Shown here piece after piece: positions 1 to 62,600 of a DNA stretch of 62,600 nucleotides. Under the pieces are notes generated by a model. It had not been told where the DNA came from, ran no database searches, and saw only the letters and a list, made by a program, of their open reading frames with translations. Each line of letters opens with the position of its first letter. Within the stretch, counting starts at the first letter, position 1. Source of the DNA: an uncultured Syntrophales bacterium (GTDB taxonomy: Bacteria; Desulfobacterota; Syntrophia; Syntrophales; JADFWA01). Both the position numbers and the translations under genes were made by a program. Location: positions 1 to 62,600 of the forward strand of contig CAYVXX010000004.1 of NCBI GenBank assembly GCA_964454305.1, read 5' to 3'.

Positions 1-267
1 TCTCCTTGAATGTATTTTGCTATTTTTATTTCCGTTTTTGAAAGCATCGTGTGTTAAGGATAAAAAGTTTAAAGTGCCTAAAGTGAGCTAAAGTGCCTAA
101 AGTTGAAGAATGCGCTTTCAGCGCAGCTTGTTTTAATTTTCCCTTGTATCACAAACAAATATTTCTTGACAATTTTTTTTCATGCGTATAAAAACTCGGA
201 GGCGGACAGGTGCTTTGCTGATAGGGGGGCGCCTAAAAAAGATCCGTAAATACGAAAGGAGGCATAA

Positions 268-633
268 ATGAAGAAAGGTGTAGTAAGTGTTATCTTAGGT
301 TTACTGTTTGTAGTGGTGTCGGCTCCGTTTGTAATAGCTGCTGATGCCTCTCCAGCGGCTGCTGTGGATTACACAAAAGCAATTGTTTTGGGTTGCACTC
401 TTCTTGCTGCCGGTTTAGCTGTCGGGTTTGGCGCTATCGGTACCGGCATAGGGATGGGTTCCGGAATCCAGGGTGCTACCAATGCTGTTGGTAGAAATCC
501 CGAAGCCCAGGGCAAGATATTGATCACCTTAATGGTTGGTCTGGCCATGATAGAGTCTCTCTGTATCTATGCATTGGTTATTTCCCTGATATTGCTTTAC
601 GCCAATCCACTGTTGAAGCTAATTGGCGGTTAA
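268..633 (+). CDS. atpE: F0F1 ATP synthase subunit c with an N-terminal signal-like extension
   Basis: 121-aa ORF. Gly-rich helix 1 (GAIGTGIGMGSG), RNPEA loop, carboxylate in MIESLCIY, C-terminal LILLYANP. AGGAGG lies 5 nt upstream of the ATG. Confidence 0.9.
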   Translation: MKKGVVSVILGLLFVVVSAPFVIAADASPAAAVDYTKAIVLGCTLLAAGLAVGFGAIGTGIGMGSGIQGATNAVGRNPEAQGKILITLMVGLAMIESLCIYALVISLILLYANPLLKLIGG

Positions 634-654
634 TTAGATTTACGGCCTAATATG

Positions 655-700
655 AAAAAAAGAGGGGAGGCGATAATGCTGGACTTCCCCTCTTTTTTTA
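655..700 (+). terminator. Rho-independent terminator after atpE
   Basis: Stem AGAGGGGA (661-668) pairs with TCCCCTCT (686-693) and is followed by a T6 run. Confidence 0.6.
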
Positions 701-714
701 GTTAAAAACATATC

Positions 715-1737
715 ATGTTTAGTGCCTTCCTCGTCAATGATCCTTTCGGTGACCCCGGTGTATATGTAGAATCCAGATACAGAAACAGGGCAATTCTTTT
801 CGATCTTGGCGACATTCATTCACTCCCCCCCCGGAAGCTCCTCAAGATAAGTCATATTTTTGTTTCCCACACACACGTGGATCACTTTATAGGATTTGAT
901 CATATGTTGAGGGTTTTATTGGGGCGTGACAAGCATCTTTCACTTTTCGGTCCTCCAGGGTTTATTGAGAATGTGGAAAGCAAGATAGCCGGCTATACCT
1001 GGAATCTTGTTGAAAATTACACAAACGATTTTGTGCTTCTGGTGACGGAAGTACATCCCGATCATAAAATAACGAGACGCTATCACTGTCAGAATGCTTT
1101 TAAACCTGAAACGGTCAGTGACAGTGAGAGCTTTGATGGTACAATTGTAAAGGAGAGTTTCTTTACCGTTACGGGAGTTTTTCTTGATCATAAGATACCT
1201 TGTCTTGCGTATTCCCTGAAGGAAAAGAAGCGTATAAATATCAAGAGAAACAAATTGGAGGAGATGGGACTTCCCGTGGGGGCGTGGCTTGTCGATTTGA
1301 AGGACAGTATCCTGAAAGGTGACCCGGATGATACGCCGATCAGGGTATGGCGAAGGGATAACGGCAGGGAGGTTCCGGAAAAGATAGTGCCTCTCGGTGA
1401 ATTGAAGGAGACCATCGTAAAAATCACACCCGGCCAGAGGATATCGTATATAGCGGATGCTGTCTACAGCGAGGAGAATATACACAGGATAGTTGAACTG
1501 GCCCGTATGTCCGATATTATTTTTATTGAGGCGTGTTTTCTGCAGGAGGATGCGGATATGGCAGCACGTAAATATCATCTTACCGCCATGCAGGCGGGTA
1601 GTTTGGCACGAATGGCAGGGGCGAAGAAGATAGCAATATTTCACTATTCCCCGAAGTATAAAGGGTATGGAAATCTTCTGATGGAAGAGGCGATGAAAGC
1701 CTTTACACTAAACTTTTGCGATCTGGAATCCTTTTAG
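715..1737 (+). CDS. MBL-fold metallo-hydrolase (RNase Z-like)
   Basis: 340-aa ORF with the HxHxDH motif (SHTHVDHF) near the N-terminus. Confidence 0.8.
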   Translation: MFSAFLVNDPFGDPGVYVESRYRNRAILFDLGDIHSLPPRKLLKISHIFVSHTHVDHFIGFDHMLRVLLGRDKHLSLFGPPGFIENVESKIAGYTWNLVENYTNDFVLLVTEVHPDHKITRRYHCQNAFKPETVSDSESFDGTIVKESFFTVTGVFLDHKIPCLAYSLKEKKRINIKRNKLEEMGLPVGAWLVDLKDSILKGDPDDTPIRVWRRDNGREVPEKIVPLGELKETIVKITPGQRISYIADAVYSEENIHRIVELARMSDIIFIEACFLQEDADMAARKYHLTAMQAGSLARMAGAKKIAIFHYSPKYKGYGNLLMEEAMKAFTLNFCDLESF

Positions 1738-2211
1738 CTGGATGGCCACCGCCCGCTGAAGAAGGTCAATGGATACGACGAAGAGTTCCTTTTTATAGTC
1801 AATCTTAACTACAATTCCTTCAATACCTTTGAATGGGCCGTCCATTATAAGGGCGGGTTCACCTGCCTTTGGATACTGGAAATGCTGTATCTCTACCTTT
1901 GATTCAACGAGTCGCTGTATGACACCTATCTTTTCGTCCGGGACAGGTATCGGTTCATAGCTGTTCGGTTTCCCCAGTATTCTGACAACGCCGAAGGTTT
2001 TGAGAACATCCAGTTTTGTGTAATTGTCTAAGGAAAGTAATTCTGCAAACAGGTACCCTGGAAACATCGGCACCATGATCTTCTTTTTTCGGTCCTTTCT
2101 TCTACTCCATACCTCGATCTTGGGTAAAAAAACGTGAAAGGATTTTTGAAGAAGACCTAAATGTACTTTGTCTTCATGGCGACTTCTTGTATGGACTGCA
2201 TACCAGGGCAT
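1708..2211 (-). CDS. NusG-family transcription antitermination paralog (NGN + KOW)
   Basis: 167 aa. N-terminal WYAVHTRSRHE, typical of NusG/RfaH/UpxY-like NGN domains. C-terminal KOW-like GPFKGIEGIVV. Confidence 0.75.
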   Translation of the reverse strand: MPWYAVHTRSRHEDKVHLGLLQKSFHVFLPKIEVWSRRKDRKKKIMVPMFPGYLFAELLSLDNYTKLDVLKTFGVVRILGKPNSYEPIPVPDEKIGVIQRLVESKVEIQHFQYPKAGEPALIMDGPFKGIEGIVVKIDYKKELFVVSIDLLQRAVAIQLKGFQIAKV

Positions 2212-2216
2212 ATGAA

Positions 2217-3302
2217 TTATTCTATCCTCGCATCAATGATAACATCATCCCCTTTTTTGAAAACTTTTCTTGAGGATAGCTTGATTGCATCGTCCATTCT
2301 TTTTATTCCCAGGTTACCTACAGCGGGAGTTCCTGTTCCGATTATCTTTGGAGCCGTGATTATCACAACCCTGTCGGCTATTTTTTCTTTCAAAAAGGAG
2401 GTAATAATTTCGGAACCCCCTTCTACCAGAACAGAAGAGATTTCTTTCTTCCCGAGTTCTGTTAAGAGTTTTTTCAGGTCGACATGCTTCTGATTCTCGC
2501 TGTTGATGATAAGAGTTTCTATTCCCGAATCTGTTAGATGCCTTAAATTTTCCTTGTTGCAGTATTGGGTGGTTGCGATAATTGTCTTTGCGTTCTCCTG
2601 GTTCTTCAGTACACGTGCGTTTGCCTGTATGCGAAGCGTTGAGTCGACCACAATCCGAAGCGGGTTTTTGCCCCGCGCGTGGCGTACGGTAAGTTCCGGG
2701 TCATCCGTGAGAATTGTTCCTGCGCCGACCATGATACCGTCGTGCATACTCCTTAGTCTGTGGGCAAACGTAAGGGAAGGGACCGAGCTGATCCACCTTG
2801 AATGTCCGGTTGACGTAGCGATTCTCCCGTCGATGGTCTGGGCAAATTTTAATGTGATGAACGGTGTCTTCGTCCGTATAAATTTAAAAAATATTTCATT
2901 GAGCTTCCGGCATTCCTCTTCAAGTATTCCGACATCTGTTTCTATCCCGTGATGCTTGAGGATGTCTATTCCTCTGCCGGAGACCAGCGGGTTGGGATCG
3001 GCAGTCCCGATAACGATCCTTGAAGGATTGACCTTGATGATCGTGTCCGTGCATGGAGGAGTCTTTCCGTGATGGCTGCATGGTTCCAGTGTTACATAAA
3101 AGGTTGTGCCTTGAATAGTTTCTGAAGCGCTGTTTATGGCATTGATTTCGGCGTGGTTCCCTCCGAATTCCTTATGATACCCTTCGCCAATAATCCTGTC
3201 GTCTTTCACTATGACCGCACCCACCATCGGATTGGGGCTTACACGGCCTTCTCCCTTTCTGGCAAGTTTCAGGGCTTTTTTCATGTAGAATTCGTCCGTC
3301 AA
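2217..3302 (-). CDS. ribD: Bifunctional riboflavin biosynthesis deaminase/reductase
   Basis: 361 aa. Zn-deaminase motifs HAE and PCxxxxxxPPC (TLEPCSHHGKTPPC), plus a C-terminal reductase domain. Confidence 0.93.
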   Translation of the reverse strand: MTDEFYMKKALKLARKGEGRVSPNPMVGAVIVKDDRIIGEGYHKEFGGNHAEINAINSASETIQGTTFYVTLEPCSHHGKTPPCTDTIIKVNPSRIVIGTADPNPLVSGRGIDILKHHGIETDVGILEEECRKLNEIFFKFIRTKTPFITLKFAQTIDGRIATSTGHSRWISSVPSLTFAHRLRSMHDGIMVGAGTILTDDPELTVRHARGKNPLRIVVDSTLRIQANARVLKNQENAKTIIATTQYCNKENLRHLTDSGIETLIINSENQKHVDLKKLLTELGKKEISSVLVEGGSEIITSFLKEKIADRVVIITAPKIIGTGTPAVGNLGIKRMDDAIKLSSRKVFKKGDDVIIDARIE

Positions 3303-3459
3303 GATTCGATTCCTTTCTTTATCATTTTTAAATATCAGAGACTAACTTAAATATCAGAGACTAACTTTTGAATCAATGGCAAATATCAGACAATTGTTGT
3401 TAAGGGATGAGAAAGTATGATATAAAAACCAAGCTTGCTTATAATGAAAGGAGAGCATA

Positions 3460-4188
3460 ATGAAAGGTGTTGTTTTGGCAGGTGGTCTGGGGAGCAGGAT
3501 GCATCCACTGACAAAAGTTACCAATAAACATCTTCTCCCGGTATACAGGGAACCGATGATCTATTATCCGATCAGGACTCTGGTTAATGCCGGTGTAGAT
3601 GAGATATTGATAGTAACCGGTGGGAATAACGCCGGTGATTTTCTTAAACTCCTGGGTAACGGCAAGGAGTTTGGCCTTAAACACATAAATTACACATACC
3701 AGGAAGGGGAGGGAGGAATAGCGGCAGCCCTGAGCCTCGCGGAATTCTTTGCGGATAACGGGAAAATCATCGTTGTTCTTGGCGACAATATTATTGAGAA
3801 TAATATCAAAAAAGCGGTTGAGGCTTTCAAAGAACAACAGGAAGGGGCCAGGATAATGCTGAAAAAGGTTCCTGATCCTCAGCGGTTCGGGGTGCCTGTT
3901 TTTGATGGGGACAGGATTGTCGGCATCGAGGAAAAGCCGTCGGTTCCAAAATCTTTTTATGCCGTTATTGGTATTTATATGTATGACACCAGGGTCTTCG
4001 ATTTTATAAAGACGCTTAAGCCATCGGAGAGGGGAGAGCTGGAAATTACAGATGTTAACAACTTCTATATCGGGGAAGGAAAGATGAAGTGGGATGTCCT
4101 CGATGGCTGGTGGAGTGACGCCGGGACATTCGAATCTCTTCAATATGCGGGGAATATGGTGTCTAAAACGGGGGCAAACAAAATATGA
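3460..4188 (+). CDS. Sugar-phosphate nucleotidyltransferase (glucose-1-phosphate thymidylyltransferase-like, short form)
   Basis: 242 aa. N-terminal GVVLAGGLGSRMHPLT nucleotidyltransferase signature. Confidence 0.8.
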   Translation: MKGVVLAGGLGSRMHPLTKVTNKHLLPVYREPMIYYPIRTLVNAGVDEILIVTGGNNAGDFLKLLGNGKEFGLKHINYTYQEGEGGIAAALSLAEFFADNGKIIVVLGDNIIENNIKKAVEAFKEQQEGARIMLKKVPDPQRFGVPVFDGDRIVGIEEKPSVPKSFYAVIGIYMYDTRVFDFIKTLKPSERGELEITDVNNFYIGEGKMKWDVLDGWWSDAGTFESLQYAGNMVSKTGANKI

Positions 4189-4640
4189 TTGAAGGTGTGA
4201 TGATTAAGAAATTGAAAGTGATACCGGATGAACGGGGGAGGTTGATGGAAATACTCCGCCGGGACGACGAGATGTTCGTTGGATTTGGCCAGGTGTATAT
4301 GACAACTGCCAATCCCGGTGTCGTGAAGGGGTGGCATTATCATAAAAAACAGTATGACAACATGACGGTTGTCAAGGGTATGATGAAGATCGTCTTGTAC
4401 GATAGCCGCGATAATTCCAGTACCTATGGTGAAATAAATGAATTCTTTGTCGGGGAGCACAATCCTTTGCTTGTTCATATCCCGCCATATGTGTATCACG
4501 GCTTTAAGTGTGTTTCTATTGAGGAAGCCATTGCGGTTAATACTCCAACAGAGGTTTACAATTATGATGAACCGGATGAATTCAGGGTAGACCCCCACAA
4601 CAATGATATTCCATACGACTGGAACAGAAAAGACGGATAA
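4185..4640 (+). CDS. RmlC-like cupin (dTDP-sugar epimerase/isomerase-like)
   Basis: 151 aa. Small cupin with KGWHYH, analogous to RmlC RGLHYQ. Overlaps the upstream nucleotidyltransferase gene by 4 nt. Confidence 0.65.
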   Translation: MIEGVMIKKLKVIPDERGRLMEILRRDDEMFVGFGQVYMTTANPGVVKGWHYHKKQYDNMTVVKGMMKIVLYDSRDNSSTYGEINEFFVGEHNPLLVHIPPYVYHGFKCVSIEEAIAVNTPTEVYNYDEPDEFRVDPHNNDIPYDWNRKDG

Positions 4641-4656
4641 AAAGAGAGGGGAAATC

Positions 4657-5340
4657 ATGGCCCCTGAGAAAATTTTAAAAGAAATCAACTTGTTTAAATC
4701 TATTGGAGAGGATTATCGTAAGTGTTTGAGCAGCGCGCTGAGGCGGCGATCTTTGAAAAAGGGGGAAGTGCTTTTTCGTAAGGGTGATGAAGGGAATGTA
4801 CTCTATATCGTTAGAAAGGGCAGCATAAAGATTGTACTCCCTTCCGAGATGGGGGATGAGGTTGTTCTGGCGGTCTTTTCTTCAGGGGATTTCTTTGGAG
4901 AAATGGCTCTTATGGACGGGATGCCGCGTTCGGCTGATGCTGTAGCACTCGAGCCATCTGAGTTACTTGCTCTGAATAGAAGTGATTTTATCACATTCCT
5001 GGGGAATAATGGAGAAGCGATGCAGGCGATCCTTTCCCATCTTTCAATGCGTTTGCGCAAGACTGATGATTCTTTAGAAGATGCTTATTTTCTCAATATC
5101 TCCTCCAGATTTGCGAAAAAAATCGTTGAATTGGCCAAAACGTATGGCAATCGGGAGGGAGATGTCATACAGATTGGCTTGCGTCTGAGCCAGAAGGATC
5201 TTGCCGGCATGATAGGCGCTACCAGAGAAAGCGTTAACAAGGAACTGAGGGTGTTGCGTGAAAAGGGGCTGATCAGCACTGAAAAGGGCACCATCTGTAT
5301 TCTTGACCTGGCGCGTCTCGAAAGACGCGCCAAACTGTAA
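4657..5340 (+). CDS. Crp/Fnr-family transcriptional regulator
   Basis: cNMP-binding domain (FGEMALMDGMPRSADAVA) plus C-terminal HTH (IGATRESVNKELRVLREKGLI). Start moved to the internal ATG at 4657 (MAPEKILKE). Confidence 0.9.
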   Translation: MAPEKILKEINLFKSIGEDYRKCLSSALRRRSLKKGEVLFRKGDEGNVLYIVRKGSIKIVLPSEMGDEVVLAVFSSGDFFGEMALMDGMPRSADAVALEPSELLALNRSDFITFLGNNGEAMQAILSHLSMRLRKTDDSLEDAYFLNISSRFAKKIVELAKTYGNREGDVIQIGLRLSQKDLAGMIGATRESVNKELRVLREKGLISTEKGTICILDLARLERRAKL

Positions 5341-5380
5341 TGAAACTTTACAGGATCATCAAAAATGGTATTTGATGTTG

Positions 5381-5396
5381 TGTGAAATATTTCACA
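5381..5396. promoter_or_regulatory. Perfect CRP-type palindrome TGTGAAATATTTCACA
   Basis: Exact TGTGA-N6-TCACA, extended to the 18-bp perfect palindrome GTGTGAAATATTTCACAC (5380-5397). It lies 41 bp after the crp-like stop and 114 bp before the fis-like start. Confidence 0.6.
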
Positions 5397-5509
5397 CCAA
5401 AAGCATGAAACACTTCATTGCATTCGTTCCCGGTCTTTTGTAATATAAATCAACCTGATGTTGCTTTAAATCCTGTTCAATTTTACTTGAAACAATATAG
5501 AGAATAATC

Positions 5510-5785
5510 ATGGATAAAAGAATTCAGGCGTCTTCATTACCATTAGAAGATATTATTGGGGAGGAACTCGAAGATATCGTCACCCTGCTCTGTTCGACCG
5601 GTACAGAGAAGAGCAGATTGTACGAGGATATATTATCTATGGTAGAAAGGGGTATGATTAAGATTGCCTTGAAACGTTCCGGTAACGTGAAGATCACTAC
5701 TGCAGATTTTCTCGGGATAAACAGAAATACTCTCCACAAGAAGATTGACAAACTCGGGATCGACTGCCGGAAAATCCGAAAATGA
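5510..5785 (+). CDS. Fis-type HTH DNA-binding protein
   Basis: 91 aa. C-terminal Fis-family HTH (AADFLGINRNTLHKKIDKLGI). Confidence 0.75.
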   Translation: MDKRIQASSLPLEDIIGEELEDIVTLLCSTGTEKSRLYEDILSMVERGMIKIALKRSGNVKITTADFLGINRNTLHKKIDKLGIDCRKIRK

Positions 5786-5806
5786 GTAATCAGGAAGGTA
5801 GCATTT

Positions 5807-6586
5807 TTGAGAGGACATCTTGTGAGTATCTTTTTTATGGTTTTGGGTGCCTGTGTTGGAAGTTTTTTGAATGTATGTATATGTCGAATTTCTGAAGGAA
5901 AATCTATTATATTTCCTAAATCCTTCTGTCCAAACTGTTTGCATCCGATCAGGTTTTATGACAATATACCGATAATAAGTTATCTTGTTTTGAGGGGGAG
6001 GTGCAGGGATTGTCACAAAAAAATTTCATATCGCTATCCTGTGGTTGAGCTGATAACTGCCCTGTTGTCGTTGTTTCTATTCTGGAAGTATGGTTTTTCT
6101 TTTCAATATCTCTTTGCATTCATATTCACCTGTGCCCTTATCGTTATAACATTTATAGACCTGGATCATCAGATTATTCCAGATGTAATTACACTGCCGG
6201 GGATTCCGCTCTTTTTCCTGTTAACGTTCTTTTTTATAGATGTCTCTTTTCTTGACTCCATTTTGGGGATTTTAATTGGTGGAGGGGGTTTTTATCTGAT
6301 TGCCATTGTATATCAGTTTGTAACGAAAAGAGAGGGGATTGGCGGGGGCGATATAAAGCTTATGGCGATGCTCGGGGCATTTTTGGGCTGGAAATCCCTT
6401 CTGTTTATACTTCTTGTGAGTTCCCTTCTCGGATCAATTGTAGGTATTTCCATGATGGTTGTACACGGGAAGGATTTGAAATATGCAGTTCCCTTTGGGC
6501 CATTTTTAGCTACTGCCTCTGTGGCCTATATATTCTTCGGTGATTACTTTATGAATTTTTTGATCTTGAGGCATGGTATTTATTAG
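5807..6586 (+). CDS. pilD: Prepilin peptidase / N-methyltransferase (A24 family)
   Basis: CxxC...CxxC zinc motif (CPNC, CRDC), multiple TM segments, catalytic GGGDIKLMAMLG. Confidence 0.9.
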   Translation: MRGHLVSIFFMVLGACVGSFLNVCICRISEGKSIIFPKSFCPNCLHPIRFYDNIPIISYLVLRGRCRDCHKKISYRYPVVELITALLSLFLFWKYGFSFQYLFAFIFTCALIVITFIDLDHQIIPDVITLPGIPLFFLLTFFFIDVSFLDSILGILIGGGGFYLIAIVYQFVTKREGIGGGDIKLMAMLGAFLGWKSLLFILLVSSLLGSIVGISMMVVHGKDLKYAVPFGPFLATASVAYIFFGDYFMNFLILRHGIY

Positions 6587-6593
6587 GTATAAT

Positions 6594-7079
6594 ATGAAAA
6601 AAATCACTGAAAAGGGCTTCACTCTCGTGGAGCTCATGATAACAGTTGCAATTATAGGGATTATGACGCTTATTGCGGTGCCGGCCTTTCAACGACACGC
6701 CATAAACGCAAATCTGAAATCTGCTGCAAGGGATATCGCGTCTGATTTTCTGTTGCTGAAGGGAAGGGCGGTATCTGAAAATACCGAATACCAGATAGAT
6801 TTTGACGCAACAAATGACAATTACGAAATTAAAAGGTGGGATACCGGTACCTCTGTCTTTGTGTCTCTTGCCCCTGCTCAGGTTAAAGGCGTAAAGAACT
6901 TTGGGGAGGATATAAATATTACAAGTGCGGTTTTTGGGGCTGGTAATAAAGCTACTTTTAAAACAAGAGGAACTGTTACGCCCCTGGGGACTGTGCAACT
7001 GACAAACAGCAGAAATTCCACTGCAACTATAACCGTAAACATTACAGGAAGGACCTATGTCAGTTTTATCATGCAATAA
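6594..7079 (+). CDS. Type IV minor pilin, GspH/FimT-like
   Basis: Prepilin leader MKKITEKG|FTLVELM with Glu+5. The start was moved downstream of the pilD stop. Confidence 0.8.
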   Translation: MKKITEKGFTLVELMITVAIIGIMTLIAVPAFQRHAINANLKSAARDIASDFLLLKGRAVSENTEYQIDFDATNDNYEIKRWDTGTSVFVSLAPAQVKGVKNFGEDINITSAVFGAGNKATFKTRGTVTPLGTVQLTNSRNSTATITVNITGRTYVSFIMQ

Positions 7080-7473
7080 AAGGGGTATAAGCCTGGTGGA
7101 GGTCGTGATTGCTATTTTTCTGACTACCTTTGGGATCCTGGCGCTTCTTTCCATGGAACCTATGTCGTGGAAAACGGCGACGAAGTCCGATCTTATGGGC
7201 AAGGCCTCGGAAATATTGCAGAGAGAACTTGAAAGCGATGAGTTGTTTATAATGAACGCAGGTAATGCTATTACTCTAAGTACAACTAATAAGACTGTCT
7301 ATGCCAGCGGTGAGTCGACACTTCAAACCGACGATACGGCATTTACTGTACAGACTACCTTTGCAGATAATGGAGATGGTTCATGGACCGTGGCTGTTAC
7401 GGTTACGGGTCCTGACAGCAAAACTGTTTCAGAAAGCATTATTGCCACGAGGCAACAGGCATACAGTCCCTGA
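7057..7473 (+). CDS. Type IV minor pilin, PilV-like
   Basis: Prepilin-type N-terminus NKRG|ISLVEVVIAIF with Glu+5. 138 aa. Confidence 0.7.
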   Translation: MSVLSCNKRGISLVEVVIAIFLTTFGILALLSMEPMSWKTATKSDLMGKASEILQRELESDELFIMNAGNAITLSTTNKTVYASGESTLQTDDTAFTVQTTFADNGDGSWTVAVTVTGPDSKTVSESIIATRQQAYSP

Positions 7474-7483
7474 TGATAGAGAA

Positions 7484-8182
7484 ATGGATATGAATAAAAG
7501 AGGATTTACCCTTGTAGAAATTTTGATTGCCTCCTCTGTCGGCTTGATCGTATTGGGTGCAATCTACGCTTCTATGAATATAGGGCAACGGTCGTCCGTC
7601 AACGTTGAGAGGAAGGTTGTTGCCCAGCAGGAAGCAAGAGCTGCCCTCGGGATTATGGCTATGGAGATCCGGATGGCGTCCTATAACCCGTGTTTTACTC
7701 CAAATAGTTTCTGGTGTAATCCTGCTAATTGTAGCACTCCCCCTGTCAGTTCAACATATAAAGGAATTCAGGAGGCGACGGCAAATTCAATAGCCGTGGA
7801 GATGGATATAGGTGGTAGTATTGTCAATCCTGTAATCGGGGATAGTTCAAATGAAATTATACGGTACAATTATGATGCGGGCAATCTGCGTATTACCCGG
7901 GAAACGAACTGCGGGGGGGCACAGCCTTTTTTAGGGGATGTAGCGGGACAGAGAGAGGTAAGGGTCGTAAATAGTACAGCGGGTATTTCACTTTTCACAT
8001 ACTATGATGTGGATGGAAATGAACTTGTTCCCGGTACGGATCTTCCAGCGGGTATTCCTCAGATCAGAAGAGTACGGATAACACTTGTTGTTGATACGGA
8101 AGAGCCGGATCCAAATTTAGGAAAAAGGAGGAGAGCGTTCTATTCAACGAACGTTATACCGAGGAATCATGCAATCGATTAA
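7484..8182 (+). CDS. Type IV minor pilin, PilW-like
   Basis: MDMNKRG|FTLVEILIASS prepilin motif. The ATG at 7484 was chosen instead of the track start at 7301, which overlaps the previous gene. Confidence 0.75.
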   Translation: MDMNKRGFTLVEILIASSVGLIVLGAIYASMNIGQRSSVNVERKVVAQQEARAALGIMAMEIRMASYNPCFTPNSFWCNPANCSTPPVSSTYKGIQEATANSIAVEMDIGGSIVNPVIGDSSNEIIRYNYDAGNLRITRETNCGGAQPFLGDVAGQREVRVVNSTAGISLFTYYDVDGNELVPGTDLPAGIPQIRRVRITLVVDTEEPDPNLGKRRRAFYSTNVIPRNHAID

Positions 8183-8675
8183 TAAACATAATGGATTAGC
8201 TGTCAACTCTGTGAATCTGTCGTCGGAAAGGGGATTTGTCCTTGTTGTGGCTGTTCTTGCCTGTATGATCCTTCTGGCGGTCGGGATTCTTGCATTAACC
8301 ATGTCCGGTCAGGATGTAAAAATAAGTGCCAGGGTTGTCGGTGAGAAAAAGGCGTTTTCCGCATGTGAGTCCGGTATGCATAAACTGATTACAACTCTTG
8401 ATCCCGGAAACCTTGCCGGTTTGGCAGTTACCGATGTTCAGGTGGATTCCTCCAATGATCCTGCCTCTCTTTATACAATCGGAACACCGTCTCATCCTTC
8501 CACCGGTCCCGGAATGCTGCCCCTGGCAGGTTATTCAATTGGCGGTGGTCAGGTATGGGGGCAGACGATATATAATGCAACGGTTACCGGGACAAACACG
8601 AATTATGGCAGCCGTGTACAGGTCAGTGTAGGCCTGGGTTATGGTCCTGTTGAGATGACTACCATTTCAAGGTAA
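8169..8675 (+). CDS. PilX-like pilus assembly protein
   Basis: SERG|FVLVVAVLACMILL hydrophobic N-terminus. Its position between the PilW-like and PilY1-like genes fits a PilX role. Confidence 0.6.
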   Translation: MQSINKHNGLAVNSVNLSSERGFVLVVAVLACMILLAVGILALTMSGQDVKISARVVGEKKAFSACESGMHKLITTLDPGNLAGLAVTDVQVDSSNDPASLYTIGTPSHPSTGPGMLPLAGYSIGGGQVWGQTIYNATVTGTNTNYGSRVQVSVGLGYGPVEMTTISR

Positions 8676-8697
8676 GATAATAAAAGAGGTTTGAAAA

Positions 8698-9036
8698 ATG
8701 TTAAAGCAAAAGATAATAATCCTTATCATGATCGGCATTTTCGTGCTTTGTTCTTGCCCGGGCTACGCCCTGACACCTGCCAAGATGGACACGAGCAAGA
8801 GAGAAAAAACCGCGACACCACGAAACGCGAAAAAAATCGTGAAAATTGCCGGCGTCGTGAAGAAAATCGACGGAAGATTTCTGTACCTTGTCAACGAGCA
8901 GAAATACAGTCTGAGCGGTGTTAAAGTTGTCGACTACAGCGGCAAGACGAAGAGTGACGAAGGTCCTTCCAGGATAAGAAAAGTTGCCGAGATGACCTTT
9001 GTCGACGGTAGATTAAAAGAGGTTGTTATTCGTTAG
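8698..9036 (+). CDS. Small exported protein or lipoprotein, function unknown
   Basis: 112 aa. Signal peptide with a Cys-containing end (VLCSCPG). No motif recognised. Confidence 0.5.
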   Translation: MLKQKIIILIMIGIFVLCSCPGYALTPAKMDTSKREKTATPRNAKKIVKIAGVVKKIDGRFLYLVNEQKYSLSGVKVVDYSGKTKSDEGPSRIRKVAEMTFVDGRLKEVVIR

Positions 9037-9062
9037 CGTTATCGGACAAGTGAGGATTTGCC

Positions 9063-12000
9063 ATGAAAAATGTAAGAAAGAAAACCAGCATATTTTTATT
9101 AATGTGTATCGCCACCTTCACTATCCTCATCTTCCGGACAGCCCCTGCCCGCGGCGACGATGTGGACCTTTTTACGGCAACAGCCCCCGCCAATGTACTT
9201 TTTATTCTCGATAATTCTAACAGTATGGATGAGGATTTTGTGGGCAACGCTATCTGTTCATGGAGAACAGGCAGCAGGTCTGTCGAGGGCAGAAAAGCAT
9301 TGATCTCTCTCATTGATACGTACATAAACAGCATGCGGATAGGCCTGATGTCGTACAAGCTTTCCAGCGCGAGCAAATACTACCTGCACAATGCCGCGTA
9401 TTTCGCATCGTATCAACCGAAATCATACTGTCCCGACCCGCCTCCGGAGTGTGAAGAGTACTGTAAGACGGGAGATCTTGCAAAACTGGCCATATGTCAG
9501 GCCAGTTGTATTTTACAGAACGCATCATTCGACGGGACCTACAGGGACGAAATTCTCACCTATTACGCAATAGGCAGTGAACAGAGGAACCGCTACTGCG
9601 GGCTTTGTTATCCGAAAGAGAACCGCTATATAAACCCGACGGACACATCCCATTACGTCTATTATAAAATTCCTGGAACAATGTATGCCAGTAGTAACTA
9701 TGGCACCAGATTTGCCTATTCAACAAATTATAATCCAACGGAAGGAAACACTGATAATTATTATGGTTATAGCCAGAAAACCGGAACTTCAGACAGCTTT
9801 AACTACAGCAACCCATCCGCAGATGGCTATTCAAGTTATCAATTTTACTGGGGATTCTCTCCAACTGATGAAGATTGGGCATTAGGGTTCGGGGATTTTG
9901 GCAGGAGGCTGACCTGGTATTACACGGGTAGAACGTGGTTTTCAAGCAGTTCTCCCGGCGACGGGTACCTCCATGTCGCCTGTGACGATAATAATACGGC
10001 TAACGATAATCACAAAGACGCGCTTCTGGCAAAACTGGCGACTCATGAAAATGACGAGACAGGCTACATGAGCTGCACCAGTACCAGCAACCCCAATAGC
10101 TGCTCATATATTGTCAATGCGGGCCTTACACCCACTGCCGGAACACTCCAGGAAGCGATCGATTATTTCACGGGAGCCGGCAGTTACAGCACCCCTATCC
10201 AGTACTGGTGCCAGAAAAACTTCATCATTTACGTGACCGACGGCCTGCCGAGTGTCAATGAAAGTGGGGGCACCGACTCGGCTGATAATCTTATGCCCGC
10301 GGTGCTGGCGAAGATTGACGCTCTAAGAGATTTTTCAGTGACTATAAGCGGCAAGTCGTATGATTTTGACGTGAAGACCTACGTGATCGGACTGGGGCTC
10401 ACGGACGCGGCAAAGACCAAGCTTGATACCATGGCGGTACACGGAGGCACCGCCGTCAACGGTAATGCGTATTATGCCGATGATATTTCCGAACTCGTTT
10501 CGGGATTGTCTCTCATCCTTCAGGATGTTATCGAAAACAGTTATTCATTTGCTGCGACTTCTGTTTCATCATCAAGAGTGGCCGATGAAAATTACATGTA
10601 CGAGGCATCGTTTCAGCCCATTCAAGATGATCCCTTCTGGACGGGTCATATAAAAAAATACAATATCAACGCTGATGGTTCGGTCGGAAGTGAGGTGTGG
10701 GATTCCGGTGATGTTCTTCAGTCAACGGATCCGGCAGCGAGAACGATAAAAACGTACAAGTCGGGTGCTTTGACGGCATTTACAACGACAAATATTACCG
10801 CAACAGATCTTGGTGTTTCAACAGATGACGAAAGAGATACCGTTATCGGATACATTCGTGGAGAAAGTGCCTATAATCCCGATAACTGGAAGCTGGGTGA
10901 CATCTTCCATTCGTCTCCCATCACAATCGGAACCCCTTCCGCAACATTTTACGACACAAGAGATACGAATCAGACCTATGAAACATTCAGGACTAATCAT
11001 GTACGATCAACGGCCAACGGGATAAGAACTGTCGTCGCCGGAGCAAATGAAGGACAGTTTCATGCGTTTCTTGCAAGTACGGGAGCAGAGAGCTGGAGTT
11101 TTATCCCGCCTAATCTCTTGCCGAAACTGCAGGACATCGTTCACACTACCCATCCTACGGCCTTAAGCCACCAATATTTTGTGGACGGGTATGTCACCGT
11201 TGCAGACGTGTGGCTCGGGTCGGGTACCGGTACGGCAAAGTCCGTTGCTGACTGGCATACACTCGTGATGTTCGGACTCAAAAGCGGAGGTGCGTCGAAT
11301 CTCTGGAGTTCTTCAACGTCATGCGATTCCGGCTTTAATGCCACCTATTCGACGACATATCCCTATTACGGTGGTTTCTACTGCCTTGATGTTACCGATC
11401 CGACAAGTCCCCTCTACCGATGGCGCATCAACCCCTCCGCCACGGAAGCGCCGTATCTGGGAGCCCCCTGGAGCAAGATTTTCCCCGGCAGAGTATTGAT
11501 TAGCGGAAGCGAAAAATGGGTCGGGTTCCTTGGTGCCGGGTATAATGACTCGGATTGCGTTAGTGGAAGTTGCGATACCAGGGGCAAGGGACTCTTTGTC
11601 ATTGATATGAGCAACGGTAATGTCCTCTGGGCCGCGACGCGGGTTGATTTCTCAGGGATGGATTACAGCATGCCCGCACCCGCCGCCATTGTCGATACTG
11701 ATAACGACGGTTTTATCGATACGGCATATTGTGGAGACTTAGGCGGCAATATGTGGAGGTTCAAACTCTGTACCGCTGCCGACGGATCCAGCTGTAATAT
11801 CACTGACTGGACTGCCAGCATGTTGTATGATTCGCCAGGCGGAACCATACGGCCTATTTATACGGCACCCGCCGTCGCCCGCGACTCAAATGACAATATA
11901 TGGGTCTACTTCGGTACGGGCGATAAAAGCGACCCGACGGGGCCCAATGCTCAGGAAATGATGTGCGGCATCAAGGATAACGATCGCTCGACGACCTGGA

Positions 12001-12449
12001 CGGTGAATGATCTCGATAACATCACCTCGAGCACATACACTGATTCATCGAGCAAGCAGGGATGGTATATAAACCTCACGGGAGGAGGTCAGAAAGTACT
12101 GGCTGAACCTACCGTTTTCGGCGGAGTACTGTATTTTACAACCTTTACTCCCGACCAGAGCGGTGATCCCTGCGCATACGGGGGCGATGCGAACCTGTTT
12201 GCGGTAGACTATGTCACGGGTGCGGGAAAGCTTGACGGAGGCGCGAGAGATATGGTCATCGGGACAGGCGTCTCGACGGCACCCGTCATCTCATTGAAAC
12301 CAGGGTCAGGAGTATCTCCGGACCTTTACGTTACCATTAGCGGTGGAAGTGAAGGGGGGATTGCAAGCACAATAAGGGTAAATTTTGACCCGCCGGGCCT
12401 TGTAAATCGAACCAATATGCTCTTCTGGCTGGATCGGCGTTTGCAGTGA
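9063..12449 (+). CDS. pilY1: PilY1-like pilus tip adhesin with an N-terminal vWA domain
   Basis: 1128 aa. Signal peptide, MIDAS DxSxS (LDNSNSM), and a C-terminal beta-propeller region with the EF-hand-like Ca site DTDNDGFID followed by GDLGGNMWRF. Confidence 0.85.
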   Translation: MKNVRKKTSIFLLMCIATFTILIFRTAPARGDDVDLFTATAPANVLFILDNSNSMDEDFVGNAICSWRTGSRSVEGRKALISLIDTYINSMRIGLMSYKLSSASKYYLHNAAYFASYQPKSYCPDPPPECEEYCKTGDLAKLAICQASCILQNASFDGTYRDEILTYYAIGSEQRNRYCGLCYPKENRYINPTDTSHYVYYKIPGTMYASSNYGTRFAYSTNYNPTEGNTDNYYGYSQKTGTSDSFNYSNPSADGYSSYQFYWGFSPTDEDWALGFGDFGRRLTWYYTGRTWFSSSSPGDGYLHVACDDNNTANDNHKDALLAKLATHENDETGYMSCTSTSNPNSCSYIVNAGLTPTAGTLQEAIDYFTGAGSYSTPIQYWCQKNFIIYVTDGLPSVNESGGTDSADNLMPAVLAKIDALRDFSVTISGKSYDFDVKTYVIGLGLTDAAKTKLDTMAVHGGTAVNGNAYYADDISELVSGLSLILQDVIENSYSFAATSVSSSRVADENYMYEASFQPIQDDPFWTGHIKKYNINADGSVGSEVWDSGDVLQSTDPAARTIKTYKSGALTAFTTTNITATDLGVSTDDERDTVIGYIRGESAYNPDNWKLGDIFHSSPITIGTPSATFYDTRDTNQTYETFRTNHVRSTANGIRTVVAGANEGQFHAFLASTGAESWSFIPPNLLPKLQDIVHTTHPTALSHQYFVDGYVTVADVWLGSGTGTAKSVADWHTLVMFGLKSGGASNLWSSSTSCDSGFNATYSTTYPYYGGFYCLDVTDPTSPLYRWRINPSATEAPYLGAPWSKIFPGRVLISGSEKWVGFLGAGYNDSDCVSGSCDTRGKGLFVIDMSNGNVLWAATRVDFSGMDYSMPAPAAIVDTDNDGFIDTAYCGDLGGNMWRFKLCTAADGSSCNITDWTASMLYDSPGGTIRPIYTAPAVARDSNDNIWVYFGTGDKSDPTGPNAQEMMCGIKDNDRSTTWTVNDLDNITSSTYTDSSSKQGWYINLTGGGQKVLAEPTVFGGVLYFTTFTPDQSGDPCAYGGDANLFAVDYVTGAGKLDGGARDMVIGTGVSTAPVISLKPGSGVSPDLYVTISGGSEGGIASTIRVNFDPPGLVNRTNMLFWLDRRLQ

Positions 12450-12613
12450 TAGTTTGAGAAGATTTTATCGTTCTACAAAATATCCTCCTGTCTCCCTTTG
12501 CTAAAGGGGGATTCAGGGGGATTTTTTGTTGGCAAACGCCAAAATTTCTTGACTTCATGGCCGTAAAATTATAGCGTGGCGTTCAATGTTATTGAAAAGC
12601 GGAGGTTGGTATT

Positions 12614-12781
12614 ATGGGAACGGAGAAGAGATACTGTTCAATATGTGCATGGAGGGGAAACTGCCAGAAGAGATTTAGTGTTACATCGGATTCTGTAGGT
12701 AATGTTCACTGTCCCGATTTTACCAGGGATCTTTCCATAAAGGACAAAGATATTGATGAGGTAGAAAAAAAAGAAAATTAA
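12614..12781 (+). CDS. Unannotated small Cys-rich protein (55 aa)
   Basis: ATG at 12614 with GGAGG 7 nt upstream. Translation: MGTEKRYCSICAWRGNCQKRFSVTSDSVGNVHCPDFTRDLSIKDKDIDEVEKKEN. It is below the 60-aa cutoff of the ORF track. Confidence 0.4.
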   Translation: MGTEKRYCSICAWRGNCQKRFSVTSDSVGNVHCPDFTRDLSIKDKDIDEVEKKEN

Positions 12782-12917
12782 AGTAACCGTTCATGGGTTT
12801 CCCTCTCTGTGAATGGGAAAACTTTTGCCATTGGTTTGATAAAATCGTAAATCGGAACCTACGCTTAAATCCGGCCTCCCTGAGGCCGGGTGGTTATATT
12901 TAGTTTCAGAGAAACGG

Positions 12918-12941
12918 GTTGGCCTTTTGGCCAACTTTTTT
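12918..12941 (+). terminator. Rho-independent terminator
   Basis: GTTGGCC-TTTT-GGCCAAC followed by T6. Confidence 0.55.
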
Positions 12942-13005
12942 AGTATAAGAAAGGTAAGCTGTCAGCTATCAGCTATCAGCATTCAGCAAAGGGAAAGGCT
13001 TTTAG

Positions 13006-14667
13006 ATGAAGAAGAAGTTAATTGAATTACTGGAAAATTCTATTAGAACCTGTTCCGATAAACGGATGTTTGAGATAGGAGACCTCCCCTTTATAGAAGT
13101 GGAAACTCCAAGGGAGGAATCCCACGGCGACTATTCGTGTACTGCATCGATGGTGCTTGCTTCAAGCCAGGGGGGGAACCCGCGTAAAATAGCAGAACAG
13201 ATCGTTGAAAATATCGACGATAGCAATAACCTGCTGGCCAAGATAGAAATTGCCGGTCCTGGCTTTATCAATTTTTTTATTGAAAAAGATGCGTGGGTTC
13301 CCCTCTTGAAAGACGTGGATGAGCAGGGTGATCGTTATGGAGAATCTGATTTTGGAAAAGGCAAGAAGGTGCAGATAGAATTTGTCAGTGCCAACCCCAC
13401 TGGGCCTCTTCATATAGGACATGCAAGAGGTGCAGTTATTGGTGATGTCGTTGCCAATATCCTGAAATCTTCGGGATTCTCCGTTGTCAGAGAGTATTAC
13501 ATTAATGACGCAGGCAGCCAGATGGATGTTCTGGGAAAATCTGTTTTTCTTCGCTATCTGGAGCTGCTGGGAAAAGAGATTGAATTTCCGCCTGAGTGTT
13601 ACCAGGGAGACTATATTAAAGAGCTGGCCGTAGGAATATCTGAAGAGTATGGTGACAGGTATCTCGAAAAAGAAGAAGCCATCCCTGTTGTTTTTACAGA
13701 TTATGCCGTCAATTCTATTTTGAGTGGAATAAAGGAGGACTTGAATGCCTTTGGTGTAGTTTTTGATAGTTATTTCAGTGAGAAAGAACTTTATAAAGAT
13801 GATGGAGTTGCAAAACTACTCGCAGAACTTCAAGAAAAGGAGTTTATCTATGAGGAGGGAGGGGCTCTCTGGTTCAAAACAACCGATTTTGGTGATGAAA
13901 AGGACAGGGTAGTGGTCAGGGAAAACGGTGAACCGACCTATTTTGCCGCAGATATTGCCTATCACCGCGACAAGTATTTAAGGGGCTTCGACATGATTAT
14001 AGATATCTGGGGTGCTGATCACCATGGTTATATTCCCAGAATGTATGCCGGCATCCAGTCTCTTGGTAATGAAAAAGAAGCCCTTAAGATTATCCTGGTG
14101 CAACTGGTAAATCTTTTAAGGAGTGGAAAACCTGTAGCTATGTCTACACGAGGTGGAGAATTCGTGACCTTGAGGGAAGTTGTCGATGAGGTGGGAAGAG
14201 ATGCGGCAAGATATAACTTTCTCATGAGACGATCAGACAGCCATCTTGATTTTGATCTGGAGCTTGCCAAAAAACAGTCGAATGAAAATCCTGTTTATTA
14301 TGTTCAATATGCACATGCCAGGATATCCAGTATCATGAGGTTAGCACATGAACAAGGCTATAAAATTCCCGGTTTCGGTGATGTGGATTGGAGGTTTTTA
14401 ACTCTTCCGGAGGAAATTACTCTTATTAAAGAGATTGTCAGATTTCCGGAAGTAGTTGAAGGAAGTGCAAAGGGACTTGAGCCCCATCGTCTTACATTTT
14501 ATCTGAACGACCTTGCTTCTGTTTTCCATAGTTATTATAACAAAAACAGGGTGATTTCCGATGACTTGAGTTTAAGCATGGCAAGATTTTTTCTTGTTAA
14601 ATCTGTTCGGGTAGTTTTGAGAAACGCTTTAATGCTCTTGGGTGTCTCGGCCCCGGAAAAAATGTGA
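13006..14667 (+). CDS. argS: Arginine--tRNA ligase
   Basis: 553 aa. Class I HIGH motif ([12 protein letters not shown]) and C-terminal anticodon-binding domain. Confidence 0.97.
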
Positions 14668-14703
14668 GGGATTATTTAATCAGTAGAGGAGCTAAGTGCA
14701 TTA

Positions 14704-15264
14704 ATGTTTTTCCGAAGTGTAAAAGATTTCGAATTCAGACTGGGTAAGCTGGGCCTGGGTTTGTTTGTCTTCGGGACTTCTCTTTCTCTCTTATTTGTTT
14801 TTATTTTTGGAGTTATAGTTGGGAAAAATATTGAAAGCTACCCGGAGAAGATCGTAAAAAGTATTCCCCGCATAACAAATCAAAAGATTGTCAGGAAACC
14901 GCTAATTGCTGAGGAGATAGCAAAGGAAGAGAAAAAAGATTTTAAACTTACCTTCTATGATACCCTGGCCCGTAAAAGTGATGAATTGGGGAAGAGTGGA
15001 GGGGGAAAAGCTCTTGTTCTTGTTGAAGATAAATACATAATACAGGTAGCCTCTTTTAAAGAGAGAAAGAAGGCGGAGACGCTTCATAAAAGATTGTCTG
15101 ATATGGGTTACGACTCCGCGGTTGATGAAATTAAGTTGAAATTAAAAGGAATATGGTTTCGTGTTCAGTTGAAGGGGTTTGTAAATTATACAGATGCAAA
15201 AAAGGTTGCAGTAATATTAGAGAAGAAGATTAAAGGCTTGAAGTGCATGATTGTCAAAAAATAG
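14704..15264 (+). CDS. SPOR domain-containing membrane protein
   Basis: N-terminal TM segment and C-terminal SPOR-like repeat (YIIQVASFKERKKAETL...WFRVQLKGF). Confidence 0.8.
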   Translation: MFFRSVKDFEFRLGKLGLGLFVFGTSLSLLFVFIFGVIVGKNIESYPEKIVKSIPRITNQKIVRKPLIAEEIAKEEKKDFKLTFYDTLARKSDELGKSGGGKALVLVEDKYIIQVASFKERKKAETLHKRLSDMGYDSAVDEIKLKLKGIWFRVQLKGFVNYTDAKKVAVILEKKIKGLKCMIVKK

Positions 15265-15306
15265 TTCAAAGTTCGGAGTTTCACGTTTGGGGGAATGGAA
15301 TTACTG

Positions 15307-15436
15307 TGACAGTCTCGTAAAAAGTCTCAAAATGTGTTATTTGTCATGCTGAACTTGTTTCAGCATCTAATTCAGTAAGTTAGAGACCCTGAAATAAATT
15401 CAGGGTGACAAAAGCTGACTTTTTACGAAGCCATCA
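15307..15436. mobile_element. Family-B MITE-like element, copy B1
   Basis: Inverted termini TGACAGTCTCGTAAAAAGTC (15307-15326) and GACTTTTTACGAAGCCATCA (15417-15436). Two internal hairpins. No ORF. Confidence 0.5.
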
Positions 15437-15484
15437 ACTTTAAACTTTGAACTTTGAACTCGAAACTTTAAACAGGTATTCATC

Positions 15485-16816
15485 ATGTTTGAAAGTCTGA
15501 CTGAAAAACTGGAAGGGATCTTTAAAAAGCTGAAAGGAAGAGGCAGGCTTGATGAAGAGAATATCAAGGATGCGTTAAAGGAAATCCGGATGGTGCTCCT
15601 TGAAGCTGATGTGAATTTCAGAGTAGTCAAGAAATTCATCGAGGATATCAGGATGAGGGCAGTGGGGCAGGAAGTTCTTGCCAGCATTACGCCCGGTCAG
15701 CAGGTTGTAAAAATCGTTAATGACAGGCTTGTTGAGCTGATGGGGGGAAAGAGCAGCCAGTTAAAAATTGCCAGCAGAGTTCCTGCACCGATTATGATGG
15801 TTGGTCTTCAGGGGTGTGGCAAAACTACTACGACGGCCAAGCTTGCCAGTGTCTTGTTAAATAAAGGAGAGCGTGTTTGTCTCGTTCCGGCGGATGTTTA
15901 CCGGCCCGCAGCCGTCCACCAGTTGAAGATTCTTGGAGAAAAGGTTGGAGTTGATGTCTACGATTCGAAAGGAGTGGAAGACCCTGTCAGGATTTGTGTT
16001 GAGGCTGTCAAGCAAGCGAGTGAAGGTAATTATGATACGATACTTATTGATACAGCAGGAAGGTTGCATATTGACAGTGAGATGATGGATGAGTTGGAAA
16101 AAATAAAGAATGTGATAAATCCATCGGAAATACTGTTTGTTGCCGATGCCATGACCGGTCAGGATGCGGTATCTGCAGCAGGGAAGTTTGACGAACTGCT
16201 GGGTATTGACGGAGTAATCCTGACAAAGATGGATGGCGATGCCCGAGGCGGGGCGGCATTGTCCATCAGGGCGGTAACGGGAAAACCTATAAAGTTTATC
16301 GGTGTGGGTGAGAAGCTTGATGCCCTTGAAGTATTTCATCCGGAACGTATGGCATCGAGAATCCTCGGTATGGGGGATGTCTTGACTCTGGTTGAGAAGG
16401 CGCAGACTGCATTTGATGAAAAGGCAGCCAGGGAGCTGGAAAAGAAAATCAGGAAAGATTCCTTCACCCTCGAGGACTTCAGAAGCCAGCTTGTACAGAT
16501 AAGAAAGATGGGTTCCATGCAGGATATTCTGGGCATGATTCCCGGATTTGGCAAGATGAAGTCATTGAAAAATGTGAACGTAGATGAAGGTGAACTGGTC
16601 AGGGTGACGGCTATCATCGACTCAATGACGAAAAAGGAGCGTATCGATTACCGGATCATAAATGGACAGAGAAGAAAGAGAATTGCCAGAGGAAGTGGTA
16701 CCGCAGTTCAGGATGTCAACCGGTTGTTGAAGAATTACGTTGAAATGAGGAAAATGATGAAGAAAATAACAAAAGGTGGCATGAAATCTTTGAGAGGGGG
16801 TAAATTCCCCTTTTAA
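15485..16816 (+). CDS. ffh: Signal recognition particle protein
   Basis: 443 aa. SRP54 N/G domains (GLQGCGKTTT, DTAGR) and a Met-rich M domain. Confidence 0.97.
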   Translation: MFESLTEKLEGIFKKLKGRGRLDEENIKDALKEIRMVLLEADVNFRVVKKFIEDIRMRAVGQEVLASITPGQQVVKIVNDRLVELMGGKSSQLKIASRVPAPIMMVGLQGCGKTTTTAKLASVLLNKGERVCLVPADVYRPAAVHQLKILGEKVGVDVYDSKGVEDPVRICVEAVKQASEGNYDTILIDTAGRLHIDSEMMDELEKIKNVINPSEILFVADAMTGQDAVSAAGKFDELLGIDGVILTKMDGDARGGAALSIRAVTGKPIKFIGVGEKLDALEVFHPERMASRILGMGDVLTLVEKAQTAFDEKAARELEKKIRKDSFTLEDFRSQLVQIRKMGSMQDILGMIPGFGKMKSLKNVNVDEGELVRVTAIIDSMTKKERIDYRIINGQRRKRIARGSGTAVQDVNRLLKNYVEMRKMMKKITKGGMKSLRGGKFPF

Positions 16817-16979
16817 TAATATGCAATATATGTTAGAGAAGCTGAGGGAGTTAGTTGCTGTCGGTTAGTTTTTAATAAAAACAAAGGCTTAGGAGTGAAT
16901 TTGTTTTTCTTTATCTTGCTGATGGCTGGACACTTATAATTGCTTTAGAATATTTTTTAGGAGGTGATATAGTTAATAA

Positions 16980-17222
16980 ATGGCAGTAAAAATTAGATTG
17001 GCACGAATGGGTGCAAAAAAGAAACCTTTTTACAGAATTGTTGTTGCTGATGTCGAATCTCCCAGGGATGGAAGATTTATTGAAATTGTTGGGAATTATG
17101 ATCCTAAGAAGGATCCGGCAGAGGTCAACTTTAAGGAGGATCGTATTGTCGATTGGCTGTCAAAGGGTGCCAAGCCAACATTGACCGTCTCCCAGTTACT
17201 TAAAAAGAGGGGATTATTGTAA
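16980..17222 (+). CDS. rpsP: 30S ribosomal protein S16
   Basis: [24 protein letters not shown] is the canonical S16 N-terminus. Confidence 0.97.
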
Positions 17223-17343
17223 GCTGAAAAGAGAATTGAGGCAGGGGTATCTCCCACAGGTTTGCTGTGGAGATTTTCAAATGGTTGCTCGAGTTATTGT
17301 CTATCACGGTTCATATTACAAATAACCGGTGGAGGGTGTTACC

Positions 17344-17574
17344 ATGAAAGATTTGGTAAAGTACATTGCTCAAGCATTGGTAGACAACCCGGAAGTGGTA
17401 GAGGTTTCCGAAGTGGAAGGTGAAAAGACTTCCGTGATGGAACTGAGGGTTGCAAAGGAAGACCTGGGTAAGGTTATTGGCAAACAGGGAAAAACCGCAA
17501 AGGCTATGAGGACGATTTTAAGTGCAGCATCAGCTAAGCTTCACAAAAGGACAGTATTGGAGATTATTGAATAA
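17344..17574 (+). CDS. KH domain RNA-binding protein (YlqC-like)
   Basis: [18 protein letters not shown] GxxG motif. Conserved position between rpsP and rimM. ATG at 17344 is preceded by GGAGGG. Confidence 0.9.
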
Positions 17575-17595
17575 AAAGTAAAAACCTCTTAATTT

Positions 17596-18096
17596 ATGGA
17601 TCTTTTTGAGATAGGCAAAATTGTTAAACCTCATGGGCTTGGAGGCTGCATGAAGGTGATTTTGTATCTGGAATCGAATACGATACTTGAATCACTGAAG
17701 GAGGTTTATGTAGGGCTTGAAAAACAAGAGACTAACCTCAAAAAGATAAAAAATATCAAAATCAACAAAAAACACTTTTTACTTGAACTTGAAGGTGTGG
17801 AGAATGTTGTTGCTGTGAGCGCGCTGGTAGGATGTCAGGTTTTAGTACCTTATGAGAAACTGGAAAAGTTATCAGGAGATGAATATTACTGGCGGGATAT
17901 TATTGGACTTGAGGTTGTTACTGAAGATGGTGAGATTATTGGTAGGGTCGAGAGTATTTTACCCACGGGTAGTAACGATGTTTATGTATGCACCAGCGAA
18001 GACAAAGAAATTCTTTTGCCTGCGATAGCTGACGTAGTCCGGAAAATAGATATAAAAAATGGCAGGATGATTGTCAGACTGCTTGAAGGTTTGTAA
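17596..18096 (+). CDS. rimM: Ribosome maturation factor RimM
   Basis: 166 aa. RimM N-terminal and PRC barrel regions. Conserved synteny. Confidence 0.93.
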   Translation: MDLFEIGKIVKPHGLGGCMKVILYLESNTILESLKEVYVGLEKQETNLKKIKNIKINKKHFLLELEGVENVVAVSALVGCQVLVPYEKLEKLSGDEYYWRDIIGLEVVTEDGEIIGRVESILPTGSNDVYVCTSEDKEILLPAIADVVRKIDIKNGRMIVRLLEGL

Positions 18097-18102
18097 CAGA
18101 CT

Positions 18103-18849
18103 ATGATCAGGTTTGATATTTTCTCTCTCTTTCCCGGAATGTTTGAGTCCCCTTTCAATGACAGCCTCTTAAAAAAAGCCCTCGAAAAAGGATTGATAGA
18201 AATAAATCTTCATGACATCCGCAGCTATGCTGATGGGAAGCACAGGATGTGCGATGATTATCCCTATGGCGGCGGCGGTGGAATGGTTATGAAGGTGGAA
18301 CCGGTTGTAAGGGCAGTAGAGGCTGTTGTCCCGATGAGGTCGAATGCATCCGTTGTTTTACTGACACCTCAGGGCGAGACCTTCAATCAGGGGGTTGCAG
18401 AAGAACTTTCCAGGCTTTCTCAAGTTGTTCTTATCTGTGGTCATTATGAAGGTGTGGATGAAAGGATAAGAGAGAATCTTGTAGACAGAGAGATTTCGAC
18501 GGGTGATTATGTCCTGACCGGAGGGGAGTTGCCGGCCATGATTGTGGTTGATGCAGTTTCCCGTTTGATTCCAGGTGTTTTGAGTAATAGAGAATCTGCT
18601 TTGCTGGATTCTTTTTCAACAGGCCTCCTCGAATATCCCCATTATACGCGTCCAAGAGAATATAGGGGGTGGGAGGTTCCCGATGTGCTGCTCTCAGGGA
18701 ATCATAATGAGATTAATAAATGGAGGCGCAGGGGATCCCTTAAGAGGACGCTTACGAGAAGACCTGATTTGTTGAGGAAGGTGGAGTTATCGGAGGAGGA
18801 CAGAAAAATTCTTGAAGAACTTAAGGCAGAAGACAGGAGCCAGGAGTGA
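18103..18849 (+). CDS. trmD: tRNA (guanine37-N1)-methyltransferase
   Basis: 248 aa. TrmD motifs ([25 protein letters not shown]). Confidence 0.97.
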
Positions 18850-18914
18850 GAAGATAAAAGGAAAAATATTTCACTCCCGTTCTGGATTCTGACCACTGTC
18901 TTCTGTATAGCATA

Positions 18915-19490
18915 ATGAAAAATATTTATATCGTTCTTTTACATTATCCTGTTTATAATAAAAAAGGAGATGTTATTACAACCGCGGTTACCAATATGGA
19001 CATACATGATATATCCAGATCCGCGAAGACTTACGGAATAAAACGGTTTTATATAGTTACGCCGGTTGAAGAACAGAGAGAGTTGGTTAGACGGATAATA
19101 CGTCACTGGCAAAGGGGGTATGGCGCTTCTTATAATCCATTGAGGAAAGAAGCGATGGATATTGTCGACTTAAAAGGTACCCTCGAAGAGGTATTGGAAG
19201 ATATCTCGGCAGAAACAAAAAATAAGGTCAGGCTTGTGCTAACGGGTGCAGGGCTTAGGGGAAAGTTGACAAAATTCGCAGAATTGAAAAGAAGTATGGC
19301 GAAAAGTCAGAATCCCTGTCTTCTGGTTTTTGGAACAGGTTGGGGCATTGTCAGGGAAGTGATTGATGATGCCGACTTTTTCCTTGAACCGATCGAAGGA
19401 CCATCTAATTATAACCACCTGTCTGTTCGATCTGCAGTAGCCGTCGTATTGGATAGATTGTTAGGAGAGAGAGGAGTTAGAAAGAAATGA
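18915..19490 (+). CDS. Putative SAM-dependent RNA methyltransferase-like protein (uncharacterised family)
   Basis: 191-aa ORF between trmD and rplS, overlapping the rplS start by 4 nt. The family assignment is from memory of similar proteins annotated this way and has not been verified. Confidence 0.5.
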
Positions 19491-19834
19491 ATAGAGTTGA
19501 GATGCTTGAAAAAGAACAGATTAGATTGGATATTCCTTATTTTAAATCAGGTGATACCGTTAAGGTGTATGCGAAAATTGTCGAAGGCCAGAAAGAGAGA
19601 ATACAGGTTTTTGAAGGAGTTGTAATAAGGAAAAGAGGGGGAAGTAACCGGGCAACTTTTACTGTGAGGAAAATGTCATATGGTGTAGGCGTTGAAAGAA
19701 CTTTTCCCCTTCATTCGCCTATAATAGACAGGGTCGAGGTTGTAAGAAAAGGAAAAGTTAGGCGTTCCAGGCTGTACTATCTGAGAGGACTTAGAGGCAA
19801 GAAGGCAAGGATAAAAGAAGCCGATAGAAGGTAA
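19487..19834 (+). CDS. rplS: 50S ribosomal protein L19
   Basis: 115 aa. [16 protein letters not shown]...[10 protein letters not shown] is the canonical L19 sequence. Confidence 0.97.
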
Positions 19835-19836
19835 GA

Positions 19837-20084
19837 AAGTGAGCTAAAATGTCTAAAGTGAACTAAAGTGCCTAAAGTTGACAGTCTCGTAAAAAGTCTC
19901 CTTAGCTTGTCATTTCGAGTGAAACGAGAAACCCTTTAAACGTAACATACTTAAAAGATAAGATTTCTCCCTATAGTCGAAATGACATATTCGTTGAATT
20001 TCACTTTTTACGAGCGCATCAAAGTTAAGGGGTTTGATAATTTTAACTTTAGCTCACTTTAGGCACTTCAAACTTTAGGCACTT
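19837..20084. repeat. Composite palindrome: family-C word arms flanking family-B element B2 (19879-20021)
   Basis: The left arm (19837-19878) and right arm (20045-20084) are inverted arrays of xxxTAAAGT words. B2 termini: TGACAGTCTCGTAAAAAGTC and CACTTTTTACGAGCGCATCA. Confidence 0.6.
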
Positions 20085-20087
20085 TTA

Positions 20088-20696
20088 ATGACTATGTACA
20101 GTTTTGAACTGAGTGCTCATCGTAGCGGCTTTCAGGTTGTGGCTGGTGTTGATGAGGCGGGGAGGGGCCCTCTGTCAGGTCCTGTTATTGCAGCGGCCGT
20201 CGTTCTTCCCCCAAGCTATAAGAATGATGAAATTCGTGATTCAAAACAACTTTCTCCCAAAAAGAGAGAAAGACTATACGAAACAATAAATAATGATGCC
20301 CTTTCAGTTGGGTTAGGTGTTGTAGAATCGTCTGTCATTGATTCCATAAATATTCTTCAGGCAACATTAATGGCAATGGAAGAGGCGGTTACAAATCTTT
20401 CCCTTGCCGTCGATTATCTTTTAATTGATGGTATCAATAATATTAACGTACCCATCCCGCAACAGGCCATTCGCAAAGGAGATTCCCTAAGTATTTCAAT
20501 AGCTTCAGCTTCTATTATTGCCAAGGTGTCCAGAGATAAAATAATGGAGATATATCATCATCAATTCCCGCAGTATAATTTTCTTAAAAATAAGGGGTAT
20601 GGTACTCTTGAACATCGCGAGGCCATAAAGAAATATGGGTGCTGTAAAATTCACAGAAGATCTTTCAAGAGGGTAAAGGAATACCTCTATTTGTAA
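20088..20696 (+). CDS. rnhB: Ribonuclease HII
   Basis: 202 aa. VAGVDEAGRGPLSGPV catalytic motif. Confidence 0.95.
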   Translation: MTMYSFELSAHRSGFQVVAGVDEAGRGPLSGPVIAAAVVLPPSYKNDEIRDSKQLSPKKRERLYETINNDALSVGLGVVESSVIDSINILQATLMAMEEAVTNLSLAVDYLLIDGINNINVPIPQQAIRKGDSLSISIASASIIAKVSRDKIMEIYHHQFPQYNFLKNKGYGTLEHREAIKKYGCCKIHRRSFKRVKEYLYL

Positions 20697-20701
20697 AACG
20701 A

Positions 20702-21070
20702 ATGGCTAATACTAAGATTCAGACAGGTAAACTGGGTGAAAATATTGCGGCTGATTACCTGGAAAAAGAAGGGTACAGAATTGTTCAAAGGAATTACAGG
20801 TGCGTTTTTGGAGAGATTGATATTGTTGCAATAGATAGAAATGTCATAGTATTTGTAGAAGTCAGAAGCAGGAGATCGGCTAAATACGGTTATCCGCAGG
20901 AGTCAGTTGGGCATAGCAAGAAAATGAAAATTTCAAAAATAGCATTGAATTATTTGAAGGAAAAGCAGTTCCAGGACTGCCGCGCAAGATTTGATGTTGC
21001 GGCGGTTAAAATTTTACCTGAGGGCAGCGAGGTAAAACTTATTAAAAATGCTTTTGATCTGATGTATTAA
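20702..21070 (+). CDS. yraN: YraN-family endonuclease (UPF0102)
   Basis: 122 aa. GEIDIVA...VFVEVR motif. Conserved position after rnhB. Confidence 0.88.
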   Translation: MANTKIQTGKLGENIAADYLEKEGYRIVQRNYRCVFGEIDIVAIDRNVIVFVEVRSRRSAKYGYPQESVGHSKKMKISKIALNYLKEKQFQDCRARFDVAAVKILPEGSEVKLIKNAFDLMY

Positions 21071-21073
21071 ACT

Positions 21074-21263
21074 TGACAAGTTCGTAAAAAGTTTTTTCAG
21101 AGCGAATTTAAGCATTTTGGGAAAAAGATGCTGATAGTGACCGGCGTTAAGAAAATCTAACTGTTTGAGTGCATAAGCACGAGTTTTAGATTTTTAGCCG
21201 GGCAATAACAGCATTCCCAAAATGGTTCTGAGCGAAGAAAAGTGACTTTTTACGAGCGTATGA
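21074..21263. mobile_element. Family-B MITE-like element, copy B3
   Basis: Termini TGACAAGTTCGTAAAAAGT and GACTTTTTACGAGCGTATGA. Internal 10-bp inverted repeat CATTTTGGGA/TCCCAAAATG. No ORF. Confidence 0.5.
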
Positions 21264-21282
21264 AACCGTTAAACTTGAAACC

Positions 21283-22125
21283 ATGGAAAAAGGAACATTA
21301 TATATTGTTTCAACTCCTATAGGTAATCTGGAGGATATAACCCTCAGGGCGCTGAGGGTTCTAAGGGAAGTCCAGCTTATTGCGGCGGAAGATACCCGCA
21401 GGACAAAGAAACTGTTAAACGCGTATCAAATTCGTACTCCACTCACCAGCCTTTATGATCATAATGAGTTAGAAAAAAGCAATTTTTTGATTTCCAAGAT
21501 TAGTGACGGGATGAATATGGCTTATGTGTCTGATGCCGGAACTCCCGGCATATCAGATCCGGGATATATCTTAGTGAATAGAGCGATTGAAAACCATATC
21601 AAGGTTGTTCCTGTTCCCGGCATATCTGCCGTGATAGCAGCACTGAGTGTTTCCGGTTTGCCAATGGACAATTTTGTTTTTAATGGATTTTTGCCTTCCA
21701 GAGCAAATAAGAAAAGACAGTTTTTAGAATCACTGAAGGATGAGAGCAGAACGATGGTTTTTTATGAGTCTCCTAACAGGCTGGTTTCTACACTTCGGGA
21801 TATAGAAAAAATTATGGGGAACAGAGAAGTAGTTGTTTCCAGAGAGTTGACAAAGGTTTTTGAAGAAATATTAAGGGGAGATGTCAGGAAAATTATGGAC
21901 TCTCTGCAAGAAAGGGTGGTAAAAGGAGAAATTACTCTTGTGGTTGCGGGAAAAGAAAAAACACCTCGTCAGTTTTCGGATGAAGAGATACGAATCAGGG
22001 TTGAAAAATTGGGAGAAGATCTCGAACTTACGACAAGAGATATAGTAGATGTAATTTCCCGGGAAACAGGCCTTTCAAAGAGGAGGGTTTACAAACAAGT
22101 TTTGAAACTGGTTGAAGATGTATAG
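21283..22125 (+). CDS. rsmI: 16S rRNA (cytidine1402-2'-O)-methyltransferase
   Basis: GTLYIVSTPIGNLEDIT...AAEDTR is the canonical RsmI N-terminus. Confidence 0.95.
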   Translation: MEKGTLYIVSTPIGNLEDITLRALRVLREVQLIAAEDTRRTKKLLNAYQIRTPLTSLYDHNELEKSNFLISKISDGMNMAYVSDAGTPGISDPGYILVNRAIENHIKVVPVPGISAVIAALSVSGLPMDNFVFNGFLPSRANKKRQFLESLKDESRTMVFYESPNRLVSTLRDIEKIMGNREVVVSRELTKVFEEILRGDVRKIMDSLQERVVKGEITLVVAGKEKTPRQFSDEEIRIRVEKLGEDLELTTRDIVDVISRETGLSKRRVYKQVLKLVEDV

Positions 22126-22172
22126 CGAGTGCGTATTTTTCTCAAAATGCTTTGATAGCTTCAATAAGAAGG

Positions 22173-22357
22173 TTGAACTGAACAGCGAGCGCCTTCCCCG
22201 CTGCTTGCGGCGGGGTTATCGAGCGAACACACAAAATATTTTCCTCACCCCGATAAACGGGATAAGTACGTTAACGAATTTGCTTTCTACCAGAAAGCAA
22301 ATTCTAACTCACTAAACAGTTGGAGATTCCCCGCAACTTGTTGCGGGGAGCTTCAAT
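22173..22357 (+). repeat. Family-A composite hairpin element, long form (A1)
   Basis: 5' box TTGAACTGAACAGCGAGCG. Hairpin CCCCGC-TGCTTGCG-GCGGGG. 13-bp stem 22276-22304. 3' module GGAGATT-CCCCGCAACTTGTTGCGGGG-AGCTTCAAT. Confidence 0.7.
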
Positions 22358-22409
22358 TTGTCAAAACCATATTATAAGTCATGAGCTCAATTGGATAAGG
22401 GAGAACATC

Positions 22410-22808
22410 ATGGACAAAGATGAGAGACTGGAAGAAAGGATAGAACCCGCTGTTGAAGGGTCGCCGTTTGTTGATGACCCGTTAGAGGAAGTGGATAAAG
22501 ATTTGTCGTATGAAGAAAATCCTGAGGAAGAAATAATTGATCTATTTGATGGAATTCTTAATGATAAAGAAAATCTCGAAGCCGTTAAGGACAAAGATGG
22601 GTGGATATTAAAAGATGATGAAGAGATCTATGACCTTATTGATGTTGTTGAAGAAGTTCCTGAAGGGGTTTTAGGGGATCGTGAGTTTAATGATGAAATC
22701 GTAAAAAAGGTATCAGAGATTGCTGAAAAAATTGCCAGAGAGATAGTGCCCGAAATTGCCGAAAGGGTTATCAGGGAAGAAATCGAGAAATTGAAGAACG
22801 ATGAATAA
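22410..22808 (+). CDS. Highly acidic protein, function unknown
   Basis: 132-aa Asp/Glu-rich ORF. The start was set at ATG 22410 (AAGGGAGA upstream) because the track N-terminus is a translation of repeat A1. Confidence 0.5.
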   Translation: MDKDERLEERIEPAVEGSPFVDDPLEEVDKDLSYEENPEEEIIDLFDGILNDKENLEAVKDKDGWILKDDEEIYDLIDVVEEVPEGVLGDREFNDEIVKKVSEIAEKIAREIVPEIAERVIREEIEKLKNDE

Positions 22809-22826
22809 CGGTCAGGGAGGGTTCGT

Positions 22827-23720
22827 TTGAGAAAAGTATTTTTTCTCGCACTTATTTTTTTTATTGTTTGTGGCCTTTGGTATCCATATGCCTATGTTGC
22901 CGGAAATGGATTTGAAATCCGGATGGTCTATGCGGAAGACGGGAGTTTCCTGGTCAATAAGGAGATGCCGAGAATTATGGTTCTTATTGCAGAACAGAAC
23001 GTAGGGCAGGATTATTCCGGCTACCGTTGGGGTACGATTTGTGATGGTGTTATCAGAGCCAGGTTTTTAGAGAAGGGGTTTACCTTTGTTGATTATTCAA
23101 TTCCAGAGGGTGAGTTTGATTTTGAGAAGTTTTATCAGTTTGGAGATTTGGGTGACGAGGGAGCTGTGTCTTTAGGAAATCAGGGAGGTGCAGAACTTGT
23201 CATTACGGGGAAAGCCCTGGTGAAATGTACGGGAAATGTGGCCGGTACTACCATGAAATCTTTTCAGTCCACCCTTACAGCTAAGGCTATAAGGGTGAAT
23301 GACGGGGTTGTCGTAGCTTCGGCAAGTGTACAGGAGGCAACTATTCATATGGATGATCTGACCGGAGGGTCTGAAGCCATTGAAAAAGCCGCCACGAAAC
23401 TGGCAAATCTTTTGCAATCGCAAATTATAGCAAAGTGGCAAGAAGAAGTCAATTCAATCGCAGTGGTTTCCATAACTGTTCGAGGAATGAAAAGTTGCTC
23501 CGATTTCGTTCAATTTATAGAAGTATTAAAGACAGAAGTGAGAGGAATAAAAAATGTTTATCCGCGGAGGATAGAATCGGATGCAGTTAAATTGGATTTA
23601 GATATGCGTGGAAGTGCCCAATCTCTTGCTGAGGAGCTTTCTGCCCAAAAATTCAGTGGCTTTTCACTTGATATAACTAACATCAGCAAAGAAAACATTG
23701 AGCTGAGATTATATAGATGA
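22827..23720 (+). CDS. Exported protein, function unknown
   Basis: 297 aa. TTG start with GGGAGGG upstream. N-terminal signal/TM segment. No diagnostic motif recognised. Confidence 0.55.
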   Translation: MRKVFFLALIFFIVCGLWYPYAYVAGNGFEIRMVYAEDGSFLVNKEMPRIMVLIAEQNVGQDYSGYRWGTICDGVIRARFLEKGFTFVDYSIPEGEFDFEKFYQFGDLGDEGAVSLGNQGGAELVITGKALVKCTGNVAGTTMKSFQSTLTAKAIRVNDGVVVASASVQEATIHMDDLTGGSEAIEKAATKLANLLQSQIIAKWQEEVNSIAVVSITVRGMKSCSDFVQFIEVLKTEVRGIKNVYPRRIESDAVKLDLDMRGSAQSLAEELSAQKFSGFSLDITNISKENIELRLYR

Positions 23721-23728
23721 GTTGAGGT

Positions 23729-24334
23729 GTGCAAATGTTCCTTAACAGGATAAAAAGTGCTTTTTGTCTATTAGTAATTATCTGTTTTATTTCCGGTTGC
23801 TGGTTAAGATCTTCCTCTCCAGTTGTTCCTCCTTCAAGTGAGACGAGTCCAAGGCTTGTTGCAGTGCTGCCCGTAGATAATGAGACGTCTGATACACAGG
23901 CAGCCCAAATTCTGCGAAAAAAGATATTTGAAGAACTATATTTTAAAGGTTATCCCAAAATACCGTTAGAAATTGTTGACGAAAAGCTCTCTAAAGTTTA
24001 TAAAAAAAATACGGAATGTGTGGCAGGAAAAATACCGCCTAAAGCAATAGGGGAGTTGCTTGGTGTTGATGCCGTGATGTATTGTACCCTGACTGAGTGG
24101 AAAACCTCTTTTGTTTATTTTTATGCCCCCACGGCGGTTTCCGCTTCTTTTGAATTAAGAAGTGCTAAGACAGGAGAGACACTCTGGAGTTCACATTATA
24201 GGGTAGTGAAGAAGAACTATGGATTTTCTCAGAAAGAACTTGAAATGAAATCATGTCAGATTTATGAAAAGGCTGTTGAGGAAGTGGTAAATAAGGCCAT
24301 GGAAACCCTGCCTGATGGTCCTGATGCTGTATGA
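23729..24334 (+). CDS. Lipoprotein, possibly of the DUF799/GNA1162-like family
   Basis: Lipobox FISGC. The LVAVLPVDNETSD pattern resembles DUF799 lipoproteins. Assigned from memory, unverified. Confidence 0.5.
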   Translation: MQMFLNRIKSAFCLLVIICFISGCWLRSSSPVVPPSSETSPRLVAVLPVDNETSDTQAAQILRKKIFEELYFKGYPKIPLEIVDEKLSKVYKKNTECVAGKIPPKAIGELLGVDAVMYCTLTEWKTSFVYFYAPTAVSASFELRSAKTGETLWSSHYRVVKKNYGFSQKELEMKSCQIYEKAVEEVVNKAMETLPDGPDAV

Positions 24335-24404
24335 ACAGAGTTATCAGCGTTCAGCGATAAGATAGAATCATATTTCCCAAGCTCAGTATAACAGGGAGTT
24401 GATT

Positions 24405-25172
24405 ATGCAAAGCTTTCAGAAAACCATTTTTTTGTTCTGTGCGGTTTTTTTTATTTTTGTTATCTTATCGAATGATGTTTGTGCCAGAAGACTGATGACG
24501 GTTACAATCGGGAAAGACGAGGCAAAAGTAACTCTTCTTGAGGGGACAGCCTCAGTTACTTCAGATGGTGAGAGTCAAAGGCATCCGTTGCAAGTCGGAG
24601 ATATTCTGAAAGGTGGTGACCGGGTAAATACCGGGTCTAAATCAAGACTGGAGATTGTTTTGATGAATAAGACAATTCTCCGCTTTGCGGATAGTACCCG
24701 TTTTAAAATTTCTCAAATTGGCTGTAATGAGAAATCGAAGACCGAATATGTTAGGGTGCGACTGCTTCTGGGCAGGACCTGGGCAAATGTGAACAAGACC
24801 GTGGGTGCAAAAACTGATTTTGCGCTGTCCTGTGAAAATGCTGTTGCCGGTGTTAGGGGAACAGTATATAGAATGAATGTAAATGATGATAAATCGGTGC
24901 TGGTAAGGGTTTACGGTGGTATGGTGCACGTTACGGGAGGTGGGGCGATTATTGAGCCTCCAAAGGAAATCGAAGCCCCGCATAGGATAGCAGGACCGAG
25001 GGTCGTTCCCGGGCCTGAAAAAGTTACATTAGAAGAATGGACATACCTCCTTAAATCGATGCAGCAGGTCAGCATAAAGGGAGATGGTACGGCCGAGAGA
25101 CCACGGGATTTTACTCTGGAAGAAGATAAGAATGTATGGGTTGATTGGAACAAATCAAGAGATGACTTGTAG
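24405..25172 (+). CDS. FecR-domain protein, exported
   Basis: Signal peptide, then a FecR-like segment (GDILKGGDRVNTGSKSRLEIVL...ILRFADSTRFKI). Confidence 0.65.
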   Translation: MQSFQKTIFLFCAVFFIFVILSNDVCARRLMTVTIGKDEAKVTLLEGTASVTSDGESQRHPLQVGDILKGGDRVNTGSKSRLEIVLMNKTILRFADSTRFKISQIGCNEKSKTEYVRVRLLLGRTWANVNKTVGAKTDFALSCENAVAGVRGTVYRMNVNDDKSVLVRVYGGMVHVTGGGAIIEPPKEIEAPHRIAGPRVVPGPEKVTLEEWTYLLKSMQQVSIKGDGTAERPRDFTLEEDKNVWVDWNKSRDDL

Positions 25173-25182
25173 TAGTTAAAAG

Positions 25183-25725
25183 ATGAATATACCAAATTTC
25201 TTAACCCTGATGAGAATATTCCTTGTTCCTGTTCTTGTTATATTCTTGATTCAGGGTTTGTTTTTTAATGCACTTATTGTTTTTGTCGTTGCGGGCATTA
25301 CTGATGCCGTTGACGGTTTTCTTGCAAGGATATTGAAACAAAAAACAGTTTTGGGTTCATATATGGATCCACTGGCCGATAAGGCTCTGATTACCAGCTC
25401 CTATGTGACTTTAGCAATCCTTGGAATGATTCCTTCCTGGCTTGCCGTGATTGTAGTAAGTAGGGATTTTATTATATTATTTGGTATTTCTGTACTCTCT
25501 TTTATGTCTATTTCTTTTGATGTTCGTCCTGCTTTTGTAGGTAAGGTAACAACAGTGTTTCAGCTTTTATCTATTTTTTCTGTCCTTATGCTAAGGTATT
25601 TACCGGGAAGTTTTTATTGGCAGTTGCTTGAAGTGGTTTATTGGACTACAGCTTTGTTTACAATTGCTTCCGGCTTGCATTATGTGGCGAAAGGGGTGAA
25701 ATTCATAAATAATAGTACCGGGTAA
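25183..25725 (+). CDS. pgsA: CDP-diacylglycerol--glycerol-3-phosphate 3-phosphatidyltransferase
   Basis: CDP-alcohol phosphatidyltransferase motif DAVDGFLAR...G...DPLADK. N-terminal NIPNFLTLMRI. Confidence 0.9.
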   Translation: MNIPNFLTLMRIFLVPVLVIFLIQGLFFNALIVFVVAGITDAVDGFLARILKQKTVLGSYMDPLADKALITSSYVTLAILGMIPSWLAVIVVSRDFIILFGISVLSFMSISFDVRPAFVGKVTTVFQLLSIFSVLMLRYLPGSFYWQLLEVVYWTTALFTIASGLHYVAKGVKFINNSTG

Positions 25726-25963
25726 TTGTGAACAATCGGTAGTTAGCATTCAGACGTTAGCAAGACAGAGAAAAGCAGTTTTCATCCCGGTTTCTTTACT
25801 GAAGGATGACTGCTCAGGTAATATTTGTCTTGACATAAAAACGCTTTATTGTTAATCAGTGGCGGATTTTAATGTAAGACATTTACAGAATTTGCAAATG
25901 TCTTGAAACCCATTAGAATTTGAGAAATATCCACTCAAGGTGGAATCTTTTTCGAAGGTCTGT

Positions 25964-26038
25964 AGGCACGTAGCTCAGGGGGAGAGCATCACCTTGACAC
26001 GGTGGGGGTCCAGGGTTCAAATCCCTGCGTGCCTACCA
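25964..26038 (+). tRNA. tRNA-Val (anticodon GAC)
   Basis: Hand-folded cloverleaf. Acceptor AGGCACG/CGTGCCT, D stem GCTC/GAGC, anticodon stem TCACC/GGTGG with loop TTGACAC, T arm CAGGG-TTCAAAT-CCCTG, encoded CCA. Confidence 0.92.
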
Positions 26039-26118
26039 TTTATAGTTAATAGTTGCAGGAAATGTTTGAGGAACCTTCAGACATCTCAAAATTCATCGGC
26101 GATGAATTTCACCAGCTT

Positions 26119-26190
26119 TTGAACTGAACAGCGAGCGCATTATTCTTCGAATTACTTCGTTCCCCGTAGCTTGCTGCGGGGAGCTTCAAT
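26119..26190 (+). repeat. Family-A element, minimal form (A2)
   Basis: TTGAACTGAACAGCGAGCG, then a 26-nt linker, then CCCCGTAGCTTGCTGCGGGG-AGCTTCAAT. Confidence 0.65.
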
Positions 26191-26570
26191 TAACTAAATA
26201 TTTCGAGGGGTATCTCCTCAAAGTGAGACCTTTTTCAGAAGTCTCGACAGGTGGTGAGTTGAAAGGGGCATCAGCAAGTTTAAAATCAGCGATGCCCTTT
26301 ATTTAAATAAAGGTCTAATCAGGTGCCTGTCTGATGAAGAAGGGTCTTTGTCTGCAATATTTGCGTTTTTTGTGTATGTGCGGGTATCGCCCCAAACAAT
26401 AAGATTTAGTTTGAAATGTGAAATGAATTGAAGTGCCTAAAGTTAAGGATTTTAATCAGTCAACTTTAGCTTACTTTGTACCCTTTTTGAACTTTTTTGG
26501 TTATCCGCCTCAGGCAGATCCGTATCAGGTTTAAAATGTATGTGCATTTTTCTGGAATGGGACATTTTTC

Positions 26571-28487
26571 ATGAAGAAAATCAAAATTAGCTTACCTGAT
26601 GGTTCGGTAGTATCTCACGCTGAAGGGCTGACCGTTAAAGAGATAATTGCGTCATGGAAGGAAGATTTGTTGACTTCTGCAGTAGCGGCAAAAGTTAATG
26701 ATGAAATGGTGGATTTAAGTTATTCTGTGAAGGAAGATTCCTCTATAATAGTTATTGATGTTAACTCGGGAGAGGGTTTAAGCACACTCAGACACAGCAT
26801 ATCCCATGTGATGGCTCAGGCTGTACAGGATATCTTCGAAAGTGTTAAAGTTAGCATAGGGCCTGCTATTGATGATGGTTTTTACTATGATTTTGAGTAC
26901 TCCGAATCCTTTACTCCTGAGGACCTGGTAAAGATTGAAAAAAGAATGAGAGAAATTATATCTGCCGATCATCCCTTTACGCGTGAAGAGGTCTCGAAAG
27001 AAGAGGCTATCTCACTATTTAAGGAGAAAGGGGAAGCATACAAGGTTGAGCTGTTGAATGATATGCCGGAGGATGTGGTGGAAGTGAGTCTTTACAGACA
27101 GGACGGATTTACGGATTTGTGTCGTGGACCACATATACCATCCACAGGTATGATTAAGGCGTTCAAGCTTACAGGTGTTGCAGGTGCTTACTGGCGTGGT
27201 GATGAGAAAAACAAAATGCTACAGCGCATCTATGGCACGGGTTTTGCGACTGAGGAGGAACTTGAGGAGTATCTTTTAATACTTGAAGAGGCAAAACGGA
27301 GAGATCACAGGAAATTGGGAAGAGAGTTAGACCTTTTTCAGATGAATGAAGAAGTTGGGCCGGGTATGATTATATTTCATCCGAAGGGGGCTATGTTAAG
27401 GACAATTATTGAGGATTGGGAAAGAAAGGAACACCTTAAGCGGGGGTATGAAATTGTTGTAGGGCCTCAGATGTTAAAGGAGGAGCTCTGGAAGAAATCA
27501 GGACATTTTGACCATTACCGGGAAAACATGTATTTTACCGAGGTTGAGGGTCAAGTTTATGGCATAAAGCCTATGAACTGCCTTTCTCACATGTTGATAT
27601 ACAAGTCCAAGATAAGGAGTTACAGGGATTTACCGGTCAGATATTTTGAACTTGGTACCGTTCACCGCCATGAAAAAACAGGGGTTCTCCACGGTTTAAT
27701 GAGGGCTCGTCAATTTACGCAGGATGATGCACATATATTATGTACACCCGAGCAGTTGAATTCTGAGATTAAGGGCGTTGTCGATTTTGTCGATTTTGCG
27801 ATGAATGTTTTCAAATTTGAATATGAAGTTGAACTCAGCACAAGACCGGGGGACTCGATAGGTTCCGATGAGGATTGGGATCTGGCTACTTCAGCGTTGG
27901 AACATGCGCTTAAAGACAAAAACATGTCTTATGATATTAACGAAGGAGACGGGGCTTTTTATGGTCCAAAGATAGACTTTAAGCTGAAGGATGCCTTGAA
28001 AAGAAGCTGGCAATGTGCGACAATACAATGCGATTTTACCCTGCCTGACAGGTTTGATCTCAACTATATCGGGTCTGATGGTGAGAAGCATAGACCGGTT
28101 ATGCTGCACAGGGTTATTCTGGGCGCCATAGAAAGGTTTATGGGGGTGTTAATTGAACATTATGTTGGTGCCTTTCCAGTATGGTTGTCACCGGTACAGG
28201 CGGTTTTGCTTACAGTTACTGAGAAACAGATACCCTACGGTGAAAAAGTTTACAGGCAACTTGTCGATGCTGGTATCCGGCTGGAAAGGGGTTTCAGAAA
28301 CGAAAAATTAGGATATAAGATAAGGGAAGCACAAATGCAAAAAATCCCTTATATGTTGGTAATCGGTGACAAAGAGGTCGATTCTGAGAGTGTTTCTCCC
28401 AGACAGAGGGATGGAAAAAATCTTGGATCAATCAGCGTGGCTGATTTTGTTTCCCTGGTTAGAGAAAAGTGTAGTAAGTATGAATAA
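26571..28487 (+). CDS. thrS: Threonine--tRNA ligase
   Basis: 638 aa. TGS domain, editing domain, class II core (RVRGFTQDDAH-like [11 protein letters not shown]). Confidence 0.97.
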
Positions 28488-28488
28488 A

Positions 28489-28573
28489 GAGTGCCTAAAG
28501 TGAGCTAAAGTGCCTAAAGTTATGCTTATAAATAACTTTAGATCACTTTAGACACTTTAAACTTTAGTCACTC
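28489..28573. repeat. Family-C word palindrome (C4) between thrS and infC
   Basis: The left arm (28489-28523) contains AGTGCCTAAAGT twice. The right arm (28532-28573) is the imperfect inverse. It is followed by AATTTTT and the infC RBS. Confidence 0.65.
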
Positions 28574-28592
28574 AATTTTTAGGAGGTGACTT

Positions 28593-29102
28593 ATAGCTAA
28601 GAATTTAAGAATAAATCGTGGGATCAAGGCTGACAGTGTTAGAGTTATTGATTCTGAAGGGAAACAGTTGGGAATATTGCCTTTGGCAGATGCCCTGCTG
28701 GAGGCCGATAAGGCGGGTCTGGATCTGGTGGAGGTTGCCCCAAATTCTTCGCCTCCTGTGTGCCGGATCATGGACTATGGAAAATTCAGGTATCAGCAGA
28801 GTAAAAAATCTCAGGTAGCTAAAAAAGGTGCGGTCACGATTCAGGTAAAAGAGGTCAGGGTGAGACCAAAGATCGAGGAGCATGATTTACAGTTTAAACT
28901 TCGTCATATAAAAAAATTTCTCGATCAAAACAACAAAGTAAAGATAACCATGATGTTCCGGGGAAGAGAGATAGTATATACTGATCTGGGTAGGAAGATC
29001 ATGGATGAGATAAAGAATGAGCTGGTAGATGCGTGTGTCATTGATAAGTATCCGCAGCTTGAGGGAAGAAATATGATAATGATAATATCTCCCAAAAAAT
29101 AA
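28593..29102 (+). CDS. infC: Translation initiation factor IF-3, with a non-canonical start
   Basis: IF-3 homology (INRGIKADSVRVIDSEGKQLGI) extends upstream of the track TTG start to just after the in-frame stop at 28587. ATA at 28593 lies 6 nt after AGGAGG. Confidence 0.88.
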   Translation: MAKNLRINRGIKADSVRVIDSEGKQLGILPLADALLEADKAGLDLVEVAPNSSPPVCRIMDYGKFRYQQSKKSQVAKKGAVTIQVKEVRVRPKIEEHDLQFKLRHIKKFLDQNNKVKITMMFRGREIVYTDLGRKIMDEIKNELVDACVIDKYPQLEGRNMIMIISPKK

Positions 29103-29182
29103 AAAATTATAAAGACAATTAATATTTTTAATGACTGATATTTGAGTGATGAATGTTTATATAATGAGACAGGGGTGATTTG

Positions 29183-29380
29183 ATGCCAAAGATTAAGACA
29201 CACAGAGGAGCGGCCAAGAGATTTAGCCTGACTGGAACAGGAAAGATAAAGAGAAAAAAGGCTTTTGCCAGTCATATCCTTACTAAGAAAACGTCTAAAA
29301 AGAAAAGGGGCTTGAGAAAGTCTACCATTATGGACAAGACAAATGTAAAGGATATTAAGAAGTTGATTCCTTATGCGTGA
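29183..29380 (+). CDS. rpmI: 50S ribosomal protein L35
   Basis: [14 protein letters not shown] is the canonical L35 N-terminus. Confidence 0.95.
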
Positions 29381-29383
29381 CAT

Positions 29384-29472
29384 AAGTGCCTAAAGTTTGA
29401 AGTGCCTAAAGTGAGCTAAAGTTATGGATAAGAATTTTCAACTTTAGTCACATTAGTTTACTCCAGTTACTT
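29384..29472. repeat. Family-C word palindrome (C5) between rpmI and rplT
   Basis: The left arm contains AGTGCCTAAAGT twice (29385, 29401). The right arm CAACTTTAGTCACATTAGTTTACTCCAGTTACTT is the imperfect inverse. Confidence 0.6.
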
Positions 29473-29552
29473 GGAGATTCATTTGGAAATTGTTGTTTAA
29501 AAATACCGTGCTGGATTCTCTGCTTTAAGCAGATCCGGATTAGGAGATAAAG

Positions 29553-29912
29553 ATGCCGAGAGTGAAAAAAGGTGTGAGTAGCAGGAAGAGAAGAAAAAAG
29601 ATCCTTAAACAGGCAAAAGGATATTTTGGTGCGAGGAGCAGATTATTCAAGACTGCTACGGAAGCTGTTGATCGGGCTATGAGGTATGCCTATAGGGATA
29701 GAAAGGCGAGGAAAAGAGACTTTAGGAAACTATGGATAGCTAGGATAAACGCAGCCGCCCGTATGAACAATGTCTCATACAGTAGATTGATTGATGGCAT
29801 GAACAAGGTCGGAGTGGAGATAGACAGAAAAATTCTTGCAGAGCTTGCGGTTAACGATCCCATGGGATTTTCGGAAATTGTCAGCATTGCAACGGGTGAA
29901 CGGGCGACATGA
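29553..29912 (+). CDS. rplT: 50S ribosomal protein L20
   Basis: [26 protein letters not shown] is the canonical L20 N-terminus. Confidence 0.97.
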
Positions 29913-30925
29913 GAGAAGATCTTGTGGGGCTTCAGAGGAAAGCAGAAGCTCAACTCAATTCTGCAAAAAGCAAAGAAGAAATCCTTGAAATACGTACACA
30001 ATACCTTGGGAGAAATGGTTATCTTACTGCACTTCTTCGTAAAATAGGAAGTGTCTCACCGCAACAAAGGCCGCTTCTGGGAAAACTCGCAAACGAGATA
30101 AAAGAAGCTCTTTCCGTAAAGATAGAAAATACCCTGGAAAAAATTTCCTTACAGGGAAAATACGAAGCACTTCTGCATGAGAAGATCGATATAACTCTTC
30201 CAGGCAGAGGGGTAAGATATGGAAGAAATCATCCTATAACTAAGGTATCTGACGAAATATGTGAATTTTTTTTTGGGCTCGGTTTTTCTGTGGCAAAAGG
30301 TCCGGAGGTCGAGCTGGACTACTATAATTTTGAAGCACTTAACATTCCCCAAGATCATCCCGCCAGAGACATGCAGGACACATTTTATGTAGAGGACAAT
30401 ATCGTTCTTCGTACACACACATCTCCCGTTCAAATCAGGATTATGGAAAAGCAACGGCCACCTGTCAGGATTGTGTCGCCAGGTAAGGTTTACCGGCACG
30501 ATTCGGACATCTCTCATACCCCGATGTTTCACCAGATTGAGGGTCTTTGGGTTGATAAAGGTATTACCTTTAGTGATCTTAAAGGTGTTCTGACGTACTT
30601 TCTCCATAAAATCTTTGGTGAAAATACTCTCCTTAGATTTCGTCCCAGTTTCTTCCCATTCACGGAACCGAGTGCAGAGGTTGATATTCAGTGCATAATG
30701 TGCGGCGGTCATGGATGCCGTGTATGTGGTCAGAGTGGGTGGCTTGAGATTCTTGGGGCGGGTATGGTTGATCCCGAAGTCTTCAAAGCGGTTGGCTATG
30801 ATCTGGAAGAAATAACAGGATTTGCCTTCGGTCTCGGTGTCGAGAGGATTGCCATGCTCAAATACCGCATATCGGATATCAGATTGTTTTATGAAAATGA
30901 CCAGAGATTTTTGGAACAGTTCTAA
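29909..30925 (+). CDS. pheS: Phenylalanine--tRNA ligase alpha subunit
   Basis: 338 aa. Class II motifs ([34 protein letters not shown]). Confidence 0.97.
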
Positions 30926-30973
30926 AACGAGTTCCGAGTTCAGGGTTCAGCGTTCAGAGTGAGGGAATAAAGC

Positions 30974-33400
30974 ATGTTAGTCAGCCTTAGATGGCTTAAA
31001 GATTATGTTGATGTTGAATTAGGGCCGGGAGAACTTGCCGACAGGTTGACCATGGCGGGGCTTGAGGTGGATTCTGTGAGAGAGGTAGGTCCTGAATTTG
31101 CCAATATTGTTGTGGCAAAAATTCTTTCCATAAGACCTCATCCAGGTGCCGATAAACTTTCTTTGTGTGAAGTTACGACGGGAGATAAAACTTATTCCGT
31201 TGTGTGTGGTGCAAAGAACATGAACATCGGGGATATCGTTCCCTTGGCTTTGGTGGGTGCGACAATACCGGGCGGTTATACAATTAAAAGCTCTAAAATA
31301 AGGGGAGAAAAATCTTACGGGATGCTCTGTTCTGAAGATGAACTTGGACTCGGGGAAGATGCTTCTGGTATAATGATACTCCCTGAAGGGCTTTCTCCGG
31401 GTGAAGATTTAACAGATGCACTGGACTTGAAAGACACTGTTTTTGATATTGGAATCACGCCGAACCGTTCTGATTGCCTTGGTATTATCGGGATTGCAAG
31501 AGAAGTTGCTGTCATAACAGGTAAAAAACTCAGGTACCCGGGGATAGTAATTTCGGAATCGGAAGAGGATATTACGGACATTACCTCTGTAGAAATACTT
31601 AATCCAGACCTCTGTCCAAGGTATACCGCCAGATTAATCAAAAACGTCAATGTCAAACCTTCTCCACGCTGGATGCGATTGAGGCTTGAAGCCGTTGGCC
31701 TGCGTGCAATAAATAATATTGTTGACATAACAAACTTTGTGATGATGGAATTTGGTCAGCCCTTACATGCTTTTGATTTTCGTTTTCTCGAGGAGGGGAG
31801 GATTATTGTCCGTGGTGCACAAGAAGGAGAGGAATTTGTTTCTCTGGACGGAAAAAGAAGGATACTGAGGGCCGAGACCCTGATGATATGTGATGGTGTA
31901 AAACCGGTTGCGGTTGCCGGTATAATGGGGGGATTGAATTCGGAGGTTATAGACGATACAGAAACGGTACTTCTGGAAAGCGCTTATTTCGATCCGACCT
32001 CGATTCGAAAGACCTCCAAGTGGCTGGGGATGAGCACTGATGCATCTTTTAGATTCGAGCGAGGTGTAGATCCCGAAGGTGTGGTTAGGGCGTCGGCCAG
32101 GGCGGCCCAGTTGATTGCTGCCCTTTCGGGTGGAAAGATTTGCAAGAATTATATTGACAAATATCCCAAGAGGATAAAACCCGTAAAGAATATTCCTCTC
32201 AGAGTGAAAAAAGTAAATGAAATACTTGGAATTAAGGTAAAAGCCAGTGAAATAAAAAAAATCCTGAGAAACCTGGAGATGACCGTAAATAAGACAGAAA
32301 ATGGGAATTATCATGTAACTCCACCTACCTTTAGGGTAGATATTTCAAGGGAGATTGACCTAATTGAAGAGATTGTTAGAATATACGGATATGACAGTAT
32401 TCCCACATCTCTTCCGGCAGTTTCTATGAGATCCGATATAAGAAACGGTGAGAAGACGCTTGAAGATAAGATAAGAGACATCCTCAACGGACAGGGATAT
32501 TCCGAGGTAATAAATTATAGTTTTATTACCCCGGAGTCGGCAAATATACTTGGCCTGGAAAAAAATGACGAAGGAAGGAAATTTGTTATTATTAAAAATC
32601 CGCTTACAGAAGACCAATCGGTCATGAGAACTGGTCTGGTATATGGTCTTCTTGATACGATGAGAAAAAATATAAATGTTGGCTGTTTTGATCTCAAGAT
32701 ATTTGAGAAAGGAAAAGTATTTATATTACAAGAGAAAGGAGAACTTCCTCTCGAAAATGAGAGGATTGCAGGACTTATTACAGGTTCAAGGTATGACAAT
32801 CTCTGGTACTTCAAAGGATTACTTTCTGATTTTTACGACCTAAAAGGATGTGTGGAGAATCTTTTTGATGGGCTTATGATACAAAATGTAAAATTTAAAA
32901 CGGATGCCAATGTACCGTTCCTTCATCCAGGGATGTCCAGTGCAGTTTTCGTAGATAATAGGAAAATTGGGTTTGTGGGGGAGGTTCATCCGGAAATTCT
33001 CGAGAAGATGAGTTTAAAGAGAAGGGCTGTCGTTTTTGAGCTTGACTTCGACGTTCTTGCAGGACTTTATAATAATGCTGAAAGGGCGATCTACAGTGAA
33101 ATTCCCAAGTTTCCATCAATCACAAGGGATGTCGCTTTTTTAGTTGGCAAGGATGTTGAGGGCGGAAGAATACAGGACCTGGTTTTTGAGGAAAACGAAG
33201 AGTTGCTTGAAAAAGTGGTTGTTTTCGATGTATATTATGGAAAGAACATTCCTGATGGCATGAAAAGTCTTGCACTGAGGTTTATATATCGTTCTCCTGA
33301 TAAAACACTGACGGATGATGAAGTAGATAAGGTGCATAACAGGATAGCGGAAAGAATTGTTAATTTAACCAAGGCTAAAATCAGAGGGAAGGAAAACTGA
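30974..33400 (+). CDS. pheT: Phenylalanine--tRNA ligase beta subunit
   Basis: 808 aa. N-terminal MLVSLRWLKDYV, tRNA-binding, B3/4, B5 and FDX-ACB regions. Confidence 0.97.
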   Translation: MLVSLRWLKDYVDVELGPGELADRLTMAGLEVDSVREVGPEFANIVVAKILSIRPHPGADKLSLCEVTTGDKTYSVVCGAKNMNIGDIVPLALVGATIPGGYTIKSSKIRGEKSYGMLCSEDELGLGEDASGIMILPEGLSPGEDLTDALDLKDTVFDIGITPNRSDCLGIIGIAREVAVITGKKLRYPGIVISESEEDITDITSVEILNPDLCPRYTARLIKNVNVKPSPRWMRLRLEAVGLRAINNIVDITNFVMMEFGQPLHAFDFRFLEEGRIIVRGAQEGEEFVSLDGKRRILRAETLMICDGVKPVAVAGIMGGLNSEVIDDTETVLLESAYFDPTSIRKTSKWLGMSTDASFRFERGVDPEGVVRASARAAQLIAALSGGKICKNYIDKYPKRIKPVKNIPLRVKKVNEILGIKVKASEIKKILRNLEMTVNKTENGNYHVTPPTFRVDISREIDLIEEIVRIYGYDSIPTSLPAVSMRSDIRNGEKTLEDKIRDILNGQGYSEVINYSFITPESANILGLEKNDEGRKFVIIKNPLTEDQSVMRTGLVYGLLDTMRKNINVGCFDLKIFEKGKVFILQEKGELPLENERIAGLITGSRYDNLWYFKGLLSDFYDLKGCVENLFDGLMIQNVKFKTDANVPFLHPGMSSAVFVDNRKIGFVGEVHPEILEKMSLKRRAVVFELDFDVLAGLYNNAERAIYSEIPKFPSITRDVAFLVGKDVEGGRIQDLVFEENEELLEKVVVFDVYYGKNIPDGMKSLALRFIYRSPDKTLTDDEVDKVHNRIAERIVNLTKAKIRGKEN

Positions 33401-33425
33401 AAATAAACGGATTTAGGAGGGAAAT

Positions 33426-33701
33426 GTGACTAAGATAGATATAGTTGAGGATGTGTGTGGCAAATTGGGTTTCTCAAAAAAGGATTCGGCTAAAATAGTA
33501 GAAGCGGTGTTTGATATAATGAAAGAAAATCTTACGCGTGGTGAAAAAATAAAGATTTCTGGATTTGGCAGTTTTGTTGTCAGAGAAAAGAAGGCACGGA
33601 AAGGGAGAAATCCTCAAACAGGGGATGAAATTGAGATTTCCGCCAGAAAAGTTTTAACATTTAAGTCGAGTCAGGTACTTAAGGGAGCGCTGAATGAATA
33701 A
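33426..33701 (+). CDS. ihfA: Integration host factor alpha subunit (HU/IHF family)
   Basis: GTG start. GFGSFVVREKKARKGRNPQTGDEI DNA-binding arm. Conserved position after pheT. Confidence 0.85.
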   Translation: MTKIDIVEDVCGKLGFSKKDSAKIVEAVFDIMKENLTRGEKIKISGFGSFVVREKKARKGRNPQTGDEIEISARKVLTFKSSQVLKGALNE

Positions 33702-33778
33702 ACTACATTAGTTGTCAGGGGGCAGTTATCGGTTGACAGCTGATTTTGGTTTTTTCCAATTCCCCAAGGGGGACAATA

Positions 33779-34117
33779 ATGGACGTGGAGATTCCCGACA
33801 AATCGTATTTCCGTATCGGTGAGGTCAGCAGGATACTCGGTGTGGAGCCTTATGTTGTAAGGTACTGGGAGTCTGAATTTAAGACGATAAAGCCTGTTCG
33901 GACAACGTCCGACCAGCGGCTGTATAGGAAAAAGGATGTAGAGGAATTAGTGACGATCAGGAATCTCTTATACTCTGAACAGTTTACTATAGCTGGTGCA
34001 AAGAAGAAGTTATCCAGGCTGAAGAGGGAAGATATCAGTGTATCCGAGGATAGCTACAGGGATCGGTTGGTACGTATCAAGAAAGAATTGTTGAAAATAA
34101 GAGAGATGGTAAGCTAA
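33779..34117 (+). CDS. MerR-family transcriptional regulator
   Basis: YFRIGEVSRILGVEPYVVRYWESEF MerR HTH. Start at the internal ATG 33779. Confidence 0.85.
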   Translation: MDVEIPDKSYFRIGEVSRILGVEPYVVRYWESEFKTIKPVRTTSDQRLYRKKDVEELVTIRNLLYSEQFTIAGAKKKLSRLKREDISVSEDSYRDRLVRIKKELLKIREMVS

Positions 34118-34120
34118 AGA

Positions 34121-34251
34121 GCATTCAGCTATCAGCCGCCAGCTTTCAGCAAAAAAAACAAAAGATCAATCGGATAGGGGTAGCCCCGTATGGTTACCCC
34201 TACTTTTTTATTTTGCTGATCGCTGAATGCTGAATGCTGAATGCTGAATGC
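34121..34251. repeat. Family-D heptamer-word palindrome enclosing a terminator
   Basis: Left arm GCATTCAGC TATCAGC CGCCAGC TTTCAGC. The right arm includes (GCTGAAT)x4 at 34222-34249. Confidence 0.65.
34176..34214. terminator. Bidirectional rho-independent terminator between the merR-like and PxxKW genes
   Basis: AGGGGTA...TACCCCT stem with an A-run upstream (34150-34158) and TTTTTTATTTT downstream. Confidence 0.6.
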
Positions 34252-34257
34252 TTGTAA

Positions 34258-34545
34258 TTATCTTTTTGATCTCTTTGAGGCTTTTAACGGATTAATTTTT
34301 TGTGCAGCTACTATTGTACCTTTATCAAGGTGTGATGCCATAGGACATCCGCCGATAGCCCATTTGCTTACAGGATCAGGATAAATCATGCAGTATTTTC
34401 CAGTAGGACACTCTATAATCTTTGAGCAACCTTCACACTTATCAATGATTGGATGACAACTACCTCCATTAAATCCACACCCCTTCTTACTCATAAAAGC
34501 ACACTCAAATCCGATCTTTATACTTTGACAAACCATTTTAACCAC
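34258..34545 (-). CDS. Cysteine-rich small protein with a PxxKW motif
   Basis: 95 aa, 12 Cys, contains PDPVSKW. It resembles proteins annotated as the PxxKW family (from memory). Confidence 0.65.
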   Translation of the reverse strand: MVKMVCQSIKIGFECAFMSKKGCGFNGGSCHPIIDKCEGCSKIIECPTGKYCMIYPDPVSKWAIGGCPMASHLDKGTIVAAQKINPLKASKRSKR

Positions 34546-34749
34546 CCCCTTTCTCGAATGTTTGAACGCAAAAAAAATACCGGCTAATATATCATTTTAA
34601 AACCGGTGAGGCTTCTTAACAAAAAAAAATGTTTTATGTCAAGAAAAAATTTCGATAGATATTGCACGGTGAGGGATTGACTTGATATAATAATCATGTT
34701 ACGCCAGTGCGGTTGAATTGATGGTGTACCGAGAGCAGGGGTTTAGAGA

Positions 34750-35529
34750 GTGGAGAACGAAATATCGCGTATTGATGAAAAGATAAGGCCAAAAAAACTC
34801 AATAGCGTTATGGTGAGAGTTTTTTTGAGATCTCTTCTTATCCAGTGTTCGTTAAATTTCTGGAGAATGCATAATCTTGGGTTTGTATTTTCCGCAATTC
34901 CTCTTGTCAAAAAATTGGGGAAAGACAGACATCAGGTTTCCAACATGCTGACCAGATATCTACAGTTTTTTAATACTAATCCCTATATGTCTGGGCCGGT
35001 TATTGGGTCTGTGTTGAGATTAGAGGAAGATTTTTTTGAAGATGGTAATTGTCCGGAAGCGGATAAGTTAAAGAATGCCCTTATGGGACCCTATGCGGCG
35101 GTGGGGGACTCTTTTTTCTGGGGTTCTCTGAAACCCTTTTCAGCCGTTGTAGGGGTTGCCCTGGCGATCAAAGGATTCCTTCTGGCTCCTCTGATTTTTC
35201 TTCTGATTTATAATCCTTTTCATATATGGGTCAGATTAAAGGGATTTGTTGAGGGGTATAGGAAAGGAAGGGAAGGCGTTGATTTTATCAGAATGACAGA
35301 TCTTCCTCGAATGTATAGAAAAATACGATGGTTATCGGTAATTTCACTTGGAATCCTTACATATCTTGCCTCTACAACTCATTCATATTCCAGTGTATTT
35401 TATTTTGAAGTAATGGAAAGGGTCTTGATATTGATTGTTGTCGGCCTTGTTTTTTTTATGATAAAAAAAGGAATATCACCTCTGAATATACTTTATGGGG
35501 TAACAATCCTATCTTTTGTGATATCATAA
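34750..35529 (+). CDS. PTS mannose-family IID-like membrane protein
   Basis: 259 aa, polytopic. The N-terminal LRSLLIQCSLNFWRMHNLGF resembles EIID. It lies immediately upstream of ptsH-ptsI. The start is uncertain (GTG 34750 or ATG 34810). Confidence 0.65.
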   Translation: MENEISRIDEKIRPKKLNSVMVRVFLRSLLIQCSLNFWRMHNLGFVFSAIPLVKKLGKDRHQVSNMLTRYLQFFNTNPYMSGPVIGSVLRLEEDFFEDGNCPEADKLKNALMGPYAAVGDSFFWGSLKPFSAVVGVALAIKGFLLAPLIFLLIYNPFHIWVRLKGFVEGYRKGREGVDFIRMTDLPRMYRKIRWLSVISLGILTYLASTTHSYSSVFYFEVMERVLILIVVGLVFFMIKKGISPLNILYGVTILSFVIS

Positions 35530-35544
35530 TACTTTTGTTATATT

Positions 35545-35823
35545 ATGGGTAAAACGATAGAAACAAAAACCTTTACAATAAAAAATGAATTAGGTCTTCA
35601 TGCGAGGGTTGCAGCCATACTGGCTCGTGAGTCGGGCAGATTTAAATCAAAAATTTTTTTTGAAAGAGATGGGATGGAAGTTAATGGGAAAAGCCTCTTG
35701 GAAATCCTGACACTTGCCTGCCCAAAGGGGAGCAAGATAACGATCAGAGCGGAAGGAGAAGATGCACGTGGTGCCGTTGAGGGTCTTGGAATTCTGATAG
35801 AAGATAAGTTCGGAGAAAATTGA
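35545..35823 (+). CDS. ptsH: Phosphocarrier protein HPr
   Basis: Active-site His in NELGLHARVAA. The regulatory Ser context NGKSLL is present. Confidence 0.92.
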   Translation: MGKTIETKTFTIKNELGLHARVAAILARESGRFKSKIFFERDGMEVNGKSLLEILTLACPKGSKITIRAEGEDARGAVEGLGILIEDKFGEN

Positions 35824-37610
35824 TGAGCAGCGTTAACGAAGAAAAAAGAACAACTATACTTAAAGGCATCGGCGTATCTCCAGGTATAGCCATCGGAAAG
35901 GCCTGTGTGCTTGATCGCCTGGATGAAAGGAAGGTGTCCCGTTATAGATTAGATGACAGCAGGTTAGTTGCCAAAGAAACAAGAAGATTCAGGAAGGCCT
36001 TGAAGGAATCGGAAAAACAGCTTTTAGAAATCAAGAAAAAACTTGGCGATTATAAGGGAATAGAGTCATTTTATATTATTGATGTACATATCATGATTCT
36101 CAAGGATCGGATGTTGATTAAAGATACGATACGGAACATAAAAGATAAGTGTATCAATTCAGAGTGGGCACTCAGAATGACTATCGATAAGTATAGAGAA
36201 ATATTTAACATGGTGGAAGATGACTATCTCAGGGAGAGAATTAGTGATGTAGAGTATGTAGGACAGAGAATTTTGACAAACCTTGCAGGAAAAAAGCATG
36301 AAGTGATTTCCAATATTGGTGAAGATGTTGTGATTGTTGCGAGAGACCTTTCTCCGACCGATATAGCCCAGATGAAAGTCGAAAAAGTTTTGGGTTTTGC
36401 TACGGATGTCGGGGGCAAGACGTCCCATACGGCCATTGTGGCAAAGTCAATCGAAATCCCTGCGGTGGTTGGATTAGAAAAGGTTGTCAGTGAGGTTAGG
36501 AACGATGATGAGATTATTATTGATGGTATTTCCGGCTTCGTAATTATCAATCCGGATCCTGACATATTAAGACGATACCAAGACAAAAAGAAGCATTACC
36601 AGGTTATTGAAGAAAGCCTCCTTCAATATGCAGCTCTTCCTGCTCTGACGAAGGATAATTATAGGGTAGGAATAGGCGCAAATATTGAGTTTGTTGAAGA
36701 GATTCCATCGGCTGTTGCTCATGGAGCAGAGGAGGTTGGTTTGTTCAGGACTGAATACATTTATATTAATAAAAAACAGCTCCCTACTGAAGAGGAACAT
36801 TTCCTCAGTTACAAAAGTGTAATAGAGGGCAAGGGTATTAAAGAGTCAACCATCAGAACATTCGATCTCGGAGGTGATAAATTCTTTTCCGATTCCAAAT
36901 TGGTCATGGAGACAAACCCGCAGATGGGATTAAGGGCTATAAGGTTTTGTCTCAGGGAAGTCGAATTGTTTAAAATACAGTTGCGGGCTATTTTGCGTGC
37001 AAGTGCCTATGGTAAGACAAGAGTCATGTTCCCCATGATTTCAGGTGTAGGAGAGTTTCGGGATGCTAAGAAAATTTTTAACGGAGTGAAGGATGATCTT
37101 TTGGCAGAGGGAATTCCGTTTGCTAAGGGCATTGAGCTCGGTATAATGATAGAGATTCCGTCTGCTGCCATGGTTGTTGATGAATTGGCAAGAGAGGCGG
37201 ATTTCTTCAGCATCGGCACAAACGATCTCATTCAGTATGTTCTGGCAATTGACAGGGGTAATGAGCGGGTTTCTTATTTGTATGAACCTCTTCATCCCGC
37301 CGTGTTGAAGTTGATAAAACATATTGTTGATGCAGGGCATAAAGCCGGAATAAAGGTTGCCATGTGCGGGGAGATGGCAGGAGAGACTGCTTATACGATG
37401 ATTCTTCTCGGTCTTCAACTGGACGAGTTGAGCATGAATCCCCTGGCAATACCGCATGTAAAGAAGATCATACGCGAATCCAGTTTGTGGGAAGCCAAAG
37501 AGCTTTTAAAGAAAGTAATGACTTTTTCCACGGCGGCTGAAACTGAGGAGTTTGTGAGAAACTATATGACTCAACGATTTCCGGAAGATTTTCCGATAAA
37601 CGAACAGTGA
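35823..37610 (+). CDS. ptsI: Phosphoenolpyruvate--protein phosphotransferase (Enzyme I)
   Basis: GGKTSHTAIVAKS phospho-His motif and C-terminal PEP-utilising domain. The ATG overlaps the ptsH stop (TGATG). Confidence 0.95.
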   Translation: MSSVNEEKRTTILKGIGVSPGIAIGKACVLDRLDERKVSRYRLDDSRLVAKETRRFRKALKESEKQLLEIKKKLGDYKGIESFYIIDVHIMILKDRMLIKDTIRNIKDKCINSEWALRMTIDKYREIFNMVEDDYLRERISDVEYVGQRILTNLAGKKHEVISNIGEDVVIVARDLSPTDIAQMKVEKVLGFATDVGGKTSHTAIVAKSIEIPAVVGLEKVVSEVRNDDEIIIDGISGFVIINPDPDILRRYQDKKKHYQVIEESLLQYAALPALTKDNYRVGIGANIEFVEEIPSAVAHGAEEVGLFRTEYIYINKKQLPTEEEHFLSYKSVIEGKGIKESTIRTFDLGGDKFFSDSKLVMETNPQMGLRAIRFCLREVELFKIQLRAILRASAYGKTRVMFPMISGVGEFRDAKKIFNGVKDDLLAEGIPFAKGIELGIMIEIPSAAMVVDELAREADFFSIGTNDLIQYVLAIDRGNERVSYLYEPLHPAVLKLIKHIVDAGHKAGIKVAMCGEMAGETAYTMILLGLQLDELSMNPLAIPHVKKIIRESSLWEAKELLKKVMTFSTAAETEEFVRNYMTQRFPEDFPINEQ

Positions 37611-37681
37611 CATTAAGCAGGAAATAAGAAGCAGATTGATCAGACAAGGGCAGTAGTTCCTCAGTTTGTCCATAGGAATCC

Positions 37682-40273
37682 ATGTCAATCAAGTCAAAAA
37701 TCAAATCATGGACCACCGAAATCGGGGAATATTACTGTGGATCTCTGAACGAGCAAAACAGATTTTCATTGTTCGGATTATTCAGGGGAAGGCTATGCGG
37801 AGTAAAGTTAGCTGAAGAGCATGTTGAAGAGCTAAAGGATCTTTCAAAGAAGGGAATTACGGTTTACGTCCTTAAGAACAGGAGCCAGCTAAACTGCCTG
37901 ATCCTCCGGGAACTTTCATTCAGAAAAGGTATTCAAAGACCCGTCTATTGTCATGGAATTAACATGATCATATGGCAGCCTTTATCTTTGGTTGCCAGGG
38001 TTTTTCTTGCCCATTTTTTTCATTTCATCTTCAAAGGCACTATCCTTAATCCAGATAAAACAGAATATTTAAAACGTGTAACGGCAGATAAAAACAGCTC
38101 TATCATATATCTTCGTGATTCGGGATTTATAGGCAGCAGATATGGAAGTCCTATTGTCCAGCTGATAAGTGCACAAAAGGATCTGGATGTTCCAATCTAT
38201 CTGGTACCGGAACTGGTTGCATACGGCAGAAGAAGGGAAAAAAAGTATAAAACACTGATAAATATATTATTTGGGCAAAAAGAAAATCCTTGTGCGTTGA
38301 GAAGATTGATAACTTTCCTGAGAAACTCTAAAAAGGCGTCTGTAATATCTGCCAGACCGATCAATTTAGCTGAGTTTATCAAGGAAAACAGAGGGCTTTC
38401 CATGGAAAATGTTTCCTATCGCTTGAGGAGGGAGCTTATTGAAAGAATCGATGAGGAAAAAAGAGCGATTGTAGGGCCGGTTTTGAAATCCAGGGAAGAA
38501 ATTATCGGAATGGTTCTGAGGGACAATGAACTTGTCGGGTTCATGAAAGATGTGGCGGCAGAAAAGAAGAAAGATTATAGCAGGGTTGTTAAGGAGGCAG
38601 AGAAGCACCTACGTGAAATAGCAGCTGATTACAATGAAGCTTACATAGAGATTTGGTATAAAGTACTGACCTGGCTGTGGAACAATATATATGACGGTAT
38701 TGTTGTTGACAGGAAAGAACTTGTAAAAATAAGAGATGTTTCGAGGAAGATGCCTTTTATTATAATCCCCTGTCATCGGAGTCATATGGATTATCTCCTT
38801 TTGTCTTATATCTTTTACAAGCATAATATCCAGATGCCATTTATTGCCGCTGGAACTAATATGATGTTTGGGCCTTTCGGTCATATTTTAAGGAAATCCG
38901 GTGCCTTTTTTATGCGGAGAAGTTTCAAAGGAAACCCTTTTTACGGAGAAATCTTTGCTAAGTATTTGAAAGTACTGTTGAAAGAGGGACTTCCCCTCGA
39001 GTTTTTTATAGAGGGTGGGAGAAGCCGGACAGGCAAGATGGTTATGCCAAAGTACGGTTTGCTCTCTATGATAATCCAGGCCTATAAAGAAGGTGCCTGT
39101 GATGATCTGGCCATAATTCCTGTATTTATAGGATATGACAGGGTTTTGGAAGAGAAATCATATATGGCAGAACTGGGTGGTGCCCCTAAAGAAAAAGAAA
39201 AAATGTCGACAATCATCAAAGGCAGAAAGTTTCTCAAAAAACGCCACGGCAGGGTCTATATTAATATTGCTGAGCCTATATTGCTCAAGTCTTATCTTGC
39301 TTCTCATGAAAAATCTTTTGATGACATGTCTGTTTACGAGAGACAGAGTTTATACAGAAAGATAGGATATGATATTGTCAGTGAAATAAGTGAAGTGTCT
39401 GTGGTAACGCCTTTTTCTCTTATTGCCTTAGGACTTCTCAGTCATTACAAAAGGGGCATATCCCACGATGACTTGATGGGTATAGTAAACGAACTTTATG
39501 ACTATCTCGTCTTTAGAAACGTAAGCTTTTCTTTTGCCAACAGGAAGAAAGCTGTTGAGGATGCCCTCAACTTATTCGAATCATCCGGACTCATATCAAA
39601 GATGGGAGCAGAAGCAGATGAGGAAGAAGAATTTAGAGAAATTGTCTATTCACTTGTGGATGACAAGAGATTGAACCTGGAGTATTACAAAAATAATATC
39701 CTCCATTTTTTTCTTTCCCTCTCCTTTGTTGCCACCTCCATTCTGTCAAGCAGTGAGGATACTATACCTCTTTATCAAATCATGGAAGATTACAAGTTTT
39801 TTAAAGGAATTTTCCATCATGAGTTTGTTTTTGATTACAGGAAGGATGATGTTGATGAGGTCAACAGCATTTTATCATATATCCATGATAGGGGCATGAT
39901 TGTTGGTGAGGAACGGGGCAATGAGGCGTGGATCGAAGTAAAAGGGAAGGGAAGAACAAACTTGAGGCCTTTTGCCGGCCTTATACACAATTATATCGAA
40001 TCTTACTGGGTAGTAATCAGAGGGTGTTCCTATCTCAAAAAAGGGGGGAAATCGGGCAAGGATTTAATCAAAGAGATTCAGAGATTGGGAGTAAGAATGC
40101 ATAAAAAAGGAGAGGTATTAAGAGCGGAAGCCCTTTCTAAATCAAACTATCAAAATGCCATAGAATTTCTCATAGATGTAGAAACATTGTTCAAAGATGG
40201 GGAAACATATTGTCTTGCCCAAGAGAAAGCTCAGCTTGAGCTGCTTCGCCAAAGATTGTTCAAATACCTGTAA
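37682..40273 (+). CDS. plsB: Glycerol-3-phosphate acyltransferase, PlsB-like
   Basis: 863 aa. Acyltransferase HxxxxD motif (PCHRSHMDYLLL) and FIEGGRSRTGK block. Confidence 0.8.
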   Translation: MSIKSKIKSWTTEIGEYYCGSLNEQNRFSLFGLFRGRLCGVKLAEEHVEELKDLSKKGITVYVLKNRSQLNCLILRELSFRKGIQRPVYCHGINMIIWQPLSLVARVFLAHFFHFIFKGTILNPDKTEYLKRVTADKNSSIIYLRDSGFIGSRYGSPIVQLISAQKDLDVPIYLVPELVAYGRRREKKYKTLINILFGQKENPCALRRLITFLRNSKKASVISARPINLAEFIKENRGLSMENVSYRLRRELIERIDEEKRAIVGPVLKSREEIIGMVLRDNELVGFMKDVAAEKKKDYSRVVKEAEKHLREIAADYNEAYIEIWYKVLTWLWNNIYDGIVVDRKELVKIRDVSRKMPFIIIPCHRSHMDYLLLSYIFYKHNIQMPFIAAGTNMMFGPFGHILRKSGAFFMRRSFKGNPFYGEIFAKYLKVLLKEGLPLEFFIEGGRSRTGKMVMPKYGLLSMIIQAYKEGACDDLAIIPVFIGYDRVLEEKSYMAELGGAPKEKEKMSTIIKGRKFLKKRHGRVYINIAEPILLKSYLASHEKSFDDMSVYERQSLYRKIGYDIVSEISEVSVVTPFSLIALGLLSHYKRGISHDDLMGIVNELYDYLVFRNVSFSFANRKKAVEDALNLFESSGLISKMGAEADEEEEFREIVYSLVDDKRLNLEYYKNNILHFFLSLSFVATSILSSSEDTIPLYQIMEDYKFFKGIFHHEFVFDYRKDDVDEVNSILSYIHDRGMIVGEERGNEAWIEVKGKGRTNLRPFAGLIHNYIESYWVVIRGCSYLKKGGKSGKDLIKEIQRLGVRMHKKGEVLRAEALSKSNYQNAIEFLIDVETLFKDGETYCLAQEKAQLELLRQRLFKYL

Positions 40274-40299
40274 ATTTATCTTTTACGAAATTATTAAAA

Positions 40300-41628
40300 T
40301 CAATCGTCTGAAAGCAGGGAGAGATGCTGCCATTTCGCGGGATCCCGCCTCTCATTTGAAATGCCTTCAATATTCGATATTATTGTTCTCAGTTTTTGTT
40401 CCAGTACTTCATAGGAGAAAAAGCGGGATGCAAGCGTATAATTATTATTTACCAGCCTTCTCCTTTCTTCCGGGTGTTTTAATATGTGCTTTATTTTTTT
40501 GATAACCTCATCGGTTACATATCCGTCCATACTGACAACATGAAACCCTATCGGCTCAATATCCTGATTGAAAATCGAGTATCTGTTAACGAGGATCGGT
40601 TTTTTAAAGAAAATCGCTTCAAGGAATGCATTCCCAAACCCTTCGTACAGTGAAGGGTAGGTGACAAAATCTGCATGGGGATACATATCCCAGATAGTAT
40701 ATATTTTCTTTCCATCCGTAGTTATCCTTCTCTTGCTTTCGATAATCTCAGGTTTGATAATCAGGGGTACATTCAGAAGCTTTGCATAACTGATTATTCT
40801 TTCGTGGTATTCATCGCCTTCGTCGCCTGCAGAATGGGTGATCACAAGTTTGACTTTTGGGTCATTCATCCTGTTGACGACCTCAATGGAATGTTCGATT
40901 CCTTTTCTTGCGACTATTCGTGTGGGTTGCAAGAAAAAGAGATCGTCTTCTTCCAGTCCCAAGTCTTTTCTTACGTCTTTATTGAAGTCATCAATAAATG
41001 GTGCGCTTGCCGAGTATTGAAAAACATTAGGAATAATGTAAGGAGATATTCCGGTGCGGTAGCTCAAGTTACTGTCGGCCTGTGAATTGATCACCGCGTG
41101 ATGTATTGACGGAAGATTGGGAGGGAAGGCCATCGAAAGAAAGTCCTGAACGCAATTGACCATGAACCGTTCCCTTTCCCAATAAAAATCATGGTGATGA
41201 GCTATAGTGGGAATGCCCATTTCGGCTATCAATTCGGTGATGGCCAGTCCTAAGGGGATATTCATCGGAATGGTGAGGGCATTTTCAGCAATGAGCATGT
41301 CAATTGAAAATTTTTCGATGAAGCTGTATAAATCATTTTTTAGTTTTTTTCTCAAGCAGTGTATTTGATCGGTGATCTGTGATGTCCTTGTGGGAATGCC
41401 GAAACATTTTTCCTGAATTCTTCGTATATCAGGATGGTCAAAGAATGCCTCTGGTACTATCATGGTCCTTTCCGGTTGAGAATCGGATATTCCCACAAAG
41501 AAATAACAATTGTAACCCATTGTCGTTAATACATGCATCCACTTCTTAGTTTCAAGAGTTACTCCATCTGTGCCCTTAAACCTTGTTAGAACAAATCCTA
41601 TGTTTTTAATTGTGGTGAATGTAATCAT
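40300..41628 (-). CDS. Glycosyltransferase (GT-B fold, family 4-like)
   Basis: 442 aa. C-terminal EGFGNAFLEA motif, typical of GT1/GT4-type enzymes. Confidence 0.75.
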   Translation of the reverse strand: MITFTTIKNIGFVLTRFKGTDGVTLETKKWMHVLTTMGYNCYFFVGISDSQPERTMIVPEAFFDHPDIRRIQEKCFGIPTRTSQITDQIHCLRKKLKNDLYSFIEKFSIDMLIAENALTIPMNIPLGLAITELIAEMGIPTIAHHHDFYWERERFMVNCVQDFLSMAFPPNLPSIHHAVINSQADSNLSYRTGISPYIIPNVFQYSASAPFIDDFNKDVRKDLGLEEDDLFFLQPTRIVARKGIEHSIEVVNRMNDPKVKLVITHSAGDEGDEYHERIISYAKLLNVPLIIKPEIIESKRRITTDGKKIYTIWDMYPHADFVTYPSLYEGFGNAFLEAIFFKKPILVNRYSIFNQDIEPIGFHVVSMDGYVTDEVIKKIKHILKHPEERRRLVNNNYTLASRFFSYEVLEQKLRTIISNIEGISNERRDPAKWQHLSLLSDD

Positions 41629-41735
41629 CTATACCTCCTGAAAATAAATTACGAGCGTGTTTTCCGCGACTTGCTGTGCGGACTTGATCTTACCGAGGAA
41701 CACACTTAGCAAGCTCCGACTTTCGACGAAGAGCT

Positions 41736-42521
41736 TCACGTTGAGATGCCTACTTCAATCTGTAATAGATCTTCTGCCAGAATGAGATGTCCTTGATAGG
41801 TTTTACGGCATTCGGCTTCAACGTCAACCATATCACATTCGGGATAAAAATGCGTGAGAACAAGCCGCTTAGCGTTAGCCTGAGCGGCAATTTCACCTGC
41901 CAGCGAAGGTGTAAGGTGTCCTGGAACCTTCATACCCTCGGGAAGAGAAGCTTCACATATTAAAAGGTCAGCATTTCTGGCAAGTGTAACAACATTGTCA
42001 CAAAGATCGATATCTCCGGTATAGACTACAGATGTTCCTTCCGGTGTTGTAATTCGAAAGCCGATGCTGCTCTCTATATGCTCCATCGGCATTGTTTCAA
42101 CATCGAAAAGTTTGAGTGAAAGGCCATCAGGTGCAGTATTGTCAAATTCTATTAAGTTTAACAGGTTGCCTTCTAATTCAATCCAGTGTCCGTATACTTT
42201 CTTCAACCCATCATAAAAGCTCTTAAGACCTACGGCACCGGCTACCGTGAAAGGTGTTCGTCTGCGATATGTTTCGGGATATTTGGTAGCAAAGAGAAAT
42301 GGGACAAATTCACCAGTATGATCGGGATGAAGATGGCTAAAGAAAAGGTATGATATCTGTGATATCGTTGTGCCGGCCTCCAGTAATCGTCTCATGGTAC
42401 CAGCCCCCAAGTCAAATAAAAGCTTTGTATCATTTATATCCATAAGGATGGAACAGGAACTCCTCCTTAAAGAAGGGACGCATGTTCCTGAGCCGAGTAT
42501 GGTTACTTTCACGGTGCCCAT
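41736..42521 (-). CDS. MBL-fold metallo-hydrolase
   Basis: 261 aa. HLHPDHTG metal-binding motif. Confidence 0.8.
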   Translation of the reverse strand: MGTVKVTILGSGTCVPSLRRSSCSILMDINDTKLLFDLGAGTMRRLLEAGTTISQISYLFFSHLHPDHTGEFVPFLFATKYPETYRRRTPFTVAGAVGLKSFYDGLKKVYGHWIELEGNLLNLIEFDNTAPDGLSLKLFDVETMPMEHIESSIGFRITTPEGTSVVYTGDIDLCDNVVTLARNADLLICEASLPEGMKVPGHLTPSLAGEIAAQANAKRLVLTHFYPECDMVDVEAECRKTYQGHLILAEDLLQIEVGIST

Positions 42522-42528
42522 TATCTTC

Positions 42529-42927
42529 TCATTTTGTTGAAAACAGTCTTATAAGAACCTTTCTTGTCCTGGGACCATCAAATTCACAGAAGAATATAGA
42601 TTGCCATGTACCGAGTATAAGCTTGCCATCTTCTATGAATACCGTTTCGGAAGCCCCAATCAGGGAGGACTTGATGTGGGCGGCAGAGTTTCCCTCAATA
42701 TGACTGTAGTTGTCATTGGGCGGTATAATCTTATTCAGCTCCATTATGATATCCCTTGGCACGTTAGGATCGGCATTTTCGTTTATTGTAATAGCTGCAG
42801 TAGTATGGGGTGTAAAAATATGACAGATGCCGCTTTTAATCTGCCTTTCACTCACCATCTTCCTGACCTGATGGGTAATATCGATCATTTCAAACTTTGA
42901 CCCGGTCTTCACAGTTATCTTTTTCAT
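42529..42927 (-). CDS. YjbQ-family protein (UPF0047, secondary thiamine-phosphate synthase)
   Basis: 132 aa. HTTAAITINENADP and GNSAAHIKSSL motifs. Confidence 0.88.
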   Translation of the reverse strand: MKKITVKTGSKFEMIDITHQVRKMVSERQIKSGICHIFTPHTTAAITINENADPNVPRDIIMELNKIIPPNDNYSHIEGNSAAHIKSSLIGASETVFIEDGKLILGTWQSIFFCEFDGPRTRKVLIRLFSTK

Positions 42928-42937
42928 GAATTGCCCT

Positions 42938-43021
42938 TTGAACTGAACAGCGAGCGAATAAAATCAACAAATTTCATTAACAGTCGGAGATTCCACGCAG
43001 CTTGCTGCGGGGAGCTTCAAT
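42938..43021 (+). repeat. Family-A element, short form (A3)
   Basis: TTGAACTGAACAGCGAGCG...CAGTCGGAGATT-CCACGCAGCTTGCTGCGGGG-AGCTTCAAT. Confidence 0.65.
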
Positions 43022-43260
43022 CTTTTTGTTAATTAATAATCGGTTTTACTTAAAAAAAACTTAATTATACTTTGATATTTTTCTGAATAGGACAATACTA
43101 TATGTATCTTGTCAAGCCAAAATGCACATAGTTTGTGAAATACAAGATTTTTCCTTAAACTCACTGTTTTATTGGGGGATGAGCTTAAGGGAGAACTTTT
43201 GACAAACACTGGTTTTTATGGTACCAAATTGATGGAATCATATATGAGGAGGTAGAAAAA

Positions 43261-43935
43261 ATGTTTCCCAAATCCTTATTTTCAATGGTATTTTTTAGTA
43301 TGCTGCTTACGGCTTCCGCTTTTGCTGAAACCATGTTTGTTACTGATTCATTTAAGATCACCTTACGGACAGGTCCGTCTAATGAAAATAAAGTTATTGC
43401 CATGCTAAAGTCGAATCAGGAGCTTGAAATACTCGAAAAAGGGGATGATTGGGTTCGTGTTCGGCTGAAAAATGGGAAAGAAGGTTATGTCCTGAGGCGT
43501 TTCTTGACCTCAGAAGCACCAAAATTTTCTGTAATTGTTGGGCTTGAGGAGAAGGTTGAAGAGTTAAAGGATGAAATTAATAGTCTTGGAGAAAGTAAAA
43601 AACAGCTGGAAAAATCAAATTTGGAACTAAAATCTAATCTATTGTCCCAGGAAAAAGAGTTGACAGCGGTAAAAAGAAATTATGAGAAATTAAGATCAGG
43701 GGCAGTCGATTATATTGAGGTAAAAGAGCTGAAAGACAATTTGGAAAACAGAAATAAAAACCTTGAAAGTCGGGTGAACAACCTTCTGAAAGAAAACAGG
43801 CAGCTCAATAAACAGACAAATAAACTCTGGTTTGTTAGTGGAGCCGGTGTTTTGCTTCTGGGGTGGATTTTAGGTCTGGTTATGGGTCGGGCTCAGATAA
43901 GTCGTAGACGGAACTTTATCAAGGTTGATCTGTAA
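43261..43935 (+). CDS. SH3 domain / coiled-coil / C-terminal TM protein (YgiM-like)
   Basis: Signal peptide, bacterial SH3 (GKEGYVLRRFL), long coiled coil, C-terminal TM segment. Confidence 0.78.
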   Translation: MFPKSLFSMVFFSMLLTASAFAETMFVTDSFKITLRTGPSNENKVIAMLKSNQELEILEKGDDWVRVRLKNGKEGYVLRRFLTSEAPKFSVIVGLEEKVEELKDEINSLGESKKQLEKSNLELKSNLLSQEKELTAVKRNYEKLRSGAVDYIEVKELKDNLENRNKNLESRVNNLLKENRQLNKQTNKLWFVSGAGVLLLGWILGLVMGRAQISRRRNFIKVDL

Positions 43936-43950
43936 TCGAAGATTTCTCTA

Positions 43951-44074
43951 ATTGAATCTCCCCGCCGCAAGCAGCAGGGAATGAAGTAATTGAAGTTCCC
44001 CCGCAACAAGTTACGGGGGAGCTCCGACTGTTAAGGAAAATATTTATTTTTTATTCGCTCACTGTTCAGTTCAA
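43951..44074 (-). repeat. Family-A element, inverted copy with two tandem 3' hairpin modules (A5)
   Basis: The reverse complement reads TTGAACTGAACAGTGAGCG...GGAGCT-CCCCCGTAACTTGTTGCGGGGG-AACTTCAAT-TACTTCATT-CCCTGCTGCTTGCGGCGGGG-AGATTCAAT. Confidence 0.65.
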
Positions 44075-45256
44075 TTTCTCCTTAAGCTTCATGATTCTCA
44101 TGTATGATTCATTGATCCGTTCTGGACTGATTTCACCACGGGACAACAATTTTTTTATTATTGCAAGGGCGCGTGTTGAGATATCCTCTTCAAAGACCGA
44201 ATTATTGGCAAAAAGCAGGATGTCGACACCGGAAGAGATTGCCATTTTTATAGCAGTTTCAAGGCCGTAAAATGACCTGATTGCCTTCATCTGCATATCG
44301 TCAGAGATGACAATACCTCTATATTTAAGATCATTACGGAGTATCCCCTTGACAGTTCTGGATGAGAGGGTAGCTGGCCACTCTGGATCGATTTTTCCAT
44401 TAAAAATGTGGGCTGTCATTATCATATCGCATTTCCCGGATTTTATAATAACCTCAAAAGGTTTGAGTTCATTTGGAGACCAGCTGTTCGTTACATCTAC
44501 GAAGCCTTTATGGGAATCGTTCAATGAACTGCCATGTCCAGGGAAATGTTTTATTGCTGAGAGCACTCCAAAATCGTGTAAGGCATCGATGAATATAAGC
44601 GAATGTTTAACCACAATATCCGGATCAGCGGAAAAGCTCCGTTCTAACTTTCCGATTATGGGATTATCTGGATTTATATTGAGATCAACTACTGGTGCGA
44701 AATTAAGGTTAATTCCAAGATTAGCAAGAGTTTTTGCTGTTATTTTTGCGAACCTTTCTGTTGTGCTGGGGTTGTCAATTGATCCGAGATATTGTTCCGA
44801 TACGGAGGGAGGGAATCCGAACTTTTCTTTCAACCTATTAACCTTTCCGCCTTCCTGATCAATCGCAATAAAAAGGGGAATTAAAGAAGCTTTTTGCAGA
44901 GCAGTAGTTAAGGCTTTGACCTGTTTTGGGGACTTTATATTTCTGATAGGTGATTTTAATGGGACGTCGTAATCAAAGAGGATGACACCGCCTATATTTC
45001 TCTTTTTGATGTCCTGAATTACTGGACTTTGATTGTCTGCTGCAAGTCCCCGGAACCCGACCATTAACATCTGGCCTATTTGTATGTCGAGATTTTTATT
45101 TGAAGGTTCTGCAAGTTCCCCGCTCACTGAAGGCGGCGGCATGAAATGTATTAGCAGGATAAGTATCCAGAAAACCAACAAGAATAGACAAAGGTCATGC
45201 TTTACGTTGATCTTTGTTTTTACCCTTTTTTTCGTAGAAATTCCGGTTTTACGCAT
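44066..45256 (-). CDS. Glycoside hydrolase family 3 (NagZ-like beta-N-acetylhexosaminidase), membrane-anchored or exported
   Basis: KHFPGHG motif and GH3 N-terminal domain, plus an N-terminal TM segment. Confidence 0.85.
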   Translation of the reverse strand: MRKTGISTKKRVKTKINVKHDLCLFLLVFWILILLIHFMPPPSVSGELAEPSNKNLDIQIGQMLMVGFRGLAADNQSPVIQDIKKRNIGGVILFDYDVPLKSPIRNIKSPKQVKALTTALQKASLIPLFIAIDQEGGKVNRLKEKFGFPPSVSEQYLGSIDNPSTTERFAKITAKTLANLGINLNFAPVVDLNINPDNPIIGKLERSFSADPDIVVKHSLIFIDALHDFGVLSAIKHFPGHGSSLNDSHKGFVDVTNSWSPNELKPFEVIIKSGKCDMIMTAHIFNGKIDPEWPATLSSRTVKGILRNDLKYRGIVISDDMQMKAIRSFYGLETAIKMAISSGVDILLFANNSVFEEDISTRALAIIKKLLSRGEISPERINESYMRIMKLKEKLN

Positions 45257-45759
45257 CGTATAGATATTCCAACTGGTATGCTTTTTCGTATTTTACGAAT
45301 TATGATGTCGTGTTAATATTACCTTCAAGAGATTCCTTAATAAAATCAGAATAACGAGATAATAGTATCTTGTCAATGAAGTATGCTCAAATCAATGATT
45401 TTATTATAAGTGCTTGTCTTTAACTCAGGATTTACAGCAACTACCTACCTGCTGAAGCTCAAAAATCCTTGCTGTACCGCTTGTTTAGTCCTCAACTGGG
45501 TTTAAGGTTTCGAGAGATTCTGAAAGTTCTGCTAAACTTGTTTCAGTATTGCTCAAACTGCACAGTTGACAGCGGTTTTTTGGTTTTTTATGGCCTATAT
45601 TGCCAAACATAAGTTTAACATACCATTAAAAGTCGTTTAACATTTCTTTAAATCCCCCACCTTTTTACTATAAATTTTCCTATAAACAGGTTCTTGCGAT
45701 TAGTAGAAATTACTTAAATATTATAGAGTTATAGGCCATTTAACAAAAAATGTTCAAGT

Positions 45760-45775
45760 TGGCACGATATTTTCA
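45760..45775 (+). promoter_or_regulatory. Possible sigma-54 promoter
   Basis: TGGCACGATATTTTCA compared with the consensus TGGCAC-N5-TTGCW. The -12 element has TTTC instead of TTGC. It lies 54 bp upstream of the 45829 start. Confidence 0.3.
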
Positions 45776-45828
45776 TTAATAGATAGACAAAGACAGAAAA
45801 CAGAAAACAAAAAAAGGAGACATAGGTT

Positions 45829-46104
45829 ATGAAAAAGACAATTTCTACGATGTTAATTGCGGGTTTTGTGGTGTTGACTACAGCTACGTTCGGATATGCC
45901 GAATATGTAGCAACCGGGACTAACAATTTTCCATATTTTCATCTGGGATGTTTGGTTGTTGGTGGTCTGATAATCATCTCGCTTAAACACAAATATGAGA
46001 AAATGTATCTGAGTGAGGCAATCGGTTCCTTTGCGCTCTATACTGTTCTTGTTGTTCTCTTTACCTCACCCGTAATAAATGTCCTCAGAACTGTTGTAGG
46101 CTAA
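45829..46104 (+). CDS. Small membrane protein, function unknown
   Basis: 91 aa. Signal peptide plus two hydrophobic segments. AAGGAGA RBS. Confidence 0.5.
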   Translation: MKKTISTMLIAGFVVLTTATFGYAEYVATGTNNFPYFHLGCLVVGGLIIISLKHKYEKMYLSEAIGSFALYTVLVVLFTSPVINVLRTVVG

Positions 46105-46175
46105 GAGGAAGATTTCTTATCCTGCAAGATGTGGGACTTGCTTTCAACCTTATTTTTGGGGAGAGGAGTGAAGAA

Positions 46176-46409
46176 ATGTTGACAATAAAAAGCACAAAAA
46201 ATAAAACATCGGCATATTCCCAGATACTGCTTTTAAGTGCATGGGGGTTTGTCATCGTTATTTCTTCATTTCTCTTTCTCTACGTAGGGTATTGGTTGGA
46301 TGGTAAACTAAATACGGCACCTTCCTTCATGTTAGGATTATTCATGCTTGCTATTTTCCTCTGCATAGGAAGGTTTTATCAAGAAGCATGGTTGAAAAAA
46401 GGGAAGTAA
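46176..46409 (+). CDS. AtpZ/AtpI-like small membrane protein
   Basis: Two TM segments with YVGYWLDGKLNT, typical of the ATPase_gene1 family (from memory). GAGAGGAG RBS before ATG 46176. Confidence 0.5.
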   Translation: MLTIKSTKNKTSAYSQILLLSAWGFVIVISSFLFLYVGYWLDGKLNTAPSFMLGLFMLAIFLCIGRFYQEAWLKKGK

Positions 46410-46439
46410 AGACATTGAGGATAAAAAATCTGTGCCGGG

Positions 46440-46472
46440 GGGTTCCGCCCTTTGGGCGGGGAACTTCAAAAT
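46440..46472 (+). repeat. Solo family-A-like hairpin plus tail (A7)
   Basis: TCCGCCC-TTT-GGGCGGGGA followed by ACTTCAAAAT. Confidence 0.45.
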
Positions 46473-46519
46473 CTTGAGTTCTATAAATTTTCCCTTCCCG
46501 CTGAATTCCATAAGAAAAC

Positions 46520-46993
46520 TTATGTTACACCGGTATTCTTAATACATTTTTTCACCAAGCCTTCAATGGTCATATAAATTTCCGCGAAGCAAAGCCTGTA
46601 GAAGTAATCCGAAAGCCCATAAGGATCCTTGATATCTTTATATAATTCGTGGTCATCTTCTGAAAATGATTTAAGAAGAAAGATTTTACCTTCTGCATCG
46701 GGATATTTGTCAATGATCATCTTTTTATGGGCATTTTCCATTACAATTATCTTGTCTGCATCTGCAACCATATCATACGTTAACAACTTTGATTTATGTC
46801 CATAGCCATTGAATCCATTTTCAGTTAATATTTGTATTGACCTTGGATCGCCAGGTACTCCCTCAATATTGTAGACGCCTGCTGAGGAAACCTCTATATC
46901 GCCGCAATTATTTTCTGTAAGTTTTTTCTTCAAGATTCGCTCTGCCATGAAGCTTCGACAGATATTACCGGTACAGACAAATAGTATTTTCAT
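46520..46993 (-). CDS. Low-molecular-weight protein tyrosine/arginine phosphatase
   Basis: CX5R(S) P-loop in ILFVCTGNICRSFMAE. Confidence 0.88.
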   Translation of the reverse strand: MKILFVCTGNICRSFMAERILKKKLTENNCGDIEVSSAGVYNIEGVPGDPRSIQILTENGFNGYGHKSKLLTYDMVADADKIIVMENAHKKMIIDKYPDAEGKIFLLKSFSEDDHELYKDIKDPYGLSDYFYRLCFAEIYMTIEGLVKKCIKNTGVT

Positions 46994-47210
46994 TGCTATC
47001 AATCATTTGATCATTTTAGACGTGTTTGGATTTACCTCACGGAGCTTGAGGTATTTCCCTTTACATTCTAACGCCTCCGTAACAGTTCATTTTAGCAAAT
47101 TAATAATCATATTCAAGTTTTTATATTTCTTCACCCTTGAAGATAGATATTCTGAACACACAAAAACTGCAAAGATAGGAGCGATGTGATTTTAATAGTA
47201 TAATAAAAAT

Positions 47211-47401
47211 TTTGAACTGAACAGCAAGCGAATAAAAAACAAACAATTTCCTTACCCCGATAAACGGGATAAGTCCCGCTAAAGGGGATAAATCCCACTA
47301 AAGGGGATAAATGCGTTAACGAAATTATTTTCTGGCAGAAAATAATTTCTAACTTACTAAACAGTCGGAGATTCCCCGCAACTTGTTGCGGGAAGCTTCA
47401 A
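47211..47401 (+). repeat. Family-A composite hairpin element, long form (A4)
   Basis: TTGAACTGAACAGCAAGCG. Three tandem units of about 19 nt (CCCnnTAAAnGGGATAAnT). 13-bp stem 47320-47348. GGAGATT-CCCCGCAACTTGTTGCGGGA-AGCTTCAAT. Confidence 0.7.
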
Positions 47402-47480
47402 TTTGTACAATTTTCTGTTGATAATATTTAAAATCTGCTTTAATATAATAAAGTTTATAAAAGCCGAAGAAGACAGGAAG

Positions 47481-49784
47481 ATGGAAGACAGAATGGAACA
47501 TCGAGAGGTAAAACATCAAGAGATAGAAGAACTACACGAAAAGCTCTCCCTTCATAAAGCGCTGCAGGATATTACCAATCGCATCAATGCCGCTGAGAAT
47601 ATAAGGCAGATACTGGTGGACCTTAAAGACGGCATTTTAAACCTCTTTAATGCCTATTCAATTACTATATATGTGGTGGACCAGGCAAGAAATGAAATCT
47701 ACTCCATGTTTCTTGCAGGATCTGCGTTAAAAGAAATCAGGTTACCTATCAACAATGAAAGCATTGCTGGCTACGTGGCCAATACAAGAAGGGCCGTCAA
47801 TATTGCCGATGCTTACGACACAGAAGAATTAAAAAAGATTGATGAACAACTGACATTTGATGACAGCTGGGATAAAAAAACGGATTACAGAACAGCGCAA
47901 ATACTGGCTGTCCCGATCCTTTATAAATGTGTCCCGATGGGTGTTATTCAGATAATCAATAAAAAAGGAGGTGGTAAATTTTCCATTGAGGAACAGGGCT
48001 TTCTGGAGAAGATAGCTGATGTTCTGGGGATTGCCTTTTACAATCAACAAAGGGTAGCCAAGAAGAGGAAAACGAAATTTGATTACCTTGTGGCCCAGGG
48101 TCTTATAAAGGATGCGGATCTGGAAAGTGCCTGGGATGAAGCCAGAAAAAATAAAGAAGCCGTGGAAAGTCTGCTGACAACAAAATACAAGGTTTCAAAA
48201 GAGGATATAGGTAAATCCCTCGAAGAGTTTTATCATTGTAAGTTCGTGCAATTCAACGATAAATACTCGATACCTGGAGATTTGCTGAGAAACCTGAGGA
48301 GAGAATATCTCCGCCGCGAGTTGTGGGTTCCCCTTGAAAAGAAAGACGGAAAAATCAGGGTGATTGTTGACGATCCTAACAATATCTTAAAGAGGGATAT
48401 GATCGAAAATCTCCTGAAAACAAGATCGGTTGAATACAATGTGGCCATAAAGGAAGATATATCGAAATTCATCAACCACTTCTTCCAGACACATGGGGAT
48501 GTTACATCTATGAGCGATATCCTCGGGATGCTTGACGATGGAGATGAATCTCTGGAGGATGAAGAAGGAGATGTAGTTACAGAATCAGATAGTGTAATCA
48601 TGCAGCTGGTCAATAGGATTATAAACGACGCATACACGCAAAATGCATCCGATATTCATATTGAAGCCAATGCAGAAAAAAAGAACGTTGAAGTAAGATT
48701 AAGGATTGATGGTGATTGTGCGGTTTATCAAACTCTTCCATACAATTACAGAGCAGCAGCTGTTTCAAGGATCAAGATAATGTCCAATCTTGATATAACA
48801 GAACGTAGACTTCCCCAGGATGGCAAGATAAAATTCAGACGAGGAAAGGGTGATGAAATAGAACTGCGCGTGGCAACAATACCCACACAAGGTGGCCATG
48901 AGGATGTTGTAATGCGAATTCTTGCCAAAGGTGACACGATGCCGCTCGAAAAAATGAATATGTCGCCATATAATTATAAAGGTTTTCTGGAAACAATTCA
49001 AAAACCCTACGGGATGGTTCTTTGTGTCGGTCCTACCGGGTCAGGTAAGACAACAACCCTTCATGCTGCACTACATCATATCAACACACCGGAAAAAAAG
49101 ATCTGGACAGCAGAAGATCCCGTTGAAATCACACAGTACGGTCTTCGCCAGGTACAGGTCAACCCCAAAATCGGCTTTGACTTCAGTCACGCCATGCGCA
49201 GCTTTCTAAGGGCTGATCCGGATGTTATTATGGTAGGGGAAATGAGGGATTCCGAAACCGCCAAAATTGGTATTGAGGCCTCACTCACAGGACATCTTGT
49301 TTTTTCCACCCTTCATACAAATAGTGCCCCGGAGACGATTGTCCGGCTTCTTGATATGGGGATAGACCCTCTGAATTTTGCTGATTCTCTACTTTGCATA
49401 CTTGCACAAAGACTGGTTAGAACGCTCTGTAAATGCAAGGAAGGGTATCATCCATCAAAAGAGGAGTATGATGAAGTAGCAAACAGTTATGGGGAAGAGC
49501 TATTCTCAAAACTCAATATTCCCTACAATGATGACTTTAAATTATCCCGACCGAAGGGTTGCAGTGAATGTAATAATAGCGGATACAAGGGCAGGATTGG
49601 CCTTCATGAAGTGCTGATTGCAACAGACAGTATCAAGAGATTGGTTCAGAAACACGCAATGGTTGAAGAAATACGTAACACAGCCATCTCCGAAGGCATG
49701 ACTACCCTTCTTCAGGATGGAATACTTAAAGCCATTGGTGGTTTTACAGATTTTAAACAGGTATACAGAGTGTGTATGAGGTGA
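47481..49784 (+). CDS. GAF domain-containing GspE/PilB-family secretion ATPase
   Basis: N-terminal GAF-like region, T2SSE N-domain, Walker A GPTGSGKTTT, Asp box, Walker B, and tetracysteine CKC...CSEC. The start was set at ATG 47481, outside repeat A4. Confidence 0.88.
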   Translation: MEDRMEHREVKHQEIEELHEKLSLHKALQDITNRINAAENIRQILVDLKDGILNLFNAYSITIYVVDQARNEIYSMFLAGSALKEIRLPINNESIAGYVANTRRAVNIADAYDTEELKKIDEQLTFDDSWDKKTDYRTAQILAVPILYKCVPMGVIQIINKKGGGKFSIEEQGFLEKIADVLGIAFYNQQRVAKKRKTKFDYLVAQGLIKDADLESAWDEARKNKEAVESLLTTKYKVSKEDIGKSLEEFYHCKFVQFNDKYSIPGDLLRNLRREYLRRELWVPLEKKDGKIRVIVDDPNNILKRDMIENLLKTRSVEYNVAIKEDISKFINHFFQTHGDVTSMSDILGMLDDGDESLEDEEGDVVTESDSVIMQLVNRIINDAYTQNASDIHIEANAEKKNVEVRLRIDGDCAVYQTLPYNYRAAAVSRIKIMSNLDITERRLPQDGKIKFRRGKGDEIELRVATIPTQGGHEDVVMRILAKGDTMPLEKMNMSPYNYKGFLETIQKPYGMVLCVGPTGSGKTTTLHAALHHINTPEKKIWTAEDPVEITQYGLRQVQVNPKIGFDFSHAMRSFLRADPDVIMVGEMRDSETAKIGIEASLTGHLVFSTLHTNSAPETIVRLLDMGIDPLNFADSLLCILAQRLVRTLCKCKEGYHPSKEEYDEVANSYGEELFSKLNIPYNDDFKLSRPKGCSECNNSGYKGRIGLHEVLIATDSIKRLVQKHAMVEEIRNTAISEGMTTLLQDGILKAIGGFTDFKQVYRVCMR

Positions 49785-49883
49785 TTACTTAATGGATTTC
49801 AGGAAAGACTTGACACTCCGGACACCTTCTACACTTTTAATATGGTCGATAATTTTATGGATTTGCCCACTTTTTACGAAGCA

Positions 49884-52484
49884 TTAGTCCTTACCTTTTA
49901 TCTTGGTTTGCCATTCATTTATCATATGCAATGCTTCCATTGGGGTTAGATTGGCAATATCAAGCCCCTTGAGTTCATTTATGACATGATCCTCGTCATC
50001 CATGAAGAGGCTTAACTGCCCTTTTTTTTCTTTGTCTTTCCCAGGGGCTATTTTAGGCATTCCTACCTCATCCAGCTCTCCCTTTTCCAGATTCTCAAGG
50101 ACTTCCCTTGCCCTCAAGATAACCTCTTCAGGAACCCCCGCAAGACGGGCAACCTGGATACCATAACTCCTGCTTGTACCCCCCGCCACAATCTTCCTCA
50201 AGAATATTATCCTTTCACCCCACTCTTTCACGGCAACATGAAAATTCTTCACCCCTTCTCCGGTTAGGGCTATATCCGTCAGCTGGTGATAGTGGGTGGC
50301 AAAGAGGGTGCGGGCACCAATGTGACCGGAATCGTGGATGTGTTCCGCCACGGCCCATGCTATGCTGAGACCGTCAAAGGTACTTGTTCCCCGTCCTACT
50401 TCATCGAGAAGAATTAAACTTTTCTTTGTGGCATTCTTCAGGATATGAGCCACTTCGTTCATCTCCACCATAAAGGTACTCTGTCCCCTGGCCAGACTAT
50501 CCGTTGCTCCAACACGGGTGAATATTCTGTCGGCAACGCCGATCCTTGCCTCGGATGCCGGTACAAAGCTGCCCATCTGTGCCATCAGTGTTATAAGTGC
50601 TACCTGTCTGATATAGGTCGATTTTCCAGCCATATTAGGACCGGTGATAATGAAAAAGCGGTTCTTATCGCAATCAAGGCAGGTGTCATTCGGCACAAAT
50701 CCCTCAGACGAAGACATCCTTTCTACCACCGGATGCCTGCCATCATGTATTTCGATGGAGTCTTGATCATCCACATGGGGACAGCAGTAATTGTATTTTT
50801 CAGCCACCTCGGCGAGAGATACAATGGCATCAAGATCAGCAAGCAATGAGGCGGTCTTCTGAATCCTCTTGATCTCTTGAGCCGCCCGATCCCTTATCTT
50901 CACAAAGAGATCATATTCTCTCTCCTTCTTCTTATCCTCGGCATTGAGAACTGTGTATTCATACCCTTTGAGTTCCTGATTTATATATCTTTCGGCATTC
51001 ACCAGGGTCTGTTTTCTGATGTAATCATCGGGAACGAGACCGGCATTGGCCTTTGTGATCTCTATATAATATCCAAATACACTATTGTATCCCACCTTGA
51101 GAGAATTGATCCCCGTACGTTTACGCTCCTTTTCCTCAAGGGCGGCTATCCATCTTTTCCCGTCCCTCGTAAGCGAAATCAGCTCATCAAGTTCGCTGTC
51201 GTAACCCTCTTTTATAATGCCGCCATCACGAATAGTGGGAGGGGGATCAGAAACGATAGAGTTTTCTATAAGAGAAGCTATGTCTTGCATCTCATCAAGA
51301 CCCTCGCAAATCGAAGAGACCAGAGGAGAATCCGTATCAGAAATTAATTTTCTGATGCCGGGCAGTACCTTAAGGGAGGTCATAAGCGCAACTAGATCCC
51401 GGCCATTGGCAACCTTCATAGATATCCTGCTTCCCAGCCTCTCCAGATCGTAAACATCTGAAAAAGCTTTCCGCAGATCGTCCCGCAACAGATGACGGTC
51501 CTTTATCTCAGATACAGCGACCAGCCGTTCTTTAATTTTCTCGGGATCAACGAGGGGATAGGAAAACCACCAGCGGAGCCTCCTGCCGCCCATAGCGGTA
51601 ACCGTCTCATCAAGGACATTGAAGAGAGAGCCGGTTTTTCTGTTATCGGAAATTGTGGTGAACAGTTCCAGGTTTTTTCTGACAATATCATCCAGCACCA
51701 GATAGCTGGCGGTGTCATACCAGGTAATGTCATTGATATGGACGAGATGGTCTCTTTGTGTTTCCGTTACATACCGAAGAACCGCACCGGCCGCTTCTGC
51801 CATTGCCGGGTGTCCTTCGACATTAACTTTCGTTAAAACGTCCTCGGAAAAATACTCTCTGAGAACGACAACTGCCGTATTATGAGCAAAATAATCGGAA
51901 GGAAGATAATTTACCACGCACCCCGAAAATGCCTTGAGAAGACGGGTTTCTTTTAAATTCTCTTCCGCAACGATCTCCCTGAAATCAAGGCCGGTGATTT
52001 CATTGAGAAAGAACTCCCTGTCACTTGATTCAGTTACACGGAATTCACCGGTAGATATATCAATAAAGGCGAGTCCAAGGATGCCGTCTCTTATTGAAAA
52101 CCCGGCCAGAAAATTATTTTCCTTGGCCTGGAGGTTTTCAGAATCAACGACCAGCCCAGGTGTTACAACACGGACAACCTCTCTTTTGACTATTCCCTTT
52201 GCTTTTTTCGGGTCTTCAACCTGTTCGCAGATCGCTACTTTAAACCCTTTCTCAATAAGCTTTGCTATGTAAGATGAGGCTGCGTGATAGGGGATACCGC
52301 ACAGGGGGATACTGTCCTTCTTCCCCTTGTTTCTCGAAGTCAGGGTAATCTCCAGGACTCTCGACGCGGTAACGGCATCATCAAAAAACATCTCATAAAA
52401 GTCGCCCATCCTGAAAAAGAGGATGCAATCATTATGCTTTTCCTTGATTTCCACATACTGTTTCATGGCCGGGGTAAGATTCAT
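49884..52484 (-). CDS. mutS: DNA mismatch repair protein MutS
   Basis: TPAMKQY...FYEMFF mismatch-binding motif and Walker [10 protein letters not shown]. The ATG at 52484 overlaps the upstream stop. A GTG at 52493 is also possible. Confidence 0.97.
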
Positions 52485-52879
52485 CACTCCCACCTGTTGT
52501 CATCTCTTTTCTTCAAGTCGATGTACTCCACACGACCCTGCTCATTGATGAATGAACTGAGAAGCCAGCTTACCAGACTTATTATGAGGGAACCAAACAC
52601 TGCCGACCAGAATCCTTGAACATCAAAGCCAGAGATCACACCGGAGGCCATTTTCAGAAGGAGTGCATTTATCACGAACGTGAAAAGGCCGAGGCTTAAT
52701 ATATTGATGGGAAGCGTGAGAATAATGAGTATCGGACGGAAAACGGCATTCAGTATGCCCAGTATGGCGGCCGCGAAAAAAGCGGAAAAGAAACCGCTCA
52801 CATGAATTCCATCCATAATATAGGAGGCAAAGATTATTGCTGTCGTCAAAATCAACCACCTGATGAAAAGTCCAGTCAT
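52484..52879 (-). CDS. Holin superfamily IV-like membrane protein (YvlD-like)
   Basis: 131 aa, 4 TM segments. The [32 protein letters not shown] pattern is typical of this family. Confidence 0.72.
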
Positions 52880-52884
52880 TGTAG

Positions 52885-53529
52885 TTACCTGTAAAGTGAA
52901 TGGTCTGAGATGTAGTCACATACCGGCTCCGGTACAATATACCGTATCGACGTTCCCTTTGTAATCCTGTTTCTTATGTCAGTGGATGATATATCCAGGA
53001 AGGTGACCTCTCTGAAAAAGATGGAGGAATCAGTGGGACCTTCGAATCCATATGTGATCTTGTTGTATTTAAATTGAGAGGCAAAATCGAGAGGGAAAAG
53101 CCCTTCGAGCCTTTTTATCGAATAACCCGGTCTTGTCATGACTATGAAATTACACAACAGCAATAACTTTTTCCAGTCTTTCCATAACTTTATACCCTGA
53201 AAGGCGTCTTGCCCCAGGATGAAAAAGAGTGTCAGATCTTTGCCGTGTTCTTCAAGAAAGTGTTTTACCGTATCGATAGAGTAAGAGGTGCCTTTTTTCT
53301 TGTCTTCTATGTCAGAGACTGAAAATGATCGGTTTTCAGAGGTGGCCAGCCTGACCATCTCCATGCGGTGATGAAAGGGGGCGATATTGCTGCGTGTTTT
53401 AAGGGGTGGTCTGGAGGCAGGGATAAATATTATCTTCTCAAGCTTAAAGATCTCGAGGATCTCCTCGGTACATCTCAGATGGCCGAGATGAATCGGATCG
53501 AACGTTCCTCCCAGTAATCCCCACTTCAT
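52885..53529 (-). CDS. nadD: Nicotinate-nucleotide adenylyltransferase
   Basis: [12 protein letters not shown] motif. Confidence 0.93.
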
Positions 53530-54782
53530 GTCCTTACCTGTCCGTTACCATAGATGATAAACTTGGTTGTTGTCAGCTCTTCAAGACCCATCGGGCCGAA
53601 GGCATGAAGTTTTGTCGTGCTTATTCCTATTTCCGCCCCTAGACCAAGTTCGAAACCGTCGCTGAATCTTGTGGAGGCATTGACCAGAACGGTCGAGGAA
53701 TTGACCTCGTTCAAAAAACGCTGAGAATTAGTGTAGTCTCCGGTTATAATTGATTCGGTGTGGAGAGAGCCGTATTTTTCAATATGAGCCATTGCCTCAT
53801 CAATGCCTTCAACGACACGTATCGATAAAATAAGGTCCAGGTACTCTTCGTACCAGTCCTCTTCGACTGCCTCTTTGATATCCGGAAGAATTGCTCTGGT
53901 CTCCTTGCAACCTTTCAGCACAACCCCCGCCTCACGGAATTTTTCCGCCATCACCGGCAGGAATGTCCCCGCGATATCCGTGTGGACCAGAAGGGTCTCC
54001 ATGGCATTACAGACGCCGGGTCTCTGGGTCTTGGCGTTCATGCATATCTTTTCGGCCATATCGAAATCCGCACTGGCGTCAACAAAGATATGGCAGACCC
54101 CTTTATAATGCTTGATAACCGGTATTTTTGACTGTTCCACCACGGCCCTGATCAGCTCTTCTCCGCCTCTAGGGATGATGAGATCTATGTATTCCTCTAG
54201 TTCAAGCATTACATTTACCGCCTCCCTGTCGGTGATCGATATAACCTGTATGGCTGCCTCGGGAATTCCGACATCACGCAAAACCTTCTGAAGTAATCCG
54301 GTAATGGCTACATTGGAATGTATCGCTTCGGAGCCCCCTCTGAGGATGACGGCATTTCCCGACTTGAGGCACAGCGCGGCAGCGTCAGCTGTAATGTTCG
54401 GGCGAGATTCATAGATAATCCCTATAACGCCAAGCGGAATTCTTTTCCTCCCCACGAGTAAATTATTGGGTCTGCGCCACATCGAAGTTATCTTTCCCAC
54501 GGGATCCGGCAGGGCCGCGATTTCCATAAGACCATCTGCGACCCCCTTTATCGTCAAGGCGTTAAGGGTGAGCCTGTCTATCATTGCTGCTGAAAGTCCC
54601 TTTTTGTTAGCATAGTCAAGGTCCTTTGCATTTTCGGAAACAAGATAATCGGTCTGCCTGACGAGTTCTTCCGCCATTTGTATGAGTGCCCTGTTTTTCA
54701 GATCGGATGACATATTGGCCAGTTTATTACCGGCACGTCTGGCATTCCTTGCTATTTCGGTAATCTTTTCCTTGACGCTCAT
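53526..54782 (-). CDS. proA: Gamma-glutamyl phosphate reductase
   Basis: Aldehyde dehydrogenase fold with [11 protein letters not shown] catalytic Cys context. The internal ATG 54782 is preceded by GAAGGAAGG. Confidence 0.95.
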
Positions 54783-54916
54783 AGGCCTTCCTTCCTTCAA
54801 GTGAGATTAGGAAGTTGAATGTACCGAAGGTAAGGGATTATGTCAAGACGATTCAATGGTTTCTTATTTCTTGATAATCTTTCTTTTTTTTGCTACCTTC
54901 CAAGAACTTTTGAACT

Positions 54917-55984
54917 ATGATGGACTCTATTTATATCAAAGCAGGAAGATCTGCGTACGAGATAATCAAAGATGGCGGTTTTGATTTTAGCCATGTTACC
55001 ACCTGTGTTGGACCTGCTGTAGGTCCGAGGTGGCTTGTCGTCAGCGGTCTTGATTTGGCCCTTCTGGAAAATGAGGTACTCGGGAGATTGAAGCCGGTGC
55101 TTTTGGCCGGTTCGTCTGCCGGTGCATGGCGTTTTTCCGCCTGGGTGCAACCGGAACCTCTTGAAAGTTACCGCAGACTCATCGATGCATACATTTCCAT
55201 TAAGTATGACAGGACAGATACCCCTCTAACTATTCAAAAAACGATAAGTAATGTTGTAAATACGTATCTTGAAGACGATGCAATCCCATTTGCACTGGCC
55301 GATAAAAGATATCGTCTGGCGATTGCGACGGCACGAGCCAAGCACCTTTTTGCCTGCGAAGGACTGATACAGAGGGCGGGGTTTGGAGCGGCCTTTCTGC
55401 TCAATGCCATGAACCGTTCCTGGTTACGCGGTCTTGTTCAGCGAGTGATCTTTTATAGCGGTCCGCGACCCCCATATTTTTGTCTCCAGGATCACTTTGA
55501 GGGGCAGGCCATTTTGCTCAATGAGGCTAATTTCAAGTATGCCGTCCTCGCATCGGGGGCTATTCCCATGGTCATCGCCGGCATTAAAAATATTTACGGT
55601 GCACCGACCGGTGTTTACCGGGATGGGGGGTTGGTCGATTATCATCTTAACCAGAAGTATGCAGCAAAAGAAGAGGACATTACCCTCTTTTTTCATCATC
55701 AGGAACGTATTATACCCGGATGGCTCGACAAAAAGCTCAAATATCGCAGGCCATCGGAGAGCATGCTGGAAAATGTTGTGATGGTTTATCCATCCGAGGG
55801 TTTCGTCGGGAAATTACCGGGTGGAAAAATACCGGACCGTGATGACTTTGAAATATTTGTCGACGATCCTAAAACCCGGATAAAGAACTGGCGGTGTGTC
55901 GTTGATCTTTCTGCCCCGCTGGGCGAACAATTCTTGGAACTGGTGGAAAGTAAAAAAATCAGGCATATTGTGGAGAAAATGTAA
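54917..55984 (+). CDS. Patatin-like phospholipase family protein
   Basis: GxSxG (AGSSAGA) and the catalytic Asp motif DGGLVDY. The Gly-rich oxyanion motif is not canonical. Confidence 0.6.
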   Translation: MMDSIYIKAGRSAYEIIKDGGFDFSHVTTCVGPAVGPRWLVVSGLDLALLENEVLGRLKPVLLAGSSAGAWRFSAWVQPEPLESYRRLIDAYISIKYDRTDTPLTIQKTISNVVNTYLEDDAIPFALADKRYRLAIATARAKHLFACEGLIQRAGFGAAFLLNAMNRSWLRGLVQRVIFYSGPRPPYFCLQDHFEGQAILLNEANFKYAVLASGAIPMVIAGIKNIYGAPTGVYRDGGLVDYHLNQKYAAKEEDITLFFHHQERIIPGWLDKKLKYRRPSESMLENVVMVYPSEGFVGKLPGGKIPDRDDFEIFVDDPKTRIKNWRCVVDLSAPLGEQFLELVESKKIRHIVEKM

Positions 55985-56025
55985 GATGATCTTATGGGAG
56001 TTCGGACAGGGGGAAGTGACACTTT

Positions 56026-56628
56026 ATGAAAGTAAGGGAAGACAAATCGCTTTTGAAAAGCATGGTGAAAGTTGCGGAGCAACTGGAGCTCGAGACCTGT
56101 TTGGAATTCAACCCGGATATCCTCATTCCGGAACAGAGGATTCGAGACCTTTGCTCTGAGGATAAGTGTAAAAATTTTGGCAAGCATTATATGTGTCCGC
56201 CATATGTCGGCTCATTAGAAGAACACAAAAAGCGACTGAAAAAATATAAGCATGGCATATTACTCCAATATTCTAAGCCTCTGAATGTAAATAAAGATCG
56301 TGAGAGTGCGGAAAAAGCTAAAGTGGAATTTCACTATAAAATCCTTCAGCTGGAGGACTTTTTAAGGGGCAAAGGGATAAAAGATGTATGGGGGATGATG
56401 GGGGGAAGTTGTTATTTGTGTAGTGAATGTGAGGCCAGATTTGACAGGCCGTGTTTGTATCCCGATAAGGCAAGAGTGTCATTGGAGGCAATAGCGATTG
56501 ATGTTATTGCCTTGCTGGATAAGTTTGGTTTGGATAATAAATTCTATGACGACAGAATAACATGGACGGGCTGCATCCTTGTAGCCGGCCGGCTGTCGGA
56601 AGAAAGCTATCGGCAGGACAACGGGTAA
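56026..56628 (+). CDS. DUF2284-like predicted metal-binding protein
   Basis: CKNFGKHYMCPP and CYLCSEC Cys motifs. Confidence 0.68.
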   Translation: MKVREDKSLLKSMVKVAEQLELETCLEFNPDILIPEQRIRDLCSEDKCKNFGKHYMCPPYVGSLEEHKKRLKKYKHGILLQYSKPLNVNKDRESAEKAKVEFHYKILQLEDFLRGKGIKDVWGMMGGSCYLCSECEARFDRPCLYPDKARVSLEAIAIDVIALLDKFGLDNKFYDDRITWTGCILVAGRLSEESYRQDNG

Positions 56629-56727
56629 GTGTTCGATTTTCAGGTACCATAGCTCGTTTCGAGGGATGTCCCGCACGACCTTCTGTTTTCCCTGAGATCT
56701 GACGGCTGATAGCCGAACGCTTATTTC

Positions 56728-57402
56728 TTATCTGTTTCGCATGTCATAGATTTCAACTCCCGGCGGCGGCGTGAATATAAAGAAAGTATCCAGGAGCTTA
56801 GTGTTTGTGTTCATGTTCTTGAATATGATTTGCGTAACATTTCCATAAATGTCTGTAAGAGAAAACTCCATTATCTGAAAATTGCTTTTGTTCACGACAA
56901 GCAGTATCTTTTCAATACCGGCCCCAAAACCTCTGGGGATTAAGTCAAGAATATAATTGCCTTCTTCATCGGTCGCGGTGGGTTGGGAAAAGTTGACTTG
57001 AAAATCGTCCTTGAGTTTTCCTATGCCGGAAAGGAATCTTATTGTCAGCTTTGAATTGAAAATTGTTTTGGCGTCCTGGATATAAACAAGACTGTCCTCT
57101 GGAATATAGAACCACGCGATTTGTGGATTTATTACCAGTTCTTTTAAGTCCGGCTTAGTGTAAACCCAGCGCATCCTTTTCGGTTTTTTGAAATATACTG
57201 TTCCTTCTTCCGTTTCAGTCTTGCTGATAGATTTAATGGTTGCTTTCTGAATGAACTTTGCCTCAATATTCTCTGCCCTTTCATACCTCTCCTGTAGTTT
57301 TTCTATCAGATCATTCAGTGATACGGATTCTGCATGTGCCGGTAAAACAAGGAAAAATATGAGCAACCATCCCGCTGTCACAAATTTTTTTGAAAAAATC
57401 AT
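56728..57402 (-). CDS. lolA: Outer-membrane lipoprotein carrier protein LolA
   Basis: Signal peptide plus LolA-like F.Q......S......G.......P...RW pattern (FIQKATIKS...GTVYFKKPKRMRW). Confidence 0.8.
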   Translation of the reverse strand: MIFSKKFVTAGWLLIFFLVLPAHAESVSLNDLIEKLQERYERAENIEAKFIQKATIKSISKTETEEGTVYFKKPKRMRWVYTKPDLKELVINPQIAWFYIPEDSLVYIQDAKTIFNSKLTIRFLSGIGKLKDDFQVNFSQPTATDEEGNYILDLIPRGFGAGIEKILLVVNKSNFQIMEFSLTDIYGNVTQIIFKNMNTNTKLLDTFFIFTPPPGVEIYDMRNR

Positions 57403-57630
57403 CGTAAAAACCCTGAAAATGGCACACTTTTTTCAAACAGTTAATAAGTATGGTTAAAAACCGGAATAATACATGGTGGTTAGGGGCAAAACGACATATC
57501 TTATTGTAATAATTGAACTTATGTTTTGCTCAAACCGCATGCAATCTGGTATAAGATGGCAAGAATGTAGCACTTACACCCCTTGTTAACAAAGTTATCA
57601 ACAATCATATCCACACACCTGTGGATGCAG

Positions 57631-58704
57631 CTATGATATCTTTATCCTCCAGCCAAATGGGTCCTCCTTTTCCCCGTATTGAATCTGAAGTATCTCATTG
57701 TACAGCCTTTCGGTCAGGTGACCTGTTTTTCCGTTATTGATGATATGTTCTTTTCCTTTGTAATATATTTGTCCCACAGGGGAGATAATCGCAGCGGTTC
57801 CTGAGGCGAAGGCCTCCTTCAGACTTCCGTTGGCAGATGCCGCTATGATTTCATCAATAGACAATTGTTTTTCAGATACATTGAATTCCCAGTTCCTTGC
57901 TATCTGAATAACGGAATCCCTTGTAACGCCGGGAAGGATAGACCCTGAAAGGGGAGGGGTTATCAGCTCGTCGTCTATCACAAAGAAGATGTTACTTGTC
58001 CCGACCTCTTCAATATATTTTCTTTCAACGGCATCGAGCCACAGCACCTGTGTATATCCCATTTCACCTGCCAGTTTACTTGCATACAGGCTGGCGGCGT
58101 AATTGCCGGCCGCTTTGCAGTATCCTATTCCACCGCGAACCGATCGGACATATTCCTCACTGACATATATCTTGGTCGGACTGAAGCCCTCCGGGTAATA
58201 TGCCCCCACGGGTCCGACAATAATAAAAAAGAGATATTCACCGGAAGTGTGAAGACCGATAGCCGCCTCGGTAGCGATCATCGTTGGCCTTATGTATAAA
58301 GATGTACCGCTGCCATGAGGTATCCAGTTTTTATCCAGGAGAACCAGTTTCTTCAGTGCTTCCATGACAACGTCAATTTCCATTTCGGGCATGCATAGCC
58401 TCTCGGCAGAGGCGTTGAGACGTTTAAAATTCTCTTCAGGCCTGAAGAGGTAGATCGAATCGTCTTTTGCGCGATATGCCTTCATGCCTTCAAAGATTTC
58501 CTGTCCGTAATGGAGACACATTGCCGAGGGATCGAGACTGAGCATTCTGTAGGGTTCTATGGCAGCATCATGCCATCCCTTTTTCTGGTTGAATTTCATG
58601 GTGAAAAAATGATCGGTGAATATTTTGCCAAACCCCAATTTGGATTCATCGACAGGTTTTGCCTTCATTTTTTCAGTGGCAACTCGTGTAATACTAATCT
58701 CCAT
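57631..58704 (-). CDS. ilvE: Branched-chain amino acid aminotransferase
   Basis: 357 aa. Class IV aminotransferase (GIGYCKAAGNYA, EVGTSNIFFV, GVTRDSV). Confidence 0.93.
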   Translation of the reverse strand: MEISITRVATEKMKAKPVDESKLGFGKIFTDHFFTMKFNQKKGWHDAAIEPYRMLSLDPSAMCLHYGQEIFEGMKAYRAKDDSIYLFRPEENFKRLNASAERLCMPEMEIDVVMEALKKLVLLDKNWIPHGSGTSLYIRPTMIATEAAIGLHTSGEYLFFIIVGPVGAYYPEGFSPTKIYVSEEYVRSVRGGIGYCKAAGNYAASLYASKLAGEMGYTQVLWLDAVERKYIEEVGTSNIFFVIDDELITPPLSGSILPGVTRDSVIQIARNWEFNVSEKQLSIDEIIAASANGSLKEAFASGTAAIISPVGQIYYKGKEHIINNGKTGHLTERLYNEILQIQYGEKEDPFGWRIKIS

Positions 58705-58926
58705 ACCTGTTTTCCTCCCTTGTAATATAAAGATAAAATGTAGCTCCTCGGTGGTCCTTTTTTATTTATTGCAGTGTGGGCCATAAATTAAGAGCCTTGG
58801 GTAAGTTCTGCAAAGCCTTTTGATTCGCCAAAGCGACAAAGACTATATACACAACAGGAGACTTATGTAAAGTGTTGAATGTCAGCCGATGCTCACTCCG
58901 ATACGTATTTCGAGCAGGATATCGTT

Positions 58927-59008
58927 TTGAACCCATGTGATGGGGAAACAAATTATTTGACCGGGAACGCACCCGCAGGCCCCGCCCTGTGGGCGGGGAG
59001 ATTCACAT
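58927..59008 (+). repeat. Divergent family-A element (A6)
   Basis: TTGAAC...CCCCGCCC-TGT-GGGCGGGG-AGATTCACAT. Confidence 0.45.
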
Positions 59009-59291
59009 TCTTACGCCCTTATCATGCTGTATTTTATAAAGAATTGTTTATAACATATCTTTTGTTTGGATTAAATTTAAAGAGAAGTTGCACGCGAATT
59101 GGCGAGGGAATTTAAATGGTACGAGCACAGAATCGGATAAAGCTCACCTTATATCGGTATCGTTTCGTCCTGGCAATATGTATCATGCTGGTCGCTTTTG
59201 CATAAGTTTCTGTTGTTCTTGGACTTTGTAATTAAGGCGCTATTTAGGTGAGGTTGTATTTAACGGGGTTTTTGCCGGACCTGGTGCCGAG

Positions 59292-59930
59292 TTAAATCAT
59301 TCTCCTGTCAAGGCTCCTGTACTGGATGGCTTCTGAGATATGGTAAGAATGGACATTTTTTTCTTCTTCGAGGTCTGCGATGGTTCGTGCGACTTTCAGA
59401 ATCCTCGTGTAAGCCCTGGCGCTGAGTCCCAGTCTGTCCACCGCCATTTCAATCAAACGTTCTGAATCCTCGTCAATCTGGCAAAATTCCTTGATTTGCC
59501 TGTTGGACATCCGGGCATTACACATGGTATTTTCATTATTAAATCTCTTTTTCTGCAAGTCTTTTGCCCTGTTAACCCGTTCACGGATTGACGTGGACGC
59601 CTCTCCGCCGGACTCTGCGGCTAAATCCCTGTATCTTATGGATGGGACATCTATATGTATATCGATTCTGTCAAGGAGGGGCCCGGAGACTCTGGCCTGA
59701 TATTGACGTATCTGCTGGGGTGTGCACCTGCACTCTTTGCGGGGATCGGTATAGTAGCCGCAGGGGCACGGATTCATCGCCGCTACCAGCATAAACTTTG
59801 CCGGGTATGTTGCCGTCAGAGACGATCTTGTTATGGTAACCTGTCCATCTTCCAGAGGCTGTCTTAGAACCTCCAGAACATTTTTTTTGAATTCCGGGAG
59901 TTCATCGAGGAAGAGTACTCCATGATTGCG
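59292..59930 (-). pseudogene. comM: comM/yifB (Mg-chelatase-like competence ATPase), 3' fragment only
   Basis: The reading frame carries [32 protein letters not shown]...[16 protein letters not shown] and continues to the C-terminus. About 300 N-terminal residues, including Walker A, are missing. Homology ends near 59925-59935 and an in-frame stop lies at 59955. Confidence 0.85.
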
Positions 59931-60164
59931 GGCTGCTTCTAAATAATGGCTGGCCTAACAGCTATTCAACCGATTCCGGTAATTTCGTAACCCCCCTATA
60001 TCGTTATCAAATATGCAACTCACGTGGCACTGGTTAGACGACAAAACCTGTTATGTTACCTAAACCTGACGCACAGAAATCTATATATAGGAATTTACGT
60101 CAAAACTGCAAGGGAACTATTAAGATATTCCGCATGAGACCTGATTTCAAGGAGCGGTAATTGT

Positions 60165-61241
60165 ATGGCTGATAAAAAGAACCGAGACACAATACAGGGC
60201 GAATTGAGTAGAGCATGCGTGGAAATAAGCAAGATTAATTTCTCAGGTAATATTATCCCAAAGAATTGGTTCAAGTCAATCAAATTCCCTTCTGGCAAGG
60301 CAGATCTACTGGCAATTAATATTCTTGCGGAGGTTGTCTACTGGTACAGGCTGGTAGAGGTTTGCGATGAAGCAACGGGAAAGGTGATTGGATACAAACA
60401 AAGGTTCAAGGCGGATAAGCTCCAGAGAAGTTATCAGAGCTTCGCCGATATGTTCGGGGTTTCGAAGCTACAAGTCAAGCGAGCAATGGACAGACTGAAA
60501 GGCAAAGGGCTGGTGAAAATAGAGTTTAGAACCATCAAAACAAAGGACATGTGTATAAACAATGTTTGCTTCATCGAGCCAGTCTCAGCAGCCATAGAAG
60601 ATATCACCCGCCAAGTAACCCCCTCCTTACTTCAAAGTAAAGAGGGGGTTACTTTAAAGTTAACACCTCCTTACTTTAAACGTAGGACGTATACAAAGAT
60701 TACTACAGAGAATACAAATACTACTTCTTCTAAAGAAGAAGAGTCATCTCCCCCCTCTCATACCAAAAGTTTATCTCAAGATATATTGGACCCCGACAAA
60801 AAAGAAAACATTATTGCCCTTAACAAAGAAGATAAGCGTCCGGCCTCACCACAGGAAATAGTTGAGTTGTGGAACTCTATCTGCGGCCTTGCCGGACTAC
60901 CCAAGGTTGTCAGGCTGACTAAACAGCGGAGCGGTAATATTTCCAGACGTATCAGGGAATACGGCAGCGACCCGGTATTCTGGGAGGGGCTATTCCGGAA
61001 AATTATCCAGACTCCGTTTCTGATGGGCAATAATGATCGTGGGTGGAGAGCAGATATAGACTTCGTGTTTGGTAACGATACAAACATATCGAAGATTCTT
61101 GAGGGTAAGTACGAAGGGGGATCGCAAGGGAAAAATACCGGCTTAACCGGTCAGATTCAAGGTGTTTATAACGCAATGGAGAAAATTAAACAAAGAAACG
61201 AAGAAGGGAGGACCGAGGATGAAAGAAAAAGTTTTTTGTAA
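60165..61241 (+). CDS. Phage-type replication/DNA-binding protein (winged-helix)
   Basis: 358 aa. wHTH-like FADMFGVSKLQVKRAMDRLKGKGLV. The C-terminal WRADIDFVFGNDTNISKILEGKY segment resembles phage replication-protein C-termini. Confidence 0.5.
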   Translation: MADKKNRDTIQGELSRACVEISKINFSGNIIPKNWFKSIKFPSGKADLLAINILAEVVYWYRLVEVCDEATGKVIGYKQRFKADKLQRSYQSFADMFGVSKLQVKRAMDRLKGKGLVKIEFRTIKTKDMCINNVCFIEPVSAAIEDITRQVTPSLLQSKEGVTLKLTPPYFKRRTYTKITTENTNTTSSKEEESSPPSHTKSLSQDILDPDKKENIIALNKEDKRPASPQEIVELWNSICGLAGLPKVVRLTKQRSGNISRRIREYGSDPVFWEGLFRKIIQTPFLMGNNDRGWRADIDFVFGNDTNISKILEGKYEGGSQGKNTGLTGQIQGVYNAMEKIKQRNEEGRTEDERKSFL

Positions 61242-61746
61242 AAACTTCAGTGTCATGTTTGCGGTACTTAAGCACAAGAACGCGAACATGGAAGAGGTGG
61301 AAGCTAAGACACGAATCTACTACGAGTGCCTCAAGGATATTCCTGATGACCTGTGGGATGAAACAGTAAAAACTATTTTATTTACACAGGATTTCTTCCC
61401 AACGATAAACGAAATACGCAGGGTTAGCTGTGGACTGATAATGAAACTGGAAGGACGACCCTTTGCGGAGGATGCCTGGACAGAGGCGCTTACGGGGATC
61501 CAAAGAGGGATAGGTGATAATAACTTTAGTCACCCCGATATCGGGGATGCGATATCTGCTGTGGGGGGGCGAGATAAAGTTGGTTATGCATCCCTTGGAT
61601 ACGAACTCGACATATATCGAAGACGTTTTGTCGAGTACTATAACCAGCTTGCCCAGGATAGGCAAAAATCTGAATTTGTACCCGCTATGATTGATGGCGG
61701 TAGCGGTGGTAAGAAAAAACTTCGTTTAGTGGGGAGGCAAGCATAG
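61219..61746 (+). CDS. Phage protein, possibly helicase-loader-like
   Basis: 175 aa, with GGAGGA upstream of ATG 61219. Its position after the replication protein suggests the role. There is no firm motif. Confidence 0.3.
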   Translation: MKEKVFCKNFSVMFAVLKHKNANMEEVEAKTRIYYECLKDIPDDLWDETVKTILFTQDFFPTINEIRRVSCGLIMKLEGRPFAEDAWTEALTGIQRGIGDNNFSHPDIGDAISAVGGRDKVGYASLGYELDIYRRRFVEYYNQLAQDRQKSEFVPAMIDGGSGGKKKLRLVGRQA

Positions 61747-61748
61747 AT

Positions 61749-62306
61749 ATGAACGGTCAATCTGATTCCGAAAATTTGGATATTAAATATGCGATGGACT
61801 GGATTGCTAAAAACAAGAACAGCATTAAATCAAAGTCCTTTCGGGCATCAATGATATCACCCTATGACACAGATGATTTTATCCAGACAGCCTACTGTGC
61901 CGCTATGAAAGTCGTTGAAGATTTTCCAGGAGACCGGAAGAATTTCAAAAAGCACTTCTGGAGGTCTTTCTGGTCAGAATTAAAGAAAATGACCAGTAGA
62001 TCTGTTCCTACATATGTTTGCGATGAGGAAATAGATGCTTCTTTGCGCATACTTTCCCGCGAGATTAAATTAGAAAACAAACAAAATGAAATCGAGGATG
62101 ATGCAGGTATGCGGGGTACCGTACAGACTATGACATCAAGGCAGACGGAGGTATGGCAAGAATTGTTAAATCCGGGGCGTTATACGTCTCGTGATGTGGC
62201 AGGTACAACCCACAGGGCCGCCAGAGCAGCAAAGTGTATGGGAACACGGCATGTATATGTCAGAAGAGAACGTTATCGGCAAGTTAGGGGGGAGGTAGCA
62301 GCGTGA
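61749..62306 (+). CDS. Phage protein with weak sigma-factor-like features
   Basis: DDFIQTAYCAAMK (region 2-like) and MTSRQTEVWQELL (region 4-like). Weak evidence. Confidence 0.3.
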   Translation: MNGQSDSENLDIKYAMDWIAKNKNSIKSKSFRASMISPYDTDDFIQTAYCAAMKVVEDFPGDRKNFKKHFWRSFWSELKKMTSRSVPTYVCDEEIDASLRILSREIKLENKQNEIEDDAGMRGTVQTMTSRQTEVWQELLNPGRYTSRDVAGTTHRAARAAKCMGTRHVYVRRERYRQVRGEVAA

Positions 62307-62600
62307 AAATCAGCCTTGATATTCCCTGGAACGTTCCCAGCAAGAAGAACGGGTATGAGGTGAGGTTTAACAGGAACTTCTGGAATGAGATAAGCAGGAC
62401 AGCTGCAATGTTTCGTATGTCCAGGCAGAAAACCTATTGGATCGGTCCCTCAAAGACCGTGAAAGATTTTGAGAAAAATATGTCTGTCTATTTTGCCTGC
62501 GCGTGCCCTGATTTCGGCTCAAGACCTGTCTCCGTTAATATCTTGACAGGACAACGCAACGACGTTGATAACCTGCCCGGTGCTATCCTTGATGCGCTTC
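62303..62600 (+). CDS. rusA: RusA-family Holliday junction resolvase (partial; runs off the window)
   Basis: My own translation from GTG 62303: VKISLDIPWNVPSKKNGYE...GQRNDVDNLPGAILDAL. This matches RusA LPWPPSxN and the catalytic DxDNxxKxxxDAL pattern. Confidence 0.7.
   Translation, partial: MKISLDIPWNVPSKKNGYEVRFNRNFWNEISRTAAMFRMSRQKTYWIGPSKTVKDFEKNMSVYFACACPDFGSRPVSVNILTGQRNDVDNLPGAILDAL

Follow-up and report, generated by a model that had tools for sequence, protein, structure and literature searches.

A nested palindrome between rplS and rnhB of an uncultured Syntrophales bacterium: a probable mosaic of two dispersed repeats

The spacer between rplS and rnhB, the genes for ribosomal protein L19 and RNase HII, in an uncultured Syntrophales bacterium is organised as a series of nested palindromes, and we consider it highly probable that transposition has here combined two unrelated selfish repeats, one inside the other, into a mosaic, which makes the spacer ordinary selfish DNA and no new regulatory device. 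The outer repeat is a palindrome of tandem AAAGT words, itself one copy of a dispersed family, and the inner one, B2, is a 141-nt non-autonomous transposon (MITE) with inverted termini that is flanked by a 6-bp target-site duplication. The window, by which we mean the whole stretch of 62,600 nucleotides that was analysed, is contig C4 of the reference genome G000 (2.53 Mb in 202 contigs, 44% G+C), and the local gene order reads KH-domain protein, rimM, trmD, SPOUT-like ORF, rplS, the spacer, rnhB, yraN and rsmI. A first-pass annotation had described the spacer, its outer arms, the inverted termini and an inner inverted repeat, all of which are indeed where it had placed them (Table 1).

Table 1. 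Features of the rplS-rnhB region and related repeats elsewhere in the window
Feature	Position	Strand	Description
rplS (ribosomal protein L19)	19487..19834	+	115-aa ORF; upstream gene
rplS-rnhB spacer	19835..20087		253 nt; rplS stop at 19834, rnhB ATG at 20088
Left arm, outer palindrome	19836..19879	+	xxxTAAAGT word array, 9-10 nt period; pairs with 20045-20085
Left target-site duplication	19874..19879	.	AAAGTT, 6 bp
B2	19880..20020	+	141-nt non-autonomous transposon (MITE), IS1182-like insertion sequence family
B2 left terminal inverted repeat	19880..19898	+	19 bp, GACAGTCTCGTAAAAAGTC; fits consensus GAYRNNYTCGTAAAAAGTC
B2 subterminal hairpin module 1	19908..19931	+	GTCATTTCGAGTGAAACGAGAAA; left half of innermost inverted repeat I4
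B2 subterminal hairpin module 2	19964..19987	-	inverted copy of module 1; its partner in I4
B2 right terminal inverted repeat	20002..20020	-	19 bp; reverse complement GATGCGCTCGTAAAAAGTG
Right target-site duplication	20021..20026	.	AAAGTT, 6 bp
Original loop, outer palindrome	20027..20044	+	AAGGGGTTTGATAATTTT; homologous to G002 and G007 loops
Right arm, outer palindrome	20045..20085	-	exact copy of dispersed 41-44-nt arm repeat
rnhB (RNase HII)	20088..20696	+	202-aa ORF; intact, downstream gene
B1, family-B MITE	15308..15435	+	abuts AACTTTR word array
B3, family-B MITE	21075..21262	+	188-nt subfamily; between yraN and rsmI
Short paralogous palindrome, element-free	26431..26480	.	conserved loop type AAGGATTTTAATCAGTC
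Paralogous AAAGT-word palindrome, element-free	28489..28573	.	12-nt loop
Paralogous AAAGT-word palindrome, element-free	29384..29453	.	16-nt loop

The left arm of the outer palindrome is a tandem array, for which TRF returns a period of 9 and 4.6 copies; its final word provides the AAAGTT target of the inner element, and the remaining words read AAAGTG. The right arm stops 2-3 nt before the rnhB ATG, and the segment 20043-20086 of the window has 100% matches at several places in G000, G002 and G007. The earlier description of the right arm as the inverse of the left holds in so far as the two arms pair, in two perfect 13-nt stretches and one 23-nt stretch at 87% complementarity, but they are imperfect inverses, the right arm being the exact dispersed repeat and the left a variant of it. 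The 18-nt loop has further homologues in paralogous palindromes, at C2, at C12 and at 26445-26461 of the window, and the loop type AAGGATTTTrrTCAkTT recurs among the paralogues. The whole palindrome is thus a dispersed unit, a structure of about 100 nt composed of an arm of 41-44 nt, a loop of about 18 nt and an inverted arm. The corresponding palindrome of G004 has a 15-nt loop, which is unlike the loop common to G000, G002 and G007 and for which a search of G000 found no paralogue.

Similar words are plentiful in the reference genome, where the arm word GTGCCTAAAGT occurs 73 times against 1.3 expected and where TRF finds 167 arrays of period 6-11, representing many word families and 0.22% of the genome; of these arrays 34 possess an inverted partner. 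In the 151 genomes of the order that were sampled, the word AAGTGCCTAAAGT is abundant in only two families, namely the window's own (all seven genomes, with 2-144 copies) and one other (31 and 95 copies), its counts elsewhere in the order being at the level of the control pattern. The centres of AAAGT-word palindromes also hold a 62-nt two-hairpin element (at least 10 copies) and other inserts.

B2 was previously drawn as 19879-20021 and was thought to have inserted into the centre of the palindrome. An element with inverted termini is present and does lie inside the palindrome, but the element proper is one nucleotide shorter at either end and sits at the junction between left arm and loop, not at the loop centre. 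The termini noted in the spacer, TGACAGTCTCGTAAAAAGTC and CACTTTTTACGAGCGCATCA, are inverted relative to each other, and the inner inverted repeat I4 spans 24 nt at 79% complementarity; modules equivalent to those of B2, of the form GTCAYYYC...GRRRTC, are found in other members of the family, which include three close relatives of the same 141-nt length (C7:33060, C37:21252 and C137:3822). Likewise, the three concentric levels of dyad symmetry counted in the first-pass annotation exist but represent two elements only, the second and third levels both belonging to the MITE. The MITE is itself a long palindrome, made of 19-bp terminal repeats and two inverted subterminal modules, and its presence within the outer palindrome yields the three dyads.

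The order in which the two repeats came together is indicated by the orthologous spacers, which were cut between the anchor genes after a search of 40 relatives had recovered the locus. The rplS orthologues serving as anchors are 85-96% identical to that of the window, and rnhB is 98% identical to its G004 orthologue. Two relatives contain the palindrome without any MITE: G004, of the same genus (p-distance over rplS and rnhB of 0.028), has a spacer of 103 nt with the full palindrome, and G007, of another genus (0.169), one of 117 nt with the full palindrome and a homologous loop. The latter reads ...GCCTAAAGTT|AGGGATTTTGG... and corresponds exactly to ...GCCTAAAGTT|A(A)GGG..., the empty site expected for the reference spacer. 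By contrast to these empty sites, that of G002 (same genus, 0.039) is filled and measures 476 nt, being composed of the palindrome and a 368-nt composite family-B element that shares with B2 the hexamer, the orientation and the AAAGTT duplication and has an unrelated core. The remaining two spacers, both from the same genus as the reference, are remnants, the 33 nt of G003 (0.062) preserving the last two right-arm words and the 17 nt of G001 (0.114) the last word ACTTTAGGTACTT only, such that the last word of the right arm is retained in all six genomes. Because the words left in these remnants are those at the far end of the right arm, it is more likely that an older palindrome was deleted than that one was gained. 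A second pair of empty and filled sites is provided by a full copy at C27 of G002, which at C22:13952 of G000 corresponds to a remnant consisting of fused termini only.

In this context the proposal that an element had inserted into a pre-existing palindrome is well founded, and the opposite expectation, that arms and core always occur as one unit, does not describe the data, given that element-free paralogous palindromes are present in the window itself and most of the 52 MITE copies lie outside word arrays. Since arms and core are not always together, nesting by insertion stands. On this evidence an ancestor of this bacterial family already carried a palindromic dispersed repeat of about 100 nt between rplS and rnhB, and a 141-nt MITE then integrated at AAAGTT in the last word of the left arm, duplicating 6 bp. 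The enzyme acting on it in trans was probably a DDE transposase, encoded by an IS1182-like insertion sequence of about 1.9 kb. The tip of the arm would have been chosen as the only arm position that matches the A/T-rich AAnnTT target, making recognition of a hairpin unnecessary. The natural series of remnant, empty, filled and differently filled spacers shows how layered palindromes can arise by transposition into repeats, and a striking intergenic structure in a ribosomal-protein operon requires no new mechanism.

The inner element belongs to family B, a true MITE family whose parent is an IS1182-like insertion sequence. Its terminal core TCGTAAAAAGT occurs 96 times in G000 against 2 expected, and 194 half-sites fit the pattern TTGAYRNNYTCGTAAAAAGT, among which 52 paired copies could be recognised with ends 104-311 bp apart; a reversed control pattern for the terminal repeats gave no hit in any genome. 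The copies share the 19-bp terminal consensus and none of the 52 pairs in G000 encloses coding capacity, in keeping with short non-coding elements. Compared by their cores, they form three main clusters (24, 17 and 9 copies), and the window carries three copies, B1, B2 and B3. The element proper extends from GAYRNNYTCGTAAAAAGTC to GACTTTTTACGARNNYRTC and its target has the consensus AAnnTT: a 6-nt flanking repeat is exact in 21 of the 52 copies and has at most one mismatch in 34, whereas permuting the partners gave on average 1.2 (never above 6) and 8.0 (never above 15) such copies, respectively, and there is no signal at 7-9 nt in the same copies. The duplicated hexamers are diverse and include AAATTT, ATAATT and AATACT, among others. 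A 2-bp duplication outside TTGA...TCAA ends, seen in 27 of the 52 copies, was dropped in favour of the 6 bp, the outer dinucleotides co-varying with the opposite flank. In 25 copies these dinucleotides deviate from TT/AA and 10 of the 25 nevertheless retain an exact 6-nt match, from which it follows that the outer dinucleotides are part of the target and not of the element.

The terminal-repeat motif is widespread: of the 151 genomes sampled from the order, 79 carry it, they represent 45 of the 62 genera, and a single genome may have as many as about 200 half-sites. Named records with the motif come from Desulfobacteraceae, Desulfobulbia, Desulfatiglans and Syntrophaceae, and it is also present in Desulfosarcina cetonica, Desulfogranum marinum and MAGs of Nitrospirae/Thermodesulfovibrionales. 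In the literature searched we found no description of this family, the letters of the terminal repeat matching only primer lists, which are coincidences. A family is thereby defined with 19-bp ends, a 6-bp AAnnTT duplication and an IS1182-like parent, widespread in Desulfobacterota MAGs and apparently undescribed in that literature. Such repeats break assemblies and yield spurious ORFs, and masking them would help annotation.

The parent was found in relatives. Among DDE_Tnp_1 loci screened in five MITE-rich genomes, exact inverted terminal repeats were located about 1.9 kb apart, enclosing in G123 and G075 a 595-aa open frame, and GAYRNNYTCGTAAAAAGT bounds complete elements, 1890-1924 bp long, which encode transposases of 564-597 aa and are present in G123, G096, G075, G021 and G068. 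The 6-bp duplication of the parent is legible at one complete and one decayed copy only, the former being the complete copy of G021 with an exact duplication ATTGTT and the latter a copy in G001, of the same genus as the reference, with ends ATATTT/ATCTTT; the copy in G002 is partial and lies where a contig ends. By protein search, transposase homologues occur in 21 of the 151 genomes. The transposase matches NF033551 (IS1182, NCBIfam) by far best of all models, at 155 bits and E 3e-45 over positions 29-487 of 488, which is below the curated cut-off of 270 bits for that NCBI equivalog. DUF772, DDE_Tnp_1 and DDE_Tnp_1_6, the three Pfam domains of the IS1182 architecture, all score above their cut-offs. 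Members of the IS1182 family measure some 1.3-1.95 kb (ISfinder), a range that accommodates the 1.89-1.92 kb of the present elements.

It counts against this account that neither an autonomous copy nor a transposase between any end pair was found in the 202 contigs of G000, and mobilisation of B2 in this lineage by an IS1182-like transposase is accordingly inferred. The DDE_Tnp_1 and Y1 loci of the reference genome itself are devoid of the terminal repeats, and DDE_3 was sought there and is absent. In the search for an autonomous element elsewhere, integrase-type (rve) loci had no paired ends. Nor were end pairs more than 450 bp apart seen at the loci of the named-genome scan; a pair 4 kb apart in one named MAG (L095), considered as an autonomous element, held only ordinary genes.

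As RNA the spacer is predicted to fold as one nested hairpin of -75.1 kcal/mol, compared with -49.0 +/- 4.4 for 200 shuffled sequences (z -5.9), none of which was as stable. This continuous and very stable fold, together with a similar layout at 15265-15475, could suggest that arms, termini and core have co-evolved as one unit, whether mobile or functional. The energies are additive (-35.2 kcal/mol for the palindrome alone and -36.2 for B2 alone), and AAAGT-word palindromes by themselves fold at -33 to -40 kcal/mol; in G000, G002, G004 and G007 alike, the structure of lowest predicted energy has the two arms paired. A single unit is contradicted by arms without core in G004, G007 and the paralogues and by cores without arms in most copies, by the differing phylogenetic ranges of the two, and by a 6-bp duplication that lies inside the arms and at the ends of the core, and we regard it as exceedingly improbable. 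A different possibility is that the repeats have been co-opted as a selected regulatory RNA, namely an attenuator, terminator or mRNA stabiliser setting the ratio of rplS to rnhB expression. The 17-nt spacer of G001 implies that the two genes are co-transcribed, and in such a transcript the large stem would be predicted to end just 3 nt short of the rnhB start codon, where it would occlude the initiation region; moreover, all six genomes conserve the last word together with the ATG. REP and Correia-type repeats affect mRNA stability and processing. Against such a role, genomes only 3-17% diverged in rplS and rnhB have spacers as different in length as 17 and 476 nt, so that the structure is not conserved. 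In addition, Rfam covariance models run over 19000-21000 gave no match beyond two chance-level hits (E > 5), a scan of the plus strand of the spacer revealed neither a sigma-70-like promoter nor an intrinsic terminator (the base of the stem is A/U-rich, in place of a short GC-rich stem followed by a U-tract), and arrays and MITEs have no convincing or strong gene-context bias. We accordingly judge selection for a regulatory RNA to be improbable. On the reading of two stacked selfish repeats, the structure would be tolerated rather than selected, and at most might damp translation of, or read-through into, rnhB and protect the 3' end of rplS. With four spacer lengths occurring naturally before rnhB, the locus offers a ready test set for the effects of insertions on the distal gene of the operon.

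The choice of the insertion site raises the question of whether the elements recognise structure, as the first-pass annotation had suggested in proposing a family that targets hairpin loops. Family-B elements might recognise the tips of the cruciforms or hairpins that palindromic repeats form, and prefer to insert there, as REP-specific insertion sequences do. Nested cases do recur (G000 C4:19880; G002 C12, C27 and C169; G004 C68), the same orthologous hexamer has been filled in G000 and G002 by members of different subfamilies, MITE ends abut strict arrays 6 times where random noncoding positions would give 1.1, and REPs are documented targets of insertion sequences (PMC1525189). Yet this apparent 5-fold excess vanishes once the AAnnTT target is taken into account: arrays contain 158 of the 3,705 noncoding AAnnTT sites, and conditioned on these sites 5 ends at arrays were observed against 8.3 expected. 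The number of nested cases is thus as predicted by hexamer availability. Furthermore, more than 90% of copies are outside arrays, the duplicated hexamers are diverse, and the insertion lies at the arm-loop junction, where the arm's only AAAGTT occurs in the word beside the loop, and not in the loop, such that targeting of hairpin loops is not supported and structure-directed insertion appears very unlikely. What hexamer availability explains less readily is the double occupancy of this site, given that the chance of independent hits at the same hexamer in G000 and G002 is roughly estimated at ~3% if AAnnTT sites are used uniformly (about 100 elements and some 3,700-4,400 sites); a local hot spot or an in-situ replacement of the core is possible. 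One could therefore envisage a single ancestral insertion in G000 and G002, whose core was later exchanged through homology of the terminal repeats or by transposase-mediated replacement, the element having been lost from G004. This would account for the agreement in hexamer, orientation and duplication and for a double occupancy that is rare a priori, and decay in place is known from the fused termini at C22:13952. Nevertheless, inside the 19-bp repeats the two elements are unrelated throughout, in core and subterminal regions alike, G004 as the closest genome by distance has neither a footprint nor a second AAAGTT, and the tree of rplS and rnhB does not settle the branching of G000, G002, G004 and G003. 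On balance we hold a shared ancestral insertion to be doubtful.

Among known systems, the spacer comes closest to bacterial MITEs, to REP/REPIN/BIME mosaics and to insertion sequences with REPs as their targets (PMC1525189, PMC3116915, PMC3184786). Bacterial MITEs derived from DDE insertion sequences include Correia/CREE of Neisseria, ERIC/IRU and RUP (PMC3184786). In common with these, B2 is short, non-coding and bounded by terminal inverted repeats, and its family displays a duplication of fixed length, intergenic copies that number in the tens to hundreds, folding into a long hairpin, a parent insertion sequence whose ends are the same, and empty and filled sites in relatives. It differs from the MITEs listed in having an IS1182-like parent and a 6-bp A/T-rich duplication, and in comprising several subfamilies with unrelated cores and identical ends. 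The parent resembles the IS1182 family in its length of 1.9 kb and in its single transposase with the three domains; unlike IS1182 proper, it scores below the family cut-off and is to be regarded as a distant relative or a sister group.

The outer layer, on the other hand, invites comparison with REP, BIME and REPIN sequences, being an intergenic, dispersed, hairpin-forming inverted doublet with a short conserved spacer, in which arms and loop are conserved between copies and which is found in mosaic with other repeats. Insertion sequences landing in REPs comprise IS1397 as well as ISPpu9, ISPpu10, ISPa11 and ISRm22 (PMC1525189), and REPINs have been described (PMC3116915); similarly, mobile elements are found inside AAAGT-word palindromes. 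Yet REPs have GC-rich stems of 20-40 nt, whereas the present arms measure 41-44 nt, are A/T-rich and consist of tandem words of 9-10 nt, and, unlike REP-targeting insertion sequences, the nesting here requires just a hexamer and not REP recognition. REP/REPIN systems differ also in having a cognate RAYT: the words flank none of the 26 Y1 transposase (RAYT-like) loci examined in six genomes, the four Y1_Tnp loci of G000 having other flanking repeats or being cut by contig ends, and the 22 loci of five word-rich genomes having no words within about 1.5 kb. RAYT as the mobiliser of word palindromes is consequently unsupported.

A more speculative extension, to which we give limited credence, is that AAAGT-word palindromes are a new, RAYT-independent, mobile palindromic repeat, the apex of which would be a landing site common to several unrelated kinds of mobile DNA, among them IS1182-type MITEs, the 62-nt two-hairpin element and other inserts. 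Insertions at such an apex would build BIME-like mosaic cassettes, and the double occupancy in G000 and G002 would then reflect a true local hot spot or an in-situ exchange of MITE cores, and not chance.

The word arrays resemble the cyanobacterial STRR, reportedly described by Mazel et al. in 1990 as short tandemly repeated repetitive heptamers. Those are likewise said to be intergenic tandem arrays of short words, often inverted and capable of forming hairpins, with several word families in one genome. The arrays described here differ in phylum, in their words and in their period of 9-10 nt, although other arrays of G000 are heptameric, and also in that entire arm-loop-arm units are dispersed as copies.

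Copies of the B2 type, the family-B MITE that lies in the rplS-rnhB spacer of the window, occur in two genomes of other families (G008:C56:7584-7726 and G034:C6:55319-55445) at 87-90% identity to the window's B2, whereas rplS identity there is only 73-76%, a disparity which suggests recent horizontal spread of the B2 subfamily. In the 476-nt spacer of the congeneric genome G002 (contig C169) a long palindromic insert (GTCATTGCGAGGAGC...GCTCGCAATGAC) is itself nested within the family-B element, adding one more level of nesting. The loop of the corresponding spacer in G004, AATAATGTGATCCAT, is unrelated to that common to the window's genome, G002 and G007, and a search of the window's genome found no paralogue of it.

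Where contig C27 of G002 holds a full family-B MITE inside an AAAGT-word palindrome, the window's genome retains just GACAAGTGCACATC (C22:13952-14026). This is the two extreme MITE termini fused, the remnant of an internal deletion, so that some palindrome 'loops' may be decayed MITEs. The centre of at least 10 AAAGT-word palindromes is occupied by a 62-nt element comprising two GC hairpins (TAATGTACACGCCTTCGGCGCGGTTAAATTCGAAACAGGCTGCGCTGAAAGCGCATTTTTT); conserved outer flanks (AAAGCCGCAACCCCA...) often accompany these copies, a hint of a larger composite repeat.

In all six genomes compared (window 20072-20087 and orthologous spacers L002-L006), the last arm word, ACTTTAGGCACTT, and a further 1-3 nt stand right in front of the rnhB start codon (ATG), even in those that have lost the palindrome. 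The AGG of this word lies 8-9 nt before the ATG, where it might act as a weak ribosome-binding site.

Coordinates of further repeats and RAYT-like Y1 transposase genes (contigs are of the window's genome)
Feature	Location	Flanking inverted repeats
62-nt two-hairpin element	window 104-165	
62-nt two-hairpin element	C2:41011-41081, C12:37227-37297, C107:333-403, C46:9682-9743, and others	
RAYT-like gene	C140:2656-2994	GGGACAGCGCCC...GGGCGCTGTCCC
RAYT-like gene	C171:304-633	AAAGGGGACAGATTTATTT...AAATAAATCTGAACCCCTTTT
Further tandem word arrays	window 12957-12987, 30929-30960, 34120-34252, 47256-47312	

Each of the two RAYT-like loci has its own flanking inverted repeats, and both appear to represent separate REP/RAYT systems that have no relation to the AAAGT words. 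The further arrays of the window are built of other words (AGCTATC, GAGTTCA, inverted AGCTTTC/TGCTGAA and a 19-nt CCCGCTAAAGGGGATAAAT repeat), and the genome as a whole contains 167 tandem word arrays of many word families, resembling in this the STRRs of cyanobacteria.

Follow-up and report, generated by a model that had tools for sequence, protein, structure and literature searches.

In the window, i.e., the whole stretch of 62,600 nucleotides that was analysed, a short hairpin-forming sequence, referred to here as family A, recurs among the genes of an uncultured Syntrophales bacterium, which raises the question of what kind of element it is and how its copies came to lie where they do. Our best reading is that family A is a high-copy, mosaic family of PATE-like elements (palindrome-associated transposable elements), and we give a probability of roughly two in three to the explanation that these are non-autonomous elements of the IS200/IS605 type, which are moved as single-stranded DNA by a Y1 transposase that acts in trans. 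In uncultured syntrophic Syntrophales, a visible fraction of the intergenic DNA consists of this family, which breaks assemblies, as is seen from the many copies at contig ends, and rewrites gene ends and leaders, with one copy supplying a stop codon and another lying 10 nt before a start codon.

Copies in the window and the anatomy of the element

The earlier note had described a dispersed family with a 5' box and a 3' hairpin with a tail, and all of the copies that it listed, together with a relic, were recovered, against none expected in shuffled sequence. Scanning the window with the 19-nt box, TTGAACTGAACAGCGAGCG, gave three exact matches on the plus strand (22173, 26119 and 42938) and two with one mismatch each (47212 on the plus strand and 44074-44056 on the minus strand), while zero matches were expected in shuffled sequence. 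The 20-nt hairpin, CCCCGCAA-CTTG-TTGCGGGG, and its variants were found at five places (22329, 26162, 42993 and 47374 on the plus strand and 44018-43999 on the minus strand), and the shuffles again put the chance expectation at zero. The tail GGGGARCTTCAAT lies directly 3' of every hairpin and is also found at 43951-43963 (minus strand), in the second module of copy A5, and at 46458-46470, in the solo copy A7. The window thus holds five box-bearing copies, one solo hairpin-tail, one divergent copy and one relic, and the density of family A is about one per 9 kb. According to Pfam, the genes around the copies are ordinary chromosomal ones, i.e., those for a tetrapyrrole-methylase-family protein, threonyl-tRNA synthetase, a NagZ-like hydrolase, YjbQ, a low-molecular-weight phosphatase and a type II/IV secretion ATPase.

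The long form is represented by A1 (22173-22357, plus strand), in which the target TTGAA occupies 22173-22177, the element proper 22178-22356 and the following T 22357; its left and right hairpins lie at 22196-22215 and 22329-22348, its tail, AGCTTCAA, at 22349-22356 and additional internal stem-loops at 22240-22320. A2 (26119-26190, plus strand), a 71-nt form with tRNA-Val 81 nt upstream, comprises the box, CATTATTCTTCGAATTACTTCGTT, the hairpin (26162-26181) and the tail (26182-26189). The 83-nt form that has no left hairpin is seen in A3 (42938-43021, plus strand; right hairpin 42993-43012, tail 43013-43020), which is antisense to yjbQ (UPF0047) and 10 nt upstream of its start codon. On the minus strand, A5 (43951-44074) combines the 83-nt form with a second hairpin-tail unit; its hairpins lie at 44018-43999 and 43979-43960, and its tails end at 43990 and 43952. 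A4 (47212-47402, plus strand), which begins at 47212 and not at the previously given 47211, is a 190-nt form with the right hairpin at 47374-47393 and the tail at 47394-47401, and within the loop of its TTTCC/GGAGA stem there are three small hairpins (47254-47311) and one long hairpin (47321-47349). A7 (46440-46470, plus strand) is a solo right-end module composed of the hairpin CCGCCC-TTT-GGGCGG and then GGAACTTCAA, and the related genome L194 carries a 51-nt element that shares its right junction. A6 (58927-59008, plus strand), which had been listed as a divergent copy, is present as described and was assigned to a related subfamily: it begins with TTGAAC, has a different hairpin, CCCCGCC-CTGTG-GGCGGGG (58980-58998), and its tail, AGATTCAC (58999-59006), ends in TCAC. 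The tetranucleotide before its hairpin, CAGG, has G as its last base, and the last base of its tail is C. The decayed relic (41651-41689, plus strand) retains GCGAGCG, a degenerate CTTG-loop hairpin and a remnant of the tail, and four related genomes have retained it in the same place, upstream of a glycosyltransferase gene.

The mobile unit is CTGAACAGCGAGCG...GCTTCAA and carries no gene. Its left arm consists of 18 nt and a GC hairpin and its right arm of a GC hairpin and the 8-nt tail; the modules are in direct orientation, and the two arms are distinct. With a caret marking each boundary of the element, the commonest long form reads TTGAA^CTGAACAGCGAGCG-CATT-(CCCCGCTG CTTG CGGCGGGG)-TTAGCGAGCGAATAAAAAATAAAAAATTTCCTTAACAGTCGGAGATT-(CCCCGCAA CTTG TTGCGGGG)-AGCTTCAA^T. 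The copies fall into mosaic length classes of 51, 71, 83, about 118 and 136-298 nt. In the 51-nt form, which is the commonest class, a single hairpin is fused to the tail, and in the 83-nt form the segment between the two AGCGAGCG repeats is absent. In the longer forms, small hairpins have been added to the loop of the TTTCC/GGAGA stem (A1 and A4), or another structured module is present (loci L017 and L102), and some hairpins hold a second hairpin nested in their loop. The L017 (minus strand, about 6530-6808) and L102 (2375-2620) copies belong to a 271-nt variant whose extra internal module is predicted to form several stems (GTAGCGTGGGGCC...GGGGCAACGCTAC), and pieces of this module are also present in L019, L058 and L094. 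A near-perfect palindrome at L003 4759-4825, in which the box and its reverse complement enclose a reversed hairpin, is the sole inverted arrangement among about 120 copies.

The module sets at the A4 site differ between the window and its closest relative, L192 (phosphatase 94% identical), and decayed relics lie beside fresh copies in neighbouring intergenic regions, which indicates that modules are gained, lost or exchanged after insertion. The length classes would have arisen by the loss of sequence between repeated motifs, either AGCGAGCG or the two hairpins, and by the addition of small hairpin modules in the loops, and exchange among the copies probably contributed as well.

The window also contains other repeats. 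A second dispersed, intergenic family, unrelated to family A, consists of tandem 9-10-nt units (AAAGTGCCT or AAAGTGAGCT) at 70-125, 19826-19881, 26421-26456, 28487-28533 and 29398-29434. A third family has the inverted ends TGACAAGTTCGTAAAAAGTC ... GACTTTTTACGAGTGCATCAA, as in a classical MITE, and was found at 15307-15438, 19879-20023 and 21074-21265 in the window, at about 11.6 kb in L192 and at 15125-15453 in L197, with the last two copies lying at sites that are empty in the window. Intergenic runs of CAGC(T/A)(A/T)T-like heptamers (AGCTGTCAGCTATCAGCTATCAGC...) were observed at 12957-12990 and 34120-34153.

Distribution, insertion sites and target

Copies also exist beyond the window, a count that the earlier note had left to a wider search. 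Scanning one genome per species with the pattern TTGAACTGAACAGYRAGCG returned at least 107 stretches; about ten of the matches listed were chance matches in unrelated genomes, and the remainder came from 12 metagenome-assembled genomes (MAGs) that are labelled as Syntrophales, Syntrophaceae, Syntrophobacterales, Desulfobacterales, Deltaproteobacteria or Thermodesulfobacteriota, one of them a complete Syntrophales chromosome (OY761459.1). The assemblies GCA_964650385.1 and GCA_964652795.1 are likewise among the carriers. A thirteenth carrier, GCA_030655775.1, was found through synteny, which brings the number to at least 13 assemblies. The 80 copies that were measured occupy 78 distinct sites with unrelated flanks. 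Outside the search pattern, the parts of the element are almost invariant, with a mean column identity of 90% across 21 copies of the 118-nt form, whereas orthologous genes of the carrier genomes are only 65-70% identical at the DNA level. Family A is shared by several genus-level lineages.

The 80 metagenome loci around NagZ-like relatives (51-72% identity to the protein of the window) contained one divergent copy only and therefore provided no empty sites, and the same-species contigs L108-L111 showed no presence/absence polymorphism. All of the 26 box matches in viral contigs look like chance, with the rest of the element absent. A literature search with the box, hairpin and tail sequences returned one unrelated paper that contains the box string by chance, and the literature on Syntrophus and REP sequences offered nothing relevant; family A appears to be undescribed.

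Three related genomes are syntenic with the window over 38-54 kb. The A4 site is filled in the window and in L192, the filled site reading GTTT-TTGAA^CTGAACAG...GCTTCAA^T-TTGTAC, and it is empty in L194, which reads GTTT-TTGAA^T-TTATAC. A3 is present in the window only, and the same site has no copy in the three related genomes. Additionally, L197 carries a copy flanked by ATTTGAA^ and ^TATAC, the corresponding sequence of the window and L192 being ATTTGAG^CATAC, and L041 is filled where L008 reads TTTAA^T. Only the A4 pair is exact, as the L197 and L041 pairs are 1-2 bases off beside the junction. A duplication of the target was absent from every filled/empty pair that was compared.

The gene end at A5 is informative about the left boundary. 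In the coding sequence of the glycoside hydrolase family 3 (NagZ-like) gene, L194 reads AAGTTGAA^AAAGTAG and the window AAATTGAA^CTGAACAG, i.e., ...AAG TTG AA^A AAG TAG compared with ...AAA TTG AA^C TGA, with A5 supplying the last codon and the stop (AAC TGA) in place of the AAA AAG TAG of L194. Since the L194 gene keeps TTGAA without the element, TTGAA is ancestral target DNA, and the first base of the element is the one that follows. The 5-bp terminal inverted repeat TTGAA...TTCAA that had been proposed was thus a misreading, because the left TTGAA is target DNA outside the element; TTCAA is its right end. The statement that all copies are intergenic has to be amended for A5, whose 5' box contains the stop codon of the NagZ-like gene (44068-44066). 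At yjbQ (42928-43021), A3 lies between a conserved promoter-like region and the ATG and replaces the GAAGGA ribosome-binding region of the three relatives.

Insertion takes place immediately 3' of TTGAA, and no sequence conservation was seen upstream of it. The base after TTCAA was T in 57, A in 18 and C in five of the 80 copies and never G. Among copies that were found incidentally, the first T of TTGAA was variable and TGAA was mostly kept.

Strand-specific hairpins and their pairing with the cleavage sites

Both hairpins share CCCCG...CGGGG stems and a CTTG loop on the same (top) strand. In the alignment of 21 copies, they were 95% and 98% paired, and the double-sided changes in them exceeded those in all 500 shuffles. 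The loop was CTTG in 98 of 119 hairpins. Of the non-Watson-Crick positions in these 119 hairpins, 91 were G·T and 19 were A·C or C·A, an excess from which it follows that the complementary strand would fold worse. This strand specificity fits RNA or single-stranded DNA alike. Insertion at the replication fork would be expected to bias the top strand towards the lagging-strand template. The locally G-rich strand was the top strand of the element in 43 copies and the other strand in 28, a weak trend that is not significant (p = 0.096), and all of the copies in the window except A5 lie on the strongly G-rich plus strand. For the window itself, the GC skew of the plus strand is 0.18-0.29 in 5-kb windows between 15001 and 40000 and about 0 beyond 40 kb.

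The arrangement resembles that of IS608, for which two papers (PMC3201880, PMC5934647) give the geometry in detail. The IS608 transposase binds subterminal hairpins of the top strand. The left cut is made 3' of TTAC, 19 nt 5' of the left hairpin and outside the IS, and the right cut 3' of TCAA, 10 nt 3' of the right hairpin; the cleavage sites (CL TTAC and CR TCAA) are recognised by pairing with the guides (GL AAAG and GR GAAT), the 4 nt 5' of each hairpin (PMC3201880, PMC5934647). At the right end the pairs described are T-4:A-34 and C-3:G-35, and at the left end they are T-4:A+17 and T-3:A+16. A-10 and G-9, the two bases after the right hairpin, form base triplets (PMC3201880, PMC5934647). 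The A that is the third base of the IS608 guide inserts into the protein. The rule derived from these published pairs is C1:G2 and C2:G1; from the four tetranucleotides we infer that C4 pairs with G4 and that C3 is unpaired.

Applied to family A, the rule predicts TGNA for the left guide, CATT, and TGAA is observed in the flank, 18 nt 5' of the left hairpin. For the right guide, GATT, it predicts TCNA, and the element ends in TCAA, 8 nt 3' of the right hairpin, which is directly followed by AG. The guides differ by one base (C or G), and this difference mirrors that between the sites at the pairing base (G or C). Moreover, in the A6-type subfamily the last base of each of the five guides is G and each of the five tails has TCAC at its end, and two of these guides, GAAG and GAGG, fit TCAC at all three pairs. 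Three independent guide/site pairs thus covary at two positions, which is the strongest argument for a mechanism of the IS200/IS605 type. The third base of the guide is T in family A compared with A in IS608. In the 51-nt single-hairpin class, the guide CATT fits TGAA and mismatches TCAA at one pair; these copies may be immobile deletion products, or the pairing rule may be looser in family A. The 71-nt class may conceivably be a nested mini-element, as its guide, CGTT, is preceded by CGAA, but its arm measures just 10 nt and no covariation was seen among its variants.

The likeness to the ends of IS200/IS605 elements and their non-autonomous derivatives, which the earlier note had suggested, is therefore borne out by the filled and empty sites without duplication, the strand-specific hairpins and the pairing according to the IS608 rule. 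That a rule from IS608 predicts, for a distant family, both the target and the right end, and the covariation between subfamilies as well, amounts to a natural test of it. Because the rule holds for family A, such ends can be recognised from sequence alone.

The enzyme, the alternatives and the known systems

For family A we infer an enzyme and a single-stranded circle. In the proposed mechanism, one DNA strand would fold into the two hairpins, and a small HUH tyrosine (Y1) transposase, encoded elsewhere in the genome, would bind both of them. The cuts would be set by the 4 nt before each hairpin, CATT pairing with TGAA of the left flank and GATT with TCAA of the right end. The element would then exit as a single-stranded circle and re-insert 3' of another TTGAA, with a preference for T as the next base and without duplicating the target.

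The enzyme was sought in 1.47 Mb of sequence (about 8 kb around each box match), in which neither a Y1 transposase nor a copy with an ORF between both ends was found, and tblastn with IS200, IS608 and RAYT queries (approximate sequences) yielded nothing below E = 0.3. Clustering the ORFs of the first 107 loci revealed housekeeping paralogues as the only recurrent families and no transposase, and the copies without a nearby tail were truncations, contig ends or chance matches in unrelated genomes rather than long elements. The window comes from the JGI metagenome 3300028168 and belongs to the metagenome contig Ga0268277_1000054, and the 10 kb upstream of it contained no transposase domain and no copies. 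The junction of a circle between the right and left ends, TTCAA^CTGAACAG, was not found in the collected loci, and neither tnpB nor iscB was seen beside any copy.

One alternative, which we regard as unlikely, is that family A consists of palindromes of the REP type that a domesticated Y1 transposase (RAYT), present in single copy, maintains and disperses, and that possibly have roles for the host in mRNA stability or DNA structure. RAYTs are relatives of the IS200/IS605 TnpA. The high copy number, as judged by the density in the window, the BIME-like mosaic architecture, the strand-specific hairpins and the lack of a transposase adjoining any copy would all suit this explanation, as would the strong conservation of the element where orthologous genes have diverged. 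REPs, however, are single palindromes with a 5' GTAG-type motif and usually occur as inverted pairs. In family A no such tetranucleotide is conserved 5' of the palindrome, the modules are direct and not inverted except in the L003 variant, and the left and right arms are distinct, with spacing and guide pairing like those of IS608.

A structured small RNA or a cis-regulatory RNA, possibly a guide (omega) RNA for TnpB or IscB, that is transcribed from the hairpin-forming strand had been called equally possible, and we now consider it highly unlikely. An RNA would be consistent with the G·U-type asymmetry and with the stable CUUG-type loop, there is some covariation in the hairpins, and the folds are more stable than those of shuffled sequences (z = -3.9 and -5.3 for the 119-nt form and A4, respectively). 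In IS200/IS605 elements, in addition, omega RNAs are encoded by the right end (PMC8612924). The orientation relative to the flanking genes is, however, mixed (22 copies ++, i.e., sense, 16 --, i.e., antisense, 14 convergent and 13 divergent), copies lie within the 3' end of a gene (A5) and antisense in a 5' leader (A3), and the sites differ between related genomes. There is also no Rfam match: at gathering thresholds the whole window returned tRNA-Val only, and A4 returned only chance-level matches at E up to 10. Promoter- and terminator-like sites were no commoner than in shuffled sequence, with none at the main hairpins, and the Pfam-checked neighbours in the window, among which there is no tnpB or iscB, are housekeeping genes.

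Still less probable, to a degree that leaves it very doubtful, is a classical cut-and-paste MITE moved by a DDE transposase, or an element of a site-specific recombinase with a TTNAAT core. The outermost five bases can be read as an inverted repeat, TTGAA/TTCAA, and the TTGAAT-like hexamer at three empty sites could also be explained as a recombinase core. However, the filled/empty pairs have no target duplication, the inverted repeat would be just 5 bp with its left half in ancestral flanking DNA, and the G·T asymmetry reveals that one of the strands matters, whereas the transposition of double-stranded DNA would make no such demand. An intrinsic terminator was ruled out, because no T-run follows the main hairpins.

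Two more far-reaching readings are conceivable, and together we rate them as rather unlikely. Either no conventional multi-copy IS shares these ends and one domesticated Y1 enzyme maintains hundreds of IS608-like arms across several genera, as an intermediate between selfish IS200/IS605 elements and REP/RAYT systems, or the right ends are dispersed omega RNA genes for a TnpB acting in trans, with their own flank as the guide and TTGAA as the target-adjacent motif. The identity of the enzyme would distinguish parasites of an active IS from persistence by means of a domesticated (RAYT-like) transposase.

Among the known systems, the BOX elements of Streptococcus pneumoniae are modular and intergenic, their variable internal modules being enclosed by conserved 5' and 3' boxes. 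Family A has this same arrangement, although the sequences are unrelated and guide/cleavage logic of the IS200/IS605 type is not described for BOX. With the REP/BIME sequences and RAYTs of Enterobacteria and Pseudomonas, it shares abundant, mosaic intergenic hairpins, the absence of an adjacent transposase and, in our proposal, a related Y1 class of enzyme; it differs from REPs in its direct modules with left and right arms and its defined insertion target. PATEs are short, gene-less and multi-copy and retain only ends of the IS200/IS605 type, and family A agrees with them in all of these features. The described PATEs share their ends with identifiable resident IS copies, whereas no parent IS was found for family A in the 1.47 Mb, and family A is kept across several genus-level lineages. 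Compared with IS608 of Helicobacter pylori, a member of IS200/IS605, its elements measure only 51-298 nt and contain no tnpA or tnpB, its interior is mosaic, its copy number is high and many copies have a single hairpin; its target is T-TGAA instead of TTAC and its right arm 8 nt instead of 10. Family A and IS608 both have two similar subterminal hairpins on one strand, a left cleavage site outside the element and about 18-19 nt 5' of the left hairpin, a right site TCAA a few nt 3' of a right hairpin that is followed by AG, pairing between guides and cleavage sites, and insertion 3' of the target without its duplication.

Follow-up and report, generated by a model that had tools for sequence, protein, structure and literature searches.

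The BOX elements of Streptococcus pneumoniae have the structure boxA-boxB(n)-boxC, in which fixed ends enclose variable internal tandem modules, and they fold strongly when transcribed. In IS608, cleavage at the left end occurs on the 3' side of a tetranucleotide in the flanking DNA, 19 nt away from the foot of the hairpin. At the right end, the motif TCAA belongs to the element itself and is 10 nt away from the foot, and the donor DNA is rejoined with no base added or lost (PMC3201880). PATEs are minimal derivatives of IS200/IS605 elements that are mobilised in trans (PMC10055086), and upkeep of hairpins despite sequence turnover has been described for REPINs and their spacers (PMC3337134). 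Here we compare with these systems a stretch of 62,600 nt from an uncultured Syntrophales bacterium (contig CAYVXX010000004.1, hereafter the window), in which an earlier note, made from the letters alone, had described long repeat copies with compensated changes in a stem. We consider it probable, with moderate confidence, that one of these copies, A4, is a single insertion of a gene-less, modular, high-copy element of the PATE type, which would move as single-stranded DNA by the 'peel-and-paste' route of IS200/IS605 elements with a Y1 (HUH) transposase provided in trans.

The family to which A4 belongs has fixed ends, left CTGAACAGCGAGCG.. and right ..hairpin-AGCTTCAA, and between them a mosaic interior of optional cassettes: H, a linker, X, one to three P units of 19 nt, Q, and further modules. 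Full-length copies contain two hairpins, H1 and H2, both of the form CCCCGCnn-CTTG-nnGCGGGG and both in the same (direct) orientation on the top strand. The left hairpin H1 (CCCCGCTG-CTTG-CGGCGGGG) is imperfect, with a constant T.G wobble at position 6 or 7, and 55 wobbles compared to 3 A.C mismatches were counted in the H1-S hairpins. Element lengths range from 52 nt to ~300 nt. The 52-nt copies, which consist of the left module, a single hairpin, and the right end, are multi-copy in one MAG, and many active-looking copies lack Q and P altogether. A supposed second element in the H2 loop (..CTTG followed by TCGGAGCAAAAGCGGAGATCC..) was rejected, as it proved to be a further internal module of 38 nt.

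Exact matches to the left module numbered more than 107 in GTDB genomes (one genome per species), with many per genome, and mostly, indeed nearly all, fell in MAGs of Syntrophales, Deltaproteobacteria, and Desulfobacterales. The Syntrophales chromosome OY761459.1 (2.59 Mb) is one carrier. In DNA, element depth ran to ~50-100x flank depth. A scan of viral contigs returned one lone left-module fragment and was uninformative. Family members are found in each of the four types of intergenic setting, and they point either way with respect to the neighboring genes. Rfam 15 at the gathering score yielded only a tRNA in the window, and nothing relevant appeared at E <= 10, where the best match over A4 reached 18.9 bits against thresholds of 43-114 bits. 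Likewise, a literature search with the module sequences found no paper describing them. This family and a sister family B are apparently undescribed and very abundant in anaerobic syntrophic Deltaproteobacteria (Syntrophales) and their relatives.

Five copies of the element are present in the window (Table 1). The left module (TTGAACTGAACAGCGAGCG) matched the window five times at <=1 mismatch compared to 0 expected, and the right module matched six times compared to 0.45 expected. The fifth copy, A5, which runs from 44074 to 43951 on the minus strand, had been overlooked in the earlier note, as had the two pieces of sister family B (58957-59006 and 46420-46469); homology to other family B copies begins at 58956-58958 and stops at 59006/59007. 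A1 is the full-length form, and A4, A3, and A5 lack the left hairpin. The element has no ORF and hence no coding capacity, and the flanking genes are housekeeping genes.

Table 1. Positions in the window of the A4 insertion, the other element copies, and the promoter-like site upstream of the ATPase gene.
Feature	Position	Strand	Remarks
TTGAA target / transposon-adjacent motif of A4	47212..47216	+	Retained in the empty site of the related strain
Copy A4, 185 nt, CTGAACAGC to GAAGCTTCAA	47217..47401	+	Long form without left hairpin H1
P modules of A4: three tandem 19-nt units, each a mini-hairpin (CCCNnTAAAnGGG) plus ATAART	47256..47312	+	TRF
Q module of A4: 13-bp AT-rich stem, 47321-47333 with 47337-47349, loop GGC	47315..47353	+	Sequence, folding
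Right end of A4: AACAGTCGGAGATT, then H2, then AGCT and TCAA	47360..47401	+	Sequence; geometry compared with IS608
Copy A1: TTGAA target (22173-22177) and 179-nt element	22173..22356	+	Absent in the related strain
Parts of A1	H1 22197-22216; one P unit; Q stem 22276-22304; H2 22330-22349	+	
Copy A2: short form (left module, X module, one hairpin, right end)	26119..26189	+	Just 3' of a tRNA gene
Copy A3: short form without H1	42938..43020	+	Begins 10 nt from the start codon of a divergent UPF0047/YjbQ gene
Copy A5: two right-end hairpin modules	43952..44074	-	Stop codon of the GH3 gene comes from the A5 left module
Sister family B, short form: TTGAC followed by CGGGAACGCACCCGCAGG, one hairpin, then AGATTCAC	58957..59006	+	
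Sister family B, right-end remnant (..GTTCCGCCCTTTGGGCGGGGAACTTCAA)	46420..46469	+	nhmmer E = 0.0014
Promoter-like site TTGATA-17-TAATAT, outside the element	47418..47446	+	Between A4 and the ATPase gene

Direct reading of the letters bore out most of the anatomy that had been described. The 13-bp stem of A1 is GAATTTGCTTTCT-ACC-AGAAAGCAAATTC, at the place and with the sequence given before, and that of A4 is GAAATTATTTTCT-GGC-AGAAAATAATTTC, again with the sequence given before but at 47321-47349, the earlier coordinates being one base low. The arms of the two stems differ at three positions (arm positions 4, 7, and 8), and all three differences are compensated in the sequence. The co-variation claimed for the terminal hairpin is also present, with CCCCGCAA-CTTG-TTGCGGGG in A1 and A4 and ..AG-CTTG-CT.. 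in A2 and A3; this hairpin in A4 (H2, CCCCGCAA-CTTG-TTGCGGGA at 47374-47393) contains one C.A mismatch at its foot. Beyond an AC bulge, the Q stem of A4 continues as an outer GTTA/TAAC helix (47315-47318 paired to 47350-47353). Three tandem 19-nt units in A4 compared to one in A1 were recovered as well (TRF period 19, 3.0 copies, 89% matches). By contrast, the proposal that this array arose by local expansion was not upheld: a three-unit form recurs in another locus (L103), which implies a heritable subfamily variant rather than an expansion within A4. In the right end of A4, the last bases of AACAGTCGGAGATT are a putative guide, and the TCAA ending at 47401 is a putative cleavage motif. Lacking its left hairpin, A4 may no longer be mobile.

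Evidence for mobility came from a related strain that occurs, together with the window strain, in public lake-water metagenomes and whose flanking sequences are ~5-10% different. A4 is absent in this strain, where two DNA contigs (X19 and X20) join 47214 to 47400 and skip 185 nt, with two ambiguous letters at the joint, and the empty site reads ..ATTTTGAA followed by TTTGTAC... A1 is also absent (joint from 22178 to 22358, a fit that needs one flank substitution or a 1-nt shift), as is A2, whose site reads ..ACTATTGAA followed by TTAACTAAAT.. (TTGAA joined to TTAAC). A3 is probably absent, as the related strain passes from 42938 to 43075 with 60 unlike letters between, which match a diverged element-free spacer. 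Exact-protein matches to YjbQ returned only contigs of the same strain, with A3 present, and the same kind of look-up gave no record for the ATPase. At the A5 site, the related strain contains a 104-nt version, and it has an extra copy, absent from the window, after ..GTATGAA at a position corresponding to 24331/24344. For the family B copy, the related strain gave no clean joint, the region being rearranged there.

The empty sites of A4, A1, and A2 all keep (T)TGAA and show no target duplication. This base-exact loss implies that the insertions sit exactly 3' of (T)TGAA, that the motif is left behind, and that nothing is duplicated. In copies that had not been selected by way of the motif, the preceding bases were TTGAA, CTGAA, ATGAA, GTGAA, or CCGAA, and nested insertions within other copies occurred after ..CCGAA at two loci (L024 and L086). 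A right-end to left-end junction (AGCTTCAA joined to CTGAACAG) or a tandem head-to-tail copy was not found in the fetched loci.

The geometry of the ends is the same in families A and B. The left boundary motif (TGAA in family A) lies 18 nt 5' of the foot of the left hairpin in both families, and the TCAA inside the right end of family A finishes 8 nt 3' of the foot of the right hairpin, a spacing of 8 nt that recurs in family B; the corresponding cut positions are those implied by the element boundaries. A short flanking target without duplication, a TCAA end, hairpins in the same orientation, and the 18/8-nt spacing together form the signature of single-strand transposition by IS200/IS605 elements. 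At its second position, the cut motif has G on the left and C on the right, and in both families the position 4 nt 5' of the respective hairpin has C on the left and G on the right (GCATT compared to AGATT in family A). In family B, the motifs are TGAC and TCAC, and the hairpin-adjacent sequences are GCAAG and GGAAG. Moreover, the motif ends in A in family A and in C in family B, and the base adjoining both hairpins is T in family A and G in family B. Recognition of the cut sites by base pairing predicts such mirrored motif and guide bases in the two families. We infer from these bases a guide pairing scheme, which would rest on only two families, would skip one base in family B, and would not fit the single-hairpin copies in a simple way.

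No Y1 transposase was matched when an IS200 TnpA query and E. coli RayT were compared by tblastn with 1.45 Mb of fetched loci, a small and partial sample of each genome that is biased to short elements and in which a missing match does not amount to a refutation. Left and right modules located 0.3-4 kb apart were found in four cases, and these enclose only host genes and no transposase. Two of these cases contained a sense ORF of transposase size, and reading of the sequences assigned them to FAD-linked oxidase-like and molybdopterin oxidoreductase-like genes. Transposition of this type would be expected to favor copies with the top strand on the lagging-strand template. The top strand of the element coincided with the locally G-rich strand in 61 of 98 copies (p = 0.02), in 91 of 131 copies with looser criteria, and in four of the five copies in the window, a modest bias that is confounded with gene orientation. 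The bias toward the coding strand was equal (69%), and copies in convergent and divergent contexts were split 21 to 16.

Based on these ends and spacings, we propose that the transposase would bind both subterminal hairpins on the top strand and cut after TGAA, 18 nt 5' of the foot of the left hairpin, and after TCAA, 8 nt 3' of the foot of the right hairpin, and that the cut sites would be recognized by base pairing to the nucleotides that directly precede each hairpin. The Q and P hairpins of the interior would be passengers. Their pairing could be kept because only lineages with a self-folding interior proliferate, or because template switching at quasi-palindromes restores it, and every copy would simply decay after insertion. 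Effects on neighboring genes, such as contribution of a 3' UTR, supply of a stop codon, or position in a promoter region, would be side effects. The copies with one hairpin are not simply explained by a model with two. The known IS200/IS605 mechanism needs no internal hairpins, and the covariation of Q is therefore explained only indirectly.

We characterized this covariation in a larger set of copies. A metagenome scan anchored on the Q flanks returned 120 further loci; when these were pooled with the window and the loci collected before, 127 distinct Q modules resulted. These fall into two length classes, with a 13-bp stem and a 3-nt loop or with a 15-bp stem and a ~9-nt loop; expansion of the loop from 3 nt to ~9 nt thus keeps, and even lengthens, the stem. 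Pair types were tallied in the 121 modules that pair without indels. Position 4 was A-T in 61, G-C in 42, T-A in 11, and C-G in 1 of these, and positions 7, 8, 11, 12, and 13 showed two to four pair types each. Fifteen different haplotypes of a perfect 13-bp arm were found, with up to four Watson-Crick pair types per position. Perfect stems accounted for 32 of the 121, and ~8% of cells were unpaired.

Covariation was tested on 114 distinct stem modules from genomes and metagenomes, in which loops were replaced by a constant GAAA to give a gap-free alignment that was compared with 500 shuffles. Paired cells amounted to 91.9% compared to 85.0% in the shuffles (0 of 500 as high; n = 114), and cells changed on both sides numbered 148 compared to 41 (0 of 500). 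Changes on both sides occurred in 10 of the 17 pairs, and the covariation score was 0.236 compared to 0.110 in the shuffles and 0.04-0.10 in slid controls. Thus, the earlier view that the structure rather than the sequence persists was strengthened by the 15 perfect haplotypes and by strong covariation across 114 copies. In this larger alignment, compensation was frequent, contrary to the possibility that stem substitutions are usually uncompensated, and the many haplotypes and pair types imply that the covariation did not come from one palindrome-conversion event shared by descent, the other objection that had been foreseen.

The level at which the structure is kept is a separate matter, because covariation alone identifies neither the molecule nor the level of its maintenance. 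Mismatches of the Q stem on the plus strand were G.U (G.T) in 38 cases and A.C in 55, with no excess of wobbles. A4 folded with z = -5.1 as RNA and -4.9 as DNA, and a check of the opposite strand, which had been suggested before, gave z = -5.3 compared to -5.1, so that folding energy did not discriminate between the strands. The lack of wobble preference and the equal folding of both strands imply that there is no selection on RNA at each locus. We read these results as upkeep of the Q structure in the lineages that propagate, after which each copy, once inserted, decays neutrally. Either selection acting on the single strand in its folded state or correction of quasi-palindromes could be the force that keeps Q.

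Correction of quasi-palindromes is an established mutational mechanism. It is possible, if somewhat doubtful, that the compensated changes are mutational and not selected, in that template switching at quasi-palindromes or hairpin-templated repair copied one arm onto the other in a single step, and this explanation is compatible with the transposition of A4 proposed above. Equal folding of the two strands is in its favor, as are the many perfect haplotypes that differ at scattered positions and the symmetric mismatch spectrum given above, which is expected without strand-specific selection. However, with ~8% of cells unpaired and only 32 of 121 stems perfect, such correction would be slow, and the stems are kept or even lengthened when the loop expands. 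Sequence data alone cannot separate correction from selection.

RNA evidence bears on the explanation that the elements are host repeats of the REP/BIME kind, spread by a domesticated RAYT and retained because they stabilize or end mRNAs. Copies that follow a transcribed gene are transcribed along with it: RNA contigs run without mismatch from the methylase gene upstream of A1 through the element to 22322-22351, and from the tRNA into A2; they stop near the 3' hairpin, and RNA depth falls from ~7-10 to 0-3.5 after A1 and to zero after A2. A barrier posed by the GC-rich hairpin could account for this drop at the right end, as could breaks in the de Bruijn graph. Contig ends at the right end can indeed be graph breaks, and at other copies RNA contigs continue for 165-255 nt past it. 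H2 was not called as an intrinsic terminator in a scan of the plus strand, and its tail (AGCTTCAATTTG) is only moderately T-rich. The repeats resemble REP/BIME sequences in being high-copy, intergenic, mosaic, GC-rich hairpins, and RAYTs are also Y1 enzymes (PMC3337134). Nevertheless, we judge this explanation unlikely, because the hairpins are direct rather than inverted and have no GTAG head, the left and right ends are distinct, the target is fixed, the empty sites are base-exact, and no RayT homologue was found in the 1.45 Mb of fetched DNA.

The Q and P cassettes might instead be functional parts, acting as a transcribed scaffold like that of a guide RNA or as a platform for protein binding. 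The family would then serve a TnpB/IscB-type nuclease, or another factor, in Syntrophales as an RNA partner that acts in trans. If this were true, the covariation would reflect selection at the level of RNA or protein and not fitness in transposition, and we think it quite unlikely. A related idea, which we rate as very unlikely, is a PATE with an omega RNA scaffold, in which TnpB or IscB would bind, in trans, a transcript of the structured interior and the right end, with RNA-level selection as the source of the Q covariation. PATEs 'often encode omega RNAs' acted on in trans (PMC10055086), the structured part adjoins the right end on the top strand, and element sequences do occur in metatranscriptomes. 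Against it, there was no Rfam match, none of the RNA contigs at A4, A1, or A2 extends beyond the right end into the prospective guide of 16-20 nt, G.U did not exceed A.C in Q, and many active-looking copies have neither Q nor P. In addition, element RNA appeared only as short repeat unitigs at ~4x the depth of the ATPase gene, compared to 50-100x flank depth in DNA; per-copy element RNA was thus low, a weak indication in that contig depth is a poor measure.

The earlier note had raised the possibility that A4 is part of the leader of the downstream ATPase mRNA or a separate RNA. The gene encodes a GAF-PilB-type ATPase (GAF, MshEN, and T2SSE domains) on the same strand, with its ATG (47481) 79-80 nt from the end of A4 (47401/47402), as had been noted. 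The proximity, the strong predicted fold, and the covariation would each suit a cis-acting structured leader or a separate small RNA. RNA across the interval, the check that had been suggested, spoke against this role: in four metatranscriptomes, the ATPase RNA contigs begin at 47474-47494, downstream of A4, depth is zero at 47405-47471 between the A4 and ATPase contigs, and a promoter-like site lies 3' of A4, from which ATPase transcription would be predicted to start a few nucleotides 3' of 47446. The unique sequence on the left of A4 shows essentially no transcription. Moreover, A4 is a mobile repeat insertion that the related strain lacks at this locus, the family adjoins unrelated genes in every context and orientation, and the Q stem has no excess of G.U, all of which are at odds with an RNA specific to the ATPase. 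We therefore consider a leader or separate RNA highly improbable and the association of A4 with the ATPase gene incidental. A classical inverted-repeat MITE moved by a DDE transposase is hardly credible, despite ends (TTGAA..TTCAA) that resemble a 5-bp inverted repeat and one copy (L003) whose right end carries a complete left module in inverted orientation, because the empty sites keep TTGAA without target duplication, the left TTGAA and right TTCAA differ consistently, as they would not in a duplication, and normal copies have no inverted repeats beyond 5 bp.

Several consequences follow from the transposition reading. Annotation of a covarying hairpin 5' of a gene as a riboregulator is avoided where the hairpin is a module of a mobile element. 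Three or four of the five insertions differ between strains ~5-10% apart, and the copies could serve as strain-level markers. The family provides a natural data set on how single-strand transposons tolerate and shape internal structure, and it offers a lead to the cognate Y1 transposase and to any associated RNA-guided nuclease, for which TTGAA would be the predicted target motif. Its points of interest are extreme modularity, clean covariation, and high turnover between close strains.

Among known systems, the family is most likely a PATE-type derivative of IS200/IS605. Like the PATEs of Haloquadratum and Geobacillus stearothermophilus, which are gene-less IS200/IS605 derivatives, it has no coding capacity, many copies, no target duplication, and subterminal hairpins in the same orientation, with a short motif flanking the left end and a related motif ending the element. 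PATEs are mobilised in trans, and we propose the same for this family. Unlike PATEs, it has a modular interior, tandem 19-nt mini-hairpins, a covarying stem of 13-17 bp, and single-hairpin forms of 52 nt; no sequence similarity to any described family was found, and its hosts are represented by MAGs of Syntrophales and other Deltaproteobacteria (phylum Thermodesulfobacteriota).

The paradigm of IS200/IS605 elements, IS608 of Helicobacter pylori, shares with the family a target 18-19 nt 5' of the left foot, a TCAA 8-10 nt 3' of the right foot, and an exact donor joint (PMC3201880). In IS608, bases 5' of the feet are complementary to the cut motif, and the putative guide bases of the present family would pair in a similar way. 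The family differs from IS608 in its target (TGAA compared to TTAC), in its GC-rich hairpins with a CTTG loop, and in having no tnpA or tnpB genes in the element. REPINs and REP/BIME sequences with RAYTs are similarly short, high-copy, mosaic, intergenic hairpins that can lie in 3' UTRs, and REPINs are linked to Y1 enzymes and vary in their spacer with the hairpin kept (PMC3337134). In contrast, REPINs are inverted pairs of REPs without distinct ends or a fixed target, whereas this family has direct hairpins and no GTAG, and no RAYT was found in the fetched loci. Compared by description, BOX elements are like the family in their fixed end modules and tandem interior and differ from it in host phylum and sequence. 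Finally, the route by which BOX elements are mobilised is unknown, whereas the target, ends, and empty sites of the present family point to single-strand transposition.

Comparison with a related strain, a relative in public lake metagenomes whose flanks are roughly 5-10% different, revealed a copy of the element that is absent from the window. This copy lies at the site corresponding to window positions 24331-24344, where it is inserted after ..GTATGAA and flanked by two + strand genes. The element also occurs in altered forms. In the copy at 4758-4824 of L003, a locus from another genome, the right end is a perfect inverted repeat of the left module and the hairpin is inverted (TTGAACTGAACAGCGAGCG..CTCGCTGTTCAGTTCAA). 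This copy is a rearranged, palindromic form of the element. At window position 47327, within the 13-bp stem of the A4 copy, RNA runs X8 and X9 contain an A4-type variant in which arm position 7 is changed from A to G and the 3' arm is unaltered. This G variant is a G.U / G.T intermediate that lies between two of the compensated stem haplotypes.

Two copies lie at or near the ends of genes. The TGA stop codon of a glycoside hydrolase family 3 gene is supplied by the left module of A5 (44066-44074, minus strand), which implies that the insertion reshaped the C-terminus of this gene. Only 10 nt separate the start of A3 from the ATG of a divergent UPF0047/YjbQ gene (window 42927-42943), and therefore the ribosome-binding region of that gene (..TTCAAAGGGCAATTCATG, minus strand) adjoins the end of the element.

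At copies A1 and A2, RNA contigs extend from an upstream methylase gene through A1 (window 21800-22620) and from a tRNA gene into A2 (window 25941-26400), in each case ending near the 3' hairpin. RNA depth downstream falls to 0-3.5 past A1 and to zero past A2. This pattern could reflect a transcript barrier, a stabilizer effect, or a break in assembly.

Several other repeats occur in the window. Families D1 and D4 form a dispersed intergenic repeat of 19-nt units resembling TAAAGTGCCTAAAGTGAGC, which is unrelated to the element. The recurrent motifs of families D9 and D10, TTGACAGTCTCGTAAAAAGT and ACTTTTTACGA.., are partial reverse complements of one another and may represent either an additional palindromic repeat or a site of the operator type. 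Family D8 is a 7-nt periodic motif (AGCTGTCAGCTATCAGCTATCAGCATTCAGC) in intergenic stretches.

Coordinates in the window of repeat families and of the gene whose stop codon lies in A5
Feature	Positions	Strand
D1/D4 repeat	70-125, 19826-19881, 26421-26456, 28487-28533, 29398-29434	
D9/D10 motifs	15301-15325, 19873-19897, 21068-21092 and 15418-15443, 20003-20028, 49869-49894	
D8 motif	12957-12990, 34120-34153	
Sister family B	58957-59006, 46420-46469	
Glycoside hydrolase family 3 gene	44066..45256	minus

A sister family, B, is present in the window and at loci L003, L006, L009, L040, L041, L074, L076, L088, and L103 from other genomes, with the layout TTGAC|CGGGAGCGCACCCGCAAG-hairpin-..TTCCTTACCGGGAAG-hairpin-AGCTTCAC. 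Its architecture and geometry are identical to those of the element studied here. By contrast, its hairpins (CCCCGCC..GGCGGGG) are unlike those of the element, and both of its end motifs differ from those of the element in the last base.
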